Assembly (NCBI GenBank): GCA_965223545.1
Contig: OZ245006.1
Coordinates: 2,112,001 to 2,176,000, forward strand
Length of the DNA: 64,000 nucleotides
Reading direction: 5' to 3'
DNA from: Planctomycetota bacterium
Lineage (GTDB): Bacteria; Planctomycetota; UBA1135; UBA2386
Shown: one piece after another, positions 1-64,000 of the stretch
How positions within the stretch are numbered: position 1 is the first letter of the stretch
How the letters are laid out: each line of letters starts with the position of its first letter
Program-made: the position numbers and the translations under genes
Notes under the pieces: model-generated
Seen by the model: only the letters and a program-made list of their open reading frames with translations
Database searches by the model: none
What the model was told of the DNA's origin: nothing

Positions 1-1
1 C

Positions 2-1198
2 GGCGATTACATCGACAAGAAGAACCGCGCGCTGTTCGCCGATTCCCGCGAGGCAGACCGGCTGCTGAGCATGTTCTACCACCGCGCCGCCTACTCCAAC
101 TACGAGGACCACGAGCGCGGCAAGGCACTGCGCCTGGCATGGCGGGCGTGGCGACTCCACCCCGGCCTCAAGCAGCGGCGGACGTTGGCCAAGGCCCTGG
201 TGCCCCTCAGCCTGCACCGCGCCTACCGGCGCGGCGAGGTGCGCCGGTGGGTGCCGTTCCTCGGCTATCCGCTGCACAGTGCGCGCCGGCACCGCCCGTT
301 CTTCGTCATCGGTGTGGCCCGCTCGGGCAACACTCTGTTCCGCCGGATCCTGACATCCCACTCGGGCTTGCACATCCCGCCCGAGACGTTCGCGATGGGC
401 CAGTGCATCCGCAAATGGCAGCGCTACAGCAGCAAGCTCGCCTGGCCCGACCTGGTCCACCTGACGCTGGCCGAGTACGAGCTGCATCCCGAGTTCCACA
501 CGATGGAGACGTGGCTCGGGCCGTTGGCGGACCGGCTGACGAACTGCGATCCCAGCCTGCGCAACCTCGCCCACGTGCTCAACTCGATCTACCAGTTCCA
601 CGCCGAGGAGCACGGCGTGCGCTTCGAGCGATGGGGCGACAAGACTCCGTTCTACTCGCTCGACGACACGATGGTGGAGAACGACAAGCCGAGGCGGCTG
701 GGCCACGGCACTCCACAGACGTTGGAGCGCATCCGAAGAGTCTTCCCCGACGCGCAGTTCCTGCACATCTACCGCGACGGCTGTGACGTCGCCTACTCGT
801 TCCTGCGCGGCAACTTCGTCTCGCGCCCCACCGAGGCCGCCTGGCGCTGGACGCACACCGTCGGCCAAACCCTCAACTTCGTGCGCAAGTACCCGCAAGC
901 GTGCCACGAGCTCCGCTACGAGGACCTGGTGGCGGACTCGGAAACGACGATCCGCGGGGTCTGCGAGTTCCTCGGCGTCGAGTTCGAGCCGGCGATGCTG
1001 CACTCCGAAGGCACGGCGGCCAAGCTCGGTGACGTGCCCGAGTGGAGCTGGCATCGGCAGGTGACCAAGCCGATCAACGCCCGCAACCCGGGCAAGGGCC
1101 GCGCCTACTTCTCCGAGCATCAAAAGCGCGCACTGCAGGAGATCATGGGCGCCCAGCTCGAGGCTCTCGGCTACCGCCCCTGCACGGACACCCCGTAG
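2..1198 (+). CDS. Sulfotransferase-domain protein, 5'-truncated by the window edge (possibly fused to an upstream glycosyltransferase)
   Basis: Frame is open from nt 2; 5'-PSB motif FVIGVARSGNTL, WGDKTP, 3'-PB motif IYRDGCDVAYS, LRYEDLV. Confidence 0.85.
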   Translation, partial: GDYIDKKNRALFADSREADRLLSMFYHRAAYSNYEDHERGKALRLAWRAWRLHPGLKQRRTLAKALVPLSLHRAYRRGEVRRWVPFLGYPLHSARRHRPFFVIGVARSGNTLFRRILTSHSGLHIPPETFAMGQCIRKWQRYSSKLAWPDLVHLTLAEYELHPEFHTMETWLGPLADRLTNCDPSLRNLAHVLNSIYQFHAEEHGVRFERWGDKTPFYSLDDTMVENDKPRRLGHGTPQTLERIRRVFPDAQFLHIYRDGCDVAYSFLRGNFVSRPTEAAWRWTHTVGQTLNFVRKYPQACHELRYEDLVADSETTIRGVCEFLGVEFEPAMLHSEGTAAKLGDVPEWSWHRQVTKPINARNPGKGRAYFSEHQKRALQEIMGAQLEALGYRPCTDTP

Positions 1199-1210
1199 CC
1201 AAGGCAGCCC

Positions 1211-2347
1211 ATGCGAGTGGTCGTGGTCGGCGCGGGAGTGTTCGGCCTCAGCGGAGCCATCGCCCTGGCGGAGCGCGGCCACCAAGTGCGGGTGCTGAGC
1301 GCCGGCGCGCTCGACGACGCCGATCACGCGTCGTCCGACAGCAGTCGGGCGGCCCGCGCCGACTACGGCGATGACGCGTTCTACACCGATCTGGCGCTGC
1401 GCGCTCTGCGCGCATGGCCGCGGTGGGGATCGGTCTTCCACCGCAGTGGCTTCCTGTTCGCCACGCAGGCCGCGCTCGAGGACAGCCCGTTCGAGTGGCG
1501 CTCGTTCTGCCAGCTGCGCGGGCGCGGGGCGCCGGTGCAACGCCTGCGCGGCGAGGCGCTGTCGCGCCGCTTCCCGCTGTGGCGCGACGCCGGCTTCGCC
1601 GACGGCTACCTGAGCCAGGCCGCGGGCTGGATCGACGCCGACGCGGTGCTGGCCTCGCTGCGCGCGCGGGCGCGCGCGGCGAGGGTAGAGCTCTGTCCCC
1701 ACACCCTCATCCGCGCCATCGAGCCCGCCGCCGCGCGGATCGCGCTGCGCGGCCCGAGCACGCACCTGTCCGCGGACCACGTCGTGCTCGCCACCGGCGC
1801 GTGGACCCCGTCGCTGTGGCCCGAGCTGGCCGATCGGCTGCGGGCCACGGCGCAGCCCGTGCTCTACCTGCGGCCCGAACAGCCGGAGCGTTTCGCGGCC
1901 GCGGTGTTCCCGCCATTCGGCGCCGACCTCGCCCGCAGCGGCTGGTACGGCTTCAGCGCCACTGCCTCCGGCTTGGTCAAGATCGCCAACCACGGCCCGG
2001 GCGCGGCGCTGGGACCAGAGGACCCGCGCGACGTGCCCGCGGCCTTCGAGGCGGAAGTGCGCGCCTTTCTGGCACGAAGGCTGCCCGCGCTGCGCGATGC
2101 GCCGTGCGCCCGCGCGCGCGTCTGCTTCTACACCGACTCGTTCGACGGCGATTTCTGGATCACTCGCCACCCGGAGCACGCGCGGCTGTCGTTCGCCACC
2201 GGCGGCAGCGGCCACGGCTTCAAGTTCACCCCGCTCCTCGGCTCGATCATCGCGGACGTCGTCGAAGGCCGCGCCAACCCGGCCGCCGCCCGCTTCGCAT
2301 GGCGGCCCCCCGGCCCGTGGCGGACCGAAGAAGCCCGCCGCGACTGA
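1211..2347 (+). CDS. FAD-dependent oxidoreductase, sarcosine oxidase / fructosyl-amine oxidase-like
   Basis: VVVVGAGVFG Rossmann motif, VLATGAW, CFYTDSFDGDF, ATGGSGHGFKF. Confidence 0.88.
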   Translation: MRVVVVGAGVFGLSGAIALAERGHQVRVLSAGALDDADHASSDSSRAARADYGDDAFYTDLALRALRAWPRWGSVFHRSGFLFATQAALEDSPFEWRSFCQLRGRGAPVQRLRGEALSRRFPLWRDAGFADGYLSQAAGWIDADAVLASLRARARAARVELCPHTLIRAIEPAAARIALRGPSTHLSADHVVLATGAWTPSLWPELADRLRATAQPVLYLRPEQPERFAAAVFPPFGADLARSGWYGFSATASGLVKIANHGPGAALGPEDPRDVPAAFEAEVRAFLARRLPALRDAPCARARVCFYTDSFDGDFWITRHPEHARLSFATGGSGHGFKFTPLLGSIIADVVEGRANPAAARFAWRPPGPWRTEEARRD

Positions 2348-2372
2348 AGCGGGCGGGCCGCGCCACCGCGTC

Positions 2373-4391
2373 TCAGCGCGCGCGAGATCGGCTCGGGCCA
2401 GGCAGCGGCTGGACCTCCCCACTACCGCGCGTCGCCAGCTGCTCGGTGATGCGGCGCATCATCTCGGCGAGCTCGCTGACCTGCGCGCGCAGCTCGATGA
2501 GCTCGGGGTCGGCGCTGCGCACCGACGGCGGCATCGGGGCCGACGGCCCCGCGCTGGGGCCCGCCGGACCACTTGGACCCGTGCCGACGGGGCCCGCGCT
2601 GCCGGGACCGGACGGGCCGAGCCGCGAAGCCCCAGGTAGCGACGGACCGGCGCCACCCGGACCAGACCGCGACGGGCCAGCGGCGACCGGCGCGGTGGGC
2701 ACGGAAGGCTGCCGCGGCGCCAGCCCCGGGGGCGCAACCGCCGGAGGCACGTCCAGGGCAACTCCAGGTGCAGCACCGGGGGCTGGCGGCGAGCGGTCGT
2801 CGAACAAGGAGGCGATCAGCGGGATGCGACCCAGCCCCGGCGGCGCCGATCGGCGGGCGTGTCCGGTCTCCATTTGCCGTCGCAGCTGGCGCAACAGACC
2901 GGCGTCGGCGTCGCGATCGACGCGACGCAGCGCCTCGATGGCCGAGTCCAACGCCTCGAGCATCCGCTCGCGGTCGGCCGACGGTGCTTCGGCGGGCGCC
3001 GGGTCCTGCGCGGGCGCCGGCAATCCAGCCGGCAGGAGATCGGCCTGCCGGTGCCGGAGCACTTCGACTCGAGCGAGGAGATCCGCGGCCTCCGCGTGCC
3101 TGCCCGTGTCATGCGCTTCGCGTGCGCCCGCGAGCAACAAGTCGACGTCCCCCTGCAAGCCCGCGTGCATGCGCTCGGCGAGCGGCGGGAGCGCCAACTC
3201 CGGTGGACGTGGATCGCGCGCCGCGGCGACCGCCGCCAACAGCGCGGCCCGCTCCGCTTCGAGAGCGGCGCGCTCGTCCTGCAGCACGCGCACGGCCTCC
3301 TCGACCTCGGCCACGGCGGCAGGGTCCTGGGCCAACACCGGCAGAGCCGGCAACACCAACGCCGCCAGCGCACCCACGCCGCCGCGGGCTCGCCAAGTCA
3401 TGGTTCGATCGGTTCGTCCTCGCATGATCATCGTCAACCTGCCTTTCAAGTCGTCTGCCCGACCAACGCCACTGGCGAGGGCCGGAGTCGGGGTCTTCGC
3501 TTTCGAGAGAAACGCGACGGTCTCGACCAACGCATCGGCGTAGGCACGCCCGTCGCTCGGCAACGCCCAGAGCACCCAGGCGTCGCAGCAATGCTCTTCC
3601 GCTTCGCGGAGCCGGCGACACACCGGCCCGACCAACGGGAACCACCAGTAGCCGGCTCGCACCGCCAACTCCAACCAGCGCACGCGGTGATCGCCGCGCC
3701 GCAGGTGCGCGAGCTCGTGGGCGAGCACCGCGTGCAGCTGCGCTGTCGACATGCTGGCGCTCAGAGCGGACGGCAGCACGATCACCGGCCGCACGAAGGG
3801 CGGCGCGTAGGCCATCGGCGACGCCGCTGCGGGCAGGATGGCCACGCGCGGCGAGCGGCGCATACCGAGCGAGCGCGCCAGGCGGGCGGTGGCTTCGCGC
3901 AACGCGGCCGGCGCCGGTCGCGCGGACCGCACCGCGCGGTGCAGGGCGACGAAGCTGCCGAGGTCGCGCGCCAACACCACGGCGGCGCCGATTCCCCACA
4001 GCCAAGTGACCCACACCCACCACGGAGTGGCGGGTGCGCTCGACGGCGGTGGCCCGGTCGGTGCCGGGACCGCGGCCGCCGTCGGGTGCGCCGGCCGCTC
4101 TCCGCGCACCTCAGCGGGCGGCGAGTTGGGCACGAAAGGCATTCGCTCGATCACCGACAGCGCACCGCCCTCGGCCGGCGTCACCGTGGCCGTGGCCGGC
4201 GCAGTGGGCCATGCCGCGACCTCGACGGGCACCGGCACCAAGGGAGGCGTCGCCAACTTGACCAAGACCAACAGCCAAAGCGCATGCGTCAGCGCCGGTC
4301 GCGCACGCCAGCGGGCTGCCAACAGCGCGAGCACGGCGAGGCCGCTGGCGACCAGCGCGTTGCAGGCGAGCACCCACAGAAACGAGATCAT
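2373..4391 (-). CDS. BlaR1/M56 family metallopeptidase signal transducer with a non-PBP C-terminal region
   Basis: HALWLLVLVKLATPP, HELAH zinc motif, WWFP, EEHCCD, YADAL, LKGRL; overlaps the blaI stop. Confidence 0.92.
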   Translation of the reverse strand: MISFLWVLACNALVASGLAVLALLAARWRARPALTHALWLLVLVKLATPPLVPVPVEVAAWPTAPATATVTPAEGGALSVIERMPFVPNSPPAEVRGERPAHPTAAAVPAPTGPPPSSAPATPWWVWVTWLWGIGAAVVLARDLGSFVALHRAVRSARPAPAALREATARLARSLGMRRSPRVAILPAAASPMAYAPPFVRPVIVLPSALSASMSTAQLHAVLAHELAHLRRGDHRVRWLELAVRAGYWWFPLVGPVCRRLREAEEHCCDAWVLWALPSDGRAYADALVETVAFLSKAKTPTPALASGVGRADDLKGRLTMIMRGRTDRTMTWRARGGVGALAALVLPALPVLAQDPAAVAEVEEAVRVLQDERAALEAERAALLAAVAAARDPRPPELALPPLAERMHAGLQGDVDLLLAGAREAHDTGRHAEAADLLARVEVLRHRQADLLPAGLPAPAQDPAPAEAPSADRERMLEALDSAIEALRRVDRDADAGLLRQLRRQMETGHARRSAPPGLGRIPLIASLFDDRSPPAPGAAPGVALDVPPAVAPPGLAPRQPSVPTAPVAAGPSRSGPGGAGPSLPGASRLGPSGPGSAGPVGTGPSGPAGPSAGPSAPMPPSVRSADPELIELRAQVSELAEMMRRITEQLATRGSGEVQPLPGPSRSRAR

Positions 4392-4798
4392 GGTCGACCT
4401 CCGCGCTCGTCCTCACGTTCGCGGTCGAGCCGCTCGACCAGCGCGCGGAGATCGTCGACATCCGCGCCGGACAGGCCCGCCTGCTCGACCAGCTGACTGA
4501 TCAAGGGCGCGTAGCGGCCGCCGCACAGCTTGTCGGCGACCGTGCGCAGCTGCCGGCCGATCAGCGCGTCGCGATCGACGCTGGCCGCGAACCGCTGTGG
4601 TCGCGCATCGCGGTCGCGGCCGACGAAGCCCTTGGCCAGAAGCCGCTCGCACAGCTTCTGCACGGTGGCGTACTCGGAAGCGCCACCGCCGGGATACAGC
4701 GCGTCGCTCAAACTGCGGATCGAGGCGGGGCCGTGTTGCCACAGTAGCTCGAGGACCGCCAGCTCGGCGTCGGTCACGTCTTTGGGTGTTCTCGCCAT
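4388..4798 (-). CDS. BlaI/MecI/CopY family transcriptional repressor
   Basis: TDAELAVLELLW, YATVQKLCERLLAKGFV winged helix; directly upstream of the M56 gene. Confidence 0.93.
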   Translation of the reverse strand: MARTPKDVTDAELAVLELLWQHGPASIRSLSDALYPGGGASEYATVQKLCERLLAKGFVGRDRDARPQRFAASVDRDALIGRQLRTVADKLCGGRYAPLISQLVEQAGLSGADVDDLRALVERLDREREDERGGRP

Positions 4799-4802
4799 GA
4801 TC

Positions 4803-4875
4803 TAGACAGAATGTCTATTCGGCAGGCTAGACGTTTCGTCTTGAGGAGGCAAGTACTTCATAGACATTTCGTCTT
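4803..4875. promoter_or_regulatory. Three TAGAC-N5-GTCTW palindromes, putative BlaI operators
   Basis: TAGACagaatGTCTA 4803-4817, TAGACgtttcGTCTT 4828-4842, TAGACatttcGTCTT 4861-4875, immediately upstream of the blaI start at 4798. Confidence 0.8.
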
Positions 4876-4949
4876 TTCAGCGCGTTGCGGGATGCAGGGC
4901 CTCAGGCAAAAACTCCCCCGCGTCCGGCAGGTCTGGGCGTCAGAAGCCC

Positions 4950-5324
4950 TCAGCTGGGCGCCCAACCGGCGAGCGGCGGCCACGCCCCGGCCGCGGGACT
5001 GCCCGCATCACGCCGGCGGTCCTCCGCCAACACCGCGAGACGAAGGGCGCGCAACCGCAGATCGCGCCGCAGCGCGGCCGCGTCCCCCGGATCGGTGCAC
5101 GCGGCGAGCAGACTCCGCAGCGTCACCAGCTCCTTGCGCAGCTCCAGTTCCTCGGGGAGCCAGCCGGTGCTCTTCAGCACGAGGTAGCTCGCGCGCAGGT
5201 CATCCGGCACCGCCGACAGGTCCTCCAGCGCGAGCGGCCGACCGCGCCCCGGCAACTCGTCGAACTCGCCGCGGGCAATGGCCTCGCGGATGCGGGTCTC
5301 GGCCAGCGCGCGGAGGGCGTCCAT
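4950..5324 (-). CDS. DUF1992 domain protein
   Basis: AETRIREAIARGEFDELPGRGRPL...VLKSTGWLPEELEL signature. Confidence 0.85.
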   Translation of the reverse strand: MDALRALAETRIREAIARGEFDELPGRGRPLALEDLSAVPDDLRASYLVLKSTGWLPEELELRKELVTLRSLLAACTDPGDAAALRRDLRLRALRLAVLAEDRRRDAGSPAAGAWPPLAGWAPS

Positions 5325-5363
5325 GCCGGCATCGTCGGCCGGCAACCGCGCCCGATCAACGCC

Positions 5364-5732
5364 TCACCCACTCACCCAACGCAGCGCGAGCGCGGTCTCG
5401 ATCACTTCGGCTCCCTCGCCACAGGTGCACTGTGGAGTCTCGAGCAGCAGCACGGCGTCGGCGCCGTGCCGGCGCGCCTCGCGCAGCACGCAATCCATGG
5501 CGGACGGGCCGAAATCGCCATCGCGAGCGCGGATGTGCGCGACCTTGACGAAGGGCTTGGACACATCGGCGAGCTCGTGGAACACGGCGATCGGATGGGT
5601 CTCGGGCCGCGCCGAATGCGCGACCTCACCGAGTGCGACGGAGCGCACCGAGGCACAGGCGCCGAGTGAGAGGCAGGCCAAGAGCAGCGCGCCGCGCGGG
5701 CGCGCTGTATCGCGGAGTGGACGTTCGGACAT
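5364..5732 (-). CDS. Small putative lipoprotein
   Basis: Hydrophobic stretch ending in lipobox LSLGAC; LREARRHGADAV motif. Confidence 0.65.
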   Translation of the reverse strand: MSERPLRDTARPRGALLLACLSLGACASVRSVALGEVAHSARPETHPIAVFHELADVSKPFVKVAHIRARDGDFGPSAMDCVLREARRHGADAVLLLETPQCTCGEGAEVIETALALRWVSG

Positions 5733-5781
5733 GGCGGACGGATGGTGGTGCAAGCCGCGTTCCGCCCGCGCGATCCCACTC

Positions 5782-7008
5782 TCATCCCGCCCAGCCCAGC
5801 CAAACGCCGGTGCCGACGGCCAGGAAGAACGCCAGCGCCGCGCCCAGCGCCAGCGCGGAGGCGTGCCCGTTCGCGAACTCCGGCCCCACGAAGCGTCGCC
5901 GGTTCAGCCACAGCAGGGTCAAGGCGAGCAGCGGGAGGAACGCCGCGCCAAAGACGGCATACGCCTTTTGCATGCTGCGGAACGGAAACCACAGCCCCAC
6001 CAGCGGCAGGGTGGCGAGACCGTACAGGTAGCCGCGGTACGCCGCGCCGCGCGGGTCGACGGCCGCGCCGCCACGCCGAACCCCAAGGTAGTCGGCAAAC
6101 AAGTACGGCACCGACTGCCAGACCCCCAACAGGCTGGAGAACACGGCACCGAAGGCCCCGATCAAGAACGCCACGCGACCGACCTCTCCCAGTGGCTCGA
6201 CCAATCGATCGGCGAGTGCGACCAGCAGGGATGCTCCGCCGCCCCCCACTTCGACGGTGCTGCCGATGATCACCATCGCGACACCGAACACCGCGGTGAC
6301 GCCGTAGCCGACGCCCAGATCGATCCGGCACGCCGTCAGCCCGTCCGCGCCATCGCGCTGCTCCTCGCGCATCCAATAGCCGTAGCACAGCACGGTCAGC
6401 GTGCCGCCGACGCCGCCGATCAACGCCACCGTCCAGCTCAAGCCCTCGCCCTGAGCGTCGGGCACGGTCGGCAAGAACAAGCCGCGCATCACCGCCGGCC
6501 AATCGGGCGCGACCAGCACCGCGGTGGCGACGACGATGACGAACATCACACCGATGCACAGTCGCATCAGCCGCTCGAACACGCGATAGCCACCGAGCTC
6601 CACCAAGACCACGCCGAGCGCGCTGGCGGCGATCCCGAACCACCGTTTGCCGACCTCGACGTCGGCGAATCCGCCGAACAGCGCGTGTGCGGTGACGCCG
6701 CAAGCGCTGACCAGGGCCGAGCCGACGAACCAGCTCCACAGCAACAGATAGGGCAGGAACACCCAGCCCACCCACCGGCCCCCGTGGGTGCAGGCGCCCT
6801 CGAGCAGCGTCTGGCCCGTGGCGAGCTGGTACCGGGCCAACCCCTCGTTGAGCACGAACTTGAGCGCCGCCCCGAGCAACACGGCCCAGAGCACGGCGAC
6901 ACCGATCTGGCTGCCGGTGAACGCCGCCGTGGCCAGGTCACCGGCACCGACGCCCGTGGCAGCGACCAGCAGCCCCGGCCCGATCAGGCGCAGGCGCTGC
7001 CCCGCCAC
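5782..7008 (-). CDS. NRAMP/MntH-like divalent metal transporter
   Basis: GPGLLVAATGVGAGDL N-terminal signature, about 11 hydrophobic segments; GTG start abuts the upstream stop. Confidence 0.85.
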   Translation of the reverse strand: MAGQRLRLIGPGLLVAATGVGAGDLATAAFTGSQIGVAVLWAVLLGAALKFVLNEGLARYQLATGQTLLEGACTHGGRWVGWVFLPYLLLWSWFVGSALVSACGVTAHALFGGFADVEVGKRWFGIAASALGVVLVELGGYRVFERLMRLCIGVMFVIVVATAVLVAPDWPAVMRGLFLPTVPDAQGEGLSWTVALIGGVGGTLTVLCYGYWMREEQRDGADGLTACRIDLGVGYGVTAVFGVAMVIIGSTVEVGGGGASLLVALADRLVEPLGEVGRVAFLIGAFGAVFSSLLGVWQSVPYLFADYLGVRRGGAAVDPRGAAYRGYLYGLATLPLVGLWFPFRSMQKAYAVFGAAFLPLLALTLLWLNRRRFVGPEFANGHASALALGAALAFFLAVGTGVWLGWAG

Positions 7009-8232
7009 CTACTCGATCACTTCCACCGACTCGGCGTGCAGCTGGTAGATGTCGACGCAGTAGCCGTCTTCCATCGCCGCCTCGACCACGAACTTGCCGA
7101 CCACCTTGATCGGCTCGAACTGGTAATCGATGCGCGCGTCGCCCTGCATCACGATGCGCACGAGGCCGTTGATGTCCGGCGGTTGGCCGTAGCAGCACGA
7201 CCACAGCGACTGCACCAAGAGGAACTCCTTGATGTTCTCGACCTCGTCGATCGGCAGCATGAAACCGGTCATCATCACGTGGCTGCCATGCAGCTTTTTG
7301 ACCGATGGCGGCATGCCCAGCAGACCGTCCTCGTAGGGCCAGGACTCGAGCTCCTCGAAGGTCAGGATGCGGTCGATCCCGTCGAGCTTGCCCGCCTTGA
7401 TCAGCTCGCGCAGCCGGCGCTCGGCGGCCAACATCGCCTGCGCGCTCTGCATCGCGGCGATGTCCTCCGGGTCGGCGGAGGCCGGCACTTCGTCGACGAC
7501 CGGCGCCGACACCACCGTCTCGCCGACGGCTTTCGCAGCTGGCACCGCCGCGCTGCGCATCGCCGCGACGAGCTCGTCGAGAACGGGGCGCGGCCGCGCG
7601 CCACTGACGACGTCGGTGGCGCCGGCCGCGGGCAAACGCGCCGCGGCCCGCACCTCACCATCGACAATCCATGCCAGGTGGGCACCTTCGCGCTCCCGCG
7701 TCATGCGGTCGAACTCGGCGCGCCGCGCGGGCACCGGTGCACAGGCCAGCACGGCGCCTTCGCCATCCGTGCTGGCCTCGACCCGCACACCCGTCAGGTC
7801 GGCGGCGGTCCAGCGCGGCGCCCGGCGATCGATCGCGATCAGCTCCCACAGCGGAGCCTCTGCGCCGGTCTTCAGCTCGGCCTCGGAGAACAGGGGAACG
7901 GCGGTCACTCCGCCGGCCGCGCGACTGAACACCGGACCGCCGCGCTGCACTGCGTGCGGCAACCACTGCAGGCGCGCGTCGGCGCCGCCCTGCGCCGGCG
8001 AGAGCCGGTTGTACTCGGCGACGCGCTGCGGGTCGGCGCGCAGCCGCGTGGCATTGCCCGCGGTCTGCAGCCAAACGAGCAGCCGCTGCTTCTCGGCGCG
8101 CAGGTCGACGCCCGATGCGCCGTTGGCGGTGACGCCGATCTCGAGCGACGGCCCACCCACCGCCGGCAGGGCCTGCGCCGCCGCGGCAGCGGACAGCGCG
8201 AGGACGGACAAGAGCGTGTGCTGCATCGTCAT
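7009..8232 (-). CDS. Secreted protein: SecD P1-head-like region plus C-terminal DUF3299 domain
   Basis: Signal peptide; C-terminal GFMLP...EFLLV...SCCYGQPPDIN...IYQL typical of DUF3299. Confidence 0.75.
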   Translation of the reverse strand: MTMQHTLLSVLALSAAAAAQALPAVGGPSLEIGVTANGASGVDLRAEKQRLLVWLQTAGNATRLRADPQRVAEYNRLSPAQGGADARLQWLPHAVQRGGPVFSRAAGGVTAVPLFSEAELKTGAEAPLWELIAIDRRAPRWTAADLTGVRVEASTDGEGAVLACAPVPARRAEFDRMTREREGAHLAWIVDGEVRAAARLPAAGATDVVSGARPRPVLDELVAAMRSAAVPAAKAVGETVVSAPVVDEVPASADPEDIAAMQSAQAMLAAERRLRELIKAGKLDGIDRILTFEELESWPYEDGLLGMPPSVKKLHGSHVMMTGFMLPIDEVENIKEFLLVQSLWSCCYGQPPDINGLVRIVMQGDARIDYQFEPIKVVGKFVVEAAMEDGYCVDIYQLHAESVEVIE

Positions 8233-8298
8233 GGATCTCGTCTCACGATATTGCACGCCGGGCCGCAAGAGAAGCGCCGCCGGGCGGCGATCGCCCCT

Positions 8299-9675
8299 TC
8301 AGGAGATCGGGCCGAGATGGTCTGCCACCGGGGTCAGCGATCCCTTAATAGCGGGGAGAACTCCCGCCAGGCCGCCCAGGGCGGTGACGCCCGCGATGAG
8401 CCAAAGCTCGTCCTTCGAGAAACGCGCCCAGTCGATGGCGACGCCGGCGACGTCCTCGATCAGCCCGCCGAAGGCCCACGCCGCGCCATGGCAGGCGAGC
8501 ACCCCCAACGTGGCGCCGACCGCCGACACGAACAGGGCCTCCAGCAAAATGACCCAAATGACCTGGATGCGGCGGGCGCCGAGCGAGCGCATGATCGCGA
8601 TCTCGCGGCGCCGCTCGTTCATCGTGTTGTAGAGCGCGACCAACACAGCGGCCGCCGCCACGATCAGCACGAGCAGGGACACGACCTGCAGCACGTCCTG
8701 GGCGCTGCCGACGATCTCCATCAGCCGGGGGATCTCCTTCTGCGCGAGCGCGACCTGCGCGTCGGGCCGCGTCTGGAAGTACTGCTCCAGGTAGCGCGGG
8801 CCCATGTGGTGACGCGGTTTGACCAGGATCGCACTCAGCAACACGTCGCCGGGTTCGGCATCGACTGCGTCTTGGGCGCGGACCGCGACGTGGTCGTCCA
8901 TCGACAAGAACGTGCCCAGCGGAATGAAGATCGCCCGGTCGATCGGCGAGTTGGTCGGCGCCAGGATGCCGGAGACGACGCAGGAGTAATCGTCGTGCGT
9001 GTGGGCGCCGACCTCGTCTTGCCGGCCGTGCACCGGCACGATCTCGGCACCGAGCCCGAGCCCGAGCCACCGCGACACCTTGGAGCCGATCACCGCCCGG
9101 CGCCAGGCGACCGGGACGTGCATGTGGTGGTCGTGGCCATCGTGACTCTCGCCGGTGGCCTCGTGCTCGGCCATGTGCGCCGCGAGCTCGGCCTTGTCAC
9201 TCGCGAACAGCATCAGGTCCTCGTGCGTGAACTGCCACGGCTCGCCGGCGCTGAACTCGAGGTGCCGGTCCTTGCCCAGCTCGTAGCGCGAGAACATCTC
9301 GTCGGTCGTGCCGATGATCGGCAAGTACCGGTCGCTGTAGGTGTCGCCCCGCGCCTGCGGGATCGCGTAGTGCACGTGGTAGCGCGCAGGCAGCTTGTCC
9401 TCGTGCAGATCGATATAGGTCTGCAGCTTGACCACGCCCTGCGGTGAGCCGAGGTTCAGCGCGGTGCTGGTGACGATCTCCAGCGGCGAGCTGTCCTTCG
9501 AGCCCACGATCGCCGGAAAGCCGCCGATGCTGGCCACGTAGCCGCGCCTGAGCTCGTCCCGCAACAACCACAGCGACGCCAGCAGGCCGGTGCCCAACAA
9601 GATCGACATGCCGGTGAGCACCGACGACAACATCCGCACGCGCAGATTGCGCAGACTGACCGAGACCAGCTTCAC
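8299..9675 (-). CDS. MacB/FtsX-type ABC permease with His-rich periplasmic loop
   Basis: SLRNLRVR start, ERRREIAIMRSLGA motif, 1+3 TM pattern; GTGA overlap with the ATPase. Confidence 0.9.
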   Translation of the reverse strand: MKLVSVSLRNLRVRMLSSVLTGMSILLGTGLLASLWLLRDELRRGYVASIGGFPAIVGSKDSSPLEIVTSTALNLGSPQGVVKLQTYIDLHEDKLPARYHVHYAIPQARGDTYSDRYLPIIGTTDEMFSRYELGKDRHLEFSAGEPWQFTHEDLMLFASDKAELAAHMAEHEATGESHDGHDHHMHVPVAWRRAVIGSKVSRWLGLGLGAEIVPVHGRQDEVGAHTHDDYSCVVSGILAPTNSPIDRAIFIPLGTFLSMDDHVAVRAQDAVDAEPGDVLLSAILVKPRHHMGPRYLEQYFQTRPDAQVALAQKEIPRLMEIVGSAQDVLQVVSLLVLIVAAAAVLVALYNTMNERRREIAIMRSLGARRIQVIWVILLEALFVSAVGATLGVLACHGAAWAFGGLIEDVAGVAIDWARFSKDELWLIAGVTALGGLAGVLPAIKGSLTPVADHLGPIS

Positions 9676-10370
9676 GACGCGCTCCTCAAGTCGGCGAGAT
9701 CGACCGTGCGCTGCATCTGCGCCGCGCTGTCGGGATCGTGAGTCACCATCAAGACCGTCCGCTGGTCCTCCGCCGCCAGCTGCAGCAAGAGCTGCAGGAC
9801 AGCGCGGCCGGTGTCGCGGTCCTGGTTGCCCAACGGCTCGTCGGCGAGCACCAGCTCGGGCTGATTGACGAGTGCCCGGCACATCGCCACCCGCTGCGCC
9901 TGGCCCAGCGACAACTGGTTCGGCCGGTGGTGTATGCGATCGGCGAGGCCGACGCGCTCGAGCAACGCCTCGCCCCAGCGCCGCGAGTCGGCCCCGGAGC
10001 GGCCGGCGAACACCGCGCCGAGCAGCACGTTCTCGAGCGCCGTGAACGGCATCAGCAGGTTGAGCGTCTGGAACACCATGCCGATGTGGCGGGCGCGAAA
10101 GCGGTCGCGCGCCCCCTCCGACATGCGGGTCACGTCGGTGCCGCACACCGCGACGGTGCCGCGGTCCGGCCGCGCGATGCCGGCGATGCAGTTGAGCAGG
10201 GTGGTCTTGCCGAGTCCGGAGCGACCGATCAACGCAACTTGCTCACCGCGCTCGACTTCGAGCGCCTTCACTTCGCACGCCATGACGCGTTCGCCGCCGC
10301 GGTCGTAGGCCTTCTGCAGATCGTGGATCGCGATCGCGATCCGCTGAACGTCGGTAGAAGAGTCAGTCAT
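9672..10370 (-). CDS. ABC transporter ATP-binding protein (LolD/MacB type)
   Basis: GRSGLGKTT, LSLGQAQR, VLADEP, VTHD; ATGA overlap with eboE. Confidence 0.93.
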   Translation of the reverse strand: MTDSSTDVQRIAIAIHDLQKAYDRGGERVMACEVKALEVERGEQVALIGRSGLGKTTLLNCIAGIARPDRGTVAVCGTDVTRMSEGARDRFRARHIGMVFQTLNLLMPFTALENVLLGAVFAGRSGADSRRWGEALLERVGLADRIHHRPNQLSLGQAQRVAMCRALVNQPELVLADEPLGNQDRDTGRAVLQLLLQLAAEDQRTVLMVTHDPDSAAQMQRTVDLADLRSAS

Positions 10371-11482
10371 GAACAGTCGCGCACGGCTTCGAGTTCGGCA
10401 CACAGGCCGGCAACCAGATCGTCGACGCCGAAATCGCCGCGATCCAGCACGCTCCACGTATACGTCTCGACTTCGAGCAACGGATAGGGCGATTGCAAAC
10501 CGCGCAGCACCCGCTGGAGCTCGGCGCGGGTCGAGCCCAGCGGCCCGTCGCGGTCCCAGAACACCGGCACGTGGAAATGGGTGCGCAGCCGACCGGCGGC
10601 CGCGAACTCCGCGCGGCGCGCGGCGACCTCGCTGAGATCGGCGGCCCGCAGACCGGTGTCGCTCGCCGTCTGGTGCAGGTAGCGCGGCTCGTCGAAGGCC
10701 AAGAGGGCATCCAGCGCGTGCTCCGGGGCGCGCAGCTCGAGGCATGACGACACTTGGATCTTGGGCACTGCGACCCCGCGCGCGGCGAGGCCGGCGAGCG
10801 CCAAGAGCGGCTCCTCACCGACCACGAACGCATGGCAGAGGTCGATGCAGACGCCCAGGTGCCGGCGCAACAAGCTCTCGTCGTCGGCGTGACCGCTGGC
10901 GCGGGCAAACACCCAATCCTCGAGGAACGCCGCGGCCTGCGCCGCAGTCTCCAAGACGCAGTCCGGCTCGGGCTCGAGCGCCAACACGCAGCGCACGCCG
11001 TGCACGTCCTCCAGCTCCGCCAGCCGCGCGGCCGCGCGGCGCAGCTGGGCAGCGGACGCGCGCAGATCGACCGCGCCGTGACCGAGGGGGAGACTCGAGA
11101 TCGGCACCGATTCGCCGGCTGCCACCAGCGCACACGCCGCTTCGGCGACGTCCAGCGTGTAGCGCAGCCGGCGCGGGTCGGCCCAATCGGGCGCGTACAC
11201 CGCGTACTTGACGCGCTCGGTGTGGAAGTCGCCGTAGGGAAACGCGTTCGCCGTCCACACCGCGAGCCCGTGCGCGGCCAACTCGGCGCGCACCTGCTCC
11301 TGGCGCGCGACGTCGGCGAGCAGCTCGGCGGCACAGCGCGCGTTCCACCAGACGCCGAGACCGAACGGCGCGGGCTGCTGCGCCGCCACCGGCGCCGCGT
11401 GCGACGCCAACACCGCGAGCCACGCGTCCAGATCCTCCGTCGGGTGGACGTTGCCGCAGTAGGTGATCTTTCGGTCCTGCAT
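10367..11482 (-). CDS. eboE: EboE-family TIM-barrel protein
   Basis: TYCGNVHP, NAFPYGDFH..RVK..VYAPDW, LEPEP, DLCH, EPRYLHQ, RTHFHVP, EVETYTW. Confidence 0.88.
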   Translation of the reverse strand: MQDRKITYCGNVHPTEDLDAWLAVLASHAAPVAAQQPAPFGLGVWWNARCAAELLADVARQEQVRAELAAHGLAVWTANAFPYGDFHTERVKYAVYAPDWADPRRLRYTLDVAEAACALVAAGESVPISSLPLGHGAVDLRASAAQLRRAAARLAELEDVHGVRCVLALEPEPDCVLETAAQAAAFLEDWVFARASGHADDESLLRRHLGVCIDLCHAFVVGEEPLLALAGLAARGVAVPKIQVSSCLELRAPEHALDALLAFDEPRYLHQTASDTGLRAADLSEVAARRAEFAAAGRLRTHFHVPVFWDRDGPLGSTRAELQRVLRGLQSPYPLLEVETYTWSVLDRGDFGVDDLVAGLCAELEAVRDCS

Positions 11483-11601
11483 GACGAAGCGCAGCGACGG
11501 CGGACCATACGCGACCCCTGCGATCAACGCCCGAGCACCGGCAAAAAGCCGGTTTCTTCAACAGCCCCGCTGGCGATGGACGATAGAACGAAACAGACGA
11601 C

Positions 11602-12501
11602 ATGAGCGCGACCCCCCCCGACGACGCGAGCACGCGCCAGGCGCAGCGCGCGGCGCGTATCGAGGCCATCCTCGCTTCGCCCTCCTACCGGCAGGCACAC
11701 ACCGACCAGCTGTTTCTGTCGCGCGAAGAGCTGCGCCCGGTCCGCATCCAGCTCGAGCTGCTCAAACCCGAGCTGATTCTGCAGGATCAAGGCGTGCACT
11801 CCACGATCGTGGTGTTCGGCGGCACCCGCGTCATCGAGCGCCCCCAGGCCGAGGCCCGGTTGGCGGCGGCGGAGGCGGCGCTGGCCGCCGCGCCGGACGA
11901 TCCGGCGCGGCAGCGCGACGTGCGCATCGCCAACAACCTCATCAAGAAGGCGCACTACTACGACGAGGCGCGCGAGCTCGGCCGCCTGGTCAGCTCGAGC
12001 TGCCAGGTCGACGGCCAGTGCGACTACGTGGTCGTCACCGGCGGCGGACCGGGGATCATGGAGGCGGCCAACCGCGGCGCCCACGACGTCGGCGCCAAGA
12101 GCATGGGTCTCAACATCACGATCCCGTTCGAGCAGGAGCCCAACTCGTACATCGCGCCGGAGCTGTGCTTCGAGTTCAAGTACTTCGCCATTCGCAAGAT
12201 GCACTTCCTGATGCGGGCGAAGGCGATGATCGCGTTCCCGGGCGGCTTCGGCACCATGGACGAGCTGTTCGAGACGCTGACGCTGATGCAGACCCAGCGC
12301 ATGGACCGCATTCCGGTGATCCTGTTCGGCCGCGACTACTGGAACAAGCTCGTCAACTGGGACGCGTTCGTCGAGGAGGGCACCATTTCGCCCGACGACC
12401 TCGACATGATCAGCTACGCGGAGTCCGCCCAAGAGGTCTGGCAGATGATCAGCGAGTTCTACGCCGAGCACCCGGCGCCGAAGCTCCCGCGCGGTCAGTA
12501 G
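11602..12501 (+). CDS. LOG family (TIGR00730-like) nucleotide phosphoribohydrolase
   Basis: TGGGPGIMEAANRGA, FAIRKMHF, PGGFGTMDE. Confidence 0.92.
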   Translation: MSATPPDDASTRQAQRAARIEAILASPSYRQAHTDQLFLSREELRPVRIQLELLKPELILQDQGVHSTIVVFGGTRVIERPQAEARLAAAEAALAAAPDDPARQRDVRIANNLIKKAHYYDEARELGRLVSSSCQVDGQCDYVVVTGGGPGIMEAANRGAHDVGAKSMGLNITIPFEQEPNSYIAPELCFEFKYFAIRKMHFLMRAKAMIAFPGGFGTMDELFETLTLMQTQRMDRIPVILFGRDYWNKLVNWDAFVEEGTISPDDLDMISYAESAQEVWQMISEFYAEHPAPKLPRGQ

Positions 12502-12666
12502 CACCGCCGCCGAGCCATGTGGCGACGTCCGTCAAATCAGCGTTCCGGATCGAGGGTGCCGCCGGTGCCACGGCGCCGTTGGCGCGGCGGTCCCGCCCGA
12601 ACCAGCGATCGCGCCGTCGCAACTCCGACCAGCCGGACATTGCCAAAGGCAGCGCAGAGGACAGAA

Positions 12667-12741
12667 TGGAGCGGGTGATGAGATTTGAACTCACGACCCT
12701 CACGTTGGCAACGTGATGCTCTACCACTGAGCTACACCCGC
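12667..12741 (-). tRNA. tRNA-Gly(GCC)
   Basis: GCGGGTGTAGCTCAGTGGTAGAGC...TCACG-TTGCCAA-CGTGA...GTTCAAATC...CACCCGCTCCA; 75 nt, encoded CCA. Confidence 0.98.
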
Positions 12742-12880
12742 TCGCCGGTGTCCGCCGGTCGGAGGCCGGCGGCGTGAGGCGGGTCATCGAAGCGAGTCCC
12801 CGATGGAAGTCAAGAGCCGATTCCCGGAACACCGTTCGCCGAACGACCACGACCGGCTGGCGCCGCCGACCCCGTCGCCC

Positions 12881-14683
12881 GTGACGTATCCGCAGACGTT
12901 CGGCCAGCTGCTCGAGCGCAGCGCCGAGCGCTTTGGCGACCGCACGTTCCTGCCCCGCCAGCATGCCCGGGGCGGCGAGCCGGTCAGCTTCCGCGCCCTG
13001 CGGGACGAGGTCCGCACCCTGGCCGCGGGACTGGCATCGCTGGGGATCTCGCACGGCGATCGGGTCGCCCTGATCTCGGAGAACCGCGCGGCGTGGCTCG
13101 CCGCCGACCTGGCGATCGCGTCCCTCGGCGCGGTCGACGTACCGCGCGGGGTCGACACGGCCCCCGCGGAGCTCGCCTTCATCCTGCGCCACTCGGCGGC
13201 GCGGCTCGCGTTGGTGGAGAACGATGCGGTCGCCGGCGAGCTGGCCCGACTCCGCGCCGAGTTGCCGGCGCTCGAGGGGATCGGCTCGCTGCAGGAGCAG
13301 ACCGAGGTCGAGGGTGTCGACTCGTTGGCCGCGTTGCGGCGCCGCGGCGAGCGGTGGCTGGCCGACCACCGCGGCGAGCTCGAGGCGCGCGCCTCGGCAG
13401 TCAGCGGCGACGACCTGCTCACCATCGTCTACACGAGCGGGACCACCGCCGAACCCAAGGGCGTGATGCTCACCCACGGCAACGTGCTGAGCAACGTGCG
13501 CACCGTCAACATGGTGCTCGACCTCGGTGCCAGCGACCGGTTCTTGTCTGCCCTGCCCCCGTGGCACATGTACGAGCGGATGATGGACTACGTCGCCCTC
13601 GCGGTCGGCGCCGAGCTCGTCTACACCGATCGCCGCCGCATCAAGGAAGACCTCGGCGCGATGCGGCCCACGCTGTTCGCCGCGGTGCCGCGGATCTGGG
13701 AGACCATCTATGACGGCATCGTCGGCCACACCAACAAGCTGCCGCCGGCCAAACGCAAGATGATGCTCGGCGTGCTGCAGCTGTGCCAGCGCGTCGGCGG
13801 ACGCCGGGCGAACTGGCGGGACCGCGCCACGCACCGCCTGCTGCGAGCGACCCTGCTACCCAAGTTCCAACGGATCACCGGCGGCCGTCTGCGCCTGGCA
13901 GTGTCCGGCGGTGGCGCCCTACCCTCGCACGTCGACGAGACCCTGCTCGGCCTCGGCATCCCGATCTGCAACGGCTACGGCCTGACCGAGACCAGCCCGG
14001 TGATTTCGGTGCGCACCCCGGAGACCAACCGCGGCGGCACCATCGGCCACCCGCTGCCGGAGACGAGGGTTGAAATCCGCGGCGCCGACGGCGCCGCGCT
14101 CCCTCCCGGCGACAGCGGCGTCATCTGGGTGCGCGGACCCTGCGTCATGCGCGGCTACTACCAAAACCCGGAGCGCACCGCCGACGCGCTGCGTGACGGC
14201 TGGTTCAACACCGGCGACCTCGGCCACATCGAGCCCGACGGCCAGCTTTGCATCACCGGTCGCGCCAAGGACACGATCGTTCTGGCCAGCGGCGAGAACG
14301 TGGAGCCCGAGCCGGTGGAGGGTGCGATCGTCAAGTCGCGGTGGATCCAGCAGGCGGTGGTCGTCGGGCAGGACCGGAAGTCGCTCGGCGCGCTGCTGGT
14401 GCTGGCGGACGCAGCCGAAGAAGCGGTGCCGCGCAGCGAGTGGCAAGTCGAGGGCGACTTGGTGCAGGCGGCAAGGCTGCACCAGCTGCTGCGGCCCGAG
14501 CTCGATCGTCTGCTCGACCGCGCCAACGGCTTTCGGCCCAGTGAACGAGTCTCCGCGTTCGCCATCCTGCATCAACCGATGAGCCCGGAGAACGGACTCG
14601 CGACGCAGACCCTGAAAATCAAGCGCCACGTCGTGGCCGAGCGGTTCGCCGACGTGATTGCCGCGCTGTTCGAGCGGTCGTGA
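12881..14683 (+). CDS. Long-chain fatty acid--CoA ligase (AMP-binding); start uncertain (12803 or 12881)
   Basis: YTSGTTAEPKG, GYGLTETSP, TGDLG, GRAKD, TLKIKR. Confidence 0.92.
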   Translation: MTYPQTFGQLLERSAERFGDRTFLPRQHARGGEPVSFRALRDEVRTLAAGLASLGISHGDRVALISENRAAWLAADLAIASLGAVDVPRGVDTAPAELAFILRHSAARLALVENDAVAGELARLRAELPALEGIGSLQEQTEVEGVDSLAALRRRGERWLADHRGELEARASAVSGDDLLTIVYTSGTTAEPKGVMLTHGNVLSNVRTVNMVLDLGASDRFLSALPPWHMYERMMDYVALAVGAELVYTDRRRIKEDLGAMRPTLFAAVPRIWETIYDGIVGHTNKLPPAKRKMMLGVLQLCQRVGGRRANWRDRATHRLLRATLLPKFQRITGGRLRLAVSGGGALPSHVDETLLGLGIPICNGYGLTETSPVISVRTPETNRGGTIGHPLPETRVEIRGADGAALPPGDSGVIWVRGPCVMRGYYQNPERTADALRDGWFNTGDLGHIEPDGQLCITGRAKDTIVLASGENVEPEPVEGAIVKSRWIQQAVVVGQDRKSLGALLVLADAAEEAVPRSEWQVEGDLVQAARLHQLLRPELDRLLDRANGFRPSERVSAFAILHQPMSPENGLATQTLKIKRHVVAERFADVIAALFERS

Positions 14684-15597
14684 GCACACCGGCCAAGACC
14701 GCGGCACCGGTGCCGGTCGACTTCTTCTGCGTCGGCGGTGACAAGTGCGGCTCGACCTGGCTGAGCGAGATGCTGCGCCAGCATCCGCAGCTCAACGTCG
14801 CCGACAACAAAGAGCCACACTTCTTCACCGACAAGTGGAACTGGCACCGCGGCTGGGACTGGTACGGCCGCAACTGGAGCCGCGAGGGAGGGGTTCGGGG
14901 CGAGTTCTCGACCAGCTACATCCACTGTCGCTTCGCGCTCGAACGGATCGCCGCCCACTATCCAAACGCCAAGATCATCGTCCTCTTGCGGCATCCGCTG
15001 CAGCGCTCGATCTCCCAGCTCAAGCACTTGCTGCGCTCGCCCGAGAACCGCGCGTTGGCCCGCGGCGGAACCGCCGAGGAGTACGCGGAGTTCTTGGTCA
15101 AGCACCGCATGGTGATCCGCTGCAGTAAGTTCTCCTTCTGGTTCGACGTCATGGCGGAGCGGATCCCGCCCGAACGGGTCAAGGTCTTCTACTTCGAGCA
15201 GATTCGCGACGAGCCGGAACGCGTCATCGCGGAGGCATTCGCGCTGCTTGGCGTCGATGCGGAGTTCCGACCCACCCAACCGGATGCCGTGCGCAACCGC
15301 GGGTTCGTGCCGAAGAGCTATTGGCTCGAGGCCGTGCGCGAGCGCACCTTCAGGTTCTTGGAGAAGTACGAGCTGTACGGCGCGATCCACTGGGTCAAGC
15401 GCTCCGGCTTGCCCGGCCTGCTGCGCCGCGCCAACTCCGGCACCACCGACGAGAGCAACATGCGGCAAGCGCTGCTGGCGTCCGTGCCCGAATTCATCGA
15501 TGATCTAGAGCGGCTCCGCGACAACCCGCTGATCCCGGATTCGCGCTACTTGGATCAGTGGGCCCGGGAATTGCGCGAAACCGCTGCTCGACAATGA
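14680..15597 (+). CDS. Sulfotransferase
   Basis: VGGDKCGSTWL, KEPHFF, LRHPLQRSIS; GTGA overlap with the ligase. Confidence 0.88.
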   Translation: MSTPAKTAAPVPVDFFCVGGDKCGSTWLSEMLRQHPQLNVADNKEPHFFTDKWNWHRGWDWYGRNWSREGGVRGEFSTSYIHCRFALERIAAHYPNAKIIVLLRHPLQRSISQLKHLLRSPENRALARGGTAEEYAEFLVKHRMVIRCSKFSFWFDVMAERIPPERVKVFYFEQIRDEPERVIAEAFALLGVDAEFRPTQPDAVRNRGFVPKSYWLEAVRERTFRFLEKYELYGAIHWVKRSGLPGLLRRANSGTTDESNMRQALLASVPEFIDDLERLRDNPLIPDSRYLDQWARELRETAARQ

Positions 15598-16001
15598 TGC
15601 GCTTCTTGCACTGGCTGCGCTCGCTCTTCGCCGTCCCACCGAGCCCGTCCGCGGACGACTACCAGGACTGCTCCAACTGCACCCACACCTATCCGCGCAG
15701 CCGCGCCGACTGCCCGGTCTGCGGCGCCGGCGCCGACGGCAATGGCGCGGTGCTGGCAATGGACGAGGCGGTGCGCGCCGCGGCACAGCAGTGCGGCGGG
15801 GTCGTCGACGGCCAGCTCGAGTCGGCGACACTGCCGCTGCTGGTCTGCGAGCGCGGGGTCGTCGCGATTCGCGGTGGCGCCCTCGCCTGGTCGTGGTCGG
15901 GAGAGCGCGTGTTCGACGTCGAGCAGCGCGACGAGCGCGTCTGGGTCACGACCGACCAGGGCGACGTCTGTCTGCACCAAGCGGACGGCCGCGTCGCGTG
16001 A
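15594..16001 (+). CDS. Hypothetical protein with zinc-ribbon motif
   Basis: CSNC-x9-CPVCG; ATGA overlap with the sulfotransferase. Confidence 0.65.
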   Translation: MMRFLHWLRSLFAVPPSPSADDYQDCSNCTHTYPRSRADCPVCGAGADGNGAVLAMDEAVRAAAQQCGGVVDGQLESATLPLLVCERGVVAIRGGALAWSWSGERVFDVEQRDERVWVTTDQGDVCLHQADGRVA

Positions 16002-16011
16002 CGGCGGTGGT

Positions 16012-16884
16012 CTATCGCCCGCTCGGCTGCGCGGCTCCGCGCGGACTGCCGGGCGGCCGCGCGACGCGGCGCTGGCGCGGTTCGTAGTAGCTCAGCAGAG
16101 CCTGCTGTGCCTGGATCTCCTCCGCCGGCAAGTCGAGCGCGCGCATGACGTCGATCAGGATCCGCCGCGCGCCCAGATTGGACGGGCGGATCTCGAGGCT
16201 GGCGTGCAGTGCGTGCGCCGCGTCCTCGCGGCGGCCCTGGAGCAGGAGCAGCCGCCCCAGACTCTCGAGCACGGTGGGGTCGTGCGGCCGCAGCTCCGCG
16301 GCTTGCCGGTAGGCCTCCTCCGCCGTCGCAAAGTCGCGCTGGCGCAGGGCGACATCCGCCACCAACAGCGCGGTCTCCCCGTCGCGTGGCTGCATCTCGC
16401 GCGCGCGCGACGCCAGCTCAGCGGCCCGGTCGAGCTCGCGGCAAGCCAGGCTGAGGCGCGCGGCGCGCCGCAGGGTGCGCGCGTCGGTCGCGTGCTCGAC
16501 GATGCGATCGACGTAGCCGGAGCAGACCTTGCGGTCGGTCGGCGCGGTCAGCTCGGCGGCGATCCACAGCGCCTGCAGTCTTTCGGGTTCGATCTCGAGG
16601 GCACGGCGCACCGCGGCCAGCGCTTCCTCGTTTTCATCCTGCAGCTGCAGGCACAACGCGAGCTGGGTCCACATCACTGCCGACCCCGGCTGCACCTCGA
16701 CCAACGTGCGCAGCATGCCCTCGGCCTGCGCGTACTGCTTGGTCTCCAACAGCCGGAGCGCGAAACGGAGATCCGCGTAGGCTCCGCGAAACTCCTGCCG
16801 GCCGTTGGCCGGTGCTTGCGCCGACGGCGCGGCAGCCAGCAACGCCAGCGCCACGCCAAAACCACCGATCCACGCCTTCATCAC
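16012..16884 (-). CDS. Secreted tetratricopeptide-repeat protein
   Basis: Signal peptide; repeated A...ALEIxP TPR units; GGAGG RBS upstream. Confidence 0.85.
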   Translation of the reverse strand: MMKAWIGGFGVALALLAAAPSAQAPANGRQEFRGAYADLRFALRLLETKQYAQAEGMLRTLVEVQPGSAVMWTQLALCLQLQDENEEALAAVRRALEIEPERLQALWIAAELTAPTDRKVCSGYVDRIVEHATDARTLRRAARLSLACRELDRAAELASRAREMQPRDGETALLVADVALRQRDFATAEEAYRQAAELRPHDPTVLESLGRLLLLQGRREDAAHALHASLEIRPSNLGARRILIDVMRALDLPAEEIQAQQALLSYYEPRQRRVARPPGSPRGAAQPSGR

Positions 16885-16911
16885 TTCCTCCCCTTCGCCT
16901 GTTCCTCGCGT

Positions 16912-17439
16912 CTACGGATCCTTGATGGTCAGCGACGGCTCCGCCGCGCGGATGCTGTACATGACCCGCCGGTTCTGCGCGAAGATGTCGATGCGCAGGA
17001 TGTCCGACCGCCCCTCGCGACCACCGCTGACGACGCCGTTGCCGTCCAAGTCTTGCGTCACCTTGATGCGCCAGGTGGTCAGGTCGCCGTGCGTGCGGAT
17101 CTGAAAGCTGTACCCGGCCGCGGTCGGGCCGACGAGCATGCCATACAGGGAACCCGTGCCGAGATCGTAGTCGTCGTCCAGCAACTCGGTCAGTTCGGCG
17201 TTGGTCGCCGTCGGGTCGGCGGGCGTGCCGAACGGGATCTCACGCAACCGGTTGAGGTAGTCCGCAGCCAGCTTGCTGACGTGGTGCTTGCGCTGCACGG
17301 TCGCGCGCGAGCGCACCGACATCGTCACACTGCCGTAGAGCACCAACATCACGACCGTCGAAGCGATCATCGCGATCGACAGCTCGATCAACGTGAAGCC
17401 GCGCTCGCCCTGCCGCGCGCGACCGCCTGGGGCGCGCAT
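16912..17439 (-). CDS. Type IV pilin / pseudopilin-like protein
   Basis: Class III signal ERG-FTLIELSIAM; DLDGNG Ca-loop-like motif. Confidence 0.85.
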   Translation of the reverse strand: MRAPGGRARQGERGFTLIELSIAMIASTVVMLVLYGSVTMSVRSRATVQRKHHVSKLAADYLNRLREIPFGTPADPTATNAELTELLDDDYDLGTGSLYGMLVGPTAAGYSFQIRTHGDLTTWRIKVTQDLDGNGVVSGGREGRSDILRIDIFAQNRRVMYSIRAAEPSLTIKDP

Positions 17440-17444
17440 CGACC

Positions 17445-17789
17445 TCAGCGCACTCGGTACGCAATCTCGAGGTTTTGCCATCGATCTCTCGCCTCCTCCG
17501 CTCGTTTGACTTTCTCCGGGTCGGTGGCCGCCTCACCAGTCGGCGCTGCCGATGTACCGCTGACCTCTGGCGGCGGCCCGGGCGGGCCCTGCAGGACCGG
17601 CCCCGGTGCCGACCAGCTCGCGCCGACCAGCACGAACTCGCCCGGCGGCACATCGACCTCGGCCGCCCGGCTCGAGGGCGTTTCCGCCGGTGGCTCCGGC
17701 GGGGCCGGAGCACACAGCGTCTCCAAGAGATCCGCCAGCAACAGCCCCGCGCCGATGCCGAACCCGACTCGAACCGCGATGTAGCGCAT
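17445..17789 (-). CDS. Hypothetical Pro-rich protein with N-terminal hydrophobic segment
   Basis: Fills the gap between the PilX-like and pilin genes on the same strand; GGAGAGG upstream. Confidence 0.5.
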   Translation of the reverse strand: MRYIAVRVGFGIGAGLLLADLLETLCAPAPPEPPAETPSSRAAEVDVPPGEFVLVGASWSAPGPVLQGPPGPPPEVSGTSAAPTGEAATDPEKVKRAEEARDRWQNLEIAYRVR

Positions 17790-17833
17790 TCCCTCTCCCC
17801 CGATCTCCCGTGGTGTTCCTCAGGCCGCGACCG

Positions 17834-19918
17834 TCATTGCACGCTGACCACCTGGCCCGCGGACGACAGCGACCACACCGGCTCGTTTTCTTCCAGGGCC
17901 GACGGCGGCGCGATGCCACCCTCTTCGAGGATCAGACCGCGATCCATCATCGCCACCCCGGTCTGGAAGCCGGCCAGCAGCTCGTTGTTCTCATCGAGGA
18001 TCGCGGCGGCCGGGCGCTTGCGGCACGCCACTCCACCCAGGCGACGGATCGATTCCTTGAGCCATGTCGATGGATCCTGCACCAGCGACTCGTCGACGTA
18101 GACGTCGCCCGTGTCCTCGGTGACCGACAGCACCTCGAAGCCGATCTTGCCGCCCAAGCTCATCAGCGAAGCGTTGAGCTCGACCCGGCTCGGCATCTCC
18201 AAGCCGTAGAGAATGTCATCCTGCGCAACGACGCCGAGCACGGAGCTGCCGTCGTACGCCGGGTTCGAGTCGTACGGCTGGTCCGGGTCGGTCCCGTTCA
18301 GCATCCGCGTATCCCCCTCGTCGTCGACGTACTGCAGCGAGCCCGTCAGCGTGATCTTGCCGTTGGAGACGATCGTCATCTGGCCATTGAGCTGCCCCGA
18401 CAAACGACGCACCGAGCCCTCGAAGTAGACCAACCCGTTCGCCGCCGTCGTCTCCGACCGCACCAGCTCACCGGGCACCAGCTCCGTCTCGGTGTAGGTG
18501 TACTCCTCCTCGATGTAGACCGGCTCATCGGCGTACTTCGTGACGGTCTCGTAGTGCGAGAACACCTCTTCCTCGACCTGCACCGTCTGCGTCCCCGTTT
18601 GCACCAGCTGCGTCGTTTCCTCGAGCACGGTCTCGTAGCCGACGACGACGAGATTGGTCTCGGTGCGGGTCACGGTCTCGGTGCCGACCTGCACTTGCTG
18701 GGTGGTCGTGATCTCGGTCTCTTCGTAGTGCGAGATGTAGGTCTCGGTGACCTCTTCCCAGCTGGTCACCGTCTCCCAGTGGCCGGTGACGGTATCCTCG
18801 TTGCCGCCGCCGACGCTGATGCCGCCGCTGATCTCTTCTTCGGTCGGCGGCGGATCCTCGACCCAGACCTCCTCGGTGACCTCGACCAGCACGGTGCGCT
18901 CGGCGTAGACCGGGGTCAGCGCCGTCGTGGTCACGGTCTGCTCCTCGTAGATCGGCACGGTCTCGGTGATCGTCACCTCTTCGGTGTCGTAGATCGGGTT
19001 CGTCACCTCGATGAGGACCACCTCGGTCTCGTAGACCGGCTCCTCCACGTCGTAGACGTTGGTCGTGTAGACCGGCACCTGCTCCTCGTACGGCACCTGC
19101 TCGTAGTGGCTGAAGACCTGCCGGATGCCGGTGCGCTCGACCTCGACCCACTGGTCCTGGGCAAAGAGGTCGACGTGCAACGAGGTGTTGTCGATTGTCA
19201 GCTCCGCGACCAGGTCGTCCACCACCTTGTAGGTGGTCGGCTTGCTGGCGTAGTCGGCCGCGGCCCGGCCGGCGAGCAGCTCCTTGACCGGCGAATGCGG
19301 GTCCGACGGACCGTAGATGCGGGTGTTGCCCTCGGTCGCCCCGGCTTCGTAGCCAAAGCCCTCGCTGGCGGTGACCGAGTCGCGATACAGACCCCACGGA
19401 AAGTAGAACTTCAACTGCCGGTTGGTGTGGATCGCGCCGCGCGGCGCTCCGGACACGCCGAGCGGGTGGTCCTCGACGAAGAACGAGTACGAGGTCATCG
19501 GCCGCGTCTCGCGCACGTAGGCCTGCGCGAGCTTGGAAACGCCCTGCTCCTCGCCCCGGGCGCGCAGCCGAAACCACGGCGCCGAAGCGCTGCCGACGCG
19601 CGTCACCATGACCCTGGTCCCAGGCACAAACGGCGGCGCGCTCGAGACCGCCTGCTGCAGGACAGTGTTCTGCCCCGCGACGTAGCTCGATGCATTGACG
19701 ATGTTCTTGGCAATCTCGAGTTCGGCGATCGCCTCGGCCATGGCGCGGTGCGCGTGGTATCGCTTCTCGACCGCTCGCTGCTCACCCATGATCACCGTCA
19801 GCTGCGAGGTGACCACGGTCGCCACCGTGACGAGCATGATCACCAGGACGAGCATCACCGAGCCGGCTTCGGACGATCGCGAGTGGTCGGACAGTGATGT
19901 CGAGGTGGAGTGGCGCAT
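17834..19918 (-). CDS. PilX-like minor pilin with a long T/E/V/Y-rich insertion (start 19918 or 19927)
   Basis: EAG-SVMLVLVIML...AMAEAIAE PilX-type N-terminus; GAIHTN and GLVYFEG...ITLTGSLQY...LGVVA beta-solenoid-like segments. Confidence 0.75.
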   Translation of the reverse strand: MRHSTSTSLSDHSRSSEAGSVMLVLVIMLVTVATVVTSQLTVIMGEQRAVEKRYHAHRAMAEAIAELEIAKNIVNASSYVAGQNTVLQQAVSSAPPFVPGTRVMVTRVGSASAPWFRLRARGEEQGVSKLAQAYVRETRPMTSYSFFVEDHPLGVSGAPRGAIHTNRQLKFYFPWGLYRDSVTASEGFGYEAGATEGNTRIYGPSDPHSPVKELLAGRAAADYASKPTTYKVVDDLVAELTIDNTSLHVDLFAQDQWVEVERTGIRQVFSHYEQVPYEEQVPVYTTNVYDVEEPVYETEVVLIEVTNPIYDTEEVTITETVPIYEEQTVTTTALTPVYAERTVLVEVTEEVWVEDPPPTEEEISGGISVGGGNEDTVTGHWETVTSWEEVTETYISHYEETEITTTQQVQVGTETVTRTETNLVVVGYETVLEETTQLVQTGTQTVQVEEEVFSHYETVTKYADEPVYIEEEYTYTETELVPGELVRSETTAANGLVYFEGSVRRLSGQLNGQMTIVSNGKITLTGSLQYVDDEGDTRMLNGTDPDQPYDSNPAYDGSSVLGVVAQDDILYGLEMPSRVELNASLMSLGGKIGFEVLSVTEDTGDVYVDESLVQDPSTWLKESIRRLGGVACRKRPAAAILDENNELLAGFQTGVAMMDRGLILEEGGIAPPSALEENEPVWSLSSAGQVVSVQ

Positions 19919-20193
19919 TGTCCGCATGATCGGTGTGCACTGCCGAGCGCTTGAACACAATGTGGTCCCGACTTGGACGACCGTACCGACGCCACCGCAG
20001 CCTGCCCGTGACACCGCGCCTGTGGCGGCGCAGCGAACATGCTTTCTTGACCGCGGACATCGCCGAGCGGACTGCGACCGGCGGCGCCGGGCGCGGGCCT
20101 CGACTGGAAATCCCCGGCAGGGATTCTCAGCCAGGGACTGGAGCGATGAGGTTGCGGCGCGCCGCACGCCGATAGCACCGACAACGGTTGGGC

Positions 20194-22044
20194 ATGGCCA
20201 GCCGGATCTCCGCCGTGAAGACCGAACCCAAGTTCATCGACCTGAAGCTGAGCCCCGCCAAGGCGCGGGTGCTCGGTGTGCGCGTCAGTACGCTGAACTA
20301 CTCCGCCCGGCTGATGGGCGTGCAGGAGATCCAGCTGCGGGAGACCGACGATCCGATCATCTCGGTCGAGATCGACCACGAAGGCGGCGTCCACGAGACC
20401 GTCGTTCAGCCGTTGGAGCTCGAGTTCCGCCCAATCCAGTGGGACGACTACCTCGCCATCGGCGCAAAGACCGCGATCTCGGTCAGCGCGTTCTTGGGTG
20501 AGGACCCGAGCCCGCTGTTCCAACGACCGCCGGTCTGCGACCACTGCGGCGACGACCTCGTCCACGACCTGGTGTACGTCTTCCGTCGCGGCGACGAATC
20601 GGACTGCCAGATCGCGCGCGATTGCCTAGTGCAGGCGTTTCCCCACATCCAGGTCGCGCACAACCAGGTCCTCGAGCATGCGGCCCGCGTCGGGCTGTTG
20701 CTCGACGGCATGGTCGACGACGACGAGGAGGATCCCAGTCTCGTCTGGCGCGTCCGCTCGAAGAAGAAGGTCGAGGACCCGAGCCGCAACCTCCATCCGC
20801 ACGTGGTCACGGCGATCGTCGCCGCTTCGGTCATCGCCGGTCTCGGCCTCGGTGTCGGTTGGCGCGCCGCGGATCCGAACGAGCCGGTCACCCAGCAACA
20901 GCAGCAGGCGCGGGCCGGTGGAGCGCAGCGGCCGACCGGCGTCAAGCTCGACTGGAGCTCGAGCGGCGGCGGTGGACCCGGCAGCGGAAGGCGCTTGACC
21001 GCGCTCGAGTCCGCACAGATCGAGCTGTGGGAGCTGCTCAAAGGCCTGCGCGCCGCCGAATCCAGCGATGAACGCCAGGAGCTGCACAACCGGCTCGAGA
21101 CGCGCATGCAACAGCTGTTGCCGGCGTTGCTCGGGCTGCTGGCGGACGCCAATCATCCGATGATCCTGGACGCGATCCGGGTCGTGAAGACCTACAAGGT
21201 GAGCGACGCCCTGCCGATGCTGGCGCATCTGGCGCAGAGCTCGCGCGTCCCGGTGCGCGCGGCGGCGACCGAGGCGGGAGCCAGCTTGAGCGACTGGTGG
21301 CAGGACAAGGCCGCGCCGTTGGTGACAACCAGGGTCGACGGCATCGGTAGCGACGCGTTCTCGATCACGACCGCGGAGTCCAACCCCGACACGCTGCTCG
21401 AAGCGCTCAAGCTCAAGCCTGGGTTGGCGACCGAAGCGGACGTTCTCGCGCTGTGCCACTTCGTCCGCAGCGCCACGCGCGGCATCCAGAAGCTGCAAGG
21501 GATCCGCGCGCTGGCCCGGTTGCAGCCGACCGCGGTGGCCGATCTATGCATCGCCGAGCAACTCAACAGCCATGACTCCGCGGTGCGCCGCGCCGCCCTC
21601 GACGCGCTCGCCAACTTGCCATTCGCGCCCAACGCCAACCACCAACAGCAAAAGCGCGTGATCGACGAGCTGCTGCGCATTGTCACCAACCCGGGCACGC
21701 GCTCCCGCGAGGTGGCCATGGCGTTGCTGGTCATCGAGCGGCGCGGCCACATCCCGGTCGACCAGCTCAAGGAGTACGTCGACCGCATGGCGCCGGCGCT
21801 GCAGGTCCTGGTTGCGCGCTGCTTGGTGACCGGCGGCGAACGTGAGGGTGCGCAGCTGGCGACATCCTTGCTGGCGCAGGATCTCAGCGGCAACACCTAC
21901 GCGGGCCGCGAGGCCGTGGCTCTCTTGGAGGACCTGTCCGGACTCCACCACGGCACCGACGTCGAGGCATGGAACGCCTGGATCGATCGGCAGGACATCT
22001 TCCGCCCGAGCCAGTTGGCACGGCCCCCGGCGCCATCCTGGTAG
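20194..22044 (+). CDS. Membrane-anchored HEAT-repeat protein with N-terminal Cys motif
   Basis: CDHC...CQIARDC, one TM segment, VRAAATEA / VRRAALDALA HEAT units, HGTDVEAWNAW C-terminus. Confidence 0.7.
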   Translation: MASRISAVKTEPKFIDLKLSPAKARVLGVRVSTLNYSARLMGVQEIQLRETDDPIISVEIDHEGGVHETVVQPLELEFRPIQWDDYLAIGAKTAISVSAFLGEDPSPLFQRPPVCDHCGDDLVHDLVYVFRRGDESDCQIARDCLVQAFPHIQVAHNQVLEHAARVGLLLDGMVDDDEEDPSLVWRVRSKKKVEDPSRNLHPHVVTAIVAASVIAGLGLGVGWRAADPNEPVTQQQQQARAGGAQRPTGVKLDWSSSGGGGPGSGRRLTALESAQIELWELLKGLRAAESSDERQELHNRLETRMQQLLPALLGLLADANHPMILDAIRVVKTYKVSDALPMLAHLAQSSRVPVRAAATEAGASLSDWWQDKAAPLVTTRVDGIGSDAFSITTAESNPDTLLEALKLKPGLATEADVLALCHFVRSATRGIQKLQGIRALARLQPTAVADLCIAEQLNSHDSAVRRAALDALANLPFAPNANHQQQKRVIDELLRIVTNPGTRSREVAMALLVIERRGHIPVDQLKEYVDRMAPALQVLVARCLVTGGEREGAQLATSLLAQDLSGNTYAGREAVALLEDLSGLHHGTDVEAWNAWIDRQDIFRPSQLARPPAPSW

Positions 22045-22252
22045 CGAACTCCGGGACATCGGCGAACGAGGGGGCGGGGGGTACGCCCGCTGCGACCGGA
22101 CGGTCACCGCCGCCGTTTCGCACGGGTACGCGGAGCCAGTCTCGAGATCATCGACCGGCGGCCTCCGCGATTGGCCCGAAACGGGCCCGGGTCCGCGTCA
22201 AGGCCTCACCGGCGGCGGCCGATATCCCGCACGGGGTACTCCGGAGGAACAC

Positions 22253-23401
22253 ATGAGAGCCATCGTCGGACACAGCGACGACATCGACACCCGCGACGCG
22301 GTCGCGGAAATCGTTTCACAATGCGAAGCGCAGCTCGACGGCGAACAGCCCGTGGCGGCTCTCGTGTTCATGAGCACCGACTACGAGCACGCGGTGGCGC
22401 TCGACCTGCTCGACAAGCGTTGGCCCGGCCTGCCCTTGATCGGCGGCAGCACCGATGGCGAGCTGTCATCCGAGCGCGGCTTTCAGCGCGACTCGCTGCT
22501 GGTCACGCTGCTGGTGGGTGACGAGATCGAGGCCGTCAGCGGGCTGGCCCTCGACCTGTCCGGCGGGATCGACGCGGCCGTCGACCGGGCGGTCGCTGCG
22601 GCTGGCGGCCGCGCGCCGCAGCTGTGCCTCACCGCGTTCGCCCCCACGACCAACAGCACGGCGGTGATCCGGGCACTCGACGCCCGCCTCGCGGGCTGCC
22701 CCGTCCTCGGCGGGCTGACCGCCGACCACCGGGAGTACTCGCGCATGTCCGAGTTCTCGTCGCGCCAGGTGTCCACCGACTCACTGACCACGCTGATGCT
22801 GTTCGGCGACCTGCAGGTGAGCTGGGGCATCGGCTCCGGCTGGTTCCCGATCGGCAGCTGGCACGAGGTCACCGCCACCGACGGCCACGTGGTGTCGTCG
22901 ATCGACGGCAAGCGCGCGATCGACGTGTATCGCGACTACTGGGGCGACGTACCGACCGGCAGCCTCGGCGAGTACCCGCTCGCGGTGTTCCCGGAGGGTC
23001 GCGATGGGCCGTCGTTCTTGCGGGCCGCGCTCGGCTGTGACCCGTCCACCGGGTCCATCCGCTTCGCGGGCGACGTGCCGATGGGATCGCTGGTGCGCAT
23101 CACCGAGGTCCTGCCCGACGGCATCCTGGCGGGGTCCGAGGCGGCGACCAAGGACGCCGTCGCCGGCTACCGCGGCTCCGACCCCGCCCTGGCGCTCGCG
23201 TTCAGCTGCGCCGCGCGCAAGTGGGTGCTCGGCACCAAGGCGGAAGAGGAGGCAGGGCTGTTACACGACAGCTTCTCGAGCATGCGCGCGCAGATCCCGA
23301 TGGCCGGCTTCTACTGCTTTGGCGAGATCGCTCCGTTCCGCCCGGGCGGCGCCACTCAGTTCCACAACGAAACCTGTGTGAGCGTGCTGCTGGGCTCCTA
23401 G
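22253..23401 (+). CDS. FIST-domain signal transduction protein
   Basis: LIGGSTDGE, VLGG, GWFPIG, FSCAARK, GFYCFGEI, FHNET; GGAGGA RBS. Confidence 0.9.
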   Translation: MRAIVGHSDDIDTRDAVAEIVSQCEAQLDGEQPVAALVFMSTDYEHAVALDLLDKRWPGLPLIGGSTDGELSSERGFQRDSLLVTLLVGDEIEAVSGLALDLSGGIDAAVDRAVAAAGGRAPQLCLTAFAPTTNSTAVIRALDARLAGCPVLGGLTADHREYSRMSEFSSRQVSTDSLTTLMLFGDLQVSWGIGSGWFPIGSWHEVTATDGHVVSSIDGKRAIDVYRDYWGDVPTGSLGEYPLAVFPEGRDGPSFLRAALGCDPSTGSIRFAGDVPMGSLVRITEVLPDGILAGSEAATKDAVAGYRGSDPALALAFSCAARKWVLGTKAEEEAGLLHDSFSSMRAQIPMAGFYCFGEIAPFRPGGATQFHNETCVSVLLGS

Positions 23402-23424
23402 TCCGAACTGGGCCTAGTGGTGCG

Positions 23425-24474
23425 ATGCACGAACCACCGCGAGAATCCGACGAGCTTGCCCAGGCCGAGATCCGGCGGCTGCAGAAGGAGATCCGCCGCG
23501 AGCAACGGCGGGCCGAGCAGTTCGCCCGAGAAGCGCGCACTGCGGAGGCCTTCTTCGAGCAGAGCCGCCGGGCCATGCTGCGCACCCACGCCGAGCTCGA
23601 GCGGACGATCGAGCAGCTCGGCGCGACGGCCACCCAGCTCCAACAGCGGGAGAAAGAGCTGCAGCTCCTCAACCACTCGCTGCAGCAGCAAGTCGAGGAA
23701 CGCACCCGTGACCTGACCGCGGCCAAGGAGCGGGCCGAGCGCGCCAACCAGGCGAAGAGCGAGTTCCTCGCCAACATGTCCCACGAACTGCGCACGCCGA
23801 TGCACGCGATTCTGAGCTTCGCTCAGTTCGGTGCCTCGCGCTCGTCGCCGGAGCAACACGGCAGGCTGCACTCGTTCTTCTGGCGCATCCAAACGGCCGG
23901 CGCCAGCCTGATGTCGCTGCTGAACAACCTGCTCGATTTGTCCAAGCTCGAGTCCGCGGAGGTCGCGCTCGACCGGCTGCCAATGTGCTTGACCGACGTC
24001 GCCCGGACGGTCGCCACCGAGTTCTCGGCCCTGCTGGAACAACGCTGCCTGCGGCTGCGCGTGCGGACACCGGAGTCGGTGAGGATCCGAGGAGACGAGA
24101 CGCGGCTCGCACAGGTCGTGCGCAACCTGTTGGGCAACGCCATCAAGTTCTCGACCGATGGCGCCACCATCGACGCGGTCGTGCAAGAGCACGGAGACCG
24201 AGCGCGCCTTTCCATCTCCGACCGCGGCGCCGGGATTCCCGACGACGAGCTCGAGCTCGTCTTCGACAAGTTCGTGCAATCCAGCAAGACCAACACCGGC
24301 GCCGGGGGCACCGGCCTCGGCCTGGCGATCTGCCGCCAGATCGTCCAGCACCACGGCGGCCGCATCCGCGCAACCAACCGGTTGGGTGGCGGCGCGCGAC
24401 TGATCGTCGACCTGCCCACCGGCGAGCTACCGTTGAACGAAACGGCCGCGGCCCTCGCTACCGCGCAGGCGTGA
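23425..24474 (+). CDS. Soluble sensor histidine kinase
   Basis: FLANMSHELRTP, NLLGNAIKF, DRGAGI, GGTGLGLAI. Confidence 0.93.
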   Translation: MHEPPRESDELAQAEIRRLQKEIRREQRRAEQFAREARTAEAFFEQSRRAMLRTHAELERTIEQLGATATQLQQREKELQLLNHSLQQQVEERTRDLTAAKERAERANQAKSEFLANMSHELRTPMHAILSFAQFGASRSSPEQHGRLHSFFWRIQTAGASLMSLLNNLLDLSKLESAEVALDRLPMCLTDVARTVATEFSALLEQRCLRLRVRTPESVRIRGDETRLAQVVRNLLGNAIKFSTDGATIDAVVQEHGDRARLSISDRGAGIPDDELELVFDKFVQSSKTNTGAGGTGLGLAICRQIVQHHGGRIRATNRLGGGARLIVDLPTGELPLNETAAALATAQA

Positions 24475-24476
24475 CC

Positions 24477-25592
24477 TCACACGTCGCGCTCAGTTGCACT
24501 CGCGGCGTTGCTCAGGGCACCGGCCGCCGACAGTAGGTGCCCGACGCGCTCGACCACTCCATTGGACTCGAAGAACTCGAGGTAGCGCTGGCGGGCACGG
24601 TCGACGATGCGCTGGCATTCCTCGGGCCGTGCCAAGTAGTCCCGGCAGACCGCAGCGAGATCACTGCCGTCCCAGGCCACAGGGATGTAGGTCTCACCCG
24701 CCTCGAACAAGTCGGGCACGGTCACCAGGTGCGACACGTCCGGCTTGACCAACAGACAGCCGCGCGCCAAGGCTTCGAAGTCACGCACGCAGAGCTCACC
24801 CCAGCCGAACGGGCTGACGACGAGCTTGGCACGCTCCATGCCGCGCAAGAACGCGCGGCGCGACAGGCCGGCACCGGCCTCGTGCCCGCTGATGTCGATC
24901 GCGAAGTCACGGCCGAGCCCCGCCGCGGCGTCGAGGAAGTCACGCCGATGCTGGGTGTACCAACCGTCCTCGCCGTTGCGCCCGACATTGAGGATGCAGT
25001 GCACGTCAACGGGGCGTGTCCGCAACGGAGCGACGCGCCGGCGCAGCGTCTGGTAGTGCTCGCGGGTGACACCGAGGTTCCAGCTGAGCTGGACTCGGCC
25101 GTCGACGCCTTCGTCGAGATGGGAGCCGAAGTGCCAGTCCGCGAGCTTGGTGCCGCGACGGACCATGAAATCGGTGTGGATGTAGCCGCCGGCCAGATCG
25201 GCCCGGTACAGCGCTCGATCGCGCAGCAGCTGCTTCTTGGCGTAGACGTCGACGAACGGAACGATGCCGAAGAACGGCGACGCCGTGGCGTCGAAGAAAT
25301 CCAGGTACACGATGCGGCTGCGCCCGGGCTCGGCACACCAACGCTCGAAGAAGCGGGTCGTCTCTTCGACCGGCGTGGCCCAGTGGGTCAACACGAACGC
25401 GACTTGCGGGCCGTGCTCGCGCACCGCCGCACCGAGGTCGTCCAGCGTCGGCGCGCGCACGAACGTCGAACGCAACCCAAACGCGCGGAACAGCGCTCGA
25501 CGTTGCCAGCGCAGCGGCTCGACCATCGCACCTTCGACCCCCCAGGGACCCAGCCCGGCGACGAGGCATCGGATCGGAGTGGGACGGCGCAT
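24477..25592 (-). CDS. Glycosyltransferase (GT-B, CgeB/exostosin-like C-terminus)
   Basis: VVSPFGWGELCVRDFEALARGCLLVKPD motif. Confidence 0.8.
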   Translation of the reverse strand: MRRPTPIRCLVAGLGPWGVEGAMVEPLRWQRRALFRAFGLRSTFVRAPTLDDLGAAVREHGPQVAFVLTHWATPVEETTRFFERWCAEPGRSRIVYLDFFDATASPFFGIVPFVDVYAKKQLLRDRALYRADLAGGYIHTDFMVRRGTKLADWHFGSHLDEGVDGRVQLSWNLGVTREHYQTLRRRVAPLRTRPVDVHCILNVGRNGEDGWYTQHRRDFLDAAAGLGRDFAIDISGHEAGAGLSRRAFLRGMERAKLVVSPFGWGELCVRDFEALARGCLLVKPDVSHLVTVPDLFEAGETYIPVAWDGSDLAAVCRDYLARPEECQRIVDRARQRYLEFFESNGVVERVGHLLSAAGALSNAASATERDV

Positions 25593-25601
25593 GACGTCGA
25601 G

Positions 25602-26396
25602 TCAGCGCACGCGCAGCGGGACCGGCATGCCGTCGCGCGAGGCCGGCGTCGCGGCCAGGCATGAAGCAACCGCGGCGACCGACTGCCGGCACGATTCTTC
25701 CGCGTCGAGCCCACGCGCCAAGCCGACCGCGAGGGCGGTCGCGAGGGCACAGCCGGTGCCGTGCACCGGACCGCGATCGAGCCGGGGGTGGTGGAACGCG
25801 AGCTCGTCACGCGCGGTGTAGAACAGGTCCTCGACGGCTTTGCCGTCCGCGTGCCCTCCTTTGACCAGCACGCCACGACAGCCATCGTCCAACAGCGCCC
25901 GCGGCCCCGAAGGCGACAGCCGCTCGAGCTCTGGGAGGTTCGGCGTCGCGATGCTGGCTCGTGGCAACACCGTCCGCCGATAGGCGGCGACCAAGTCCTC
26001 CGACGCCTGCCACCCCCCCGCCGTCGTGCCCAACACCGGATCGACGACGAGCGGCACCTCGAGCAACCCGTTCCGCTCGAGCTCCTGCATGACGTTTGCC
26101 GCGGTCGCATCGGAGGCCAACAGACCCAGCTTTACCGCACCGACCGCACCGTCGGCCACCGCCGCGCCGATCATCTCGGCGAGCAGCTTGGCGCCGACGG
26201 GCTCGACCGCGACGACACCGCGCCGACTCTGCACGGTCAAGCAAGCCGGCACGGTCAGCGCGAAGCCACCGCGGGCCTCGGCGATGCGCGCGTCCAGAGT
26301 CACTCCGGCACCGCCGCACGGGTCGAGTCCACCGATCGCCAGGACGCGGGGACGGGACGAACTGGGAGAATCCGCGGCCATGTCGTTGGCGGTCAT
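25602..26396 (-). CDS. thiD: Hydroxymethylpyrimidine/phosphomethylpyrimidine kinase
   Basis: IGGLDPCGGAG, VVDPV, TPNLPE, VKGGH, HGTGC. Confidence 0.9.
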   Translation of the reverse strand: MTANDMAADSPSSSRPRVLAIGGLDPCGGAGVTLDARIAEARGGFALTVPACLTVQSRRGVVAVEPVGAKLLAEMIGAAVADGAVGAVKLGLLASDATAANVMQELERNGLLEVPLVVDPVLGTTAGGWQASEDLVAAYRRTVLPRASIATPNLPELERLSPSGPRALLDDGCRGVLVKGGHADGKAVEDLFYTARDELAFHHPRLDRGPVHGTGCALATALAVGLARGLDAEESCRQSVAAVASCLAATPASRDGMPVPLRVR

Positions 26397-26439
26397 CGTC
26401 GCCGAACGGCGGCGTCAACGCACGCGGTTTGCCGGCGAC

Positions 26440-27477
26440 TCAGCTCTCGACCAAACCGACCACGGTCGTGCCCTCGACCCCCATGCTGCGGAGAATGTTG
26501 CGCTCCAAGCGTCGCTCGAGGCGCTTGATCGTCCGCTGGTCACCATCGGGGAGCTTGATCGAGCCGCCCGCAATCGAGCCGTGGCCGCCGTACGACCCCT
26601 CGCCGTCGAAGGCGTCGTGGATCAGCTGCCACGCGTCGCGCTCGCGCAGCTCGTCGCGCACCGACACGTGGTACGTCCGCTCGACCATGCCTCCGCAAAA
26701 CACGGCCTGCTTGCCCTCCAGCCGCACCAGCAAGTCGGCGACCTCGGCCACCATCTCCGGGCTGCTCACCCGGCCGATCGAGCACAGCACGACCTTGTCG
26801 TACATGCGCATGTTGGTCAGGGCGTCGCGCAGCGCGCGGTAGTAGGCCAGCGGCAGGGCCGGAGTCGTGATCCGAGCCAGCTTCTGCCGGTCCAGCCGCG
26901 CCATCAGGAACTGATAGGCGCGTTCGTCGAGTTCGCTGGTGTCGCGCGACAGGTCGGCAGTGTCCGTGCGAATGCCGTAGAACAAGCCTGTGGCCACCGC
27001 TGATGGCACCTCCATCCCGAGCTCCATGATGTAGCCGGTGACGATGCTCGAAGTGGCACCGACGTCGGGCCGCACGTCGACGAACCGGGCGTCGTTGGCG
27101 CGCGAGGCATCCGGCGAGACGTGGTGGTCGAGGACGATGTCGACCTGGCGGCCATCCGGCACCGAGGTATGGCCGAACCCCGGCTGAGAGTCGACCAGCG
27201 CGATGCAGTCGAAGCAGTCGAGATCGAGCTCGCCGATCGGCGTCAGGTCGATGCCCAGGCAGGCCACCATCGCCTTGTTCTCGGCCCGCATCACCCTGCC
27301 GACCAAGCCGAAGTCGCTGGGCACGTCCCACGCCTCGCGAGCCAGGTAGCGCAGCCCCATCGCACTGCCCATCGAGTCGGGATCCGGGTTGGTGTGCGTC
27401 AGCACCAGCAAGCGGCGCTTGCCTCGCATCACCTCCGCCAACGCCTCGGTGCGGTTGGGTTGCACTCGCGCTTTCAT
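26440..27477 (-). CDS. DHH family phosphoesterase (NrnA-like)
   Basis: HTNPDPDSMGS, LVDSQ, LDHH, IRTDT, GGHGSIAGG. Confidence 0.9.
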   Translation of the reverse strand: MKARVQPNRTEALAEVMRGKRRLLVLTHTNPDPDSMGSAMGLRYLAREAWDVPSDFGLVGRVMRAENKAMVACLGIDLTPIGELDLDCFDCIALVDSQPGFGHTSVPDGRQVDIVLDHHVSPDASRANDARFVDVRPDVGATSSIVTGYIMELGMEVPSAVATGLFYGIRTDTADLSRDTSELDERAYQFLMARLDRQKLARITTPALPLAYYRALRDALTNMRMYDKVVLCSIGRVSSPEMVAEVADLLVRLEGKQAVFCGGMVERTYHVSVRDELRERDAWQLIHDAFDGEGSYGGHGSIAGGSIKLPDGDQRTIKRLERRLERNILRSMGVEGTTVVGLVES

Positions 27478-27546
27478 GACTCGCCGGGGGGCAAAGGAGA
27501 ACCGCTCGCCCCCTTGCGGGGCTCTTCGGCTCGCCAGCACCCGCGT

Positions 27547-28443
27547 CTAGAGACCGTACTTGTCGAGGAGGGCATGAACGCCGGGGATCTCCGAGGGTTC
27601 GACGGCCAGATCCAGCTCCACCACCGTGGGAATTGGCCGCCCGAACCGCCGTCTATAGGCCGCGAGCAGCGGATAGTCTACACCCCCGGCGCCGGGCGGC
27701 AGGTACAGGTCGACGCCGGAGACATCACCTAACGTCATTCCTGACATATTGTTAGCAAACGCCTCCAGCCACGCGCCCTGCTCCGAATCGAGCAGCTCGG
27801 CCCGCCGTGCGGCGAGCGCGGCGTCGTGCCAATAGCGCAACCGCGCGTTGCCGAGGTCCGCGAAGACGTAGGTCAGGGCCTCGGGCTCGCCGAGGCCGAG
27901 CAGACTGCGGCTCGGCGTCAGACAGAACTCCATATCGTCGTGCTGTCGCAAGAGTTCGAACAGCGTGCGACAAACGGAGTCGAGGCCCGCGTCCCGGGCC
28001 ACGTTGCGCCGGGCGAGGAGCGCCGCAGCGGTGTCGCGGTTCCATGCCGCTCCGGCGTCGCCGAGGTCGTCGTGGGGGACGTCGCCGGCCACGCGCACGG
28101 GCCCGGGATCGAGGATCACCCGGCGGCACCCCAGCTGGGCAGCCAATCGCACGGCTGCCGAGATGCGGTCCGCGGCGCTGCCGCGCTCGCCCGAGCTGCG
28201 CGACGCCAAGCTGGCCTCGCCCGCCGCCAGGGGCTGTAGGGCGCTGTCGGCGCGGGTCGCCAGGACCGAGACCGGAAGGTCCCGCATCGCCCGGGCAAGC
28301 CCCCCCCAGTCCACCTGCCGCGGCGCCGGGCCGGCGACCAGCCCGGAGAAACCGCGCTCCAACAGCCAAGTCCAGGCCCGCGACGCCTCCGCCGGGGCGT
28401 GGACGCTGGCCCAGGCCGCGCTCATGAATCGTTGGCTCACCAT
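27547..28443 (-). CDS. Sugar phosphate isomerase/epimerase-like TIM-barrel protein (divergent)
   Basis: AVRLAAQLGCRRVIL, RYWHDA, LPPGAGGVDY, VVEL. Confidence 0.65.
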   Translation of the reverse strand: MVSQRFMSAAWASVHAPAEASRAWTWLLERGFSGLVAGPAPRQVDWGGLARAMRDLPVSVLATRADSALQPLAAGEASLASRSSGERGSAADRISAAVRLAAQLGCRRVILDPGPVRVAGDVPHDDLGDAGAAWNRDTAAALLARRNVARDAGLDSVCRTLFELLRQHDDMEFCLTPSRSLLGLGEPEALTYVFADLGNARLRYWHDAALAARRAELLDSEQGAWLEAFANNMSGMTLGDVSGVDLYLPPGAGGVDYPLLAAYRRRFGRPIPTVVELDLAVEPSEIPGVHALLDKYGL

Positions 28444-28548
28444 CGCACAGTTCGAACGCGGCAGATGGTAGGGTCAAGGCCCGGGTCCTGTGAAGGCGAA
28501 GCGCCCCTCGGCGCGGCCTTCGACTCTCCACCAAAGCCAGCACAAGAA

Positions 28549-30420
28549 ATGCACCTCGCCGCTTCTCCCCGTGCGTTCTCGCTCGCCGTCCTGCTCTGCG
28601 CCACCGCCACGGCGCAGAACGAGTCTCCTCCGGGGACCGCGTCGCCCGCCGAAACATCGCCGGTGCAGAGTGCCGTGCAGCGCCTCGAGGCCAAGCTGGG
28701 CGAGATCGAATCGGCACTCTCCCAGCGCGGCACTCCGGCTGCGCCGACGATCGACGTCGGCGCGCTGCGGCAGCAGTTCGAGCAGCTGACCGCAGACCTC
28801 ACCACCGAACGGCAGGCGCATCAAAAGCTGATCACGGCGCACGAGGAGCTCGCGGTGGAGAGTGCGCGCGCCGCGGAACGCGCCGCGCGCGCCGAGGCCG
28901 AGCTGGCGCAACAGAAGAAGGCGATCGGCCAGCTCGAGGAGCTGCAACAAACCAATCGTCAGCTGCGCGCGGAGTTCACCTCGGCGTCGACCGGGTTCGA
29001 ACAGGCGATGACCGACCTCCACCGCGTGCGCAGCCAACTGCGAGCGGTCGAGGCCGGCCTGGCCGAGGCCCGGGCAACGGCGTCGGATGCCGAGCAGGCA
29101 GCCCAGGAGGCGGACGCCCTGCGCGGCGAGCTGGCCGCCGCGCGCGAAGGTCTGCGCGACGCGCAGGCGCAGCTCGCGGCGCTGGCCGACGTGCGCAGCC
29201 AGCACGCCTCCACCGCACAGGAGCTCGACCAGGCCAAGCGGCGGATCGAGCGCATGACGGCCGAGCACGCCAGTACCCGCCGGGCCCACGAGAAGGCCCT
29301 GGCCGAGATCGAATCGCTCGGTAGCAAGCACCGCCAAGCTCTCAGCGCGAGCGAGGCCGCGGCGGCCGAGCGCGCGCGTGAAGCGGCGCTCGAACATCAA
29401 GAGCAGCTGCGCCAGCACACGGCGCGGACCGAGGCATTGCAGGCCGAGCTGACCAGCTCGCGACGGCAGGCCGAGGAGGCCCGCGTCCGCGCCGCGCAGT
29501 CCGCCACGGCGCTGGCGCAGGCCGAACGACAGCTCGCGCAGCTGCAACGGGCGCACGACACCGCCATCGCCCGCACTACCGCGGCGAGCGAAGAGCTGCG
29601 CGAGCTCGCGACTCATCGCAGCAGCGCGAACGATGAGATCGCGCGCCAGAAGCGCGCACTGCTCGACCGCGACCGGGAGATCGAGTTGTTCCGACGCAAG
29701 GCCGAGCACGCCCGCGAGCTCGACCGGCGCCATCAGGAGTTGCTCGCCGAGCACCAGGAGCTGAAGCAGCGCGCGGCGGCGGCCGCCCAGCGCGTGACCG
29801 ACGCCGAGCAACGCATCGCCGCAGCCGAGCAAACCACCGTCGCCGCCGAAGGCCGCGCGGCCGACGCCGAACGCCGCGCTACCGAGTCCGCCGATGCGCT
29901 GCGCACCCGCGAACGCGAGCTGGCGGCAGCCCGGCAACACGCCCGAGAAGTCGAGGCCGAAAACGATCGACAGCGCAGCGTGCACGGCACCCGCGCCGCG
30001 ATGCGCACCGACGCTCTGCGCGCCGCCGCCGACGCCCGCGACGACCTCGAGGCGGTCCGCGCCGCCCTCGAGTCGTGGCTCTCCCCCGCCCCGACACCGA
30101 CAGACGCGGCCGGAGCGGCCCCCGTGGAAGCCCCCTTCGCGGACGCTTCCTCGGAAGGCTCGTCACCCGACCACGACAGCGCCCCGGGGGCCGCGATCCC
30201 GGCCACCACCGGATCAGTGCAATCCCCGACGCGTGACATCTACATCAACACCCGCGACGGCGACGTCATCCTGCAGCTCGGCTCGGGCACGATCCACCTC
30301 GGCGGTCCCGCGCCGCGGCGCGCAACCCCGGCCCCATCGAGCCAACCCACTCCGGTGCCGCCTGCCCGGCCCGTAATCCAAAGGCTCGAGGCCCGCCCGA
30401 AGGGCAAGATCAACGACTGA
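28549..30420 (+). CDS. Secreted long coiled-coil protein
   Basis: Signal peptide ending ATA-Q; over 450 aa of A/E/R/Q/L heptads; Pro-rich tail. Confidence 0.75.
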   Translation: MHLAASPRAFSLAVLLCATATAQNESPPGTASPAETSPVQSAVQRLEAKLGEIESALSQRGTPAAPTIDVGALRQQFEQLTADLTTERQAHQKLITAHEELAVESARAAERAARAEAELAQQKKAIGQLEELQQTNRQLRAEFTSASTGFEQAMTDLHRVRSQLRAVEAGLAEARATASDAEQAAQEADALRGELAAAREGLRDAQAQLAALADVRSQHASTAQELDQAKRRIERMTAEHASTRRAHEKALAEIESLGSKHRQALSASEAAAAERAREAALEHQEQLRQHTARTEALQAELTSSRRQAEEARVRAAQSATALAQAERQLAQLQRAHDTAIARTTAASEELRELATHRSSANDEIARQKRALLDRDREIELFRRKAEHARELDRRHQELLAEHQELKQRAAAAAQRVTDAEQRIAAAEQTTVAAEGRAADAERRATESADALRTRERELAAARQHAREVEAENDRQRSVHGTRAAMRTDALRAAADARDDLEAVRAALESWLSPAPTPTDAAGAAPVEAPFADASSEGSSPDHDSAPGAAIPATTGSVQSPTRDIYINTRDGDVILQLGSGTIHLGGPAPRRATPAPSSQPTPVPPARPVIQRLEARPKGKIND

Positions 30421-30486
30421 CCGCGGCGCAGCGCGAGTGTCCTCAGGCCGGCACCCTCGCCGTCTCCTTCGAGCTACAATAGCTCG

Positions 30487-31140
30487 GTGGTCGCGCCGCG
30501 CACAACCTACCGGGATCCGTTCGTCGTCCTGCGCCGGCGCATGGTCGCGGAGCAGATTCAGGCGCGGGGTGTGCGCAGCCCCGAGGTCGTCGCGGCTTTG
30601 CGCACGGTCCCGCGGCACGAGTTCGTGCCGTTGGCACTGCGGGACGAGAGCTACGAGGACCACGCGGTGTCGCTCGCTCCCGGCCGCTCGCTGTCGCAGC
30701 CGTACATCGTCGGCGCCATGACCGAGCTCGCAGCCGTGCAGCCGGGTCAGGCGGTGCTCGAAATCGGCACCGGCACCGGCTACCAGGCTGCGGTGCTCGC
30801 AGAGCTGTGTGCGCGCGTCTGGACCATCGACTCCGACCCCGACTACGCCGCCGCGGCGCGGGCGACGTTGACGCGATTGTTCTACCGCAGCGTCGAGGTG
30901 CGGCGGGGCGACGGCCGCGAGGGGATCGCGGACGGAGCACCGTTCGACGCCATCTTGATCACCGCCGCGGTGCGCGAGATCCCGCCGGCGCTGATCGAGC
31001 AGCTCGCCCCCGGCGGACGGCTGGTGGCCCCGATCGGTCCACCGTCCGACACCCAGGTGCTTCAGCTCGTGACCAAGACCGACGACGGACGGATCGTGCA
31101 CCGGGACGTGTTCCCCGTGCGCTTCGTGGCACTCGAATAG
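30487..31140 (+). CDS. pcm: Protein-L-isoaspartate O-methyltransferase
   Basis: VPRHEFV, SQPYIV, VLEIGTGTGYQAA, APFDAI, GGRLVAP, VRFV. Confidence 0.93.
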   Translation: MVAPRTTYRDPFVVLRRRMVAEQIQARGVRSPEVVAALRTVPRHEFVPLALRDESYEDHAVSLAPGRSLSQPYIVGAMTELAAVQPGQAVLEIGTGTGYQAAVLAELCARVWTIDSDPDYAAAARATLTRLFYRSVEVRRGDGREGIADGAPFDAILITAAVREIPPALIEQLAPGGRLVAPIGPPSDTQVLQLVTKTDDGRIVHRDVFPVRFVALE

Positions 31141-31209
31141 AATCGAGCTTTCGGAACGGGGCTTGCGGAATATGAGCCCGGCGCCCGCCGTCCCTGTCCG
31201 AGAGCACTC

Positions 31210-32586
31210 ATGAAGCGTGTCATCCACCTTGTTGCCACCGCCGCACTGCCAACGGCAGCGCTGGCACAGCTCCCCCCCGCGCCGGTCCCCGGCATCTTGC
31301 CGCAGCACGCGCTGTTCTGTCGTGCGCTGCCGATTCCCGACCACGTCGAGCGGCACGAGATCGGCTCCCTCGCGGCCTGGCGCGACCGGCTCTGGGTAGC
31401 GACCATGGTCGAGCAGACCGACGATCGGCCCAGCGCCGACTTGCTGTCGCTCGACCCGAGCTTGTCACTGGCAGCCGCCGGGAACGCGGCCGGAAGCAGC
31501 AGCTCACGTGGCCGACTGCTCCACCTGCCCTCCAATCAGGTCTTCCTGGGCAGCTTCGCGATCGGGGCCACCGGTGCCCCGCGACCGCTACACCGCTTGC
31601 GCGAGCGAAACGTGGCCGCGTTCGCCGAGCATCTGACCAAGCCTACGTCGATGATCTACGCCTTGGCGGTCGACGGCACGCTGCTCACCGTGGACACACA
31701 ATCGCTGCTCGCCACCGAAGTCGCGGACGCGGCCCAGGCGATCGGCATCGCCGCCGAGGACGCTCACTTCACTGCCGCGCATACGGCCGACGGCAAGGTG
31801 TTGCTGGCGCACGCCGGCGCGCCCGACGCGCCCGGCCTGATCGAGTGGGACGGCTCCGCCTTTCGCGTGCTCGAGCACGGCCGGTTCGCCGCGATCGACA
31901 GCGCGGCGACTCCGTCGGGGCGGCGCGCCGTCGTCGCCCTCGGTTGGACATCGGCGGCGGTGGCGCTGCGGGTGCAGCACGGCGGCCAGTGGTTCCGCGG
32001 AACGCTGCCGTCGACCCACGCCCCCGATCCTGGGCAGCCATCGCTGCTGCTGCGCGAAATCGCCGGCGGGACCCATCTGGTCGTGGCCGGCGGGCATTTC
32101 TATCACCTGACGCTGAGCGAAGACGCCACCCCGATGCCGCGCCTGCGCCCCATCGGAAACCACGTGCTCCCCGTGCACGACCTCTGCAGCTACGCCGGCA
32201 TGCTCGCGGTCGCGTTCGGCGGCGTGCGCGCCTCGGCGGGCCAGCCGCAGACCAACCTCTGGCTGGGCCGGGCCGACGACCTCGGCGATCCGGCGCCGTG
32301 CTCGGCGGGGATCTGGCACCGCGCGGACCTCGCCGCCGGGGCGCAGTCCGATCCGGTCTCGCTGACGGGGTTCCAGCCGCAGAGCGTGTTGGTAGCCGCC
32401 GCTGATCAGAGTGGAGTCGTGCACGTCGAGATCGACGCCAGTGGAGCCGGCGACTGGCTGACGTTCGCGACGATGCAGGTGGACGGTGGCGCCACGCTGT
32501 CCTTCCCGGCCGGGTTTGCCGCGCACTGGCTGCGCTTGCGCACCGAAGATGCGCTGACCTTGAGCGCCTGGGTGCATTGTCGCTGA
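31210..32586 (+). CDS. Secreted hypothetical protein, probably beta-rich/propeller
   Basis: Signal peptide ALA-Q; good codon pattern; GQPQTNLW...SDP...FPAGFAAHWLR. Confidence 0.65.
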   Translation: MKRVIHLVATAALPTAALAQLPPAPVPGILPQHALFCRALPIPDHVERHEIGSLAAWRDRLWVATMVEQTDDRPSADLLSLDPSLSLAAAGNAAGSSSSRGRLLHLPSNQVFLGSFAIGATGAPRPLHRLRERNVAAFAEHLTKPTSMIYALAVDGTLLTVDTQSLLATEVADAAQAIGIAAEDAHFTAAHTADGKVLLAHAGAPDAPGLIEWDGSAFRVLEHGRFAAIDSAATPSGRRAVVALGWTSAAVALRVQHGGQWFRGTLPSTHAPDPGQPSLLLREIAGGTHLVVAGGHFYHLTLSEDATPMPRLRPIGNHVLPVHDLCSYAGMLAVAFGGVRASAGQPQTNLWLGRADDLGDPAPCSAGIWHRADLAAGAQSDPVSLTGFQPQSVLVAAADQSGVVHVEIDASGAGDWLTFATMQVDGGATLSFPAGFAAHWLRLRTEDALTLSAWVHCR

Positions 32587-32651
32587 GCCGAGCCTACGCT
32601 GTCGCGTGTGCGACACGCTCGGCCGGCCCCTGACAACCCCGCAGGCGCGCG

Positions 32652-33104
32652 GTGAAGACCGTCGTCCAGCGGGTGGCCCGCGCACGCGTCGACGTCGGTG
32701 ACGACTGCGTCGGTCGCATCGACGCCGGCCTGCTGCTGCTGGTCGGAATCGAACGCGGCGATACCGAAGCGGACGCCGACGCAACCGCGCAGAAGATCGC
32801 CAACCTGCGCTGCTTCCCCGGTCGCACGCCGATGGACCGCACCGTCGCAGAGATCGGTGGCGCCTGCCTGGTGGTCAGCCAGTTCACCCTGGCCGGCTCG
32901 GTGCGCAAGGGCAACCGCCCGAGCTTCACCGACGCCGAAGACCCCGCCGCCGCCGAACGGCTGTACGAGCGCGTCTGCGCGCGGTTGCGCGCCACCGGGC
33001 TGCCGGTCGCCAACGGACGATTCGCGGCCGACATGCAGGTCGAGCTGATCAACGACGGGCCGGTGACCCTGTTGGTGTTCTGCCGCGACGGCCGCGTCGG
33101 CTGA
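32652..33104 (+). CDS. dtd: D-aminoacyl-tRNA deacylase
   Basis: VVQRV, SQFTL, GNRPSF, NDGPVT. Confidence 0.95.
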   Translation: MKTVVQRVARARVDVGDDCVGRIDAGLLLLVGIERGDTEADADATAQKIANLRCFPGRTPMDRTVAEIGGACLVVSQFTLAGSVRKGNRPSFTDAEDPAAAERLYERVCARLRATGLPVANGRFAADMQVELINDGPVTLLVFCRDGRVG

Positions 33105-33130
33105 CAGTTCCCGCGCCGTCGAAGACCCCC

Positions 33131-33979
33131 TCAGCAACCGAAGGTGCGCAGCGTGGAATCCACGCTGCCGACGTAGCTACCGCCGAACAACCGCACGTGC
33201 ACCAGCAATGGGTAGAGGTTGTACAGCTGCCAACGGCGCTCGAACTCCGGCGCGATGGGGCGGCACTCGCGGTAGGCGGCGAAGAAGCGCTCGCCGAAGG
33301 TGTGGAACAGCGTCACGAAGGCAAGCTCGACCTCGGCGTCGGCGTAGTAGATGGCGGGATCCAAGAACGCCGTGACGCGGCCGCCGCGGCTGAGCACATT
33401 GCCCGACCAGACATCGCCGTGCACCAGCGACGGCGTCGGCGCATCATCGATCCAACGCTCCAAGCGACCCGCCAGAGACTCGACGCGCTGCACCATCGCC
33501 GCCGGCAAGCGGCCGGCCTCGCGCGCTTCGTTGGCCATGAACCGCAGCCGTCGCTCGGCGAAGAACTCGCACCAGGACGCCGACCGGTCGTTGGGCTGCC
33601 GCAACCCGCCGATGCGCGTGTCGCGGTGCAAGCCAAATCCGTCGGCCGGCGGCCCAGTCGAGTGCAGCGCCGCCAGCAGTCGGGCGGCGTGCTCTTCCGC
33701 TGCACCCGACGCACCGGTAGTGCCCTCCATCCATTGCATCAACAGGAGATCGGACTCGGCGTGCCACACCCGCGGCACCGGCAACCGGTCCGCGAGCTCG
33801 GCCAACATGAACGCCTCGTCGAGGAGGCCGGCGCTCGCTCGGCGATCGAGCTTGGCGACGCAGCACCGGCCATCGGCCAGCCAGACGCGGCGCACGTCGG
33901 CAACACAACCTCCACCCAGCGCCGCCGAGCGCAGCATACCGACGCCGAGCGCCCGCTCGATTCGCTCGCCCAACCGCAC
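33131..33979 (-). CDS. Fructosamine-3-kinase family (ribulosamine/erythrulosamine kinase)
   Basis: LGGGC, HGDVWSGN, DPAIYY..E.EL, LYNLYPLLVH..LFGGSY. Confidence 0.9.
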   Translation of the reverse strand: MRLGERIERALGVGMLRSAALGGGCVADVRRVWLADGRCCVAKLDRRASAGLLDEAFMLAELADRLPVPRVWHAESDLLLMQWMEGTTGASGAAEEHAARLLAALHSTGPPADGFGLHRDTRIGGLRQPNDRSASWCEFFAERRLRFMANEAREAGRLPAAMVQRVESLAGRLERWIDDAPTPSLVHGDVWSGNVLSRGGRVTAFLDPAIYYADAEVELAFVTLFHTFGERFFAAYRECRPIAPEFERRWQLYNLYPLLVHVRLFGGSYVGSVDSTLRTFGC

Positions 33980-33986
33980 GATGCGA

Positions 33987-34478
33987 TCAGCCGGCAAGGA
34001 ACTCGGCGCGCACGTGGTCGAGGACGGCCCTGGCGCCGATCTCCACCATGTCGAACACGGAGTCGAACCCGCCCGCGCCGCCGTAGTAGGGATCGGGCAC
34101 GTCACCGCGCGGCAGCCGCGGTGAGAAACTGGTGAACTGCCGGATCTTGTGCTGATGCTCCGGCGGCGCGGCGGAGCGCATGACCTGCTCGTGCTCACCC
34201 CCCATCGCGACCAGCAAGTCGAAGCGCACGTAGTCGTCATCGCGCAGCTGGCGCGCGCGCAGCTGCTGCATGGCGATGCCGCGCGCCGCCGCGGTACGCT
34301 GCGTGCGCGGATCCGGAGCCGAGCCCGTGTGGAAGTCGATGGTGCCGGCGGAATCGACCTCGACCCGCGATTGCAGACCGGCCTCCTGCACCATTGCAGC
34401 GAACACGGCCTCCGCGGTCGGCGAGCGGCAGATGTTGCCTGTGCATACGAACAAGACCCGGACAGGGGCAGCGGCCAT
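33987..34478 (-). CDS. Low molecular weight protein-tyrosine phosphatase
   Basis: VCTGNICRS, DSAGT, DPYYG. Confidence 0.95.
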   Translation of the reverse strand: MAAAPVRVLFVCTGNICRSPTAEAVFAAMVQEAGLQSRVEVDSAGTIDFHTGSAPDPRTQRTAAARGIAMQQLRARQLRDDDYVRFDLLVAMGGEHEQVMRSAAPPEHQHKIRQFTSFSPRLPRGDVPDPYYGGAGGFDSVFDMVEIGARAVLDHVRAEFLAG

Positions 34479-34565
34479 GCGCCCCACTTCAGCGCGTGCG
34501 GCTCCCGGACGCCAGACTCCGACGGCGACGGCGACCCACGTGGCGCGTCGCGCCTTCGGGTGCCA

Positions 34566-37500
34566 TCAGTGAAAATCGCGGCTGCCGGAGGTCGCCGGCG
34601 CGGCCACCTGCGGCACCCAAATGTGCCGGGCGATCAAGTGCACGACCTTGTCCTGGCACTGCACGACGCCGCGCACGCCGAGGAACGGCTCCGCCTTGAC
34701 CAACACCGCGAAGCGGTCGAAGACCTTCTCCCAGACCACGACGTTGACGAAACCGGTCTCGTCTTCGAGGGTCATGAACACCACCCCCTTGGCGGTGCCC
34801 GGCCGCTGCCGGCAGATGACCAAACCGGCGTAGCGCGCGCGCGCGCCATCGCGCATGGCGTTGAGAGTGACCGCATCCGGCAAGCCTTGGCCGGTGAGCG
34901 CGGCGCGCAGCGGCTCGAGCGGGTGCGCACGGGGACTGTGCTGGCTGGCTCGATAGTCCCAGGCCACGGTCTCGAGCGGATCGAGCTGGGCGAACTCGGG
35001 CCGGGGCTCGCTCGCCACCAACGGCAACCGCCGGCGCGGCTCACGCGCCACTTCGAGCACCTCCCACAGCGCCTGCCGGCGCCCGGGCTCGAGACCATCG
35101 AGCGCTCCGCACTCGGCCAACGCCGACAGCTGGCGCGCGTCGAGCTGCGCGCGCCGCCGCAGATCCGCGACGTCGGCGAACGCCGCCTGCCGCCGCTCCT
35201 CTTCGAGCCGGCGACCCGCTTCTTCGCCCAGCCCTTTCACATAGCGCAACCCCATGCGCAGCGCCCACCGCCAGCGATGCTTGTGCCCCGGCCGCGGCTC
35301 CAACCCACAGTCCCAGTCACTGCGCAACACGCAGACCGGCCGCACCTCGACGCCGTGCCGCTTGGCGTCCTCGACCAACGTCGCTGGCGCGTAGAAGCCC
35401 ATCGGCTGGGAATTGAGCAGCGCGCAGGTGAACACGTCGAGGTGGTGGCAACGCAGCCATGCCGTGGCGTAGGCGATCAACGCGAAGCTCGCCGCGTGGC
35501 TCTCGGGAAAGCCGTACTCACCGAAACCGCGGATCTGCTCGAACACGCGCTCGGCGAACTCCGCCGCGATCCCCTTCTCCCGCATGCGGCCGACCAGTCG
35601 CTCGCGGTGGCGCTCGATGCGGCCGCTGCGACGCCATGCCGCCATGTCTCGCCGCAGCTGATCGGCCTCCCCCGGCGTGTAGTCGGCGGCGACCATCGCC
35701 AGCTTCATCACCTGCTCCTGGAACAGGGGAACCCCCAGCGTCTTCTCCAGCACCGGCACCAGACAGGGGTGCGCGTAGACGACGTCTTCGGTGCCGTGCC
35801 GGCGGCGCAGGTAGGGATGCACCATGTCCCCGGCGATCGGCCCCGGCCGCACGATGCTGATCTCGATCACCAAGTCGTAGAAGTTGACCGGCCGCAGCCG
35901 CGGCAGCATCGCCATCTGCGCCCGACTCTCGATCTGGAACACGCCGACGGTGTCGCCGCGCCCGATCATCCGGTAGGTGTCGCGGTCCTCCTTCGGGATG
36001 CTGGCCAGGTTCGCATCGAGTCCTTCGTACCGGCGCAGCAGCGCGAGCGCCTTGTCGACCATGGTCAGCGCGCCGAGCCCGAGCAGATCGACCTTGAACA
36101 ACCCCAAGGCCTCGAGGTCGTCCTTGTCCCACTGGATCACGGTGCGGTCCTGCATCGCGCCGTTCTCGATCGGCACCAGCCGACTCACCGGCTCGTGGCC
36201 GAGCAAGAAGCCGCCGGGATGGATCGACAAGTGCCGCGGAAAGTCCTGGATCTCCTCGACCAGCGCGGCGAACCACCGGTGCTCGGTCGCGCCCGCATCC
36301 CACCCGGCCTCGGCCAACGACGGCTCCAGCGCTCCGCCCCACCGCGACGACAGCTTGGCCAAGCGGTCGAGGGAGGTCTCCGGCAACCCCAACACCTTGC
36401 CGACATCGCGGATCGCCGACCGCGTCCGGTAGCGGATCACGTTGGCCACCATCGCTGCGTGGGCGCGGCCGTACTTCGCGTACAGCCACTGGATCACCTC
36501 CTCGCGTCGCTCGTGCGCGATGTCCAGGTCGATGTCCGGTGGCTCGTGCCGCTCGCGCGACAAGAATCGCTCGAACAAGAGATCGATGCGCGCCGGATCC
36601 ACCGCGGTGATGCCGAGGCAGTAGCACACGGCCGAGTTGGCCGCCGAGCCACGCCCCTGGCACAGGATGTCGCGTTCTCGACAGAAGGAGACGATCTCCC
36701 ACATGGTCAAGAAATAGCCCGGGTACTCGAGCTCTTCGATCAAGTCGAGCTCGACCTCGATCTGCGCCGCGATCGCGGCCGGCACCGCGTCGCCGTAGCG
36801 CGCGCGCGCGCCGCGCCGCGCCAGCGTGCGCAGGTGTTGCGCCGACGTGGTGCCGTCGGGCAGCGCCTCGGAAGGGTAGCGGTAGCGCAGCTGCTGCAGG
36901 CCGAACGCGCAGCGCGCGCCGATCTCGAGGGTGCGGTGCACGGCGGCCCGGTCGTCGGCGAAGCGCGCCGCGAACGCGCGCGGCGCGACCAACGCGTGCT
37001 CGGCGTTGGCGCGGGTGAGATCGCCGGCGTCGTGCAAGGAGACGCCATGCCGGATGCACGTCAGCACATCCTGCAGCGGCCGGCGCAACGGCGTGTGGTA
37101 GAGCACCTCGATGGCGGCGGCAACCGGCACCGACAGCCGCCGCGCGCGGGTGCGCAGCGCATGCTCGCGCTCGTGGTCGGCGGCACCGGCGTGGCGCGCG
37201 ACAACGGCGTAGAGGCGATCGTCGAACGCCTCGCGCAGCGGCCGCAGCGACCGCGGCTCGGGCGCCAACGCCAGAAGGCCACGGGCGTGGGCGCAGACGT
37301 CCTCGAGCTGCAGCCAGCACTCCCCCTTCGGCGCCCGGCGCCGCCCCAGGGTCAGCAGCTCGCACAGGTTGCCGTAGCCGTCGCGATCGGTCGCCAGCAG
37401 CAACACGCGGCGGCCGCGCGGCAGGTTGACCTCACTGCCCAGCAACAAACGAACGCCGAGCTCGGCGGCGCGCACGTGCGCGCGCGGCGCGCCGTAGAGG

Positions 37501-37634
37501 CCGTCGCGGTCGGTGATCGCCAGCGTGTCGATGCCGTAGGCATGCGCCTGCTCGACCAGCTCTTCGGGGTGGCTGGCTCCGTGCAAGAACGAGAAGTTGG
37601 TCTTGCACCACAGCGGTACGTAGGCGTCGACCAC
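34566..37634 (-). CDS. dnaE2: Error-prone DNA polymerase DnaE2 (ImuC)
   Basis: [48 protein letters not shown]-terminal SRDFH; GTG start inferred. Confidence 0.96.
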
Positions 37635-37640
37635 CGCGAC

Positions 37641-37669
37641 ACGATGGAAGACAAATGTCTTCCACGCAA
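37641..37669 (-). promoter_or_regulatory. dnaE2 promoter with putative LexA box
   Basis: TTGCGT(37669-37664)-N17-CATCGT(37646-37641); palindrome TGGAAGACA-AA-TGTCTTCCA at 37645-37664. Confidence 0.8.
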
Positions 37670-37760
37670 GAACCCTTCCCATCGGCCCGGGCGCAGTGCC
37701 CGACCCGTGCCGGTCACGTTGACAACGCTTGGAGTAGCACATCAAAATCGCCCGGGCCCC

Positions 37761-40700
37761 ATGCCCCAGAACCATTTCCCCGTTCTGGCGACGCTGGCCT
37801 GCCTGCAGCCCGCGCTCGCGCAGAATCCCGCTCCTCGTTTCGAACGCGTCGATCCGCCGTCGGCGGGGATTCACTTCCGCACCGACGTCGCTGCCGACCA
37901 CCCCCTCGCCCGGCTCTACCACGCCGGGTTCTCCGCCGGCGCGGTCGCCATCGGCGACGTCGACGGCGATGGCCGGCCCGACCTGTTCTTCGCCGCCGGC
38001 CCCGAGGACAACGCCCTCTACCGGCAGACCGCTCCGTTCGAGTTCGACGACATCACCGCGCGCTCCGGCGTCGCCGGCGCCGGTCGCTGGAGCGCCGGCG
38101 CCTGTCTGGTGGACATCGACGACGACGGCGATCTCGACCTCTACGTCTGCAACTACGACAGTGAGAACCAGCTGTTCGTCAACGACGGCAGCGGCGTGTT
38201 CGCCGAGCGCGCGGCGGAGTTCGGCGTCGATCTGGTCGACTCCTGCGTCAACGCCACGTTCGGCGACTACGATCGGGACGGCGATCTCGACCTGTACGTC
38301 GTCACCTACCGCTACTACCGGGAAGGCGGCAAGCCTGCCACCGCACCGATCGAGATGGTCGACGGAGTGCCGCACATCGTCGACGACGAGCAGAAGCACT
38401 ATCGCGTCGCCGAGAACCCCAGGCCGCCGGGCTCGGACGAGCACCCCGGCTATCGGCTGCGCACCTACGGCCGCCACGACTACCTGCTGCGCAACGACGG
38501 CGGCCGGTTCACCGACGTCACCGAAGCAGCCGGCGTCCAGCACGAAGGCTTCGGCCTGTCGGCGACGTGGTGGGACTACGACGAGGACGGTTGGCCGGAC
38601 CTGTACGTGTGCAACGACTTCGATGGCCCGGACAAGCTGTTCCGCAACCACGGCGACGGCACCTTCTCCGACGTCCTGGTCGACGTCGTTCCGCACACGA
38701 CCTGGTTCTCGATGGGCTCGGCCGCGGGAGACCTCAACAACGACGGCCACATCGATCTGCTCGCCACCGACATGTCGGCGACGACGCATTTCATGCAGAA
38801 GACCACGATGGGGGCGATGAACGTCGCCAAGCTGAAGTCCGTCGCCGGCCCGCCGCCGCAGTACATGCGCAACACGGTGTACCTCAACACCGGCACCGGC
38901 CGAATGCTGGAAGCCGCCTATCTGCTCGGCTTGGCGGACAGCGACTGGTCGTGGTGCGTCCAGCTGGGTGATCTCGACAACGACGGCTGGACCGACGCGT
39001 TCATCACCAACGGCATGACGCGGAGCTTCAACGACTCCGACTTCGCCTTCCGCGAAGACATGCTGATCGGCCGCACGCACTGGGACGTCTATCGCGACAC
39101 GCCGCCGCGCCGCGAGCAGAACCTGGCGTTCCGCAACACCGGCGACCTCGGTTTCGACGACGCCAGCGCCGAATGGGGACTGGCCCATGTCGGCATCAGC
39201 TTCGGCGCCGCGCAGGGCGACCTCGACGGCGACGGCGATCTCGATCTGGTGGTCGGCAACCTCGACGAGCCGCCGAGCCTCTACCGCAACACCACCGATA
39301 CCGAGAACAAGGACTGGGTCGGGCTGCGGCTGCGGGGCACGCGCAGCAACCGGTTCGGCTTGGGCACGCGCATCGAGATCGAGCACGCCGGAGGCCGGCA
39401 GGTGCGCGTGTTGACGCCGTACATGCTGCACGGCAGCAACCAACCGGTGGTGCACTTCGGACTCGGCAAGGTGGAGGGTCTCGTGCGCGCCCGCTTGTCT
39501 TGGCCGAGCGGCATCGTGCAAGAGCTGGCCGACCTCGGCGTCTGCCAGTTCCACACCGTCGAGGAGGCCGGCGAGCCGGTGGAAGTGGCGCGCGCGGCAG
39601 CGACGCCGTGGCTCGCACCATCGACGGCGTTGGCCGACGTTCGGCACGAAGAAACCGAGTTCGACGATTTCCGCTTGCAGCCGCTGCTGCCCAACCAGCT
39701 CTCGCAGCTGGGCCCGGGGATGGCGTGGGGCGACATCGACGGCGACGGCGACGACGATGTGTACGTCGGCGGCGCCGGCGGACAGGCCGGCCAGCTGCGG
39801 CGCAACCTGGGTGACGGGAAGTTCGAAGCGGTGCGTTGCTTCGAGCTGCGACGCAGCGAGCGCTGCGAAGACATGGGCGCCTTGTTCTTCGACGCCGACA
39901 GCGACGGTGATCAGGACTTGTTCGTCGTCAGCGGCGGCGTCGAGATCCCGCCCGGCCTACCGTTCTTGAGCGACCGCCTCTACATCAACGACGGCACCGG
40001 CAACTTCGCCAGCGCGCCGCGTGGCTCCCTGCCGCGCGCCACCGACAGTGGCAGCGTCGTCTGCGCCGCCGACTTCGACCGCGACGGCGATCTCGACCTG
40101 TTCGTCGGCGGGCGCGTGGTGCGCGGCGAGTACCCGCTCGCCGCCAACAGCCGCTTGCTGCGCAACGACGGCGGCCGCTTCACCGAGGTCGACGGCACGC
40201 CGGAGACCCTGCGGCGCGCCGGGTTGGTGACGTCGGCGCTCTGGTCCGACGTCGACGCCGACGGCTGGTGCGATCTCTTGGTGACGCTGGAGTGGGGCCC
40301 CGTGCGGCTGTTCCGCAACCGCGACGGCACGCTCGCCGACGGCACCAATGAAGCCGGGCTGGCACGACACACCGGCTGGTGGAACGGCATCGCCGGCCGT
40401 GACCTCGACGGTGACGGCGACATCGACTACGTGGTCACCAACAACGGCTACAACACCAAGTACCACGCTTCGAACGAGCATCCAGCGCTGCTCTACTACG
40501 GCGACTTCGAGGGCAACGGGGTCAAGCGACTGGTCGAGGCCGAGTTCGAGCAGGACCACCTATTTCCGGTGCGTGGCCGCAGCTGCTCGACGCATGCGAT
40601 GCCCTCGCTGGGCGAGAAGATCAGCAGCTATCGCGAGTTCGCGCTCGCCAACCTCAGCGAGATCTACACCGAGCAATGTCTCGACGACGCCGTCCGGCTG

Positions 40701-41354
40701 GCGGCGACCACGCTGGCGTCCTCCGTCTTGCGCAACGACGGCGCCGGTCGCTTCACGGTCGAGCCTCTGCCGCGGTTGGCGCAGATCTCGCCCGGGTTCG
40801 GCGTCGTCGTCACCGAGTTGAACGGTGACGTCCACCCCGACGTCGTGTTGGCACAGAACTTCTTCACACCACAGGCCGAGACCGGTCGGTTCGACAGCGG
40901 CCTCGGCCTGGTGCTGCGCGGAACCGAGAGCGGGCTCGCACCGATGTGGCCGGCGGAGAGCGGCCTGTCGGTCCCCGGCGACGCCAAGGCGCTGACCACG
41001 GCCGACCTCGACGGCGATGGCGCCCTGGACCTGGTGATCACTGTCAACGACGGCCCGGTCGTCGCGTTCGCGAGCCGCGCCGGCACAGGCGGCTCGGTGA
41101 CGGTCGACCTGCAGGGCGCCGCCGGCAATCTCGACGCCGCCGGCAGCCGCGTCACTCTGCGGTTGGCAGACGGGCGCACCCAGACCGCCGAGGTCTACGC
41201 CGGCGGTGGCTACTTGTCGCAGTCGTCGAGCACTCTGGCGTTCGGCACCGGCGGCGCCGCGGTGGAGGGCATCGACGTGACGTGGCCCGACGGCAGCCGG
41301 TCGTCGACCGCGGGCGCGGCGGGCGTGCACCACTATCGCATCACGCAGCCCTGA
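37761..41354 (+). CDS. FG-GAP/VCBS repeat protein with two ASPIC/UnbV domains (CRTAC1-like)
   Basis: Signal peptide; many DxDxDGDxDL repeats; VHFGLG and GGGYLSQ...LAFG...WPDG domains. Confidence 0.9.
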
Positions 41355-41366
41355 CGGCCGACGCGC

Positions 41367-42869
41367 TCAATCGACGACTCCCTGCAGGAACCACCGCCGG
41401 CGCCGGCGGTCGTAGTACACCCACAGCACGTCACCGCCGCGGGTCTCGGCAAAGTAGTACTCGCGGTGCTGCTCGCGCCGCCACCAGCCGCCGGAGACGA
41501 CGAACGGTCCCGACAGGCCCTGCACGTCGGGCACCGGCTCGCCACGCCCATGGTCGTCCGCGCTCGCCGGTGCCAGCAGGCGCGGGCGGTCGAGCACCCG
41601 CCGCACCAACCGCGGTGAGATCACTTCTTCCGGCTGCGGAGCGCGCATGCGCTGCAGGGGCTGCCAGGCGAACTTCGCCTCCGGCAAATGTCCGTCGCGC
41701 ACCACGGCGCAGACCACGGCCGCGTCGCCGAGCTCGGCCCGCAGGCGCGCCAGCGCTCGATTGGCCGCCGCCAAATCGCGCCGCCGCGCGGCGGCGAACA
41801 GCTGCCGCTGCACGACGCCCGCCGGCGCGGTCTCGGCCGTCAGCTCGAAGCCCTCGACCTCGGCTTCGAGCTGCACGCTCTCCAGCCGTAGCCGCAACAG
41901 GTCGATGAGCTGCACCTCATCGAGAGTCGGCTCTGCCGGCCGCACCGTTTCGCGGTGCGGCGCGGCGCGTTCCAACCGCAGAGTCAAGTGCAACGCCGCC
42001 ACCGCCTCCCCTCGCCCACTCAAGCCCGCTGCCAGCCGCGCCAGCCGCTGCTTGCAGAGGAACAACAACCCCTGCACATCGAAGCCACTGGCACCTGGCT
42101 CGCACTCCATCTGCTCGCGCAGCGGATCGCGCACCGGCGCGGGCGACAGCGGCGCTCCGCCACCGCACGCCGCGCGGTGCACGCGATCGGCCTCTGCTCC
42201 GAAGCGGGTGCGCAGCGACCCCGCCGGCAACCGACGCAAGCCACCGACATCCTCGACGCCGAGCTGCAGCAACGCATCGCGCAGGCTCGGTTCGATCGCC
42301 GTGCGATGCAGCGGCACGCGGTCGCTGGCCTCGCGCTCGTCGGCCGCGCTACCGCAGACCGTGACGCGCCCCGGCGCACTAGCGCGCGCCAAGGCGTAGG
42401 TCGCGAAGCGATCGAACCCCACCACGGCGGCGGCCCGCAGCTGCAGGTCTGCCAACCGCGACAGTAGCTTCTGCCCCCACCGCGCGAACGCGTTCTCACC
42501 GGAGTCCGACCGACTGCCGTACAGCCGCTCCACGCCGGAAGCGTTCAGCCAGTGGACGCCGGGATCCGCCCCCGGCTCGATCTCCGGCGAGAACGCGCGC
42601 AACGCCCGCAGCAGCTCGGCGGCGGCAGCCTCGATCTCCGCCGCCGGTACCACCCCCGCGCGCAGATCGGCGAGCAGCGACAAGCCTTCGGCGTAGCGCC
42701 GCCCCGGCCAGATCCGCGCGCGGCGCGCGCGTTCGTTGACCCACAGGATCCGGCCCTGCGGCCGGTCCTCGTCGACGACCGCCACCGCGTGCCGCCGCCA
42801 CTCCGGCCGCCGGCGCAGCAAGAGCTGCAACGCCAAGGCCGGGACGTCAACGCAAGCCCAGCGGTCCAC
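41367..42869 (-). CDS. imuB: ImuB, Y-family polymerase-like protein
   Basis: WACVDVPAL, RAFSPEIE, LLQLGV...LRTRFG; C-terminal SGGWW...REYY...LWVYYD...WFLQG. Confidence 0.9.
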   Translation of the reverse strand: MDRWACVDVPALALQLLLRRRPEWRRHAVAVVDEDRPQGRILWVNERARRARIWPGRRYAEGLSLLADLRAGVVPAAEIEAAAAELLRALRAFSPEIEPGADPGVHWLNASGVERLYGSRSDSGENAFARWGQKLLSRLADLQLRAAAVVGFDRFATYALARASAPGRVTVCGSAADEREASDRVPLHRTAIEPSLRDALLQLGVEDVGGLRRLPAGSLRTRFGAEADRVHRAACGGGAPLSPAPVRDPLREQMECEPGASGFDVQGLLFLCKQRLARLAAGLSGRGEAVAALHLTLRLERAAPHRETVRPAEPTLDEVQLIDLLRLRLESVQLEAEVEGFELTAETAPAGVVQRQLFAAARRRDLAAANRALARLRAELGDAAVVCAVVRDGHLPEAKFAWQPLQRMRAPQPEEVISPRLVRRVLDRPRLLAPASADDHGRGEPVPDVQGLSGPFVVSGGWWRREQHREYYFAETRGGDVLWVYYDRRRRRWFLQGVVD

Positions 42870-43506
42870 GCAACACCCGCACGCTTTCCCACGCCATCCC
42901 CCGCCGCTTGTCCTTCTGCGCCTGCACCGACACCGCGAAGCGGCCGGCTGCCAGTCGCACCCGCACCGACCGCACGCGCAGCGAAGCCATCGATCCCCCG
43001 CGCTCGACCGCCGCCCGGCCGGCACCCGCGGTCAGCAACAAGAGCGCGCTGTCGTGCTGCTTGGCCAGGCCGGCCAGCCGCACCTGCGCCGCGAGCGGCA
43101 CCGCGCCTTCGCCGCGCAGACGCGCACCGCGCTGGTCGACGACCGTCAGGCCGAACGCCCCCGAGCGCAGCAGGTGGTCCGCAGACCGCAGCATCGCCGC
43201 CATGCCGTCGGCGCACACGACCGCCAGAGCCTCGAGGTCGACCCCCATGCGCACCACGTCGGGGGGAAAGAAGGTCACCCCTGGCTCCGTCACCCAGGCC
43301 ACCGGCTCACGGCGTTGCTGCGCGTCGCGCACCATCGCCACCGCCGCCGTCGACACGCCCGCCGACGCACCGCCGACCAGCTCGACATAGCGCCCCGCCA
43401 GCTCCGCCAGACACCACGAGGGCGCATCGGACGCCACCGAAGAGGTCGCCCCCCACCACACCCGGCCGGACGCCAGCAGGCCATTCAGCTCCAACGCACT
43501 TGCCAT
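42847..43506 (-). CDS. imuA: ImuA, RecA-like mutasome protein
   Basis: GRYVELVG, FFPPDV..GVDLEAL, LLRSGAFGLTVVD; overlaps the imuB start. Confidence 0.88.
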   Translation of the reverse strand: MASALELNGLLASGRVWWGATSSVASDAPSWCLAELAGRYVELVGGASAGVSTAAVAMVRDAQQRREPVAWVTEPGVTFFPPDVVRMGVDLEALAVVCADGMAAMLRSADHLLRSGAFGLTVVDQRGARLRGEGAVPLAAQVRLAGLAKQHDSALLLLTAGAGRAAVERGGSMASLRVRSVRVRLAAGRFAVSVQAQKDKRRGMAWESVRVLRGPLGLR

Positions 43507-43521
43507 CGGAACCGTTTTAGC

Positions 43522-43533
43522 AGACATTTGTCC
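43522..43533. promoter_or_regulatory. Putative LexA box upstream of imuA
   Basis: AGACA-TT-TGTCC, 15 nt upstream of ATG 43506. Confidence 0.75.
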
Positions 43534-43540
43534 ACCATCA

Positions 43541-43627
43541 GGAGTCGGGCTCGATTTTCTCGCTTCGCCGGCGCGCCGCCGCCTGGCGGCGGCGCGCCGG
43601 CGAAGCGAGAAAATCGAGCCTGACTCC
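43541..43627. repeat. 87-bp near-perfect palindrome (REP/REPIN-like)
   Basis: 43-bp arms (43541-43583, 43585-43627) with one mismatch around a central T. Confidence 0.9.
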
Positions 43628-43642
43628 GTACCGGCCGAGATC

Positions 43643-46600
43643 ATGGCGCCCATGTTCCCAAGGCCCCCCTCGTTACGAGCCTCTCTCTACGGGTTGTCGG
43701 TCGCGTTCGCCGCAGCCGCGCCAACGAGTTCGCAGACCCACACGCTCGACATCGCAGTCCGCACTGGAGCGACGTTCAGCTCGATCGACGCGCAGGTTGC
43801 GGTCAACGATCAGCGCACCATCGCGTTCACCGGCGCGGATGCCAAAGGCAACGGTGTGTTCGCGATGCCCGACCAGGGACAACCAAGAGCCCTCGCGCCA
43901 CAGGCCAGCAGCCGCAACTACTCGGCTGCCGCGATCAACGACACCCTGGTTCCTGAGGTCACCACGCGCGAACGCGCTTCGGGAGCGCCGCCGGTGTACT
44001 TCTTCCGTCGCTGGAGCACTTCCGGGCTGACCGCGACCATCGTCGGGCGTTCGCCCGGAGATTTCGACTCGGCCGTGTCTCGCCTCGACATCAACAACCG
44101 CTCGACGGTCGTTGGAGTCGCACTCGTCGGGGGTCTTTCGTCGACCGCACTCGTCGCCGGATCGGCGTCTCCTCCGACTCGGCTAGCGACCTACTCCGGC
44201 CTGCAGCAGCTGTGGCCGCAGATCTCCGACGACGACGTGGTGGTGGTCACCGATCCGCAGTCGCGGGTCGTCACCTGGCCGTATCCCACGGGGACCGGCG
44301 AAGTCTTTGCCAGCCCAGGGAGCGGCTTCTCCTCGGTCGGAGTGAAGCCCGGCATCAGCGATGACGGGAGCACCGTCGCTTACATCGGCGACAAGGGCGC
44401 GGGCTCGGGGATCTTCATCGGGCTGCGCGGCATGGGAGCCTCCTACCAGTTGCTGGTCGCTGGCGCCGGCACCGAGAACTTCACCGCCATCGACGGCAAC
44501 CACCGCGCAGGAGTCACCGCATCCGGCTCTCTCAGCACGGGCAAGTGGGTCATGCTCGCGTTCCATGGAACGCGCAGCGGCAAGAGCGGGGTGTACTTCG
44601 CACAGCTGCGAGTTCGCGACGTGTCGGGCACGCTGATGGTCGACCGCAAGTCGATCACCGAGATCGCGACGATCAGCACCGCGGTCGGCGGCGCCAACCT
44701 GACCTACGTCGATCTACATCACCCGATCAACGACCGCGGGGACGTCTGCTGTTTCGCCAGCCTCGATGACGGCTCGTCGGCGATCCTGTTGGCCCGCCGC
44801 ACCACGACCGAGATCCGCGACGCCGTGGACTTCGTCGACCCCGCGACGCTGACCGTGTACAGCTCGCCACAGAAGCTCGACGGCGAAGACGGCCAAGAAC
44901 GGATCGGCGTAGCCGCCGATGGCGCTGCACAGCTGTTGTTGCGCGCCACCGTGCCGGGGCCCGGCACGGTGACGTTCAAGTTCGCCGAGCCTAGCGCCAG
45001 CGGGCAAGGCGAGCTGGCTGCGCCCGGCAGTGCGTTCGGCACCGGTGCGGTCACCGCCGCCGCGACGAACGCGAATCCCACCGGCAACTACCGCGGCTAT
45101 TGCCTGTATCGGGGGCCCGCCGACTTCGTCCGGCCGGCGACCAACGACGACGGCGAGGCAACCCGAGCTGTCCCCATCGACGTCGAGTTCCAACCCACGG
45201 CGGGACCGACTACCGGAGACCGCGTCGAGATCGAGCTCTGCCGCCCACCCGTGGTCCTGGCGCACGGGCTGTGGTCCGATGCCGCGACCTGGAAGGGGTC
45301 GTTCGCCGCTCTGCAATCCGGCAGCGAGCCGCGCTTCTTCAGCCATGCAATCGATTACAGCGGCCCACTCGCATCGGCGCCGTTCTCGGCGAACGTGCCG
45401 ACCGTCCGGCTCGGCATTCAGATTGCGCGCAAACTCGCGCACGATGCCGGATTCGCCGCATCCCAGGTCGACTGGGTCGGGCACAGCATGGGCGGTGTGC
45501 TGCCACGCGTCTACTACGAGCGCGCTGCACGCAACGTCGGGGTCGCCTGGAAGAACGCGGCCAACTTCGGCGGCGGTGAGATCCACAAGCTGATCGTGCT
45601 CAACTCGCCGCAGTGGGGCTCACCGTTCGGCAACATGCTGCCCATCGTCACCCAGAATCTCGCGATCAAGGGCTTCGTCCAGGAGTACCTGGAGGGGTAT
45701 GAGGACAATGGAGCCATCGCCAATCTGGCCGAGGGCAGTCCGGCGTATCAATCGATCGGCGCCACTCCGATCCCCACCCACGCACTCGTCGGAGTCGGAG
45801 TGGAGACCCAGATCGCGGGCGCGACGACGACGGTGAATGCTCTGGCCAGGTTTGTGCCACCGCCAACCAGCACGTTTCTGCGGATTGCCGGGCTGTTCGC
45901 GCGCCTGACCAACTCGCTGGTCTACCGCGGCCACCGCCACGACCTGATCGTGCTCGAGAACAGCCAATCCGCGGGCCTCCCCACGAACGCCGTCACGATC
46001 TACAACGGCGGCCTGACCTACCTCCACATGGGCGTCACCAGCAACCAGAGCTACTACGACAAAACCGTCGACCTGTTGCACGCGCCGGTCGCCGGGCCCG
46101 AGTTCGCGCCGCTGCCGGCGCCCAACCTCAATCCCGCGCGTCTGGCGACACCGCCCACCCCCACAGCCACGGCCAACTTGAGCTTCGTGACACCTGCGCT
46201 GGGCGCGACGCTGCAGCCCAACCAATCGGTGACCGTCGAGGTCACACCGACCGGGGGCTTCACCCCGACCTCGGTGGACCTCTTCCTCGGCAGCGACTAC
46301 GCCACCGTGACCTCCCCGCCGTGGCGACACACGTTCACCGTGCCGGCCGAATCGGTGGGCGCGATCGACATCTTGGCGATCGGGGTCGATGCCGGAGGAT
46401 CGCCGGCACTCGCAGGCCCACAGGCGCACGGCATCAACGTCAACGCAACCCTCCAATCAGTGACGGTCGGGCCGCAGGGCACCGCCCTGGTGGAGCCACT
46501 CGAGGAAACCCGGCTCCAAGTCCTCGGCCAGTACTCCGACGGCGTGACGCGCGATCTGACGCGCGCCGCGACCGGCACGACGTACTCGGCCGCGCCAGCC

Positions 46601-47122
46601 GGGATCGTTCGCGTCTCCGCGGATGGACACGTCACCGTGTCCGGCCAAGGCACGGCGACGATCACCGCGTCGAACGCGGGCTTGTCGGGCAACACCGACG
46701 TCGACGTCGCTTTCCCTGCGACGACCGGCTACGGCACGGGAACCGCCGGTGCCGGCGGATTGGTGCCCACCCTCAATGCTCGCGGCGGCCTACCACAACC
46801 CGGCAATCCCGGCTTTCAGCTCGTCTTCGACCGGATCCGCGGCGGCGCACCGGGACAGCTCATCATCGCCGCCCAACCGGCGGACCTGAGCTGGCAGGGT
46901 CTCCGCATCCTGTTCCTACCCATACTGCTGATCAACTTCCCGATGGTCGCGAGCGGGCCGACGGGACAAGCCGGGGCAGGGCAAGTCGTCGTGCCGATCC
47001 CGATCCCCGCACGACCGAGTCTCATCGGCGGCAGCTTCTTCGTGCAGGGCTTCTTCGCCGACGCCGCCGCTGCGCCAGGGCTGTCCCACACGCAAGGACT
47101 CGCCGTCACGATCCAACCCTGA
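43643..47122 (+). CDS. Large secreted multidomain alpha/beta-hydrolase (propeller-like N-terminus, Ig-like domains, C-terminal beta domain)
   Basis: Signal peptide; LAHGLWS, GHSMGG nucleophile elbow, NSPQWGS, HDLIV; GQYSDGVTRDLT Big-2-like motif. Confidence 0.8.
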   Translation: MAPMFPRPPSLRASLYGLSVAFAAAAPTSSQTHTLDIAVRTGATFSSIDAQVAVNDQRTIAFTGADAKGNGVFAMPDQGQPRALAPQASSRNYSAAAINDTLVPEVTTRERASGAPPVYFFRRWSTSGLTATIVGRSPGDFDSAVSRLDINNRSTVVGVALVGGLSSTALVAGSASPPTRLATYSGLQQLWPQISDDDVVVVTDPQSRVVTWPYPTGTGEVFASPGSGFSSVGVKPGISDDGSTVAYIGDKGAGSGIFIGLRGMGASYQLLVAGAGTENFTAIDGNHRAGVTASGSLSTGKWVMLAFHGTRSGKSGVYFAQLRVRDVSGTLMVDRKSITEIATISTAVGGANLTYVDLHHPINDRGDVCCFASLDDGSSAILLARRTTTEIRDAVDFVDPATLTVYSSPQKLDGEDGQERIGVAADGAAQLLLRATVPGPGTVTFKFAEPSASGQGELAAPGSAFGTGAVTAAATNANPTGNYRGYCLYRGPADFVRPATNDDGEATRAVPIDVEFQPTAGPTTGDRVEIELCRPPVVLAHGLWSDAATWKGSFAALQSGSEPRFFSHAIDYSGPLASAPFSANVPTVRLGIQIARKLAHDAGFAASQVDWVGHSMGGVLPRVYYERAARNVGVAWKNAANFGGGEIHKLIVLNSPQWGSPFGNMLPIVTQNLAIKGFVQEYLEGYEDNGAIANLAEGSPAYQSIGATPIPTHALVGVGVETQIAGATTTVNALARFVPPPTSTFLRIAGLFARLTNSLVYRGHRHDLIVLENSQSAGLPTNAVTIYNGGLTYLHMGVTSNQSYYDKTVDLLHAPVAGPEFAPLPAPNLNPARLATPPTPTATANLSFVTPALGATLQPNQSVTVEVTPTGGFTPTSVDLFLGSDYATVTSPPWRHTFTVPAESVGAIDILAIGVDAGGSPALAGPQAHGINVNATLQSVTVGPQGTALVEPLEETRLQVLGQYSDGVTRDLTRAATGTTYSAAPAGIVRVSADGHVTVSGQGTATITASNAGLSGNTDVDVAFPATTGYGTGTAGAGGLVPTLNARGGLPQPGNPGFQLVFDRIRGGAPGQLIIAAQPADLSWQGLRILFLPILLINFPMVASGPTGQAGAGQVVVPIPIPARPSLIGGSFFVQGFFADAAAAPGLSHTQGLAVTIQP

Positions 47123-47176
47123 TGGTACGGAGCCTGGCTCCGTACCTTCGATCCAACCCTGATGGTACGGAGCCTG
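47109..47176 (+). repeat. 40-bp tandem duplication containing a palindrome; second copy interrupted by IS110
   Basis: Unit CGATCCAACCCTGATGGTACGGAGCCTGGCTCCGTACCTT at 47109-47148; second copy 47149-47176 resumes at 48823. Confidence 0.9.
47124..47146. terminator. Hairpin between convergent genes (possible bidirectional terminator or REP; IS110 target)
   Basis: GGTACGGAGC-CTG-GCTCCGTACC, 1 nt after stop 47122; no U-tract. Confidence 0.5.
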
Positions 47177-47185
47177 ACCTGAAAC

Positions 47186-48568
47186 TCACCCAGCCTCGAC
47201 GATCGGTATGAGCTTGTACCCGAGGGATTTAGCGTTCTGTCGGAGTCCGACGATGCGTCGCTGGGTGAAGCGCTCCTCGTAGGCCTTGGCGCCTTCGTCT
47301 ACGTAGTCCTGGCCGAACTTCAGCATGCGGTAGATGAGCAGGGCCAGTTTGCGGGCGATGGCAAAGATGGCGACGTTGCCGTCCTTCGCGCGGGCGATCT
47401 TGCGGAAGTGTGCGCCGAGAGCTGTCTGAGTACGTTGGAGGGACAGGGCGGCCATCCGGAGGACCGTGGCGATCCTGCTGACCGCGATGTTGTTGCGGTG
47501 CTTCTTGATGCGCTTTCCACCCGAGACGGCTTGACGTGGGCACAGGCGTAGCCAGGAGACGAAGTGCTTCTCGGTCGGGAAAGCATCGAGGTCGTAGCCG
47601 ACCTCGGTGAGCACGATCATGGCCGTGCTCGGGCTGATACCGTCGATTCGCGTGAGATCACACCCGACGAGCCGGCAGAGGGCATCGCGAAGCTCCCGGC
47701 CGCCCTTCGTTCGGATGCTCCTCTCCTTGCGGGGGTCTGGATGCTCGGGGACGTCGGCCGTCTTGGCTTCCTCCGGTTGCAGGTCCTCGATCATCGCCAT
47801 CAATCGCTTCTCGACCGACTCGATCTCGTGGTCGGTGTGCTCGAGCATCCGCAAGCCCGAAGCGAGAGTGAAGATGTGCTCCTCGATCCAGGTCCCTTGC
47901 AAGTGATCCGCGAGCTCCTTCTCGGAGATCTTGCAGCGCGGATCACGCAGTCTGGCGAGCGCTCGAGGGTCGCGTTCACCAGCGAGAATCGCGCGGATGA
48001 TCGCGAGGCCGGTCTTGCCGGTGATGTCCGTTACCGCGCGATGGATCGCCACGTTCATCTGATCCAGTGACCGCTGCATCAACTGCGTGTGGCGCGTGCG
48101 CTGCGCGATCAAAGACGCGGCATGGCGTTGCAGGGTCCGCAACGCACAGATGTCCTTCGGAGGCCGGAACGAAGCGCGAATGAGGCCATAGGTGTGTAGC
48201 TTCTGCAGCCAACTGCAATCGCTGGCATCGGACTTGGAGCGGCCCGGCACGTTCTTCACCTCGCGGGCATTCGCGAGGATGACCTCGAAGCCTCTCGACT
48301 CGAGTAGCTCGTAGACGGGAATCCAGTAGACATAGGTGCTCTCCATCGCGACGGATCGCACTCCGAGCTCCTCCAGCCAGTCCGCGAGCGCCTCTAGTTG
48401 GGGCGTCGTCGTTCCGAATCGCTTGATCGGACGACTGCCGTCGGGTGCTGCTGCGCACACCCAGTGCTCGCGGCTGCCGATGTCGATTCCGGCGGCGTTG
48501 GGCTTCACGACTGGTAATACTTCCGCTGCGGGCTTCTTGCCCTTCCTCGTTCTGCCCTTCCGAGCCAT
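47186..48568 (-). CDS. IS110 family transposase/recombinase
   Basis: DEDD RuvC-like motifs AGIDIG, AMEST, KSDASD; C-terminal RIDGIS and SGG; AAGGAGG RBS. Confidence 0.96.
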   Translation of the reverse strand: MARKGRTRKGKKPAAEVLPVVKPNAAGIDIGSREHWVCAAAPDGSRPIKRFGTTTPQLEALADWLEELGVRSVAMESTYVYWIPVYELLESRGFEVILANAREVKNVPGRSKSDASDCSWLQKLHTYGLIRASFRPPKDICALRTLQRHAASLIAQRTRHTQLMQRSLDQMNVAIHRAVTDITGKTGLAIIRAILAGERDPRALARLRDPRCKISEKELADHLQGTWIEEHIFTLASGLRMLEHTDHEIESVEKRLMAMIEDLQPEEAKTADVPEHPDPRKERSIRTKGGRELRDALCRLVGCDLTRIDGISPSTAMIVLTEVGYDLDAFPTEKHFVSWLRLCPRQAVSGGKRIKKHRNNIAVSRIATVLRMAALSLQRTQTALGAHFRKIARAKDGNVAIFAIARKLALLIYRMLKFGQDYVDEGAKAYEERFTQRRIVGLRQNAKSLGYKLIPIVEAG

Positions 48569-48579
48569 ACTTCATCCTC

Positions 48580-48780
48580 CTTGTTGTGGTGGGCCCGGCC
48601 CGAGGCGGCGATCAAACGAATCTGACCTGCGGGAGTGGGCACGGCGACGTGCCCCTCACCAGTGAAGGATGGCCAACTCGGACCCAGACTGGCTCTGGGG
48701 CAAACGTGCTCCAGTGGCTATTGGGGGCGTAGCTGCCGGGCCCCTCACACGTTCCCCGCCCCCTTCCTCAGCGGCTAGTT
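48580..48780 (-). ncRNA. Candidate IS110 bridge RNA (boundaries approximate)
   Basis: Hairpin-rich non-coding end with a 7-nt match to target+core (48689-48695) and an 8-nt match to donor+core (48622-48629). Confidence 0.6.
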
Positions 48781-48833
48781 TCCTGCCCTGAAGGGCCGAC
48801 AAAATCTGTCGGGGCAGGACTGGCTCCGTACCT

Positions 48834-51482
48834 TCAGAAGGGGCGGTAGAAGACGCGGAGCTCCTGGACCGACACGGATTGGGCCAGGCCGCGGTCGAAC
48901 AGGAGCTGGAAGCGCAGGACGGTGGCGTCGGCGGTGTCCAGCACCACTTCGCCGGCCGGGGCAAAGCCGCCGACATAGCGCAGCCATCCGCTCACGGTCG
49001 TCGGGTCGACGTTGCCGCCGGGGTCGTACTGGGCACCTTGGATCCACAGACGCACGGGCTGACCATCGGTCGCCAACACGCCCACAGTGGGATCGTCGCT
49101 GTAGGTGATCGGCACGCCATCGACGATCGCGTCCAGCTCGTAGCGCAAGAACTCCGGCGGGAACAGCTGCTGCGTGCCGATCCAGAGCGACTGCGATGCG
49201 ACGACGGGATCGCGGTCGACGAGCCCGGCGATGCTGGTGCCCGGGCCACTCGCCGGCGTCACGCTCCCGATCAACGACGCCGCGCCGCCGCCGGCGACCT
49301 CGACGCGCACCTGACCGCGACCGCCCGCTCCCCCGCGCGCCTCCATCGTGGCCGCCGGCGGGCCGAACGTCGTGCCCGCCGACCCGCCGGCGACGTCCAA
49401 CCCACCGTCCTGGTCGATGCGTTGGCCCACTTGCAACAGGATGCTGCCGCCCGAGCCGCCGCCGCCGGGCACCGCGTAGGCGTTGGTCGGCGCCAACACG
49501 CCGGCCATGCCGGTGGTGGAACCGCCGGAGGCGTCGATGGCACCCGTATCCGACACGCTCAGATCGCGGCCCGCGCGCACCGCGACCGCGCCGCCCCCGG
49601 CGGCACCACCGCCGCCCGACCGCCAGGAAACCAACGCCGCGATCGAGAAGAACGGGTGGCCGCCCGCGCCGCCGCCGCCCGCCCCGCCGACCACGAAGTG
49701 GTCCAACGAGCTCGACCCCGCCGGCCGCGGCAACAAAGAGAACTCGCGGCCGGCACGCCCGTCGGGGCCGGCTTCGGCCGGGTCGCCGTTGTGGGTCGCG
49801 ACGACCGTGCCGGCCTCTCCGGGCGCCATGAGCGCGCCCCCACCCCCACCCGCCGCGACCTGCGACGAGTACAACCCCGCCACCTGCGTGGTGACCACCG
49901 ACGCGTTGCGTCCATCGGCGGGAAACAACGCAGAACCCCGTCCGCCGCTGCCCGCGGCGCGCGCCGCATAGGCGTGGCCGGCCGACAAGACCGCGTCCCG
50001 CCCCCTCTCGCCGGAGAAGCGCGGCAGGGCGCCGAGTCCGTTGCATCGATCCGCGCCGGCCCCACCGCGTGCGCTCCCGGCCGCCCCACCCGCGGCGCCG
50101 CCATCGGCACCGGGCTGCCCGGTGACGGAGTCGCCGTCCGGCATCGGCCGCCCGACGCCCGACAGGTCCAGCACGCCGTCGATGACGGCGTTGCCGCTGA
50201 CCGAGATGCGCGCCGGGTGGGCTCCCACGAAGCGCACCGTCGTGCCCGCGCCGATGTGGAACTGGGAGAAACGGTAAACGCCATCGGTCACGCGCAGGTC
50301 GGTGCCGGTGCGCGTGCGAACGCGGGAGATCAGCGAGTCCTCGGTGTTCCACTCGTAGACCCCCGGCGCGATTTCGGTGCCGTCGGCCGGGTCGAACACG
50401 CCGTGGATCGCGTCGCCGCCAATGGCACCGGGCAGGGCTTCACCGTTGGCCCAGACCCCGGAAGACGCCCGGTGGTCCAGCTGCAAGTCGTTGTCGAAGG
50501 TCTCGACCAGCGCCACCTCCGCGCGCTGGGAGGGCGCCGTGACGAAGGAGAACACTTTCTCAGCGGCGGGCTTGCCGGACAGATCGACGACGCGCGGCGT
50601 CACCCGGACTTCGACACAGAGCCCACCGGGGACTTCCGAGTCGGGCCGGAAGCTGCCGACCGTCAGCTGACGCAAGGGGTCGTTGAACAGGTCCCAAGTG
50701 CCGGGCACCACGACGGGCGCCGAGGCCGGGTCGCACTGCACACCGCCGCCCGGGGCCGGGCGAGTGTCGCGCACCGTGACCGCCACCGGCTGCGCGCGGT
50801 TGCTCGACGTGATGAACGGAGCCTGGTCGATCACCTCGGAAAACTCGAGCACGATCGGGGTCAGCGGATCGACGCCGGTCGCCAACACCGGCGACAGCAG
50901 CTCGGCACTCGGCGGCTGGCCGTCGAAATCGACGACGCCAAGGGTGACGCTCAACGAGCACCGATAGTCCTCGAGCAACGGATCGCCCGCCGTCGAGCGC
51001 AAGACGCCGACCTGATTGCCGCCACGCACGTAGAGCTGATAGGTCTCCGCCGGACGAAAGCCGAAGAAGCTCTGGGAACCCACGACGCGGATCTCGGGCA
51101 CGAACATCACCGTCGGGCCATTGGTCAGCAACTGACCCACCGGCTCCTCACCGGTCGTCGTGCGCAGCGAAACCGTCGCCGACGACACCGTCGCGGGATC
51201 GACATCCTGACTGAACACCAGCACGATCGGCTGGTTCTGCGCAATCTGGTTGATGCCGCATCCGGCCTGCGTGCAGCCCAGGTTGCACGACTGCAAACAC
51301 AGAGCCGGCCCCGCGGCCGAGGGGGCCGTGCACGACGACTGCAACACCGGTCCAGCACTGCCGCCGCCAGAGCACCCGACACCACCGAGCGCCATCGTGA
51401 CTCCGAGGAGCCCGGCCAAGGAGCGGCCGGCCCGAAGGGCAGGGCGGGACTCGACCACGCGATCAGGGGAGCGCTCGGGCAT
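48834..51482 (-). CDS. Large putative lipoprotein with Ig-like (Big_5/SbsA) domains and Gly-rich repeats; start uncertain
   Basis: Lipobox-like LGGVGC; IVLVFSQDVDPATV and IVLEFSEVID...VVDLSG domains; GGAGGGG / GGGGSGGSI repeats. Confidence 0.75.
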   Translation of the reverse strand: MPERSPDRVVESRPALRAGRSLAGLLGVTMALGGVGCSGGGSAGPVLQSSCTAPSAAGPALCLQSCNLGCTQAGCGINQIAQNQPIVLVFSQDVDPATVSSATVSLRTTTGEEPVGQLLTNGPTVMFVPEIRVVGSQSFFGFRPAETYQLYVRGGNQVGVLRSTAGDPLLEDYRCSLSVTLGVVDFDGQPPSAELLSPVLATGVDPLTPIVLEFSEVIDQAPFITSSNRAQPVAVTVRDTRPAPGGGVQCDPASAPVVVPGTWDLFNDPLRQLTVGSFRPDSEVPGGLCVEVRVTPRVVDLSGKPAAEKVFSFVTAPSQRAEVALVETFDNDLQLDHRASSGVWANGEALPGAIGGDAIHGVFDPADGTEIAPGVYEWNTEDSLISRVRTRTGTDLRVTDGVYRFSQFHIGAGTTVRFVGAHPARISVSGNAVIDGVLDLSGVGRPMPDGDSVTGQPGADGGAAGGAAGSARGGAGADRCNGLGALPRFSGERGRDAVLSAGHAYAARAAGSGGRGSALFPADGRNASVVTTQVAGLYSSQVAAGGGGGALMAPGEAGTVVATHNGDPAEAGPDGRAGREFSLLPRPAGSSSLDHFVVGGAGGGGAGGHPFFSIAALVSWRSGGGGAAGGGAVAVRAGRDLSVSDTGAIDASGGSTTGMAGVLAPTNAYAVPGGGGSGGSILLQVGQRIDQDGGLDVAGGSAGTTFGPPAATMEARGGAGGRGQVRVEVAGGGAASLIGSVTPASGPGTSIAGLVDRDPVVASQSLWIGTQQLFPPEFLRYELDAIVDGVPITYSDDPTVGVLATDGQPVRLWIQGAQYDPGGNVDPTTVSGWLRYVGGFAPAGEVVLDTADATVLRFQLLFDRGLAQSVSVQELRVFYRPF

Positions 51483-51616
51483 GAGAACCTGGGACCGGAT
51501 CGGCACCATCGCCAAGGAGGCGAGCACCGGAGACATTGCTGGAGGACCGGGAAACCCCGATTGTAGTCCCGCTGCGGCCCGATCTGGGGGGGCAACTTCA
51601 GCCCGACCGAGCCCCG

Positions 51617-52216
51617 CTACATCGAACGCCGCAGTTCGACCACGACACCGAGGATCTGAAGCACCGCCGGGTCCGGAACGATCGGCGCGAAGCGGGAGTT
51701 CTCGGGGTGCAACTCCACCCGGCGGCCCCGGCGCCGCAGCGTCTTCACCGTCGCCTCGTCCCCGACCATGGCGACCACCACCTGGCCACTCTGCGCTTCG
51801 GACTGCCGCCGCACCACCACGACGTCACCGTCGAGGATGGACAAGCCGATCATGCTGTCGCCGCGCACTCGCAGGGCGAAGAACGCCTCGCCCGGCAAGC
51901 GCGCATCGATCGCGACAAACCCGTCTGGCGCCTCGATCGCCGCCTGCAGATCGCCAGCCGGCACATCGCCCAAGACCGGCACCAGCCGGGGCGGAACGCC
52001 CGCCGCCCCCGGCAGCCGATAGCCGCGCGCGCCGGCCGCCTGCTCGAGCCGCCCAGCGGCGACCAACGCCGCCAGGTGTTTGCGCGCCGACTCCACCGCG
52101 CGAAAGCCCAATGCCTGCTGTACTTCGCGAACCGTTGGCGGAGCGCCCGCCGCCAAACGGTCGCGGACGTAGGTGAAGACTCTCTCTCGGTTGAGGCCGG
52201 GGGGAGAGTACGCCAT
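51617..52216 (-). CDS. lexA: LexA repressor
   Basis: PPTVREV winged HTH, VPAG cleavage site, GDSM serine, ATVK lysine, LHPEN. Confidence 0.94.
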   Translation of the reverse strand: MAYSPPGLNRERVFTYVRDRLAAGAPPTVREVQQALGFRAVESARKHLAALVAAGRLEQAAGARGYRLPGAAGVPPRLVPVLGDVPAGDLQAAIEAPDGFVAIDARLPGEAFFALRVRGDSMIGLSILDGDVVVVRRQSEAQSGQVVVAMVGDEATVKTLRRRGRRVELHPENSRFAPIVPDPAVLQILGVVVELRRSM

Positions 52217-52224
52217 CGGCCGAG

Positions 52225-52253
52225 AGTATGTCAGACATTTGTCTTCCGGCCAA
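52225..52253 (-). promoter_or_regulatory. lexA promoter with putative LexA box in the spacer
   Basis: TTGGCC(52253-52248)-N17-CATACT(52230-52225); AGACA-TT-TGTCT at 52233-52244. Confidence 0.82.
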
Positions 52254-52316
52254 GCTTCGCGCGGCGTTTCGACAGCTCGCCCGCCGGGGCGCGACGGCCA
52301 CACCCCCGCGGTTCGC

Positions 52317-54941
52317 CTACTGCACTTCGGCCGGAGCTCGCTGGCGCAAGCGCAGCTCCCCGTCTTCGACCTCGACGAGCAAGGTGGTGCCGTCGCCCAC
52401 CTCGCCGGCGATCAAGGCGCGACCGATGCGCGTCTCGAGCTCGCGCTGCAAGAACCGCTTCAGCGGCCGCGCGCCGTAGACCGGGTCGTAGCCGCGGTTG
52501 GCGATGAACGTCCGCGCCCCGTCGGTGAGCTCCAAGCCGAGGCCGCGATCTTCCAGCCGGCCGCGCAGCTGCGCCACCAGGAGGTCGACGATCTGCTCGA
52601 TCTCACTGCGCTGCAGCGGTCGGAACAGCACCGTTTCGTCGATGCGGTTGAGGAACTCCGGGCGGAACGCGCGCCGCAGCTCGGTCATCACCGCGCCCCG
52701 CGCCTGCTCGTCGATCTCGCCGTCCGCCGAGATTCCCTCGAGGAGGTGCGCCGCGCCCAAGTTGCTGGTCATGATCAGCACCGTGTTCTTGAAGTCCACG
52801 GTGTGGCCCTGGCTGTCGGTCACGCGGCCGTCGTCGAGAATCTGCAGCAGCACGTGGAACACGTCGGGGTGCGCCTTCTCGATCTCGTCGAACAAGACGA
52901 CCGAGTACGGCCGGCGGCGGATCGCTTCGGTCAGCTGCCCGCCTTCGTCGTAGCCGACGTAGCCGGGCGGAGCGCCGATCAGCCGCGACACCGAGTGCTT
53001 CTCCATGTACTCCGACATGTCGATGCGAACGATGTTGTCCTCGCTGTCGAACAGAGCCTCCGCCAGCGCGCGCGCGAGCTCGGTCTTGCCGACACCGGTC
53101 GGTCCGAGGAACAGGAACGAACCGATCGGGCGGCGCGGGTCCTTGATGCCCGCCCGGCTGCGGATCACCGCGTCGGCGACCAGCTGCACGGCCTCGTCCT
53201 GTCCGACGACCCGCTGGTGCAAGATTCCGTCGAGGTGCAGCAGCTTCTCGCGCTCGCCTTCGACCAGCCGCGCCACCGGCACGCCCGTCCAACGGCTGAT
53301 GATCTCGGCGATCTCCTGGTCGGTGACCTCTTCGCGCAGCAGCGCGTCGCCGGTATCGCGCTCGGCGAGCTTGGCCTCCTCGTAGGCGAGCAGCTTCTCG
53401 GCCTCGGGAAGCTTGCCGTGCTTGATCTCCGCGGCGCGGTTCAAGTCGTAGGCGCGCTCCGCCGCCGCCATCTCGCGGCGCAGCTCCTCGATCCGCTCGC
53501 GCAGATCGCGCACCGTCTGGATCGCCGCCTTCTCGGCCTCGTAGCGTGCGCGCTGGGCGTCGGCCTGCGCGCGCAGGTCGGCGAGCTCGCGGCGCAAGTC
53601 CTCGAGCCGCTGCCGGCTGGCCTTGTCCTTCTCCTTTGCCAACGCCGCTTCCTCGATCTCCAGCTGCATCACACGGCGGGTCGAGGCGTCGAGCTCCGCC
53701 GGCATCGAGTCGATCTCGGTGCGGATCATCGCGCACGCCTCGTCGACCAGATCGATCGCCTTGTCCGGCAAGAACCGATCGGTGATGTAGCGGTGGGACA
53801 GGGTGGCGGCCGCCACCAGCGCGTTGTCCTGGATGCGCACTCCGTGGTGCACTTCGTAGCGCTCCTGGAGCCCGCGCAGGATCGAGATCGTGTCCTCGAC
53901 GGTCGGCTGCTCGACCATCACCGGCTGAAAGCGACGCTCGAGCGCGGCGTCCTTCTCGACGTACTTGCGGTACTCGTCGAGGGTGGTCGCGCCGATGCAG
54001 TGCAGCTCGCCCCGGGCCAACATCGGCTTCAGCAGATTGCCGGCGTCCATCGCGCCGTCCGCCTTGCCGGCGCCGACGATGGTGTGCATCTCGTCGATGA
54101 ACAGCACGATCCGTCCCTCGGCGTCGCGGACTTCGTTGAGCACCGCCTTGAGCCGTTCCTCGAACTCGCCGCGGTACTTGGCGCCCGCGACCAGCGCACC
54201 GAGATCCAGCGCGAACACCGTGCGATCGCGCAGCGAGTCCGGCACGTCACCCCGCACGATGCGCTGCGCCAGTCCCTCGGCGATCGCGGTCTTGCCCACT
54301 CCGGGCTCGCCGATCAACACCGGGTTGTTCTTCGTCTTGCGGCTGAGGATGCGAATCACCCGACGGATCTCTTCGTCGCGGCCGATGACCGGATCGAGGG
54401 CGCCGTCGCGCGCCGCCTTGACCAGGTCCCGCCCGTAGCGGCCGAGCGCCTCGTAGGTGGCCTCCGGATTCGCGCTCTGCACGCGCTGGCTCCCGCGCAC
54501 TTCCTTCAGGGCGTGCAGGAACCCGTCCGGTGACACCCCGTGCTTCTGCAGCAGTACTCCGACCGGCGTGCCGCTGCTGACGCCCAAGATCGCCAACACC
54601 AGGTGCTCGACCGACACGTACTCGTCCTTCATCCGCTGTGCCTGCCGCTCGGCGTCGACCAGCACCTTGGAGAGCGCTTGCGAGACGTAGATCTTGCCGG
54701 CCTCGTAGCCCGGACCGGACATGCTGGGCCGCTTGCGCAGCTCGGCCTCGAGCTCCCGGACCATCGCGTCCGGGGCAACGTCCATCTTGGCCAACAAGCG
54801 CGGCACCAGACCATCGCCTTGCTCGAGCAGGGCTGCGAGCAGATGCGGCAGATCCACCTCTTGGTGGCCGAAGGTGACGGCCTTGTTCTGCGCGGCGGCC
54901 ATCGCTTCCTGCGACTTCTGGGTGAGCTTGTTCATGTCCAT
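52317..54941 (-). CDS. clpB: ATP-dependent chaperone ClpB
   Basis: GEPGVGKT and GPTGVGKT Walker A motifs, long coiled-coil M domain, [14 protein letters not shown]. Confidence 0.97.
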
Positions 54942-55089
54942 GTGTGGGCCCTCAATCCTGAGACGGTTGCGTGTCGCTGCACCACCCAACACATCCCGTG
55001 CCGCGCGAATGAAGACCTCAAGCCACTGCTAATACGTGACTTATGGCGTCGGTGGAACCTCGAAACGGGGCCCGGATTACGCCAAAATG

Positions 55090-56535
55090 TCAGACTTTGA
55101 TCTCTGCTGACAATTCGGCAGTGTCCGCGCTTGCCCGCAGCCGGGGCTCGACCTGTTCGACCAAGAACGCCTCGACCTGCGCCGCGGCGCAGCCGACAAA
55201 GCGCTCGGCAGCCACCAGCTCCGGCAACCGGTCTCGCAGCGGAGCAAACGCCTCGTCGGCTGCGATCCGCTCCAACAGCGTGTTGGCAGCGCCCTCTTCC
55301 TGAATCGCCGCGACCGCCGCCATGCTGTGCACGCGGATCCGTTCGTGCAGGTGCTGGCGGTCCCCGCCCGCGCGCACGCCCGCCATCAGAATCTCTTCCG
55401 CCGCCAGGAACGGCAGGGACTCGGCCAGCTTGCGCTCGATGACCTTGGGGTAGACCTGCAGGCCACGGGCGACGTTCTCCACCAGCAGCAAGATCGCATC
55501 GACGGCGAGGAAGCTCTCCGGGATCGCGATGCGGCGGACGGCGGAATCGTCGAGGGTCCGCTCGAGCCACTGGCTCGCCGCGGTCTGGGCGCTGGTGTCC
55601 GCCGCCGCCAAGACGTATCGAGCCAGCGAGCCGATCCGCTCGCTGCGCATCGGATTGCGCTTGTACGGCATTGCCGAAGAGCCGATCTGCCGGGTTTCCC
55701 GCGGCTCGCCGAGCTCTCCCTCATGCGACAGCAAGCGGACGTCGTTGGCGAACTTCGCCGCCGATTGGGCGACTCCGGACAGCGCGGCGTGGACGGTCCA
55801 ATCGAGCTTGCGCGTGTAGGTCTGCCCGCAGACCGGCAACCGGCGCTCGAAGTCGAACGCCCGCGCCACCTGTCGGTCGAGTTCTTCGACGCGGTCTCGG
55901 TCACCATCGAACAGGGCCAAGAAGGACGCCTGGGTGCCGGTGGTGCCCTTGACGCCACGGAACGGCAGCCACGCCGCCACTCGCTCGACCTCGTCCAAGT
56001 CGAGGAGAAGGTCGTGCAGCCAAAGGCTGGCCCGCTTGCCGACGGTGACCGGCTGTGCCACCTGAAAATGGGTGTAGCCGAGGCACGGGAGCGCGCGGTG
56101 AGTGTTGGCGAACTCCGCCAACGGCGCGATCGCGCGCCGCAGACGCGCCGCGACCAGCCGCAGCGCGGAGCGGTAGATCACCAAATCGGCGTTGTCGGTG
56201 ACGTAGCAGCTGGTCGCGCCGAGGTGGAGGATGGCCTTCGCCTCGGGCACCAGCTCACCGTAGTGGTGCACGTGCGCCATCACGTCGTGGCGCAGCTCGC
56301 GCTCCAACTCGGCGACGCGCTCCCAGTCGAACTCATCGCGCCGCGCGCGCAAGCCCGCGACCTGCGCCTTGCTGATCGGCAACCCCAGCTCACCCTGCGC
56401 TTCGGCCAAGGCGATCCAGAGGTCGCGCCACGTGCCGTGGCGCGTGCGCGCCGAGAACAGCCGCGACATCTCGGCGCTGGCGTAGCGCTCGGTCAGCGGG
56501 TTCTGGAACCGATCGGCGGCGTCGGAGCTGTGCAT
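55090..56535 (-). CDS. purB: Adenylosuccinate lyase
   Basis: RHDVMAH, HLGATS, THFQ, SSAMPYKRNP, ERTLDDS. Confidence 0.96.
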   Translation of the reverse strand: MHSSDAADRFQNPLTERYASAEMSRLFSARTRHGTWRDLWIALAEAQGELGLPISKAQVAGLRARRDEFDWERVAELERELRHDVMAHVHHYGELVPEAKAILHLGATSCYVTDNADLVIYRSALRLVAARLRRAIAPLAEFANTHRALPCLGYTHFQVAQPVTVGKRASLWLHDLLLDLDEVERVAAWLPFRGVKGTTGTQASFLALFDGDRDRVEELDRQVARAFDFERRLPVCGQTYTRKLDWTVHAALSGVAQSAAKFANDVRLLSHEGELGEPRETRQIGSSAMPYKRNPMRSERIGSLARYVLAAADTSAQTAASQWLERTLDDSAVRRIAIPESFLAVDAILLLVENVARGLQVYPKVIERKLAESLPFLAAEEILMAGVRAGGDRQHLHERIRVHSMAAVAAIQEEGAANTLLERIAADEAFAPLRDRLPELVAAERFVGCAAAQVEAFLVEQVEPRLRASADTAELSAEIKV

Positions 56536-56618
56536 CTGGGCTGCGCTCGAGGTCGAGCGCATCCCAACGGTAGCGCATGCGCTGGCCTATGGCCATCGCG
56601 GCGCGGTGCCCGACTCAC

Positions 56619-57047
56619 TCAGCAGTCGGCCAGCACGCGGCGCGCGACGCGCTTGTAGTAGCCCGGGTGCCACACGCGCTTGCAGTAGCCAGCGGCGACC
56701 AGCACCGTGTACGGCCGCCCACAGGAGTCGTAGCGGGTCTCGTAGCGCGGCGGCACCGACACGTCCTCCCAGTAGCCCGGCACCCACACGCGTTCGTACA
56801 CCGTGCGGTAGGCGTGCACGACGGGTCGGAAGTGGCGGTGCGGTGTGGCGTGGCGGTGGGAGCGGTACCCGCGCCGCAGGCCCGACTGCCGCGGGACGCG
56901 ATAGTGCGTGGCTGCCAGCCCGTGGACACGGTGCGCGGCGTGCGCGCGGCTGACGCCGCGCTCGTGAGCTCCCCGCCGCGCTTGCGCAGTCGAAACCGCA
57001 GACAACGCGAGCAGAGAGACGATCAGCATCAGGGTGGTTCTCAACAT
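56619..57047 (-). CDS. Small secreted His/Arg-rich protein with VWxPGY repeats
   Basis: Signal peptide; RVWVPGYW and RVWHPGYY. Confidence 0.75.
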   Translation of the reverse strand: MLRTTLMLIVSLLALSAVSTAQARRGAHERGVSRAHAAHRVHGLAATHYRVPRQSGLRRGYRSHRHATPHRHFRPVVHAYRTVYERVWVPGYWEDVSVPPRYETRYDSCGRPYTVLVAAGYCKRVWHPGYYKRVARRVLADC

Positions 57048-57061
57048 GACCCCCGACATGG

Positions 57062-57077
57062 AGCGAACGGCGTGCCA
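57062..57077 (-). promoter_or_regulatory. Putative sigma-54 (-24/-12) promoter
   Basis: TGGCACG-CCGT-TCGCT with GG-N10-GC spacing, 14 nt upstream of ATG 57047. Confidence 0.6.
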
Positions 57078-57194
57078 AGCGCCGAAACGGCCGTGAGAGG
57101 GCGTACACGGGCTGTTCGGCGGCACCGACCCGCCGGGTTGTACGCTCCGCGAGACACCGGTGACCCCACCGAGCGTCGCGCCACCAGACCGCGA

Positions 57195-57650
57195 TCAGAC
57201 GCCGGCGATGCGACCGGTCAGGCGCAGGCCACCGGTGTTCGAGACCGCCACCTGCAGGTCCTCGATCGCGGCGGCGATCAGAAACAGGCCGCGACCGCGG
57301 GGGCTGTCCACCGGCGGCGGAGTCCCGTTGCGCGACGCCGACAGCCGGCCCTCGATCTCCCGCACGATGTCGCCCGGCACTTCCGGGTCTTCGAACAGGA
57401 GTCGAACCTCGTCGCGCTCCAGTGCGATCGCCAGCCGCAAGCGCGCATCGCCCGCCCGGTAGTCCCCACCGTGGTCGATGGCGTTGTTGACCAACTCGTC
57501 GATCACCAGCACGACCGAGTCGACCAAGTCCTCGTCGGCTCCCAACCACTCGAGCCGCGAGCGCACCGCGCCGCGCACCAGACCCAGGGTCTGCCGTCGC
57601 GCCGGGAACTCCAGCTCGAACCGCGCGCCCGCCGGCATGGGCAGGCTCAC
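57195..57650 (-). CDS. RsbW-like anti-sigma factor / HATPase_c_2 protein
   Basis: LVIDELVNNAIDHG, GRGLFLI; GTGA overlap with nadC. Confidence 0.85.
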   Translation of the reverse strand: MSLPMPAGARFELEFPARRQTLGLVRGAVRSRLEWLGADEDLVDSVVLVIDELVNNAIDHGGDYRAGDARLRLAIALERDEVRLLFEDPEVPGDIVREIEGRLSASRNGTPPPVDSPRGRGLFLIAAAIEDLQVAVSNTGGLRLTGRIAGV

Positions 57651-58519
57651 CGTTCGACCTCGATCAGCATCGACAGATCCAGCGCGCGCACCGAGTGCGT
57701 CAACGCCCCGACCGACACCCGATCGATGCCGCACGCGGCGAACTGGCGAATGTTGTCCAGCCGGATGCCACCCGAGGCCTCGATCTCGACCGAGCGCCCG
57801 GCTGCACTGGCTGCTTCGCGCACCGCCGACACCGCCCGCCGCAGCTCGTCACCCGGGGCGAAGTTGTCGAGCATGACGACCGCGGCACCGCCGTCGACGG
57901 CGTGCAGCGCTTCCTCCAAGGTCCGCGCCTCGGCAACCACCGGCGCGGAGCTGCCGCGCACCGCGGCGCGCACCACGTCGACGTACGACGTCGGCGCCGC
58001 CAAGGCGAAGTGGTTCTCCTTCAGCAGCGCCTGATCGAACAAACCGAACCGGTGATTGCTGCCACCACCGACCGCGACCGCGTACTTCTCGAGGGCGCGC
58101 AGTCCGGGCGTGGTCTTGCGCGTATCGTAGATGCGGACGCCGGCTTCGCCGACCGCGTCGACGTAGGTGCGCGCCATCGTGGCGATGCCCGACAACCGCT
58201 GCAGGAAGTTCAGCGCGGTGCGCTCGCCGGCGAGCAGAGCCACCGCGGGGCCGACCAGGCTCACCACGATCTGCCCGGGCGTCACCCGCGCTCCTTCTTG
58301 ACAATGCCGCTCCAATTCGATGGCGTCGTCGACCGCGGCAAAGCAGTGCTCGACGACGTCCAGGCCAGCGAGGACGCCGGGCTCGCGCGCTTCGATCCAC
58401 CCCTTCGCACGCACCTCGGGCGGCACGCACAACCGCGTCGTCAAGTCGCCCTCGGCGCCAAGATCCTCGTCGAGGGCGCGCTGGACGACTTGGCGTAGGA
58501 GGTCGACATCGATCGGCAT
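57647..58519 (-). CDS. nadC: Nicotinate-nucleotide pyrophosphorylase (carboxylating)
   Basis: ERTALN, DTRKTTPG, HRFGL, KENH, MLDN, EASGG, GALTHS. Confidence 0.96.
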   Translation of the reverse strand: MPIDVDLLRQVVQRALDEDLGAEGDLTTRLCVPPEVRAKGWIEAREPGVLAGLDVVEHCFAAVDDAIELERHCQEGARVTPGQIVVSLVGPAVALLAGERTALNFLQRLSGIATMARTYVDAVGEAGVRIYDTRKTTPGLRALEKYAVAVGGGSNHRFGLFDQALLKENHFALAAPTSYVDVVRAAVRGSSAPVVAEARTLEEALHAVDGGAAVVMLDNFAPGDELRRAVSAVREAASAAGRSVEIEASGGIRLDNIRQFAACGIDRVSVGALTHSVRALDLSMLIEVER

Positions 58520-58574
58520 CGCCGCGCACGGTACCGTGCGGCGCGACCGCGGCAAAGGGCGATCCCGGACGCCG

Positions 58575-59513
58575 TCACCGCTCCCCGCGCGGCGTCGGCA
58601 ACGGCGGCCTCGGTGGCGCCGGCAGGTAGTGGATCCCGTGCTCCGACCGAGTGGAGTCGAACGCGAACGCGTCGCGGTTGCGCAGGAAATCCACCAAGTA
58701 CTTGGCGGGGATCGCGAAATTGAGACCTTCGATACCGACGCCCACCATCTTTGCGTTGACCACGCCGACGACCTGCGAGCGCAGATTGAACAGCGGCCCG
58801 CCCGAGTTTCCGGGATTGACCGCAGCAGTGATCTGGAAGTGCGGAAACCCGCCGAACGACCGGTTGGTGACCGACACGATGCCGGCACTCACGGTGCGCT
58901 CCAAGCCGATCGGAGCGCCGATGGCGTAGACGCGATCACCGGTCTCGACGGTCTCGCTGTCGCCGATGTGCGCGATCGCCAACTCGACGTCGTCCGGCGG
59001 CTCCATCTTGACCATGGCCAAGTCGAGATGCGGATTGATGGCGACGACCTCGGCACCTCGCACGGTGCGCACGTCGAACCCATCACGGCTGCGGAGATAG
59101 ATGATCACGTCGGCGGCGACTTCGCCGGCGACCACGTGGAAGTTGGTGACCACGTAGCCGTCCTCGCTGATGACGAACCCCGACCCCTGGCCCGAACCGG
59201 TTTCGATCTTGACCACCGCCTGCTCGACCCGGCGCACTCCTTCGGGGATCGACTCCTCGGGATGACTGCCGCGCGAGAAGATCTCCTCGCGCACGACGGC
59301 CTCGGGCTGCTCGCCCGCCGCCTCGCGCTGCAACACCGCCTGCCGCGGGATCTTCAAGATGTCGAAGCCGACATCCAAGAACAGCGACTCGGCGGTCTCC
59401 TTGACCAGGCGGCCGACGACTTGCCGCCCCTGGCTCAAATGCAGGCGAACATCGACATCGACTGCCGCCGCTGGCGCCTGCAGCAAACAAAGAGTGGTCA
59501 GCATCGACAGCAT
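58575..59513 (-). CDS. S1C trypsin-like serine protease without PDZ domain
   Basis: GSGF, TNFHVV, DLAMVK, NPGNSGGPL, NFAIP. Confidence 0.92.
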   Translation of the reverse strand: MLSMLTTLCLLQAPAAAVDVDVRLHLSQGRQVVGRLVKETAESLFLDVGFDILKIPRQAVLQREAAGEQPEAVVREEIFSRGSHPEESIPEGVRRVEQAVVKIETGSGQGSGFVISEDGYVVTNFHVVAGEVAADVIIYLRSRDGFDVRTVRGAEVVAINPHLDLAMVKMEPPDDVELAIAHIGDSETVETGDRVYAIGAPIGLERTVSAGIVSVTNRSFGGFPHFQITAAVNPGNSGGPLFNLRSQVVGVVNAKMVGVGIEGLNFAIPAKYLVDFLRNRDAFAFDSTRSEHGIHYLPAPPRPPLPTPRGER

Positions 59514-59540
59514 CGACCGCAGCTTATAGTGATCTGCGGA

Positions 59541-61754
59541 ATGAATCTCCGGGGCCAGCAATCTTCGATCGTCGACGCCTCCCGCCGCTTGGCCGTGGCA
59601 GCCACCGCGACTGCCGCGCTGGTGGCAACGATGGCGGCCGCCGCCGCCCAGCGCCGCGCGGAGCCGGTCCCCGCCGCGCTGCGCGCGCGTTTCGGCTTCT
59701 CGGGTCCCCTGATGCACAAGGCTGGCTGGGGTGTTCGGCTGCTGCGCATCGCCCGGCTGGACGGCGCCGACAAGCCGGCCGCCATCGTGGTCGCCAACCC
59801 GCGGCGGTCGCGGCTCGAGGTGCTGCGGTGTCGGGACGGGTCGCTCGAAGTGGAGCACCTGCAGACCGACGGCGCGCTCGCGGGCCTGGCGACCGGCGAC
59901 GTCGATGGCGATGGGGTAATCGACCTGCTCACGCTGACAGCACGGGGACGACTGGTGGTCTGGGGCGGCGCCGACCCCTCGCGCACCACCGCGGCGATCG
60001 ATGTCGGCGATCCAGCCGACGGCGACGCGCTGCGGGCTGCCGACCTCGATAGCGACGGCCGCTGCGACGCATTGGTGCGCACCGCGACCGGCTTTCGGCG
60101 CGTCACCCACATCGCCGCCGCCCCGCGGGTCGCCCCGGCCGACCCCATGCTCGGACGAAAGCTGCGCGATGTGCACCTGCTGGACGCCGACGGCGACACC
60201 CGGCCAGACGTGGTGGTCGCCGTCAATGACGATACGCACGGCCTGTGGATCCAACGCACGATCGAGGACGGGACCGGAGGCCCATGGCTGGCGATGCCGG
60301 TGGCGGCGATGACCAACGCGTTCCCCGGCACCCACCGCGACGGTCCGACGCTGGCGACCATCGAGGGCCGCCATGGCCGCGTGGTCGAGTCACGCCTGCG
60401 GCGCGTCGACGGCACCGTGCGGCCCGGACTCGAGCTCCTGCCGCTGCCGACCGACACCAGCCGCGGCGCGCGGGCGTTCGCGCACGGCGACCTCGACGGC
60501 GACGGTGACGCCGATCTGGTGATTGCCGATGCCGAGCGCGCGCAACTGCGCACCTACCTGTTTGGCGAAGACGGCGTTTCGGTGCACACCACCCCCTCCC
60601 TCGCCGGCATCGACAGCCTCTCGATCACCGACTTGGACGGCGACGGCGCCGCCGACCTGCTGCTCACCAGCGCCGAGGAAGGCGCCTTGGCTTGGAAGTC
60701 GGGCACCGCGCCAGCGGACGCGTTTCCCGCTCGGCTGCCCGTCGAAGACAAGCCCCTCGTGGCGGTCGCGACCGGCGGCGACGTGCTCTACTTGGCGCAG
60801 AAGGATCGCAAGGTCGCCCTGTGGCGGATGCGCCAACCGACCGCGCAACCCGGCAACCAGCGCGTACTCGACCTCGGCCGCATGCCCGACGCACCACTGC
60901 GGCTGATGGCCGCCGACCTCGACGGCGACGGCCACACCGACCTGGCCTTCGTGCAACCCAAGAAGGGGCTTCGCGTGCTCCGGGGAAAGGCCAACGGCGA
61001 CTTCCACATGCCGAAGGGCGGTGACCGCGGACCCGCGATGCTCGAGGTGGCGGACGGTGCGGTCGAGCTGATCGAGCACGCCGGTCGGCCAGCACTGCTC
61101 GTGGTGCAGCCGCGGTTCACGCGCGTGCTGCGACTCGATGCCAATGGCGATGCCGAGGTGCTGGCACAGGACAACGGCCCCGAGGGTGCCGAGCGGCTCG
61201 ATCTGGCGACGGAGCTGCCGGCGGGCGGGCGGGCCTACGCCGATCTCGCCGCTGGCAAGATCTGGCTCGCCCGACCGGAGAACGCGCCGGTATCGGTCGA
61301 CATCCCGCAGCTCGGCATCACGCATCTGCTCGCACAGGACGACGCCGTGCTACTGCTGGCGATCGCCGGCATCCTGCGGGTGCCGCTCGCCGGCACCGCC
61401 TGGGAGCTGCAACGCCTGCGCGACCACGAGCCTCCGACCGACGACACGAGCTACTACGGCGGCACCACCGGTGACTGGGACAACGATGGTGTTCGCGAGC
61501 TGGCCGTCGCTTGCGACGACCTGCACGGCTTCCACGTGCTCACCACCGACGGGCGCCGGCTCGCGCGGGCGCTGTCGTTCCCGATCTTCGAGCTGACCGA
61601 GGGCAGCGACGGCAACAACGAGCCACACGAGTTCGCCGCCGGTGACGTCGACGGCGACGGCGCCGACGACCTCGTCGTCCTCTGCCACGACCGTGCACTG
61701 GTCTACCTGCAAGCCAGGGCGACTCCTGAGGAACCCCGCCAAACTGGGCGCTGA
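59541..61754 (+). CDS. Secreted FG-GAP/VCBS repeat protein
   Basis: Signal-like N-terminus; about 8 DxDGDGxxDL repeats. Confidence 0.85.
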   Translation: MNLRGQQSSIVDASRRLAVAATATAALVATMAAAAAQRRAEPVPAALRARFGFSGPLMHKAGWGVRLLRIARLDGADKPAAIVVANPRRSRLEVLRCRDGSLEVEHLQTDGALAGLATGDVDGDGVIDLLTLTARGRLVVWGGADPSRTTAAIDVGDPADGDALRAADLDSDGRCDALVRTATGFRRVTHIAAAPRVAPADPMLGRKLRDVHLLDADGDTRPDVVVAVNDDTHGLWIQRTIEDGTGGPWLAMPVAAMTNAFPGTHRDGPTLATIEGRHGRVVESRLRRVDGTVRPGLELLPLPTDTSRGARAFAHGDLDGDGDADLVIADAERAQLRTYLFGEDGVSVHTTPSLAGIDSLSITDLDGDGAADLLLTSAEEGALAWKSGTAPADAFPARLPVEDKPLVAVATGGDVLYLAQKDRKVALWRMRQPTAQPGNQRVLDLGRMPDAPLRLMAADLDGDGHTDLAFVQPKKGLRVLRGKANGDFHMPKGGDRGPAMLEVADGAVELIEHAGRPALLVVQPRFTRVLRLDANGDAEVLAQDNGPEGAERLDLATELPAGGRAYADLAAGKIWLARPENAPVSVDIPQLGITHLLAQDDAVLLLAIAGILRVPLAGTAWELQRLRDHEPPTDDTSYYGGTTGDWDNDGVRELAVACDDLHGFHVLTTDGRRLARALSFPIFELTEGSDGNNEPHEFAAGDVDGDGADDLVVLCHDRALVYLQARATPEEPRQTGR

Positions 61755-61770
61755 TGCCACCGCCGAACCG

Positions 61771-63522
61771 ATGAACAAGCACGCCACACGAACCCACCGC
61801 TCCGCCCGTCTGCAGCCCTTCTCTGCGGCGATGGCGCTGACCGCCATTGCCGGCGCAGCGCCGCTTTCGGCGCAGGGACCGTTCGAGCTGCTCCCCGCCG
61901 ACACGCTGGCGGTCGCGTGGGTCGACGCACCGAGCGAGTTCGCCGACGACCTGTCGCGGACACGGCTGGCCAGAGTGCTGCGCGATCCGACCCTGTGGCG
62001 GGCCGCCGGCGTCGACGAAGACTGGATGGCGCCGATGCGTGCCGCGCTGGAAGACGCGCACATCGATGCCGACGAGCTGCTCGAACAGCTCGCCGAGTAC
62101 TCCGGGCGCGTCGTGATCGGCGCCGGCATCGACATCGGCGCGGTGCGCGCGGCGATTGCCGAAGGCACCACGGCCAACAGCATCGACTTCGCACCGTGGT
62201 GCGCGCTGATCCTCGGTGCCACCGACGGCATCGACCTCGGCGAAGTCGCCCTGACCCTCCGCGACGTCGGCCAAGCGACGGATCCGGATCGCATCACCGA
62301 GATCGATGCGGCCGGGCACACGATCGAGGTGCTCCAGCCGGGCGACGTCGAGATCACGCTGCCGTTCCTCGTCGACGACCACTTGATGGTGCTGGTCGGC
62401 GAGAACGTCGAACGCACCGCTCAGCGCCTGCTGTCGGAACCGCGCGGCGGCTTTCTCGAGCGCTGCACCCCGCCCGACGAATCCGCTGCCGTGTGGATCG
62501 ACGCCGCGGCAGTATCGCAACTCGCGCAGTCTCTGCTCCAGGCTCAGGACGACACCGCGGCGACGGTTGCCGACCTCTTGGGCATCGACGCGCTGCGCGC
62601 CGCGTGGCTCGCGCTGAGCACGCGCGAAGACCGCGTCGTGCTGCGCACCAACCTGACGCTGGACCACACCGACGGCCTGATCTCCGCGCTCACCGACATC
62701 AGCAAAGGGCCGCCATCGCTGCTGCGCGCGATCCCGACCGAGCGCGACTACTGGTCGATCGGCAAGTACAACCTACACGCCCTGTACGACGCGGCCGTCG
62801 CCACCGCGGACGCGCTGGCGGACGTCACCGGCGAAACCGCCGCCGAACTCGAGGACCAGTTCGCCGCGATGTTTCGCGTGCGGCTGCGCGAGGACCTCCT
62901 GGACCACGTCGGCGAGGAGCTCCTCTCGGTCGGCGCCGGCACCAACGCCGGGCTCGACCCCGATGCGGCCGACGACGGCGGCGAGGGCACCTGCTGGGGC
63001 CTGCAGCTGCGCGACGGCAGGACCTTCGGCGAGCACTTGGAACGCGCACTCCGCAGCCGAGGCCTGCACGCGACGCGGAGGAAGGAGGTCTATCGCGACG
63101 AGGAGGTCTTCGACCTGTCGCTGTTCGGCGCGTTTCGCTTGTTCTACTGCGTCACCGACGACCTCTTGCTGCTCGGCTTCGGCGAACCGGGTGCCGGCGA
63201 GCTCCGCGCGATCCTCGATGCGGCCAAGAGACAGCCGTCGGCAGGTGACTCCATCGCCCCCCCAGCGCACGTGGCCGCACTCCTGGAGCAGGTGACCCCG
63301 GGCTGGCAGGGGATCACGGTGACCCGGCTTCCACCGATCCTCGAGGGAACCCAATCGCTCCTGTTCGACGAAGCAGAAGGCGAGGAATGGGGGCAGGTCG
63401 CCGCAGTGGTCGGTTCCTGCTTGCAGCGCATTGCCGAGCTCACCCAGCAGTACGGCGCCCACACCATGGTGGGCACGACCTACGCCGATCAACGCGGCGT
63501 GCGCAGCGAAGTCATCTGGTAG
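61771..63522 (+). CDS. Secreted hypothetical protein (DUF3352-like)
   Basis: Signal peptide; LLPADTLAV, LREDLLDHVGEE. Confidence 0.6.
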   Translation: MNKHATRTHRSARLQPFSAAMALTAIAGAAPLSAQGPFELLPADTLAVAWVDAPSEFADDLSRTRLARVLRDPTLWRAAGVDEDWMAPMRAALEDAHIDADELLEQLAEYSGRVVIGAGIDIGAVRAAIAEGTTANSIDFAPWCALILGATDGIDLGEVALTLRDVGQATDPDRITEIDAAGHTIEVLQPGDVEITLPFLVDDHLMVLVGENVERTAQRLLSEPRGGFLERCTPPDESAAVWIDAAAVSQLAQSLLQAQDDTAATVADLLGIDALRAAWLALSTREDRVVLRTNLTLDHTDGLISALTDISKGPPSLLRAIPTERDYWSIGKYNLHALYDAAVATADALADVTGETAAELEDQFAAMFRVRLREDLLDHVGEELLSVGAGTNAGLDPDAADDGGEGTCWGLQLRDGRTFGEHLERALRSRGLHATRRKEVYRDEEVFDLSLFGAFRLFYCVTDDLLLLGFGEPGAGELRAILDAAKRQPSAGDSIAPPAHVAALLEQVTPGWQGITVTRLPPILEGTQSLLFDEAEGEEWGQVAAVVGSCLQRIAELTQQYGAHTMVGTTYADQRGVRSEVIW

Positions 63523-63901
63523 TCGGCCACAAGAGCCACGGCCGCAGACCCTCGACCGTTGCCACGCCGAGCCCATCCACGGCGGCGAGGTCCGCGGCAG
63601 TGGAGAACGGGCCGTGGCGCACTCGGTGCAAGACGATGGCCCGCGCCCGGCCGCGCCCGATCCCCGGCAGCGCGCTGAGCTCTGCCACCGTGGCGCGGTT
63701 CACGTCGATGCACACCGGCTGCAGCAGCGGTGGTCCACCCGACGCGAGGCGCTCGCACCCGCGCCAGAACGCACCCCACGCGCACCACACCGTGAGCGCG
63801 AGCCAGGCCCACAACAGCCGCCGTCGCCGACTGGCCGAGAGCGGCTGACGGCCCGCCGCCGGCTCGTCGGCCACCGTGACGCTGGCGGATGGACTCGTCA
63901 T
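63512..63901 (-). CDS. ComEA-family helix-hairpin-helix protein
   Basis: IDVNRATVAELSALPGIG..RA.AIV..R..HGPF....DL..VDGLG. Confidence 0.88.
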   Translation of the reverse strand: MTSPSASVTVADEPAAGRQPLSASRRRRLLWAWLALTVWCAWGAFWRGCERLASGGPPLLQPVCIDVNRATVAELSALPGIGRGRARAIVLHRVRHGPFSTAADLAAVDGLGVATVEGLRPWLLWPTTR

Positions 63902-64000
63902 CCACCTCCGATGGTCACCGCCAGCGTGATTCCGGCCGGATTTGGCCAGCGGCGCTCGAGCGGGCGACGTCAGCGGCGCGTCAGGTGGCTGCGCAGTCGC

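Follow-up and report, generated by a model that had tools for sequence, protein, structure and literature searches.

LexA is a standard model for the joint change of a repressor and its operator, and the LexA motif of Verrucomicrobia is TGTTC-N4-GAACA. Seventeen LexA motifs have been counted, and duplication followed by divergence has been proposed as a route to new ones (PMC8565304); reported motifs include a direct repeat in Balneolaeota (PMC7739468) and GTG-N11-CAC, the motif of Francisella FddR (PMC13148647). The Gram-positive box is CGAAC-N4-GTTCG in Bacillus subtilis and CGAACAAATGTTCG in Staphylococcus aureus (PMC9578287, PMC11442139). In Pseudomonas putida, LexA2 heads a lexA2-imuA-imuB-dnaE2 operon with the box GTAC-N4-GTRC (PMC3901139, PMC5544203), and in Mycobacterium tuberculosis and others the imuABC cassette is split, each piece having an SOS box (PMC3901139).

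The window analysed here, a stretch of 64,000 nucleotides from a Planctomycetota genome that also encodes RecA, contains the same cassette, with the lexA-imuA-imuB-dnaE2 order kept but split:

34566..37634, minus strand: dnaE2 (imuC), error-prone polymerase, 1022 aa (profile search)
37761..41354, plus strand: gene for an FG-GAP / ASPIC-UnbV protein, start approximate, separating imuB from dnaE2
41367..42854, minus strand: imuB, about 495 aa, overlapping the imuA stop (profile search)
42847..43506, minus strand: imuA (RecA-like), 219 aa (profile search)
43643..51536, no strand: unrelated DNA between lexA and imuA, comprising the next three entries
43643-47122, plus strand: 1159-aa ORF
47186-48568, minus strand: IS110 transposase
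48834-51536, minus strand: Big_5 protein, 900 aa
51617..52216, minus strand: accessory lexA, 199 aa, helix FRAVESARKHL (family profile and alignment to E. coli LexA)

The window LexA matches TIGR00498 at 146.9 bits (cut-off 110.95) and has winged-helix (PF01726) and peptidase S24 (PF00717) domains above the family cut-off. Its Ala87-Gly88 cleavage site, Ser121 and Lys158 are intact and align with A84-G85, S119 and K156 of E. coli LexA, residues whose roles have been described (PMC11442139). DnaE2 is represented by a strong match (PRK05672, 1329 bits, cut-off 939). ImuA is of the RecA-like form and scores 25 bits, below the NCBIfam ImuA cut-off of 150 bits, and the IMS match of ImuB is weak.

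The original prediction had placed the same palindrome shortly upstream of lexA, imuA and dnaE2; direct reading confirmed the three positions and spacings, as well as the longer palindrome at dnaE2. No box of its own was found for imuB within the window. The candidate operators are as follows:

37649-37660, minus strand: dnaE2 core AGACAAATGTCT, 14 nt 5' of the dnaE2 GTG (37634)
37645..37664, minus strand: extended dnaE2 site, a 20-bp palindrome with one central mismatch pair
43522-43533, minus strand: imuA core AGACATTTGTCC, sense strand GGACAAATGTCT, 15 nt 5' of the imuA ATG (43506)
52233-52244, minus strand: lexA core AGACATTTGTCT, 16 nt 5' of the lexA ATG (52216)
52232-52245, minus strand: lexA site, sense strand AAGACAAATGTCTG, containing the 12-bp core

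The motif had been reported at no other intergenic site of the window, and this extends to the whole 8.1-Mb genome, where AGACAWWTGTCY has three matches, all at these sites. The looser GACAWWTGTC has four, the three sites and one (C1:7071259) whose listed neighbouring ORFs include no evident repair gene. Allowing up to one mismatch, the window contains 6 strand-matches (3 places) against 0.25 expected, a number reached in none of 100 shuffles, so the motif is rare by the random-frequency check that had been proposed. With a matrix derived from orthologous loci, the source genome excluded, the imuA, dnaE2 and lexA sites rank 2, 3 and 5 in the genome; the first rank, at 19.3 bits, goes to a site across the start codon of a peroxiredoxin-like ORF, probably a chance occurrence.

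The motif is also conserved upstream of orthologous lexA genes, a comparison that the original prediction had suggested. For all counts, 63 of 80 metagenome loci (L164-L226, identity of 47% or less) had been removed as other LexA types. In an unseeded count, AGAC-N4-GTCT was the top dyad, present in 44 of 95 lexA upstream regions as opposed to 0 of 97 coding windows and 1 of 83 far-upstream windows. The orthologues come from 12 bacterial phyla and mostly head a lexA-imuA-imuB-dnaE2 operon (imuA lies 3' of lexA in 87 of 97 loci), and the full motif, CA(G/T)AC-AWWT-GT(C/A)TG, is kept across these phyla while the flanks diverge. Within the family of the source genome, 7-8 of 12 orthologues, the window's own excluded, have no box before lexA (8 with G008 counted), so lexA autoregulation is not universal; a pattern count gave 4 of 28 family genomes, with a pattern too strict to discriminate.

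When dnaE2 is separated from the operon, the box appears to follow it. In the wider orthologue set, separated dnaE2 has its own box in 4 of 5 loci and in-operon dnaE2 in 0 of 43; within the family, scores above 10 bits were found for 6 of 8 separated and 0 of 4 in-operon dnaE2 genes. The two family misses are G023, in which accessory-type LexA was not found, and G031, whose accessory LexA no longer has the Ala-Gly site and the catalytic Lys. Of the family genomes, 12 of 13 with accessory LexA yielded dnaE2, and 1 of 13 without. Separated imuA exceeds 10 bits in only 1 of 4 cases in the wider set, and imuA of G030 scores 1.6 bits. Because the three window sites lie within 15 kb, they could share an origin, and they might be chance matches or functionless relics of a local promoter duplication. 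We consider this reading refuted, and give it practically no credence, by the rarity of matches, the conservation among orthologues despite diverging flanks, and the tracking of operon breaks.

The original prediction took the palindrome for an SOS box and proposed looking for it before recA, uvr, ssb and ruv. In the source genome, recA, lexA1, dinB, uvrA, ssb, ruvA and recN all have a best score of 1.6 bits or less within 400 nt, and a second, housekeeping LexA is encoded at C1:4118278. Since this second LexA exists and recA, uvrA, ssb, ruvA, recN and dinB lack the box, the window LexA is an accessory LexA, and a genome-wide role of the box does not hold. The three genes with the box are classic SOS targets, as would be expected if it were the general SOS box of the genome, read by either LexA. 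Elsewhere, recA exceeds 12 bits in 1 of 24 regions (G063, 14.7 bits; G080 reaches 10.0 bits), and the accessory-type protein is the sole LexA above the cut-off in 4 of 26 genomes, a second one being present in 22. The other 22 recA regions score at most 6.3 bits, including that of G062, where the accessory type is the sole LexA, and most of the 26 genomes have 1-5 box matches against 0-5 for a control pattern. Moreover, dnaE2 lacks the box in G023 and G031, although both genomes have the housekeeping LexA. A global SOS regulon is thus rejected (0 of 7 other SOS genes here), and we regard the general-box explanation as highly improbable. A search for the motif of the housekeeping LexA, with three known patterns tried upstream of seven genes, gave one weak match. 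Of the extra matches in other genomes, 20 of those listed were inspected (the listing did not include 32 further ones). Among these 20, one lies 5' of a separated dnaE2, one precedes an Xre/MbcA/ParS antitoxin gene (G068), and insertion-sequence ends in G074 account for five; the remainder showed no repair gene.

Conservation of the flanks in orthologues points to the following promoter elements around the boxes:

52225..52253, minus strand: predicted lexA promoter
52248-52253, minus strand: predicted lexA -35, TTGGCC; the box would fill the 17-bp spacer
52225-52230, minus strand: predicted lexA -10, CATACT preceded by TG, 8 nt 5' of the ATG
43514-43519, minus strand: predicted imuA -10, TAAAAC preceded by TG, 7 nt 5' of the ATG; -35 weak
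43541..43627, no strand: hairpin with 43-nt arms, a copy of a dispersed palindromic repeat, overlapping the predicted imuA -35 region
37664-37669, minus strand: predicted dnaE2 -35, TTGCGT
37641-37646, minus strand: predicted dnaE2 -10, CATCGT, 6 nt 5' of the GTG

A strict sigma-70 scan detected none of the three window promoters. Among 68 orthologues, TTG occurs 5-8 nt 5' of the 18-nt site in 46, and a hexamer starting with TA or TT follows it 3' in 58. The full motif would sit in the -35/-10 spacer of the predicted promoters, with transcription predicted to begin 6-8 nt 3' of the -10 hexamer, nearly leaderless. In the orthologue alignment, an extended -10 element shares its TG and first T with the right edge of the motif. 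This double use, together with the look-alike site before the G068 antitoxin gene, would suit a palindrome read by an Xre-type antitoxin, another helix-turn-helix factor or an alternative sigma factor, with LexA merely travelling along. However, the left half, CA(G/T)AC, is conserved as strongly as the right half, the source genome (91% complete) yielded no Xre-like HTH (PF20432), the box varies with the LexA helix, and the AC-N4-GT spacing is that of known LexA boxes. We therefore consider another reader very unlikely.

Positions 40 and 42 of the window LexA align with S39 and N41 of E. coli LexA, which contact DNA (PMC11442139). In 76 non-redundant proteins with a site, G is found in both half-sites for 0 of 15 proteins with Ser40 and for 44 of 61 with Ala40, and the three proteins with Gly or Ala at position 42 all have CAC boxes. 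The link is not significant once kinship is counted, because the test lacks power (p=1, well-supported branches providing only 2 independent pairs). The original proposal that LexA recognizes the palindrome is supported by the conservation before lexA, by the box following split dnaE2 and by letters that track the helix. Its GACA-N2-TGTC frame fared less well: the box is better read as CAGAC-N4-GTCTG, a frame in which the kinship with GAAC-N4-GTTC and GTAC-N4-GTRC becomes visible. Judged by its letters, the box varies by two bases from GAAC-N4-GTTC and likewise from the LexA2 box of Pseudomonas.

Like P. putida, as far as the cited sources describe it, members of the clade have a second LexA beside the housekeeping one, the same four-gene operon and the AC-N4-GT spacing. 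In a comparison by published box and operon, they differ in the main box (CAGAC/CATAC, not GTAC), in the RecA-like ImuA and in their distribution over 12 phyla of mostly uncultured bacteria, and the window in its split cassette with three boxes. The window sites, AGAC/GGAC-N4-GTCT, do not match GTAC-N4-GTRC. For a Pseudomonas/Xanthomonas comparison, two plasmid records examined contained no lexA2 cassette, and scanning 301 Gammaproteobacteria with a pattern turned up a single match, with no lexA ORF listed there. The quoted Gram-positive box is likewise a 14-bp palindrome with the core ACAAATGT and outer C/G, but has GA in place of AG in each half-site, and those LexAs control a global regulon including recA and uvr. 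As reported for M. tuberculosis, each separated piece has its own box; there the global LexA is in control, whereas here a dedicated LexA is likely. Like other reported LexA motifs, this one was found as a conserved motif before repressor and translesion polymerase genes, and it matches none of those quoted in the passages of PMC8565304, PMC7739468 and PMC13148647.

A LexA operator need not imply a new specificity: the clade may also read GTAC-N4-GTRC or GAAC-N4-GTTC, or the motif may already be on record. This alternative is compatible with a LexA operator and bears on novelty. Two of 95 loci (L073, L078) carry GTAC-N4-GTAC, as CGTAC-ATTT-GTACG, which fits the LexA2 consensus quoted in PMC5544203, and the S. 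aureus box differs only in the order of two bases per half-site. Nevertheless, GAAC-N4-GTTC occurs 114 times in the source genome but never at the three promoters, whose sites lack even the GAAC half-site, and the matrix has A (0.94) at the third motif position and G or T (0.97) at the next. The claim that the motif is undescribed holds for the literature searched, a search that yielded no published description and had Erill 2006 and 2016, RegPrecise and CollecTF outside its scope. On balance, we regard this alternative, in either form, as rather unlikely.

Very probably, the palindrome serves as operator for the accessory LexA (51617-52216), whose repression would be confined to its own gene, imuA-imuB and dnaE2. 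A LexA dimer may bind the CAGAC half-sites through helix 3 and, by occupying the -35/-10 spacer, block these promoters until DNA damage triggers RecA-stimulated self-cleavage and cassette induction, by analogy with E. coli LexA and P. putida LexA2. An ancestral lexA-imuA-imuB-dnaE2 operon was presumably split by unrelated genes, and each new 5' end would have gained or kept a box. The evidence seems to us evenly balanced on a broader proposal, in which an undescribed LexA lineage forms a self-contained mutator module that spreads sideways over at least 12 phyla. The module would have an operator of its own, CA(G/T)AC-N4-GT(C/A)TG, stay insulated from the SOS network of its host and re-install the box before dnaE2 when the operon breaks, and a two-residue code (Ala/Ser40 and Glu/Gln/Gly42 against G/T/C) would link the Gram-positive and LexA2 boxes.

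A second LexA dedicated to the cassette is a system type already known; what would be new is the spelling of the operator. About 75 natural helix-box pairs are available in the clade, with proteins 50-70% identical and a graded series of boxes (CAGAC, CATAC, CACAC, CGTAC), so that one or two substitutions should suffice to test the specificity code. Among the carriers, Thiocystis violacea DSM 208 is in culture; in it, lexA and a separated dnaE2 are both preceded by a box. The box could also help to predict the wiring of inducible mutagenesis in Planctomycetota, Acidobacteriota and further phyla that have been little studied.

The palindromes that the original prediction had placed 16, 15 and 14 nt upstream of lexA, imuA and dnaE2 lie at exactly those distances:

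52233–52244, minus strand, lexA palindrome, 16 nt before the lexA start
43522–43533, minus strand, imuA palindrome, 15 nt before the imuA start
37649–37660, minus strand, dnaE2 palindrome, 14 nt before the dnaE2 start

No other intergenic site had been noticed in the window, and even with one mismatch allowed no further match exists: all six strand-matches fall at these three sites (0.25 expected; none of 100 shuffles reached six). In the 8.1-Mb genome, AGACAWWTGTCY occurs at the three sites and nowhere else. A matrix derived from orthologues, built without the window's genome, ranks them 2, 3 and 5 genome-wide, with five sites above 14 bits in the genome versus two in its reverse; the top-ranked site overlaps a start codon, that of a peroxiredoxin-like ORF, and the one at rank 4 is intragenic.

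The genes lexA, imuA, imuB and dnaE2 (imuC) lie on one strand with operon order kept, unrelated genes and an IS110 element standing in between. LexA and DnaE2 score above their family cut-offs, ImuA is RecA-like but under the ImuA cut-off, and ImuB gives a weak IMS match; the closest named homologues carry the label Planctomycetota. A gene for a 900-aa Big_5 protein (48834–51536), which has the same orientation as lexA and begins 80 nt past its stop, could share a transcript with it. An exact 28-nt direct repeat (47109–47176), its copies spaced 40 nt and accompanied by short inverted repeats, lies at the end of the IS110 element (47186–48568).

For a wider comparison, an alignment of 13 LexA proteins of the same taxonomic family served as query, and the best 80 genome loci and best 80 metagenome loci were taken among the matches listed; all 80 genome loci and the top 17 metagenome loci were kept, and 63 loci (≤47% identity) were left out. 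Among those matches, the 80 named loci come from 12 bacterial phyla, with 11 lacking a phylum and one archaeal label, probably a binning error (L125, where a clade lexA and imuA-imuB sit in a record under the name Nitrosopumilus). In 87 of the 97 loci imuA lies downstream of lexA. The predicted conservation upstream of orthologous lexA genes was borne out: when all 4-bp dyads were counted without a seed in the 95 loci having sufficient upstream DNA, AGAC-N4-GTCT came top (44/95, versus 0/97 coding and 1/83 far-upstream control windows). The iterated matrix, circular by construction, exceeds 12 bits at 86 of 95 loci, with the consensus CA(G/T)AC-AWWT-GT(C/A)TG. The box is real and widespread. 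Complicating the picture, seven of 12 aligned orthologues within the family lack it before lexA itself, as does, by eye, that of genome G008.

A second lexA of the same genome (C1:4118278) encodes a protein 43% identical to the window LexA, with a different helix. LexA matches occur in 34 of 36 same-family genomes, and the window's type (E < 1e-39) in 13. DnaE2 was found in 12 of these 13 versus one of 13 others searched, a sample of all carriers plus 13 of the remaining genomes, whose members are related rather than independent and whose drafts are incomplete. Accordingly, the window LexA is the accessory copy, moving together with the cassette. Another LexA over the cut-off is present in 22 of 26 genomes from other groups. 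The family's 13 proteins were rejected as a single clade (p-AU 0.011, on a quick tree, the test being run after the tree was seen), which, with the scatter of phyla, points to lateral spread of the cassette LexA without proving it.

The box follows breaks in the operon. In the wider non-redundant set it precedes four of five dnaE2 genes lying >400 nt from imuB versus 0/43 in-operon ones; for imuA the figures are 1/4 and 2/64. Four family genomes with the whole operon have it before lexA only. Six of eight separated dnaE2 genes in the family score 10.5–19.4 bits (random windows of the same loci exceed 8 bits in 1.7%), and two of four separated or independently preceded imuA genes exceed 10 bits. 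The two dnaE2 misses, G023 and G031, are informative: a cassette LexA was sought and not found in G023 (89% complete), and that of G031 is without the Ala-Gly site and the catalytic Lys. Both promoters (L049, L053) carry GAAC-N7-TAAC across spacer and -10, and these genes were perhaps captured by another regulator; this motif was not found before seven SOS genes of the window's genome.

The palindrome had been proposed as an SOS box. The sites at lexA, imuA and dnaE2 score 12.7–15.5 bits, against best scores of ≤1.6 bits up to 400 nt from the second lexA, recA, dinB, uvrA, ssb, ruvA and recN. Of 24 recA regions in other-group genomes, one scores 14.7, one 10.0 and all others ≤6.3 bits, and most of the 26 other-group genomes have 1–5 matches to the 14-mer. 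Given these low scores and few matches, the predicted regulon is confined to the mutagenesis cassette. In G063 and G080 (L249, L251), sites resembling TACACATTTGTTTG lie in the spacer of the recA promoter; they may belong to the other LexA of these genomes or reflect regulon spread. In G074, CACACAAATGTATG, which differs from the box at one position, occurs 31 times; the five copies examined (e.g. L263:1001–1014, L264:1458–1471) mark the ends of a repeated element, one of them adjoining a transposase-like ORF, and LexA control of an insertion sequence and coincidence are both possible. In G068 (L270:1301–1330), CAGACAAATGTCTA and a second partial copy precede an Xre/MbcA/ParS antitoxin gene. 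Two uvrA matches of the window's genome (G000:C1:7544092–7549731) lie within one open frame of 1933 codons, which encodes a tandem fused UvrA.

Residues 40, 42, 43 and 46 of the window LexA align with E. coli S39, N41, A42 and E45, named as DNA contacts in PMC11442139. Among 91 proteins at <90% identity (76 with a site), G occupies both half-sites in 44 of 61 with Ala40 versus 0/15 with Ser40; Glu42 goes with GG in 16/17, and Gly/Ala42 with CAC boxes in 3/3, at two places on the tree. Fisher's p is 2e-7 with kinship ignored; on a tree built without the helix columns Ser40 requires 10 changes, with only two independent pairs on well-supported branches.

Of 68 orthologues, 46 have TTG 5–8 nt ahead of the 18-nt site and 58 have a hexamer beginning with TA or TT after it, from which we infer that the -35/-10 spacer is taken up by the box. 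The window sites align likewise, and their starts, 6–8 nt past the putative -10 hexamer, suggest leaderless or near-leaderless messages. A strict promoter scan of the window found none of the three putative cassette promoters. A hairpin at 43541–43627 (43-nt arms, 98% complementary), overlapping the putative imuA -35 region, is a dispersed palindromic repeat with at least 91 strand-matches genome-wide (of 330 candidates, 40 were scored).

The window LexA would work like Pseudomonas putida LexA2, which controls lexA2-imuA-imuB-imuC alongside a LexA1 that has its own regulon (PMC3901139). The LexA2 box, GTAC-N4-GTRC (PMC5544203, including the S6 figure legend), does not fit the window sites, and GTAC-N4-GTAC occurs in 2/95 clade loci. 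Each half of the Staphylococcus aureus box CGAACAAATGTTCG has two bases swapped relative to CAGACAAATGTCTG. Split cassettes with one box per piece (PMC3901139) and organisms with the cassette as sole LexA target (PMC3323433) are already described. The literature searched, a partial coverage with figure logos unsearchable that included parts of PMC8565304, PMC7739468, PMC9578287 and PMC13148647, yielded no description of the CA(G/T)AC-N4-GT(C/A)TG box, which does not establish its absence from print; a cassette-dedicated LexA is a known type of system.

The box is very likely a LexA operator. Following established LexA biology, a dimer would most likely bind the two CAGAC half-sites and block RNA polymerase at the three promoters. 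Alignment to E. coli LexA places Ala87-Gly88, Ser121 and Lys158 in the window protein; upon damage, RecA filaments would prompt cleavage of the Ala87-Gly88 bond, with Ser121 and Lys158 as the catalytic residues, after which ImuA, ImuB and DnaE2 would be made together.

What the first reader, a model, noticed from the sequence alone, without database searches (positions are those of the whole stretch)
47174..48822. IS110 element with readable core, target, donor and candidate bridge-RNA guides
Seen: junctions GGAGC|CTG|ACCTGAAAC and GGGCAGGA|CTG|GCTCC give target GGTACGGAGC-CTG-GCTCCGTACC and circle junction GGGCAGGA-CTG-ACCTGAAAC. In the 250-nt non-coding end, read in transposase sense, GAGCCAG (48695-48689) equals target-left plus core. 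Further 3', CAGGTCAG (48629-48622) equals donor-left plus core. Both are in the same orientation, both end at the core, and they are in target-then-donor order. Known: IS621 uses a bridge RNA with target- and donor-binding loops in that order. Inference: this is a bridge recombinase with a longer (460-aa) protein. I could not identify the right-hand guides.
Basis: partly seen in the sequence, partly recalled or inferred. Interest (0 to 1): 0.75.

Follow-up and report, generated by a model that had tools for sequence, protein, structure and literature searches.

The report
IS110 jumping gene with bridge RNA
This is an intact, recently active RNA-guided jumping gene of the known IS110 kind, whose own small RNA spells out both its landing site and its own ends, though it is wired somewhat differently from the textbook example.

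Summary
Window 47174-48819 (minus strand) is a 1646-bp IS110-family element. It has 23 near-identical copies in this genome, all inserted at the centre of a REP-like palindrome.

A 150-nt structured RNA (48592-48741) lies upstream of the 460-aa DEDD/Tnp recombinase. My covariance model found it upstream of relatives in 84 further places.

- **Left guides.** GAGCCAG (left target guide) and CAGGTCAG (left donor guide) sit in unpaired segments. The homologous positions change with each relative's own left flank and right end.
- **Core.** The shared core is the dinucleotide AG. The window's CAG is AG plus a coincident C.
- **Right target guide, newly found.** It is AGCC at 48716-48719, 5' of the left guide. 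That order matches IS1111 seekRNAs and is opposite to IS621.
- **Handshake-like extension.** The two bases after the left target guide copy the first bases of the element.
- **No canonical right donor guide.** At the homologous position an 8-nt word (48663-48670) is a same-sense copy of a site 20-30 bp inside the left end. Its role is unexplained.

Verdict: a known mechanism in a variant architecture. Expression and circle formation were not shown.

The parts
47174..48819 (-). The insertion sequence: 1646 bp counting one copy of the AG core. Left end at 48819, right end and core at 47174-47175.
   Evidence: The empty site at 47124-46 fixes the boundaries. There are 23 full copies at 99.3-100% identity. 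Relatives measure 1573-1763 bp between guide-defined ends.
47186..48568 (-). Recombinase gene, 460 aa: RuvC-like DEDD domain, long coiled-coil region, Tnp domain.
   Evidence: Pfam PF01548 (residues 26-171) and PF02371 (305-383); NF033542. D29, E76, D114 and D117 are invariant in 19 of 19 sequences. S349-G350 align to IS621 S241-G242. AF2 pLDDT 87.4. Best Foldseek match 8wt9_C, E 8e-13.
48592..48741 (-). Core of the bridge RNA, 150 nt, closed by helix P1. It holds a target module and a donor module of the same layout: [right guide]-CAYTGG-hairpin-CCC-[left guide]-AG-NN.
   Evidence: RNAalifold on 11 sequences. Model R1 scores 143.4 bits here. On 82 distinct sequences 92.2% of cells pair against 71.1% in shuffles, and 28 of 33 pairs show compensatory changes.
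48716..48719 (-). Right target guide (RTG), AGCC. It is complementary to the top strand at core G plus RT1-3 (GGCT).
   Evidence: Family-wide Watson-Crick pairing at RT1-4 is 27, 31, 31 and 24 of 56, against about 15 +/- 3.2 in permutations. The sum is 113 against 60 +/- 6.6, reached by 0 of 2000 permutations. The conserved C pairs with core G in 53 of 56.
48689..48695 (-). Left target guide (LTG), GAGCCAG: LT -5..-1 plus the AG core, in the same sense as the top strand, so it pairs with the bottom strand.
   Evidence: The homologous word matches the relative's own left flank over 6 or more contiguous nt in 29 of 38 unique elements, against 80 of 1392 non-self pairs. In the larger set 65 of 83 match.
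48687..48688 (-). Two bases after the LTG core (TC) that copy the first two bases of the left end (RD1-2): a handshake-like extension.
   Evidence: LTG+1 equals RD1 in 50 of 53 (permutation 27.4 +/- 3.0). LTG+2 equals RD2 in 32 of 53 (14.2 +/- 3.1). There is no such relation to RT1-2.
48663..48670 (-). x2 (ATCCTTCA): an 8-nt variable word at the position homologous to the RTG in the donor module. It is a same-sense copy of x1.
   Evidence: It shares 6 or more nt with the element's own left end in 19 of 38, against 1.2% of 1362 controls, and 6 or more of 8 in 28 of 51, against 6.8%. Identity stops sharply at the 8 nt. It has no match to the flanks or the right end, and no complement inside the element.
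48622..48629 (-). Left donor guide (LDG), CAGGTCAG: LD -6..-1 plus the AG core.
   Evidence: In 29 of 34 evaluable elements, the longest match ending in AG between the RNA 3' half and the region after the stop codon is 7-9 nt. It always lies 29-34 nt from the RNA 3' end. In the larger set 66 of 83 match.
48797..48811 (-). Left-end hairpin (CGACAGATTTTGTCG), 8 nt inside the element.
   Evidence: A hairpin of different sequence stands at the same place in relatives.
48789..48796 (-). x1 (GCCCTTCA): the left-end site copied by x2, directly 3' of the hairpin.
   Evidence: In the window 6 of 8 positions are identical.
48777..48782 (-). Left copy of the subterminal inverted repeat (GAAACT), 37 nt inside the left end.
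   Evidence: An inverted repeat of 6 or more nt between the right-end subterminus and LE +31..+42 occurs in 51 of 55 unique elements.
47181..47186 (-). Right copy of the subterminal inverted repeat (AGTTTC), 7 nt from the right end. It overlaps the stop codon.
47124..47146 (.). Uninterrupted copy of the target palindrome (a REP-like element), within a 40-bp tandem duplication.
   Evidence: The genome holds 85 empty GGAGCCAGGCTCC sites against 1.5 expected, and 23 occupied ones.

Best explanation
An intact, recently active IS110-family insertion sequence. Its 5' non-coding end encodes a bridge RNA that, together with the 460-aa DEDD/Tnp recombinase, selects the insertion site and recognises the element's own ends by base pairing.

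**Shown by comparison**
- The RNA has two modules of the same layout. The target module reads the right target arm (top strand, 3-5 nt plus core G) with its 5' guide. It reads the left target arm plus the AG core (bottom strand, 7 nt) with its 3' guide.
- The next 1-2 nt of that 3' guide match the first bases of the element, in the manner of the IS621 handshake guides.
- The donor module's 3' guide reads the right end of the element plus the core (7-8 nt).
- In this genome the programmed site is the centre of a REP-like palindrome between genes. About a fifth of such sites (23 of 108) are occupied.

**Inferred**
- The chemistry (circle formation, strand exchange through a Holliday junction) follows IS621.
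[quoted passage not shown] It would thereby hold the left end in place of a canonical right donor guide.
For: **Protein family and fold**
- Searches place it with IS621 and ISCro4.
- The catalytic DEDD residues are invariant. The Ser-Gly pair aligns to IS621 S241-G242.

**Activity**
- The genome holds 23 copies at 99.3-100% identity, all with open frames.

**RNA**
- A conserved structure lies directly upstream of the gene in 44 of 78 loci. In the second search it gave 85 matches over 100 sources.
- 28 of 33 pairs show compensatory changes. 92.2% of cells pair, against 71.1% in shuffles and 33-49% with slid partners.

**Guide covariation**
- LTG.
- LDG.
- RTG.
- Extension into RD1-2.
- LDG+1 never equals RD1 (0 of 53, 4.4 expected). 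This fits the IS621 rule that handshake bases must not pair with their own DNA (rule read in passages of PMC11208158).
- The core AG is invariant at the LTG position in 82 of the 83 RNAs listed that carry an LTG string; in the first set one further RNA, L110, had AA.

**Target**
- 85 empty and 23 occupied REP-like sites.
Against: **Missing direct evidence**
- There is no evidence of the transcript. No RNA run holds the stretch.
- No sigma-70-like promoter was found in the integrated copy.
- No circle junction was seen in the assembly or in the contigs of four runs. Contigs cannot exclude rare circles.

**Right donor guide**
- No canonical one was found. Complementarity to AG+RD is no better for an element's own RNA than for others': 6 nt or more in 20 of 55 against 866 of 2970.
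- The DNA-pairing role of x2 therefore rests only on same-sense covariation and on its homologous position.

**Circularity and model limits**
- Boundaries of single-copy relatives were set by the left guides themselves, so LT/LD identity at -1..-4 is partly circular. Non-self controls and the unbiased search address this.
- The alignment used for pair counts was fitted to the model.
- The helix around x2 is weak: 76.7% paired.
- Model R1 found nothing, at default filters, on two named plasmid relatives with 44-45% protein identity.
Confidence: 0.9

Rival explanations
1. The x2/x1 pair is not a DNA guide. Either it is part of an RNA-level control, or it marks two binding sites for the same factor. 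In the control version, an antisense transcript reading outward through the left-end hairpin would pair with x2 in the bridge RNA and limit transposition, as RNA-OUT does in IS10. The comparison with IS10 is recalled, not from a call.
For: x1 sits directly beside a conserved hairpin, a typical antisense-RNA layout. x2 pairs with the strand opposite to the one a right guide reads in IS621. The site lies 20-30 bp from the crossover.
Against: x2 stands at exactly the position of the RTG in the sister module and ends in the same conserved CA before CAYTGG. No outward promoter was found, though that scan is weak evidence. A protein site would not be expected to vary freely between relatives while staying identical within each element.
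Confidence: 0.3
2. The conserved 5' structure is only a leader that controls translation or stability of the transposase mRNA. The matches to the flanks would then be by-products of inserting into palindromes.
For: The RNA ends about 10 nt before the ribosome-binding site. In the window's own minimum-energy fold the LTG lies in a small local hairpin. The target is a palindrome, so partial self-matches are easy.
Against: The guide words differ between relatives, and they change with each relative's own flank and right end, most of which are not palindromes. The local hairpin is not conserved. The protein family is known to need such an RNA (PMC11208160, PMC11187229; passages seen).
Confidence: 0.04
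3. The element is a dead relic, and the guide matches only record a past insertion.
For: No circle junction or transcript was seen.
Against: All 23 copies have full open frames at 99-100% protein identity. Two sequence variants each have several copies, 6 and 17. Near-identical sequence is held by runs of several other studies.
Confidence: 0.05

Closest known systems
IS621 and ISCro4 (IS110 group) bridge recombinase with bridge RNA (Durrant et al. 2024, PMC11208160; Hiraizumi et al. 2024, PMC11208158; passages read)
   Same: - Same domain order and fold.
- DEDD plus a Ser-Gly catalytic loop.
- RNA in the non-coding end upstream of the gene.
- Target module before donor module.
- Left guides pair with the bottom strand and include a 2-nt core.
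- A short right target guide pairs with the top strand.
- A 1-2-nt extension reaches into the non-cognate DNA arm.
- The target is a REP-like repeat.
   Different: - The order inside each module is right guide then left guide; IS621 has left then right.
- The extension follows the left guide and reads RD1-2 on the bottom strand. In IS621 the handshake bases follow the right guides and read the top strand.
- The core is AG in RNA sense, not CT. If the DNA is viewed from the other strand, the core (CT), the guide order and the handshake position all match IS621, with guide lengths swapped.
- Subterminal inverted repeats are 6-9 nt, against 2-3 nt.
- There is no proximal right donor guide.
- The protein is 460 aa against 326 aa, with about 60 extra residues between the two long helices and a C-terminal helix. 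This is inferred from the AF2 secondary structure.
IS1111-type elements and their seekRNA (ISEc11, ISPa11, ISKpn4; Siddiquee et al. 2024, PMC11187229; passages read)
   Same: - The segment complementary to the top strand precedes the segment that matches the bottom strand.
- Subterminal inverted repeats are present.
- A 7-bp terminal extension lies beyond one repeat.
   Different: - The non-coding region is upstream of the gene, not downstream.
- The repeats are 6-9 nt, against 11-13 bp.
- The second extension is 31-42 nt, with a hairpin and x1, instead of 3 bp.
- The 7-bp extension is at the end after the gene, not before it.
- Whether the protein branches with IS1111 types was not tested.
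ISPpu10 (Na et al. 2026 preprint, 10.64898/2026.03.19.712850; abstract only)
   Same: An IS110 element whose insertions all fall in copies of one conserved intergenic repeat that forms a stem-loop.
   Different: In ISPpu10 the stem-loop is a 5' extension of the target. Here the crossover lies at the centre of the palindrome, and a conserved stem-loop lies in the donor's left end.

Membership tests
IS110 family (bridge / seekRNA-guided DEDD recombinases) | RuvC-like DEDD domain followed by the Tnp (Transposase_20) domain | tested here: met
   PF01548 E 1.3e-26 and PF02371 E 6.3e-14. NF033542 scores 248.2 bits against a cut-off of 140. Foldseek best match is IS621, E 8e-13, TM 0.71 on the target.
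IS110 family (bridge / seekRNA-guided DEDD recombinases) | Catalytic residues: DEDD and the Tnp-domain serine | tested here: met
   D29, E76, D114 and D117 are invariant in 19 of 19. S349-G350 align to IS621 S241-G242. S349 is Ser in 14 and Thr in 5 of 19; G350 is invariant.
IS110 family (bridge / seekRNA-guided DEDD recombinases) | Site-specific insertion without target duplication; a short core shared by target and joined ends | tested here: met
   All 23 copies sit in one site type. Comparison of the empty site with the filled one shows only the core repeated.
IS110 family (bridge / seekRNA-guided DEDD recombinases) | Structured RNA in the long non-coding end whose loops covary with target and donor | tested here: met
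   Structure. LTG, LDG and RTG covariation.
IS110 family (bridge / seekRNA-guided DEDD recombinases) | Right donor guide complementary to the top strand of RD next to the core | tested here: not met
   An element's own RNA is no better than others': 20 of 55 against 866 of 2970 with 6 nt or more. No column signal.
IS110 family (bridge / seekRNA-guided DEDD recombinases) | The RNA is made and binds the recombinase; a circular intermediate with abutted ends forms | not testable with these tools
   No RNA run is listed. Contigs of 4 runs show no joints. The joined-end word is absent from the assembly.
IS110 group in the narrow sense (IS621, ISEc21) | Non-coding region upstream of the gene | tested here: met
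   251 nt upstream and 11 nt downstream.
IS110 group in the narrow sense (IS621, ISEc21) | Bottom-strand (left) guide precedes top-strand (right) guide | tested here: not met
   The RTG (RNA positions 23-26) precedes the LTG (47-53).
IS1111 group | Subterminal inverted repeats (11-13 bp per Siddiquee, 7-17 bp per Durrant) | tested here: inconclusive
   Repeats are present in 51 of 55 but are 6-9 nt, and asymmetric: 7 nt from one end and 31-42 nt from the other.
IS1111 group | Non-coding region and RNA downstream of the gene | tested here: not met
   The RNA lies upstream at every locus with a hit. A few loci show a further hit after the gene, read here as an adjoining second copy.
IS1111 group | Top-strand complement precedes bottom-strand match in the RNA | tested here: met
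   compared with the passage seen.
Rfam families | Match to a curated RNA family | tested here: not met
   The only match is a chance one (HOTAIR_2, E 0.82) over 46500-49500.

The most novel reading that the evidence does not exclude
This lineage recognises its donor differently from IS621. Both donor guides read the same DNA strand. The guide at the right-donor position does not read the bases next to the crossover. Instead it reads an 8-bp site 20-30 bp inside the left end, beyond a conserved hairpin and beside a subterminal inverted repeat. On the other strand this site looks like a second, inverted right-end half-site: repeat, 3-6 nt, then the complement of x1, which begins TG where x1 ends CA. 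That would imply a looped or hairpin-extruded left end, or a two-end synapse, in the donor complex. It would be a new geometry for bridge recombination and a third programmable donor word.
Probability: 0.35. Interest if true: 0.7.

Novelty: new variant of a known kind. Interest (0 to 1): 0.5.

Why it matters
Bridge recombinases are being mined as programmable DNA-insertion tools.

**What this lineage adds**
- It is a well-populated and widespread lineage. Homologues turned up in many phyla, in 401 plasmid records and in more than 600 metagenome stretches.
- All four guide positions can be read from sequence.
- It combines features of the two described groups: an upstream RNA as in IS110, but the guide order and subterminal repeats of IS1111.

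**What it suggests**
- It fits the idea, argued in the report, that one ribonucleoprotein architecture can read a site from either strand.
- It gives natural examples of handshake-like bases on the left guide.
- It raises a testable question about how the left end of the donor is held when no proximal right donor guide exists.

**For the host**
- It shows an element that has filled about a fifth of a REP-like repeat family lying between genes.

Tried and rejected
- **Rfam.** A scan of 46500-49500 at E up to 1 gave only a chance match.
- **Relatives of the host.** 3 of 60 sampled genomes had a homologue, at 35-43% identity and none close. These gave no help with the RNA.
- **Canonical right donor guide.** I tried column covariation and the longest complement to AG+RD anywhere in the left end. 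Neither beat controls. Hits in the P5 hairpin (GGGGCA against RD4-9 in the window) recur in only a few GC-rich relatives, so I set them aside.
- **The window's TCCTGCCC/GGGCAGGA stem in the left end.** It is not conserved in relatives.
- **x2 against other regions.** Left flank, right flank and right end, in both senses, showed no enrichment. Nor did the rest of the RNA and leader, or a reverse complement anywhere in the element (7 of 37 against 16%).
- **The TCA at +12..14 of the right flanks.** It is simply the REP consensus.
- **An alternative closing helix for the donor module (GGC/GCC).** It could not be placed on fixed columns, so I do not claim it.
- **Expression.** No RNA holder is listed.
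- **Circles.** Laying contigs of 4 runs gave no joints.
- **Promoter.** The sigma-70 scan of 47000-49000 found none.
- **Named plasmid relatives.** Model R1 gave 0 hits at default filters on Dinoroseobacter shibae pDSHI01 and an Agrobacterium tumefaciens plasmid. Without filters there was only a 10.1-bit hit upstream of the Agrobacterium gene.
- **Earlier notes of this scan.** Nothing was found by sequence or in this genome.
- **LDG+1 and LDG+2 against RT1-2.** There is only a modest excess at +1: 20 of 53 against 13.0 +/- 2.1.
Full report
**What is in the window.** On the minus strand, a 460-aa open frame (47186-48568) is preceded by 251 non-coding bases and followed by 11. The + strand reads GGAGC|CTG|ACCTGAAAC at the low end and GGGCAGGA|CTG|GCTCC at the high end. 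An uninterrupted GGTACGGAGCCTGGCTCCGTACC lies 27 bases away, at 47124-47146. The boundaries of the element are therefore fixed: 47174-48819, counting one core. Genome-wide word frequencies predict 0.030 and 0.004 such occurrences in 251 nt of one strand.

**The protein.**
- Pfam finds DEDD_Tnp_IS110 (residues 26-171) and Transposase_20 (305-383).
- NCBIfam NF033542, 'IS110 family RNA-guided transposase', scores 248 bits against a cut-off of 140.
- The only solved relatives by sequence are the IS621 and ISCro4 recombinases.
- An AlphaFold model built on 19 homologues (pLDDT 87.4) matches IS621 chains best (E 8e-13, TM 0.71 on the target).
- D29, E76, D114 and D117 are invariant in 19 of 19 homologues. 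S349-G350 align to the catalytic S241-G242 of IS621. S349 is Thr in 5 of 19.
- Compared with IS621 (domain limits read in PMC11208158), the extra length has three sources. There is an N-terminal tail and a C-terminal helix (427-448). There are also about 60 residues of short helices between the two long helices (138-170 and 229-263). This is read from the model's secondary structure and is an inference.
- Siddiquee et al. give 315-450 aa for IS110-type transposases (passage), so the length is near the known upper range.

**Copies and target.**
- The 8.1-Mb, 70% G+C genome holds 23 full-length copies, 6 identical to the window's and 17 at 99.3-99.5%, plus one 111-nt fragment.
- All have full open frames.
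- All 23 are flanked on the left (transposase sense) by ...GAGCCAG. 22 of 23 are flanked on the right by GCTCC....
- The 12 variable sites among copies avoid every guide.
- The target is a REP-like imperfect palindrome, with consensus about TGAACGTACGGAGCC-A-GGCTCCGATTCATCAC. The 13-mer GGAGCCAGGCTCC occurs 85 times empty (1.5 expected) and 23 times occupied.
- In the window, the stop codons of the two convergent flanking genes (47120-47122 and 48834-48836) lie in the arms of the repeat.
- Among 60 sampled relatives of the host only 3 have a homologue, at 35-43% identity.

**A conserved RNA.**
- Scans of genome and metagenome collections gave 75 and 79 loci with homologues of 33-78% identity from many phyla.
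- Aligning the upstream regions of the ten closest showed conserved blocks separated by variable words.
- RNAalifold on a 150-nt core (window 48592-48741) gave a closing helix P1, helix P2, a hairpin, helix P3, and hairpins P4 and P5. 12 of 33 pairs showed compensatory changes.
- A covariance model built from it hit 44 of 78 loci. In a second search it gave 85 matches over 100 sources.
- All hits are on the gene's strand. Nearly all lie just upstream of the gene. A few loci show a second hit after the gene, read here as an adjoining second copy.
- On the 82 distinct sequences, 92.2% of cells pair, against 71.1% in shuffles (0 of 500 reach it) and 33-49% with slid partners. 28 of 33 pairs show changes on both sides.
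- The helix around x2 is the weakest, at 76.7%.
- The alignment was fitted to the model, which favours the structure.
- Rfam has no family for it.

**The left guides are real.**
CAGGTCAG lies in the unpaired stretch after P5.
- In relatives these stretches hold different words that always end in AG.
- *Left target guide.* The LTG word matches the relative's own left flank over 6 or more contiguous bases ending in AG in 29 of 38 unique elements. The match lies 63-114 nt upstream of the model. Only 80 of 1392 non-self pairs do as well.
- *Left donor guide.* An unbiased search looked for the longest match ending in AG between the RNA's 3' half and the region after the stop codon. It gave 7-9 nt in 29 of 34 evaluable elements, always 29-34 nt from the RNA's 3' end. 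In the DNA the match always lies just after a GTT(T/A)C-like motif.
- *Larger set.* 65 of 83 RNAs gave a left boundary, 66 a right boundary and 58 both. Element lengths were 1573-1763 bp.
- The base before AG differs between the two guides in many relatives, so the core is the dinucleotide AG.
- Durrant et al. state that in IS621 the left guides pair with the bottom strand and include the core (passages). That holds here.

**The right target guide.**
- Column covariation over 55 RNA-target pairs showed an antiparallel diagonal. RT1-RT4 are complementary to four columns in the variable stretch 5' of the first hairpin (Z 3.8, 5.0, 4.5, 2.8).
- I then counted from the conserved A before CAYTGG. 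Watson-Crick pairs at RT1-4 number 27, 31, 31 and 24 of 56, against about 15 +/- 3.2 in permutations. The sum is 113 against 60 +/- 6.6, reached by 0 of 2000 permutations.
- The next RNA base, a conserved C, pairs with core G in 53 of 56. The base after it faces core A unpaired in 52 of 56.
- In the window the guide is AGCC (48716-48719), pairing with G+GCT.
- The right guide thus precedes the left guide, the opposite of IS621. Siddiquee et al. report this order for IS1111-type seekRNAs (passages).

**A handshake-like extension.**
- The base after the LTG core equals the first base of the element in 50 of 53 (27.4 +/- 3.0 expected). The second equals the second base in 32 of 53 (14.2 +/- 3.1). 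Neither relates to RT1-2.
- The left target guide therefore spells the left junction of the product (LT-AG-RD1-2); in the window it is GAGCCAG+TC.
- The base after the LDG core equals RT1 a little more often than chance (20 of 53 against 13.0 +/- 2.1). It never equals RD1 (0 of 53 against 4.4 +/- 1.4).
- Hiraizumi et al. showed for IS621 that two bases next to the right guides pair with the non-cognate DNA after exchange, and that pairing with the cognate DNA blocks exchange (passages). The logic here is the same, but placed on the left guides and the other strand.
- Viewed from the strand antisense to the gene, the core is CT. The 5' guide then matches the left arm, the 3' guide is complementary to core plus right arm, and the extension is complementary to the donor's left arm. 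That is exactly IS621's topology, with the guide lengths swapped.
- I take this as the likely physical homology. It is an inference.

**The donor's left end.**
- No segment of the RNA is complementary to AG+RD more than other elements' RNAs are (20 of 55 against 866 of 2970 with 6 nt or more).
- The two modules have the same layout: [right guide]-CAYTGG-hairpin-CCC-[left guide]-AG-NN. At the right-guide position of the donor module stands an 8-nt variable word, x2. In the window it is ATCCTTCA, at 48663-48670.
- x2 is a same-sense copy of x1, a word 20-30 nt inside the left end and directly after a conserved hairpin. It shares 6 or more nt in 19 of 38 against 1.2% of controls. It shares 6 or more of 8 in 28 of 51 against 6.8%. 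Close relatives show joint changes, for example ATTGAACA and ATGGAACA.
- Identity stops sharply at the 8 nt.
- x2 has no match to the flanks or the right end and no complement inside the element.
- The left end also carries an inverted copy of the motif that precedes LD at the right end. This occurs in 51 of 55, over 6-9 nt. It lies 7 nt from the right end but 31-42 nt from the left.
[quoted passage not shown] Where x1 ends in CA, as in the window's group, that complement begins TG. It resembles an inverted right-end half-site, and x2 has the form of a right guide to it.
- What this means mechanically is open. My preferred reading, at about one in three, is a displaced donor guide that holds the left end. 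The main rival is an RNA-level control.

**What is not shown.**
- Expression: no RNA run holds the stretch.
- A promoter: none was found by a sigma-70 scan.
- Circles: the joined-end word is absent from the assembly, and there are no joints in contigs of four runs.
- Strand order of cleavage.
- The branch of the protein relative to IS1111 types.

**Prior work.**
- I read passages of Durrant 2024, Hiraizumi 2024 and Siddiquee 2024. I read the abstracts and outlines of Hiraizumi 2026, Na 2026 and Sun 2025. I read section 8 of the Evo-PIN preprint.
- That preprint reports 86 covariance models over 32,190 bridge RNAs, many unlike IS621 in structure. Its supplements were closed, so this family may already be among them.
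- Three literature searches turned up no description of a same-sense subterminal donor word, or of this hybrid layout. That is not proof of absence.
- Earlier AI notes of this scan report reversed guide order in IS110 elements of other genomes. I did not test those notes.

**Verdict.** This is a new variant of a known kind: a bridge-RNA element with an upstream RNA, IS1111-like guide order, an AG core, left-guide handshake bases, asymmetric subterminal repeats, and an unexplained 8-nt donor word.

Noticed in passing
window 47110-47149 and 47150-47176 + 48823-48835: A 40-bp tandem duplication comprising the end of the upstream gene, its stop codon and the whole REP-like palindrome. The first copy is intact and the second is split by the element. 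The origin was not worked out.
   Followed up: partly
G000:C1 near 4332374 and 1013440 (flanks printed): Other copies have duplicated or nested REP arms beside the element. For example, the left arm occurs twice before the element and the right arm twice after it, as if the element together with its flanking arms had landed in the centre of another repeat.
   Followed up: no
G000:C1 4826231-4829691: Two copies lie 175 bp apart with the same 45-nt left flank. The second copy is the only one of the 23 whose right flank is not GCTCC. This is probably a local duplication or rearrangement.
   Followed up: no
L166, L175, L208, L152, L162, L145, L200; G000:C1 1714945-1718279: A second hit of the RNA model lies just after the gene, meaning adjoining copies. 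Some left flanks look like right ends of the same family. In the host, two copies sit in the two halves of an inverted REP pair, 48 bp apart.
   Followed up: partly
alignment A3, column of window residue S349: The residue aligned to the catalytic serine of IS621 is threonine in 5 of 19 homologues.
   Followed up: no
L212:527-674 (Agrobacterium tumefaciens plasmid pAtCFBP6623a): A weak unfiltered model hit (10.1 bits) lies upstream of a homologue with 44% protein identity. Both core positions there appear to read AA instead of AG. If real, the core covaries in both guides.
   Followed up: no
left flanks of relatives, positions -12 to -9 before the core: About half of the target left flanks carry G-T-Y at the register where the element's right end has GTTTC or GTCAC. 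Own-versus-shuffled identity is modestly raised at several positions (z 2-3.6). Part of this is due to insertion beside other copies.
   Followed up: partly
window 43643-47122 (+) and 48834-51536 (-): Two large convergent open frames (1159 and 900 aa) flank the repeat. The 900-aa gene runs in the same direction as the element, and its stop codon is 12 nt before the insertion. Read-through from it could therefore transcribe the bridge RNA once the palindrome is split.
   Followed up: no
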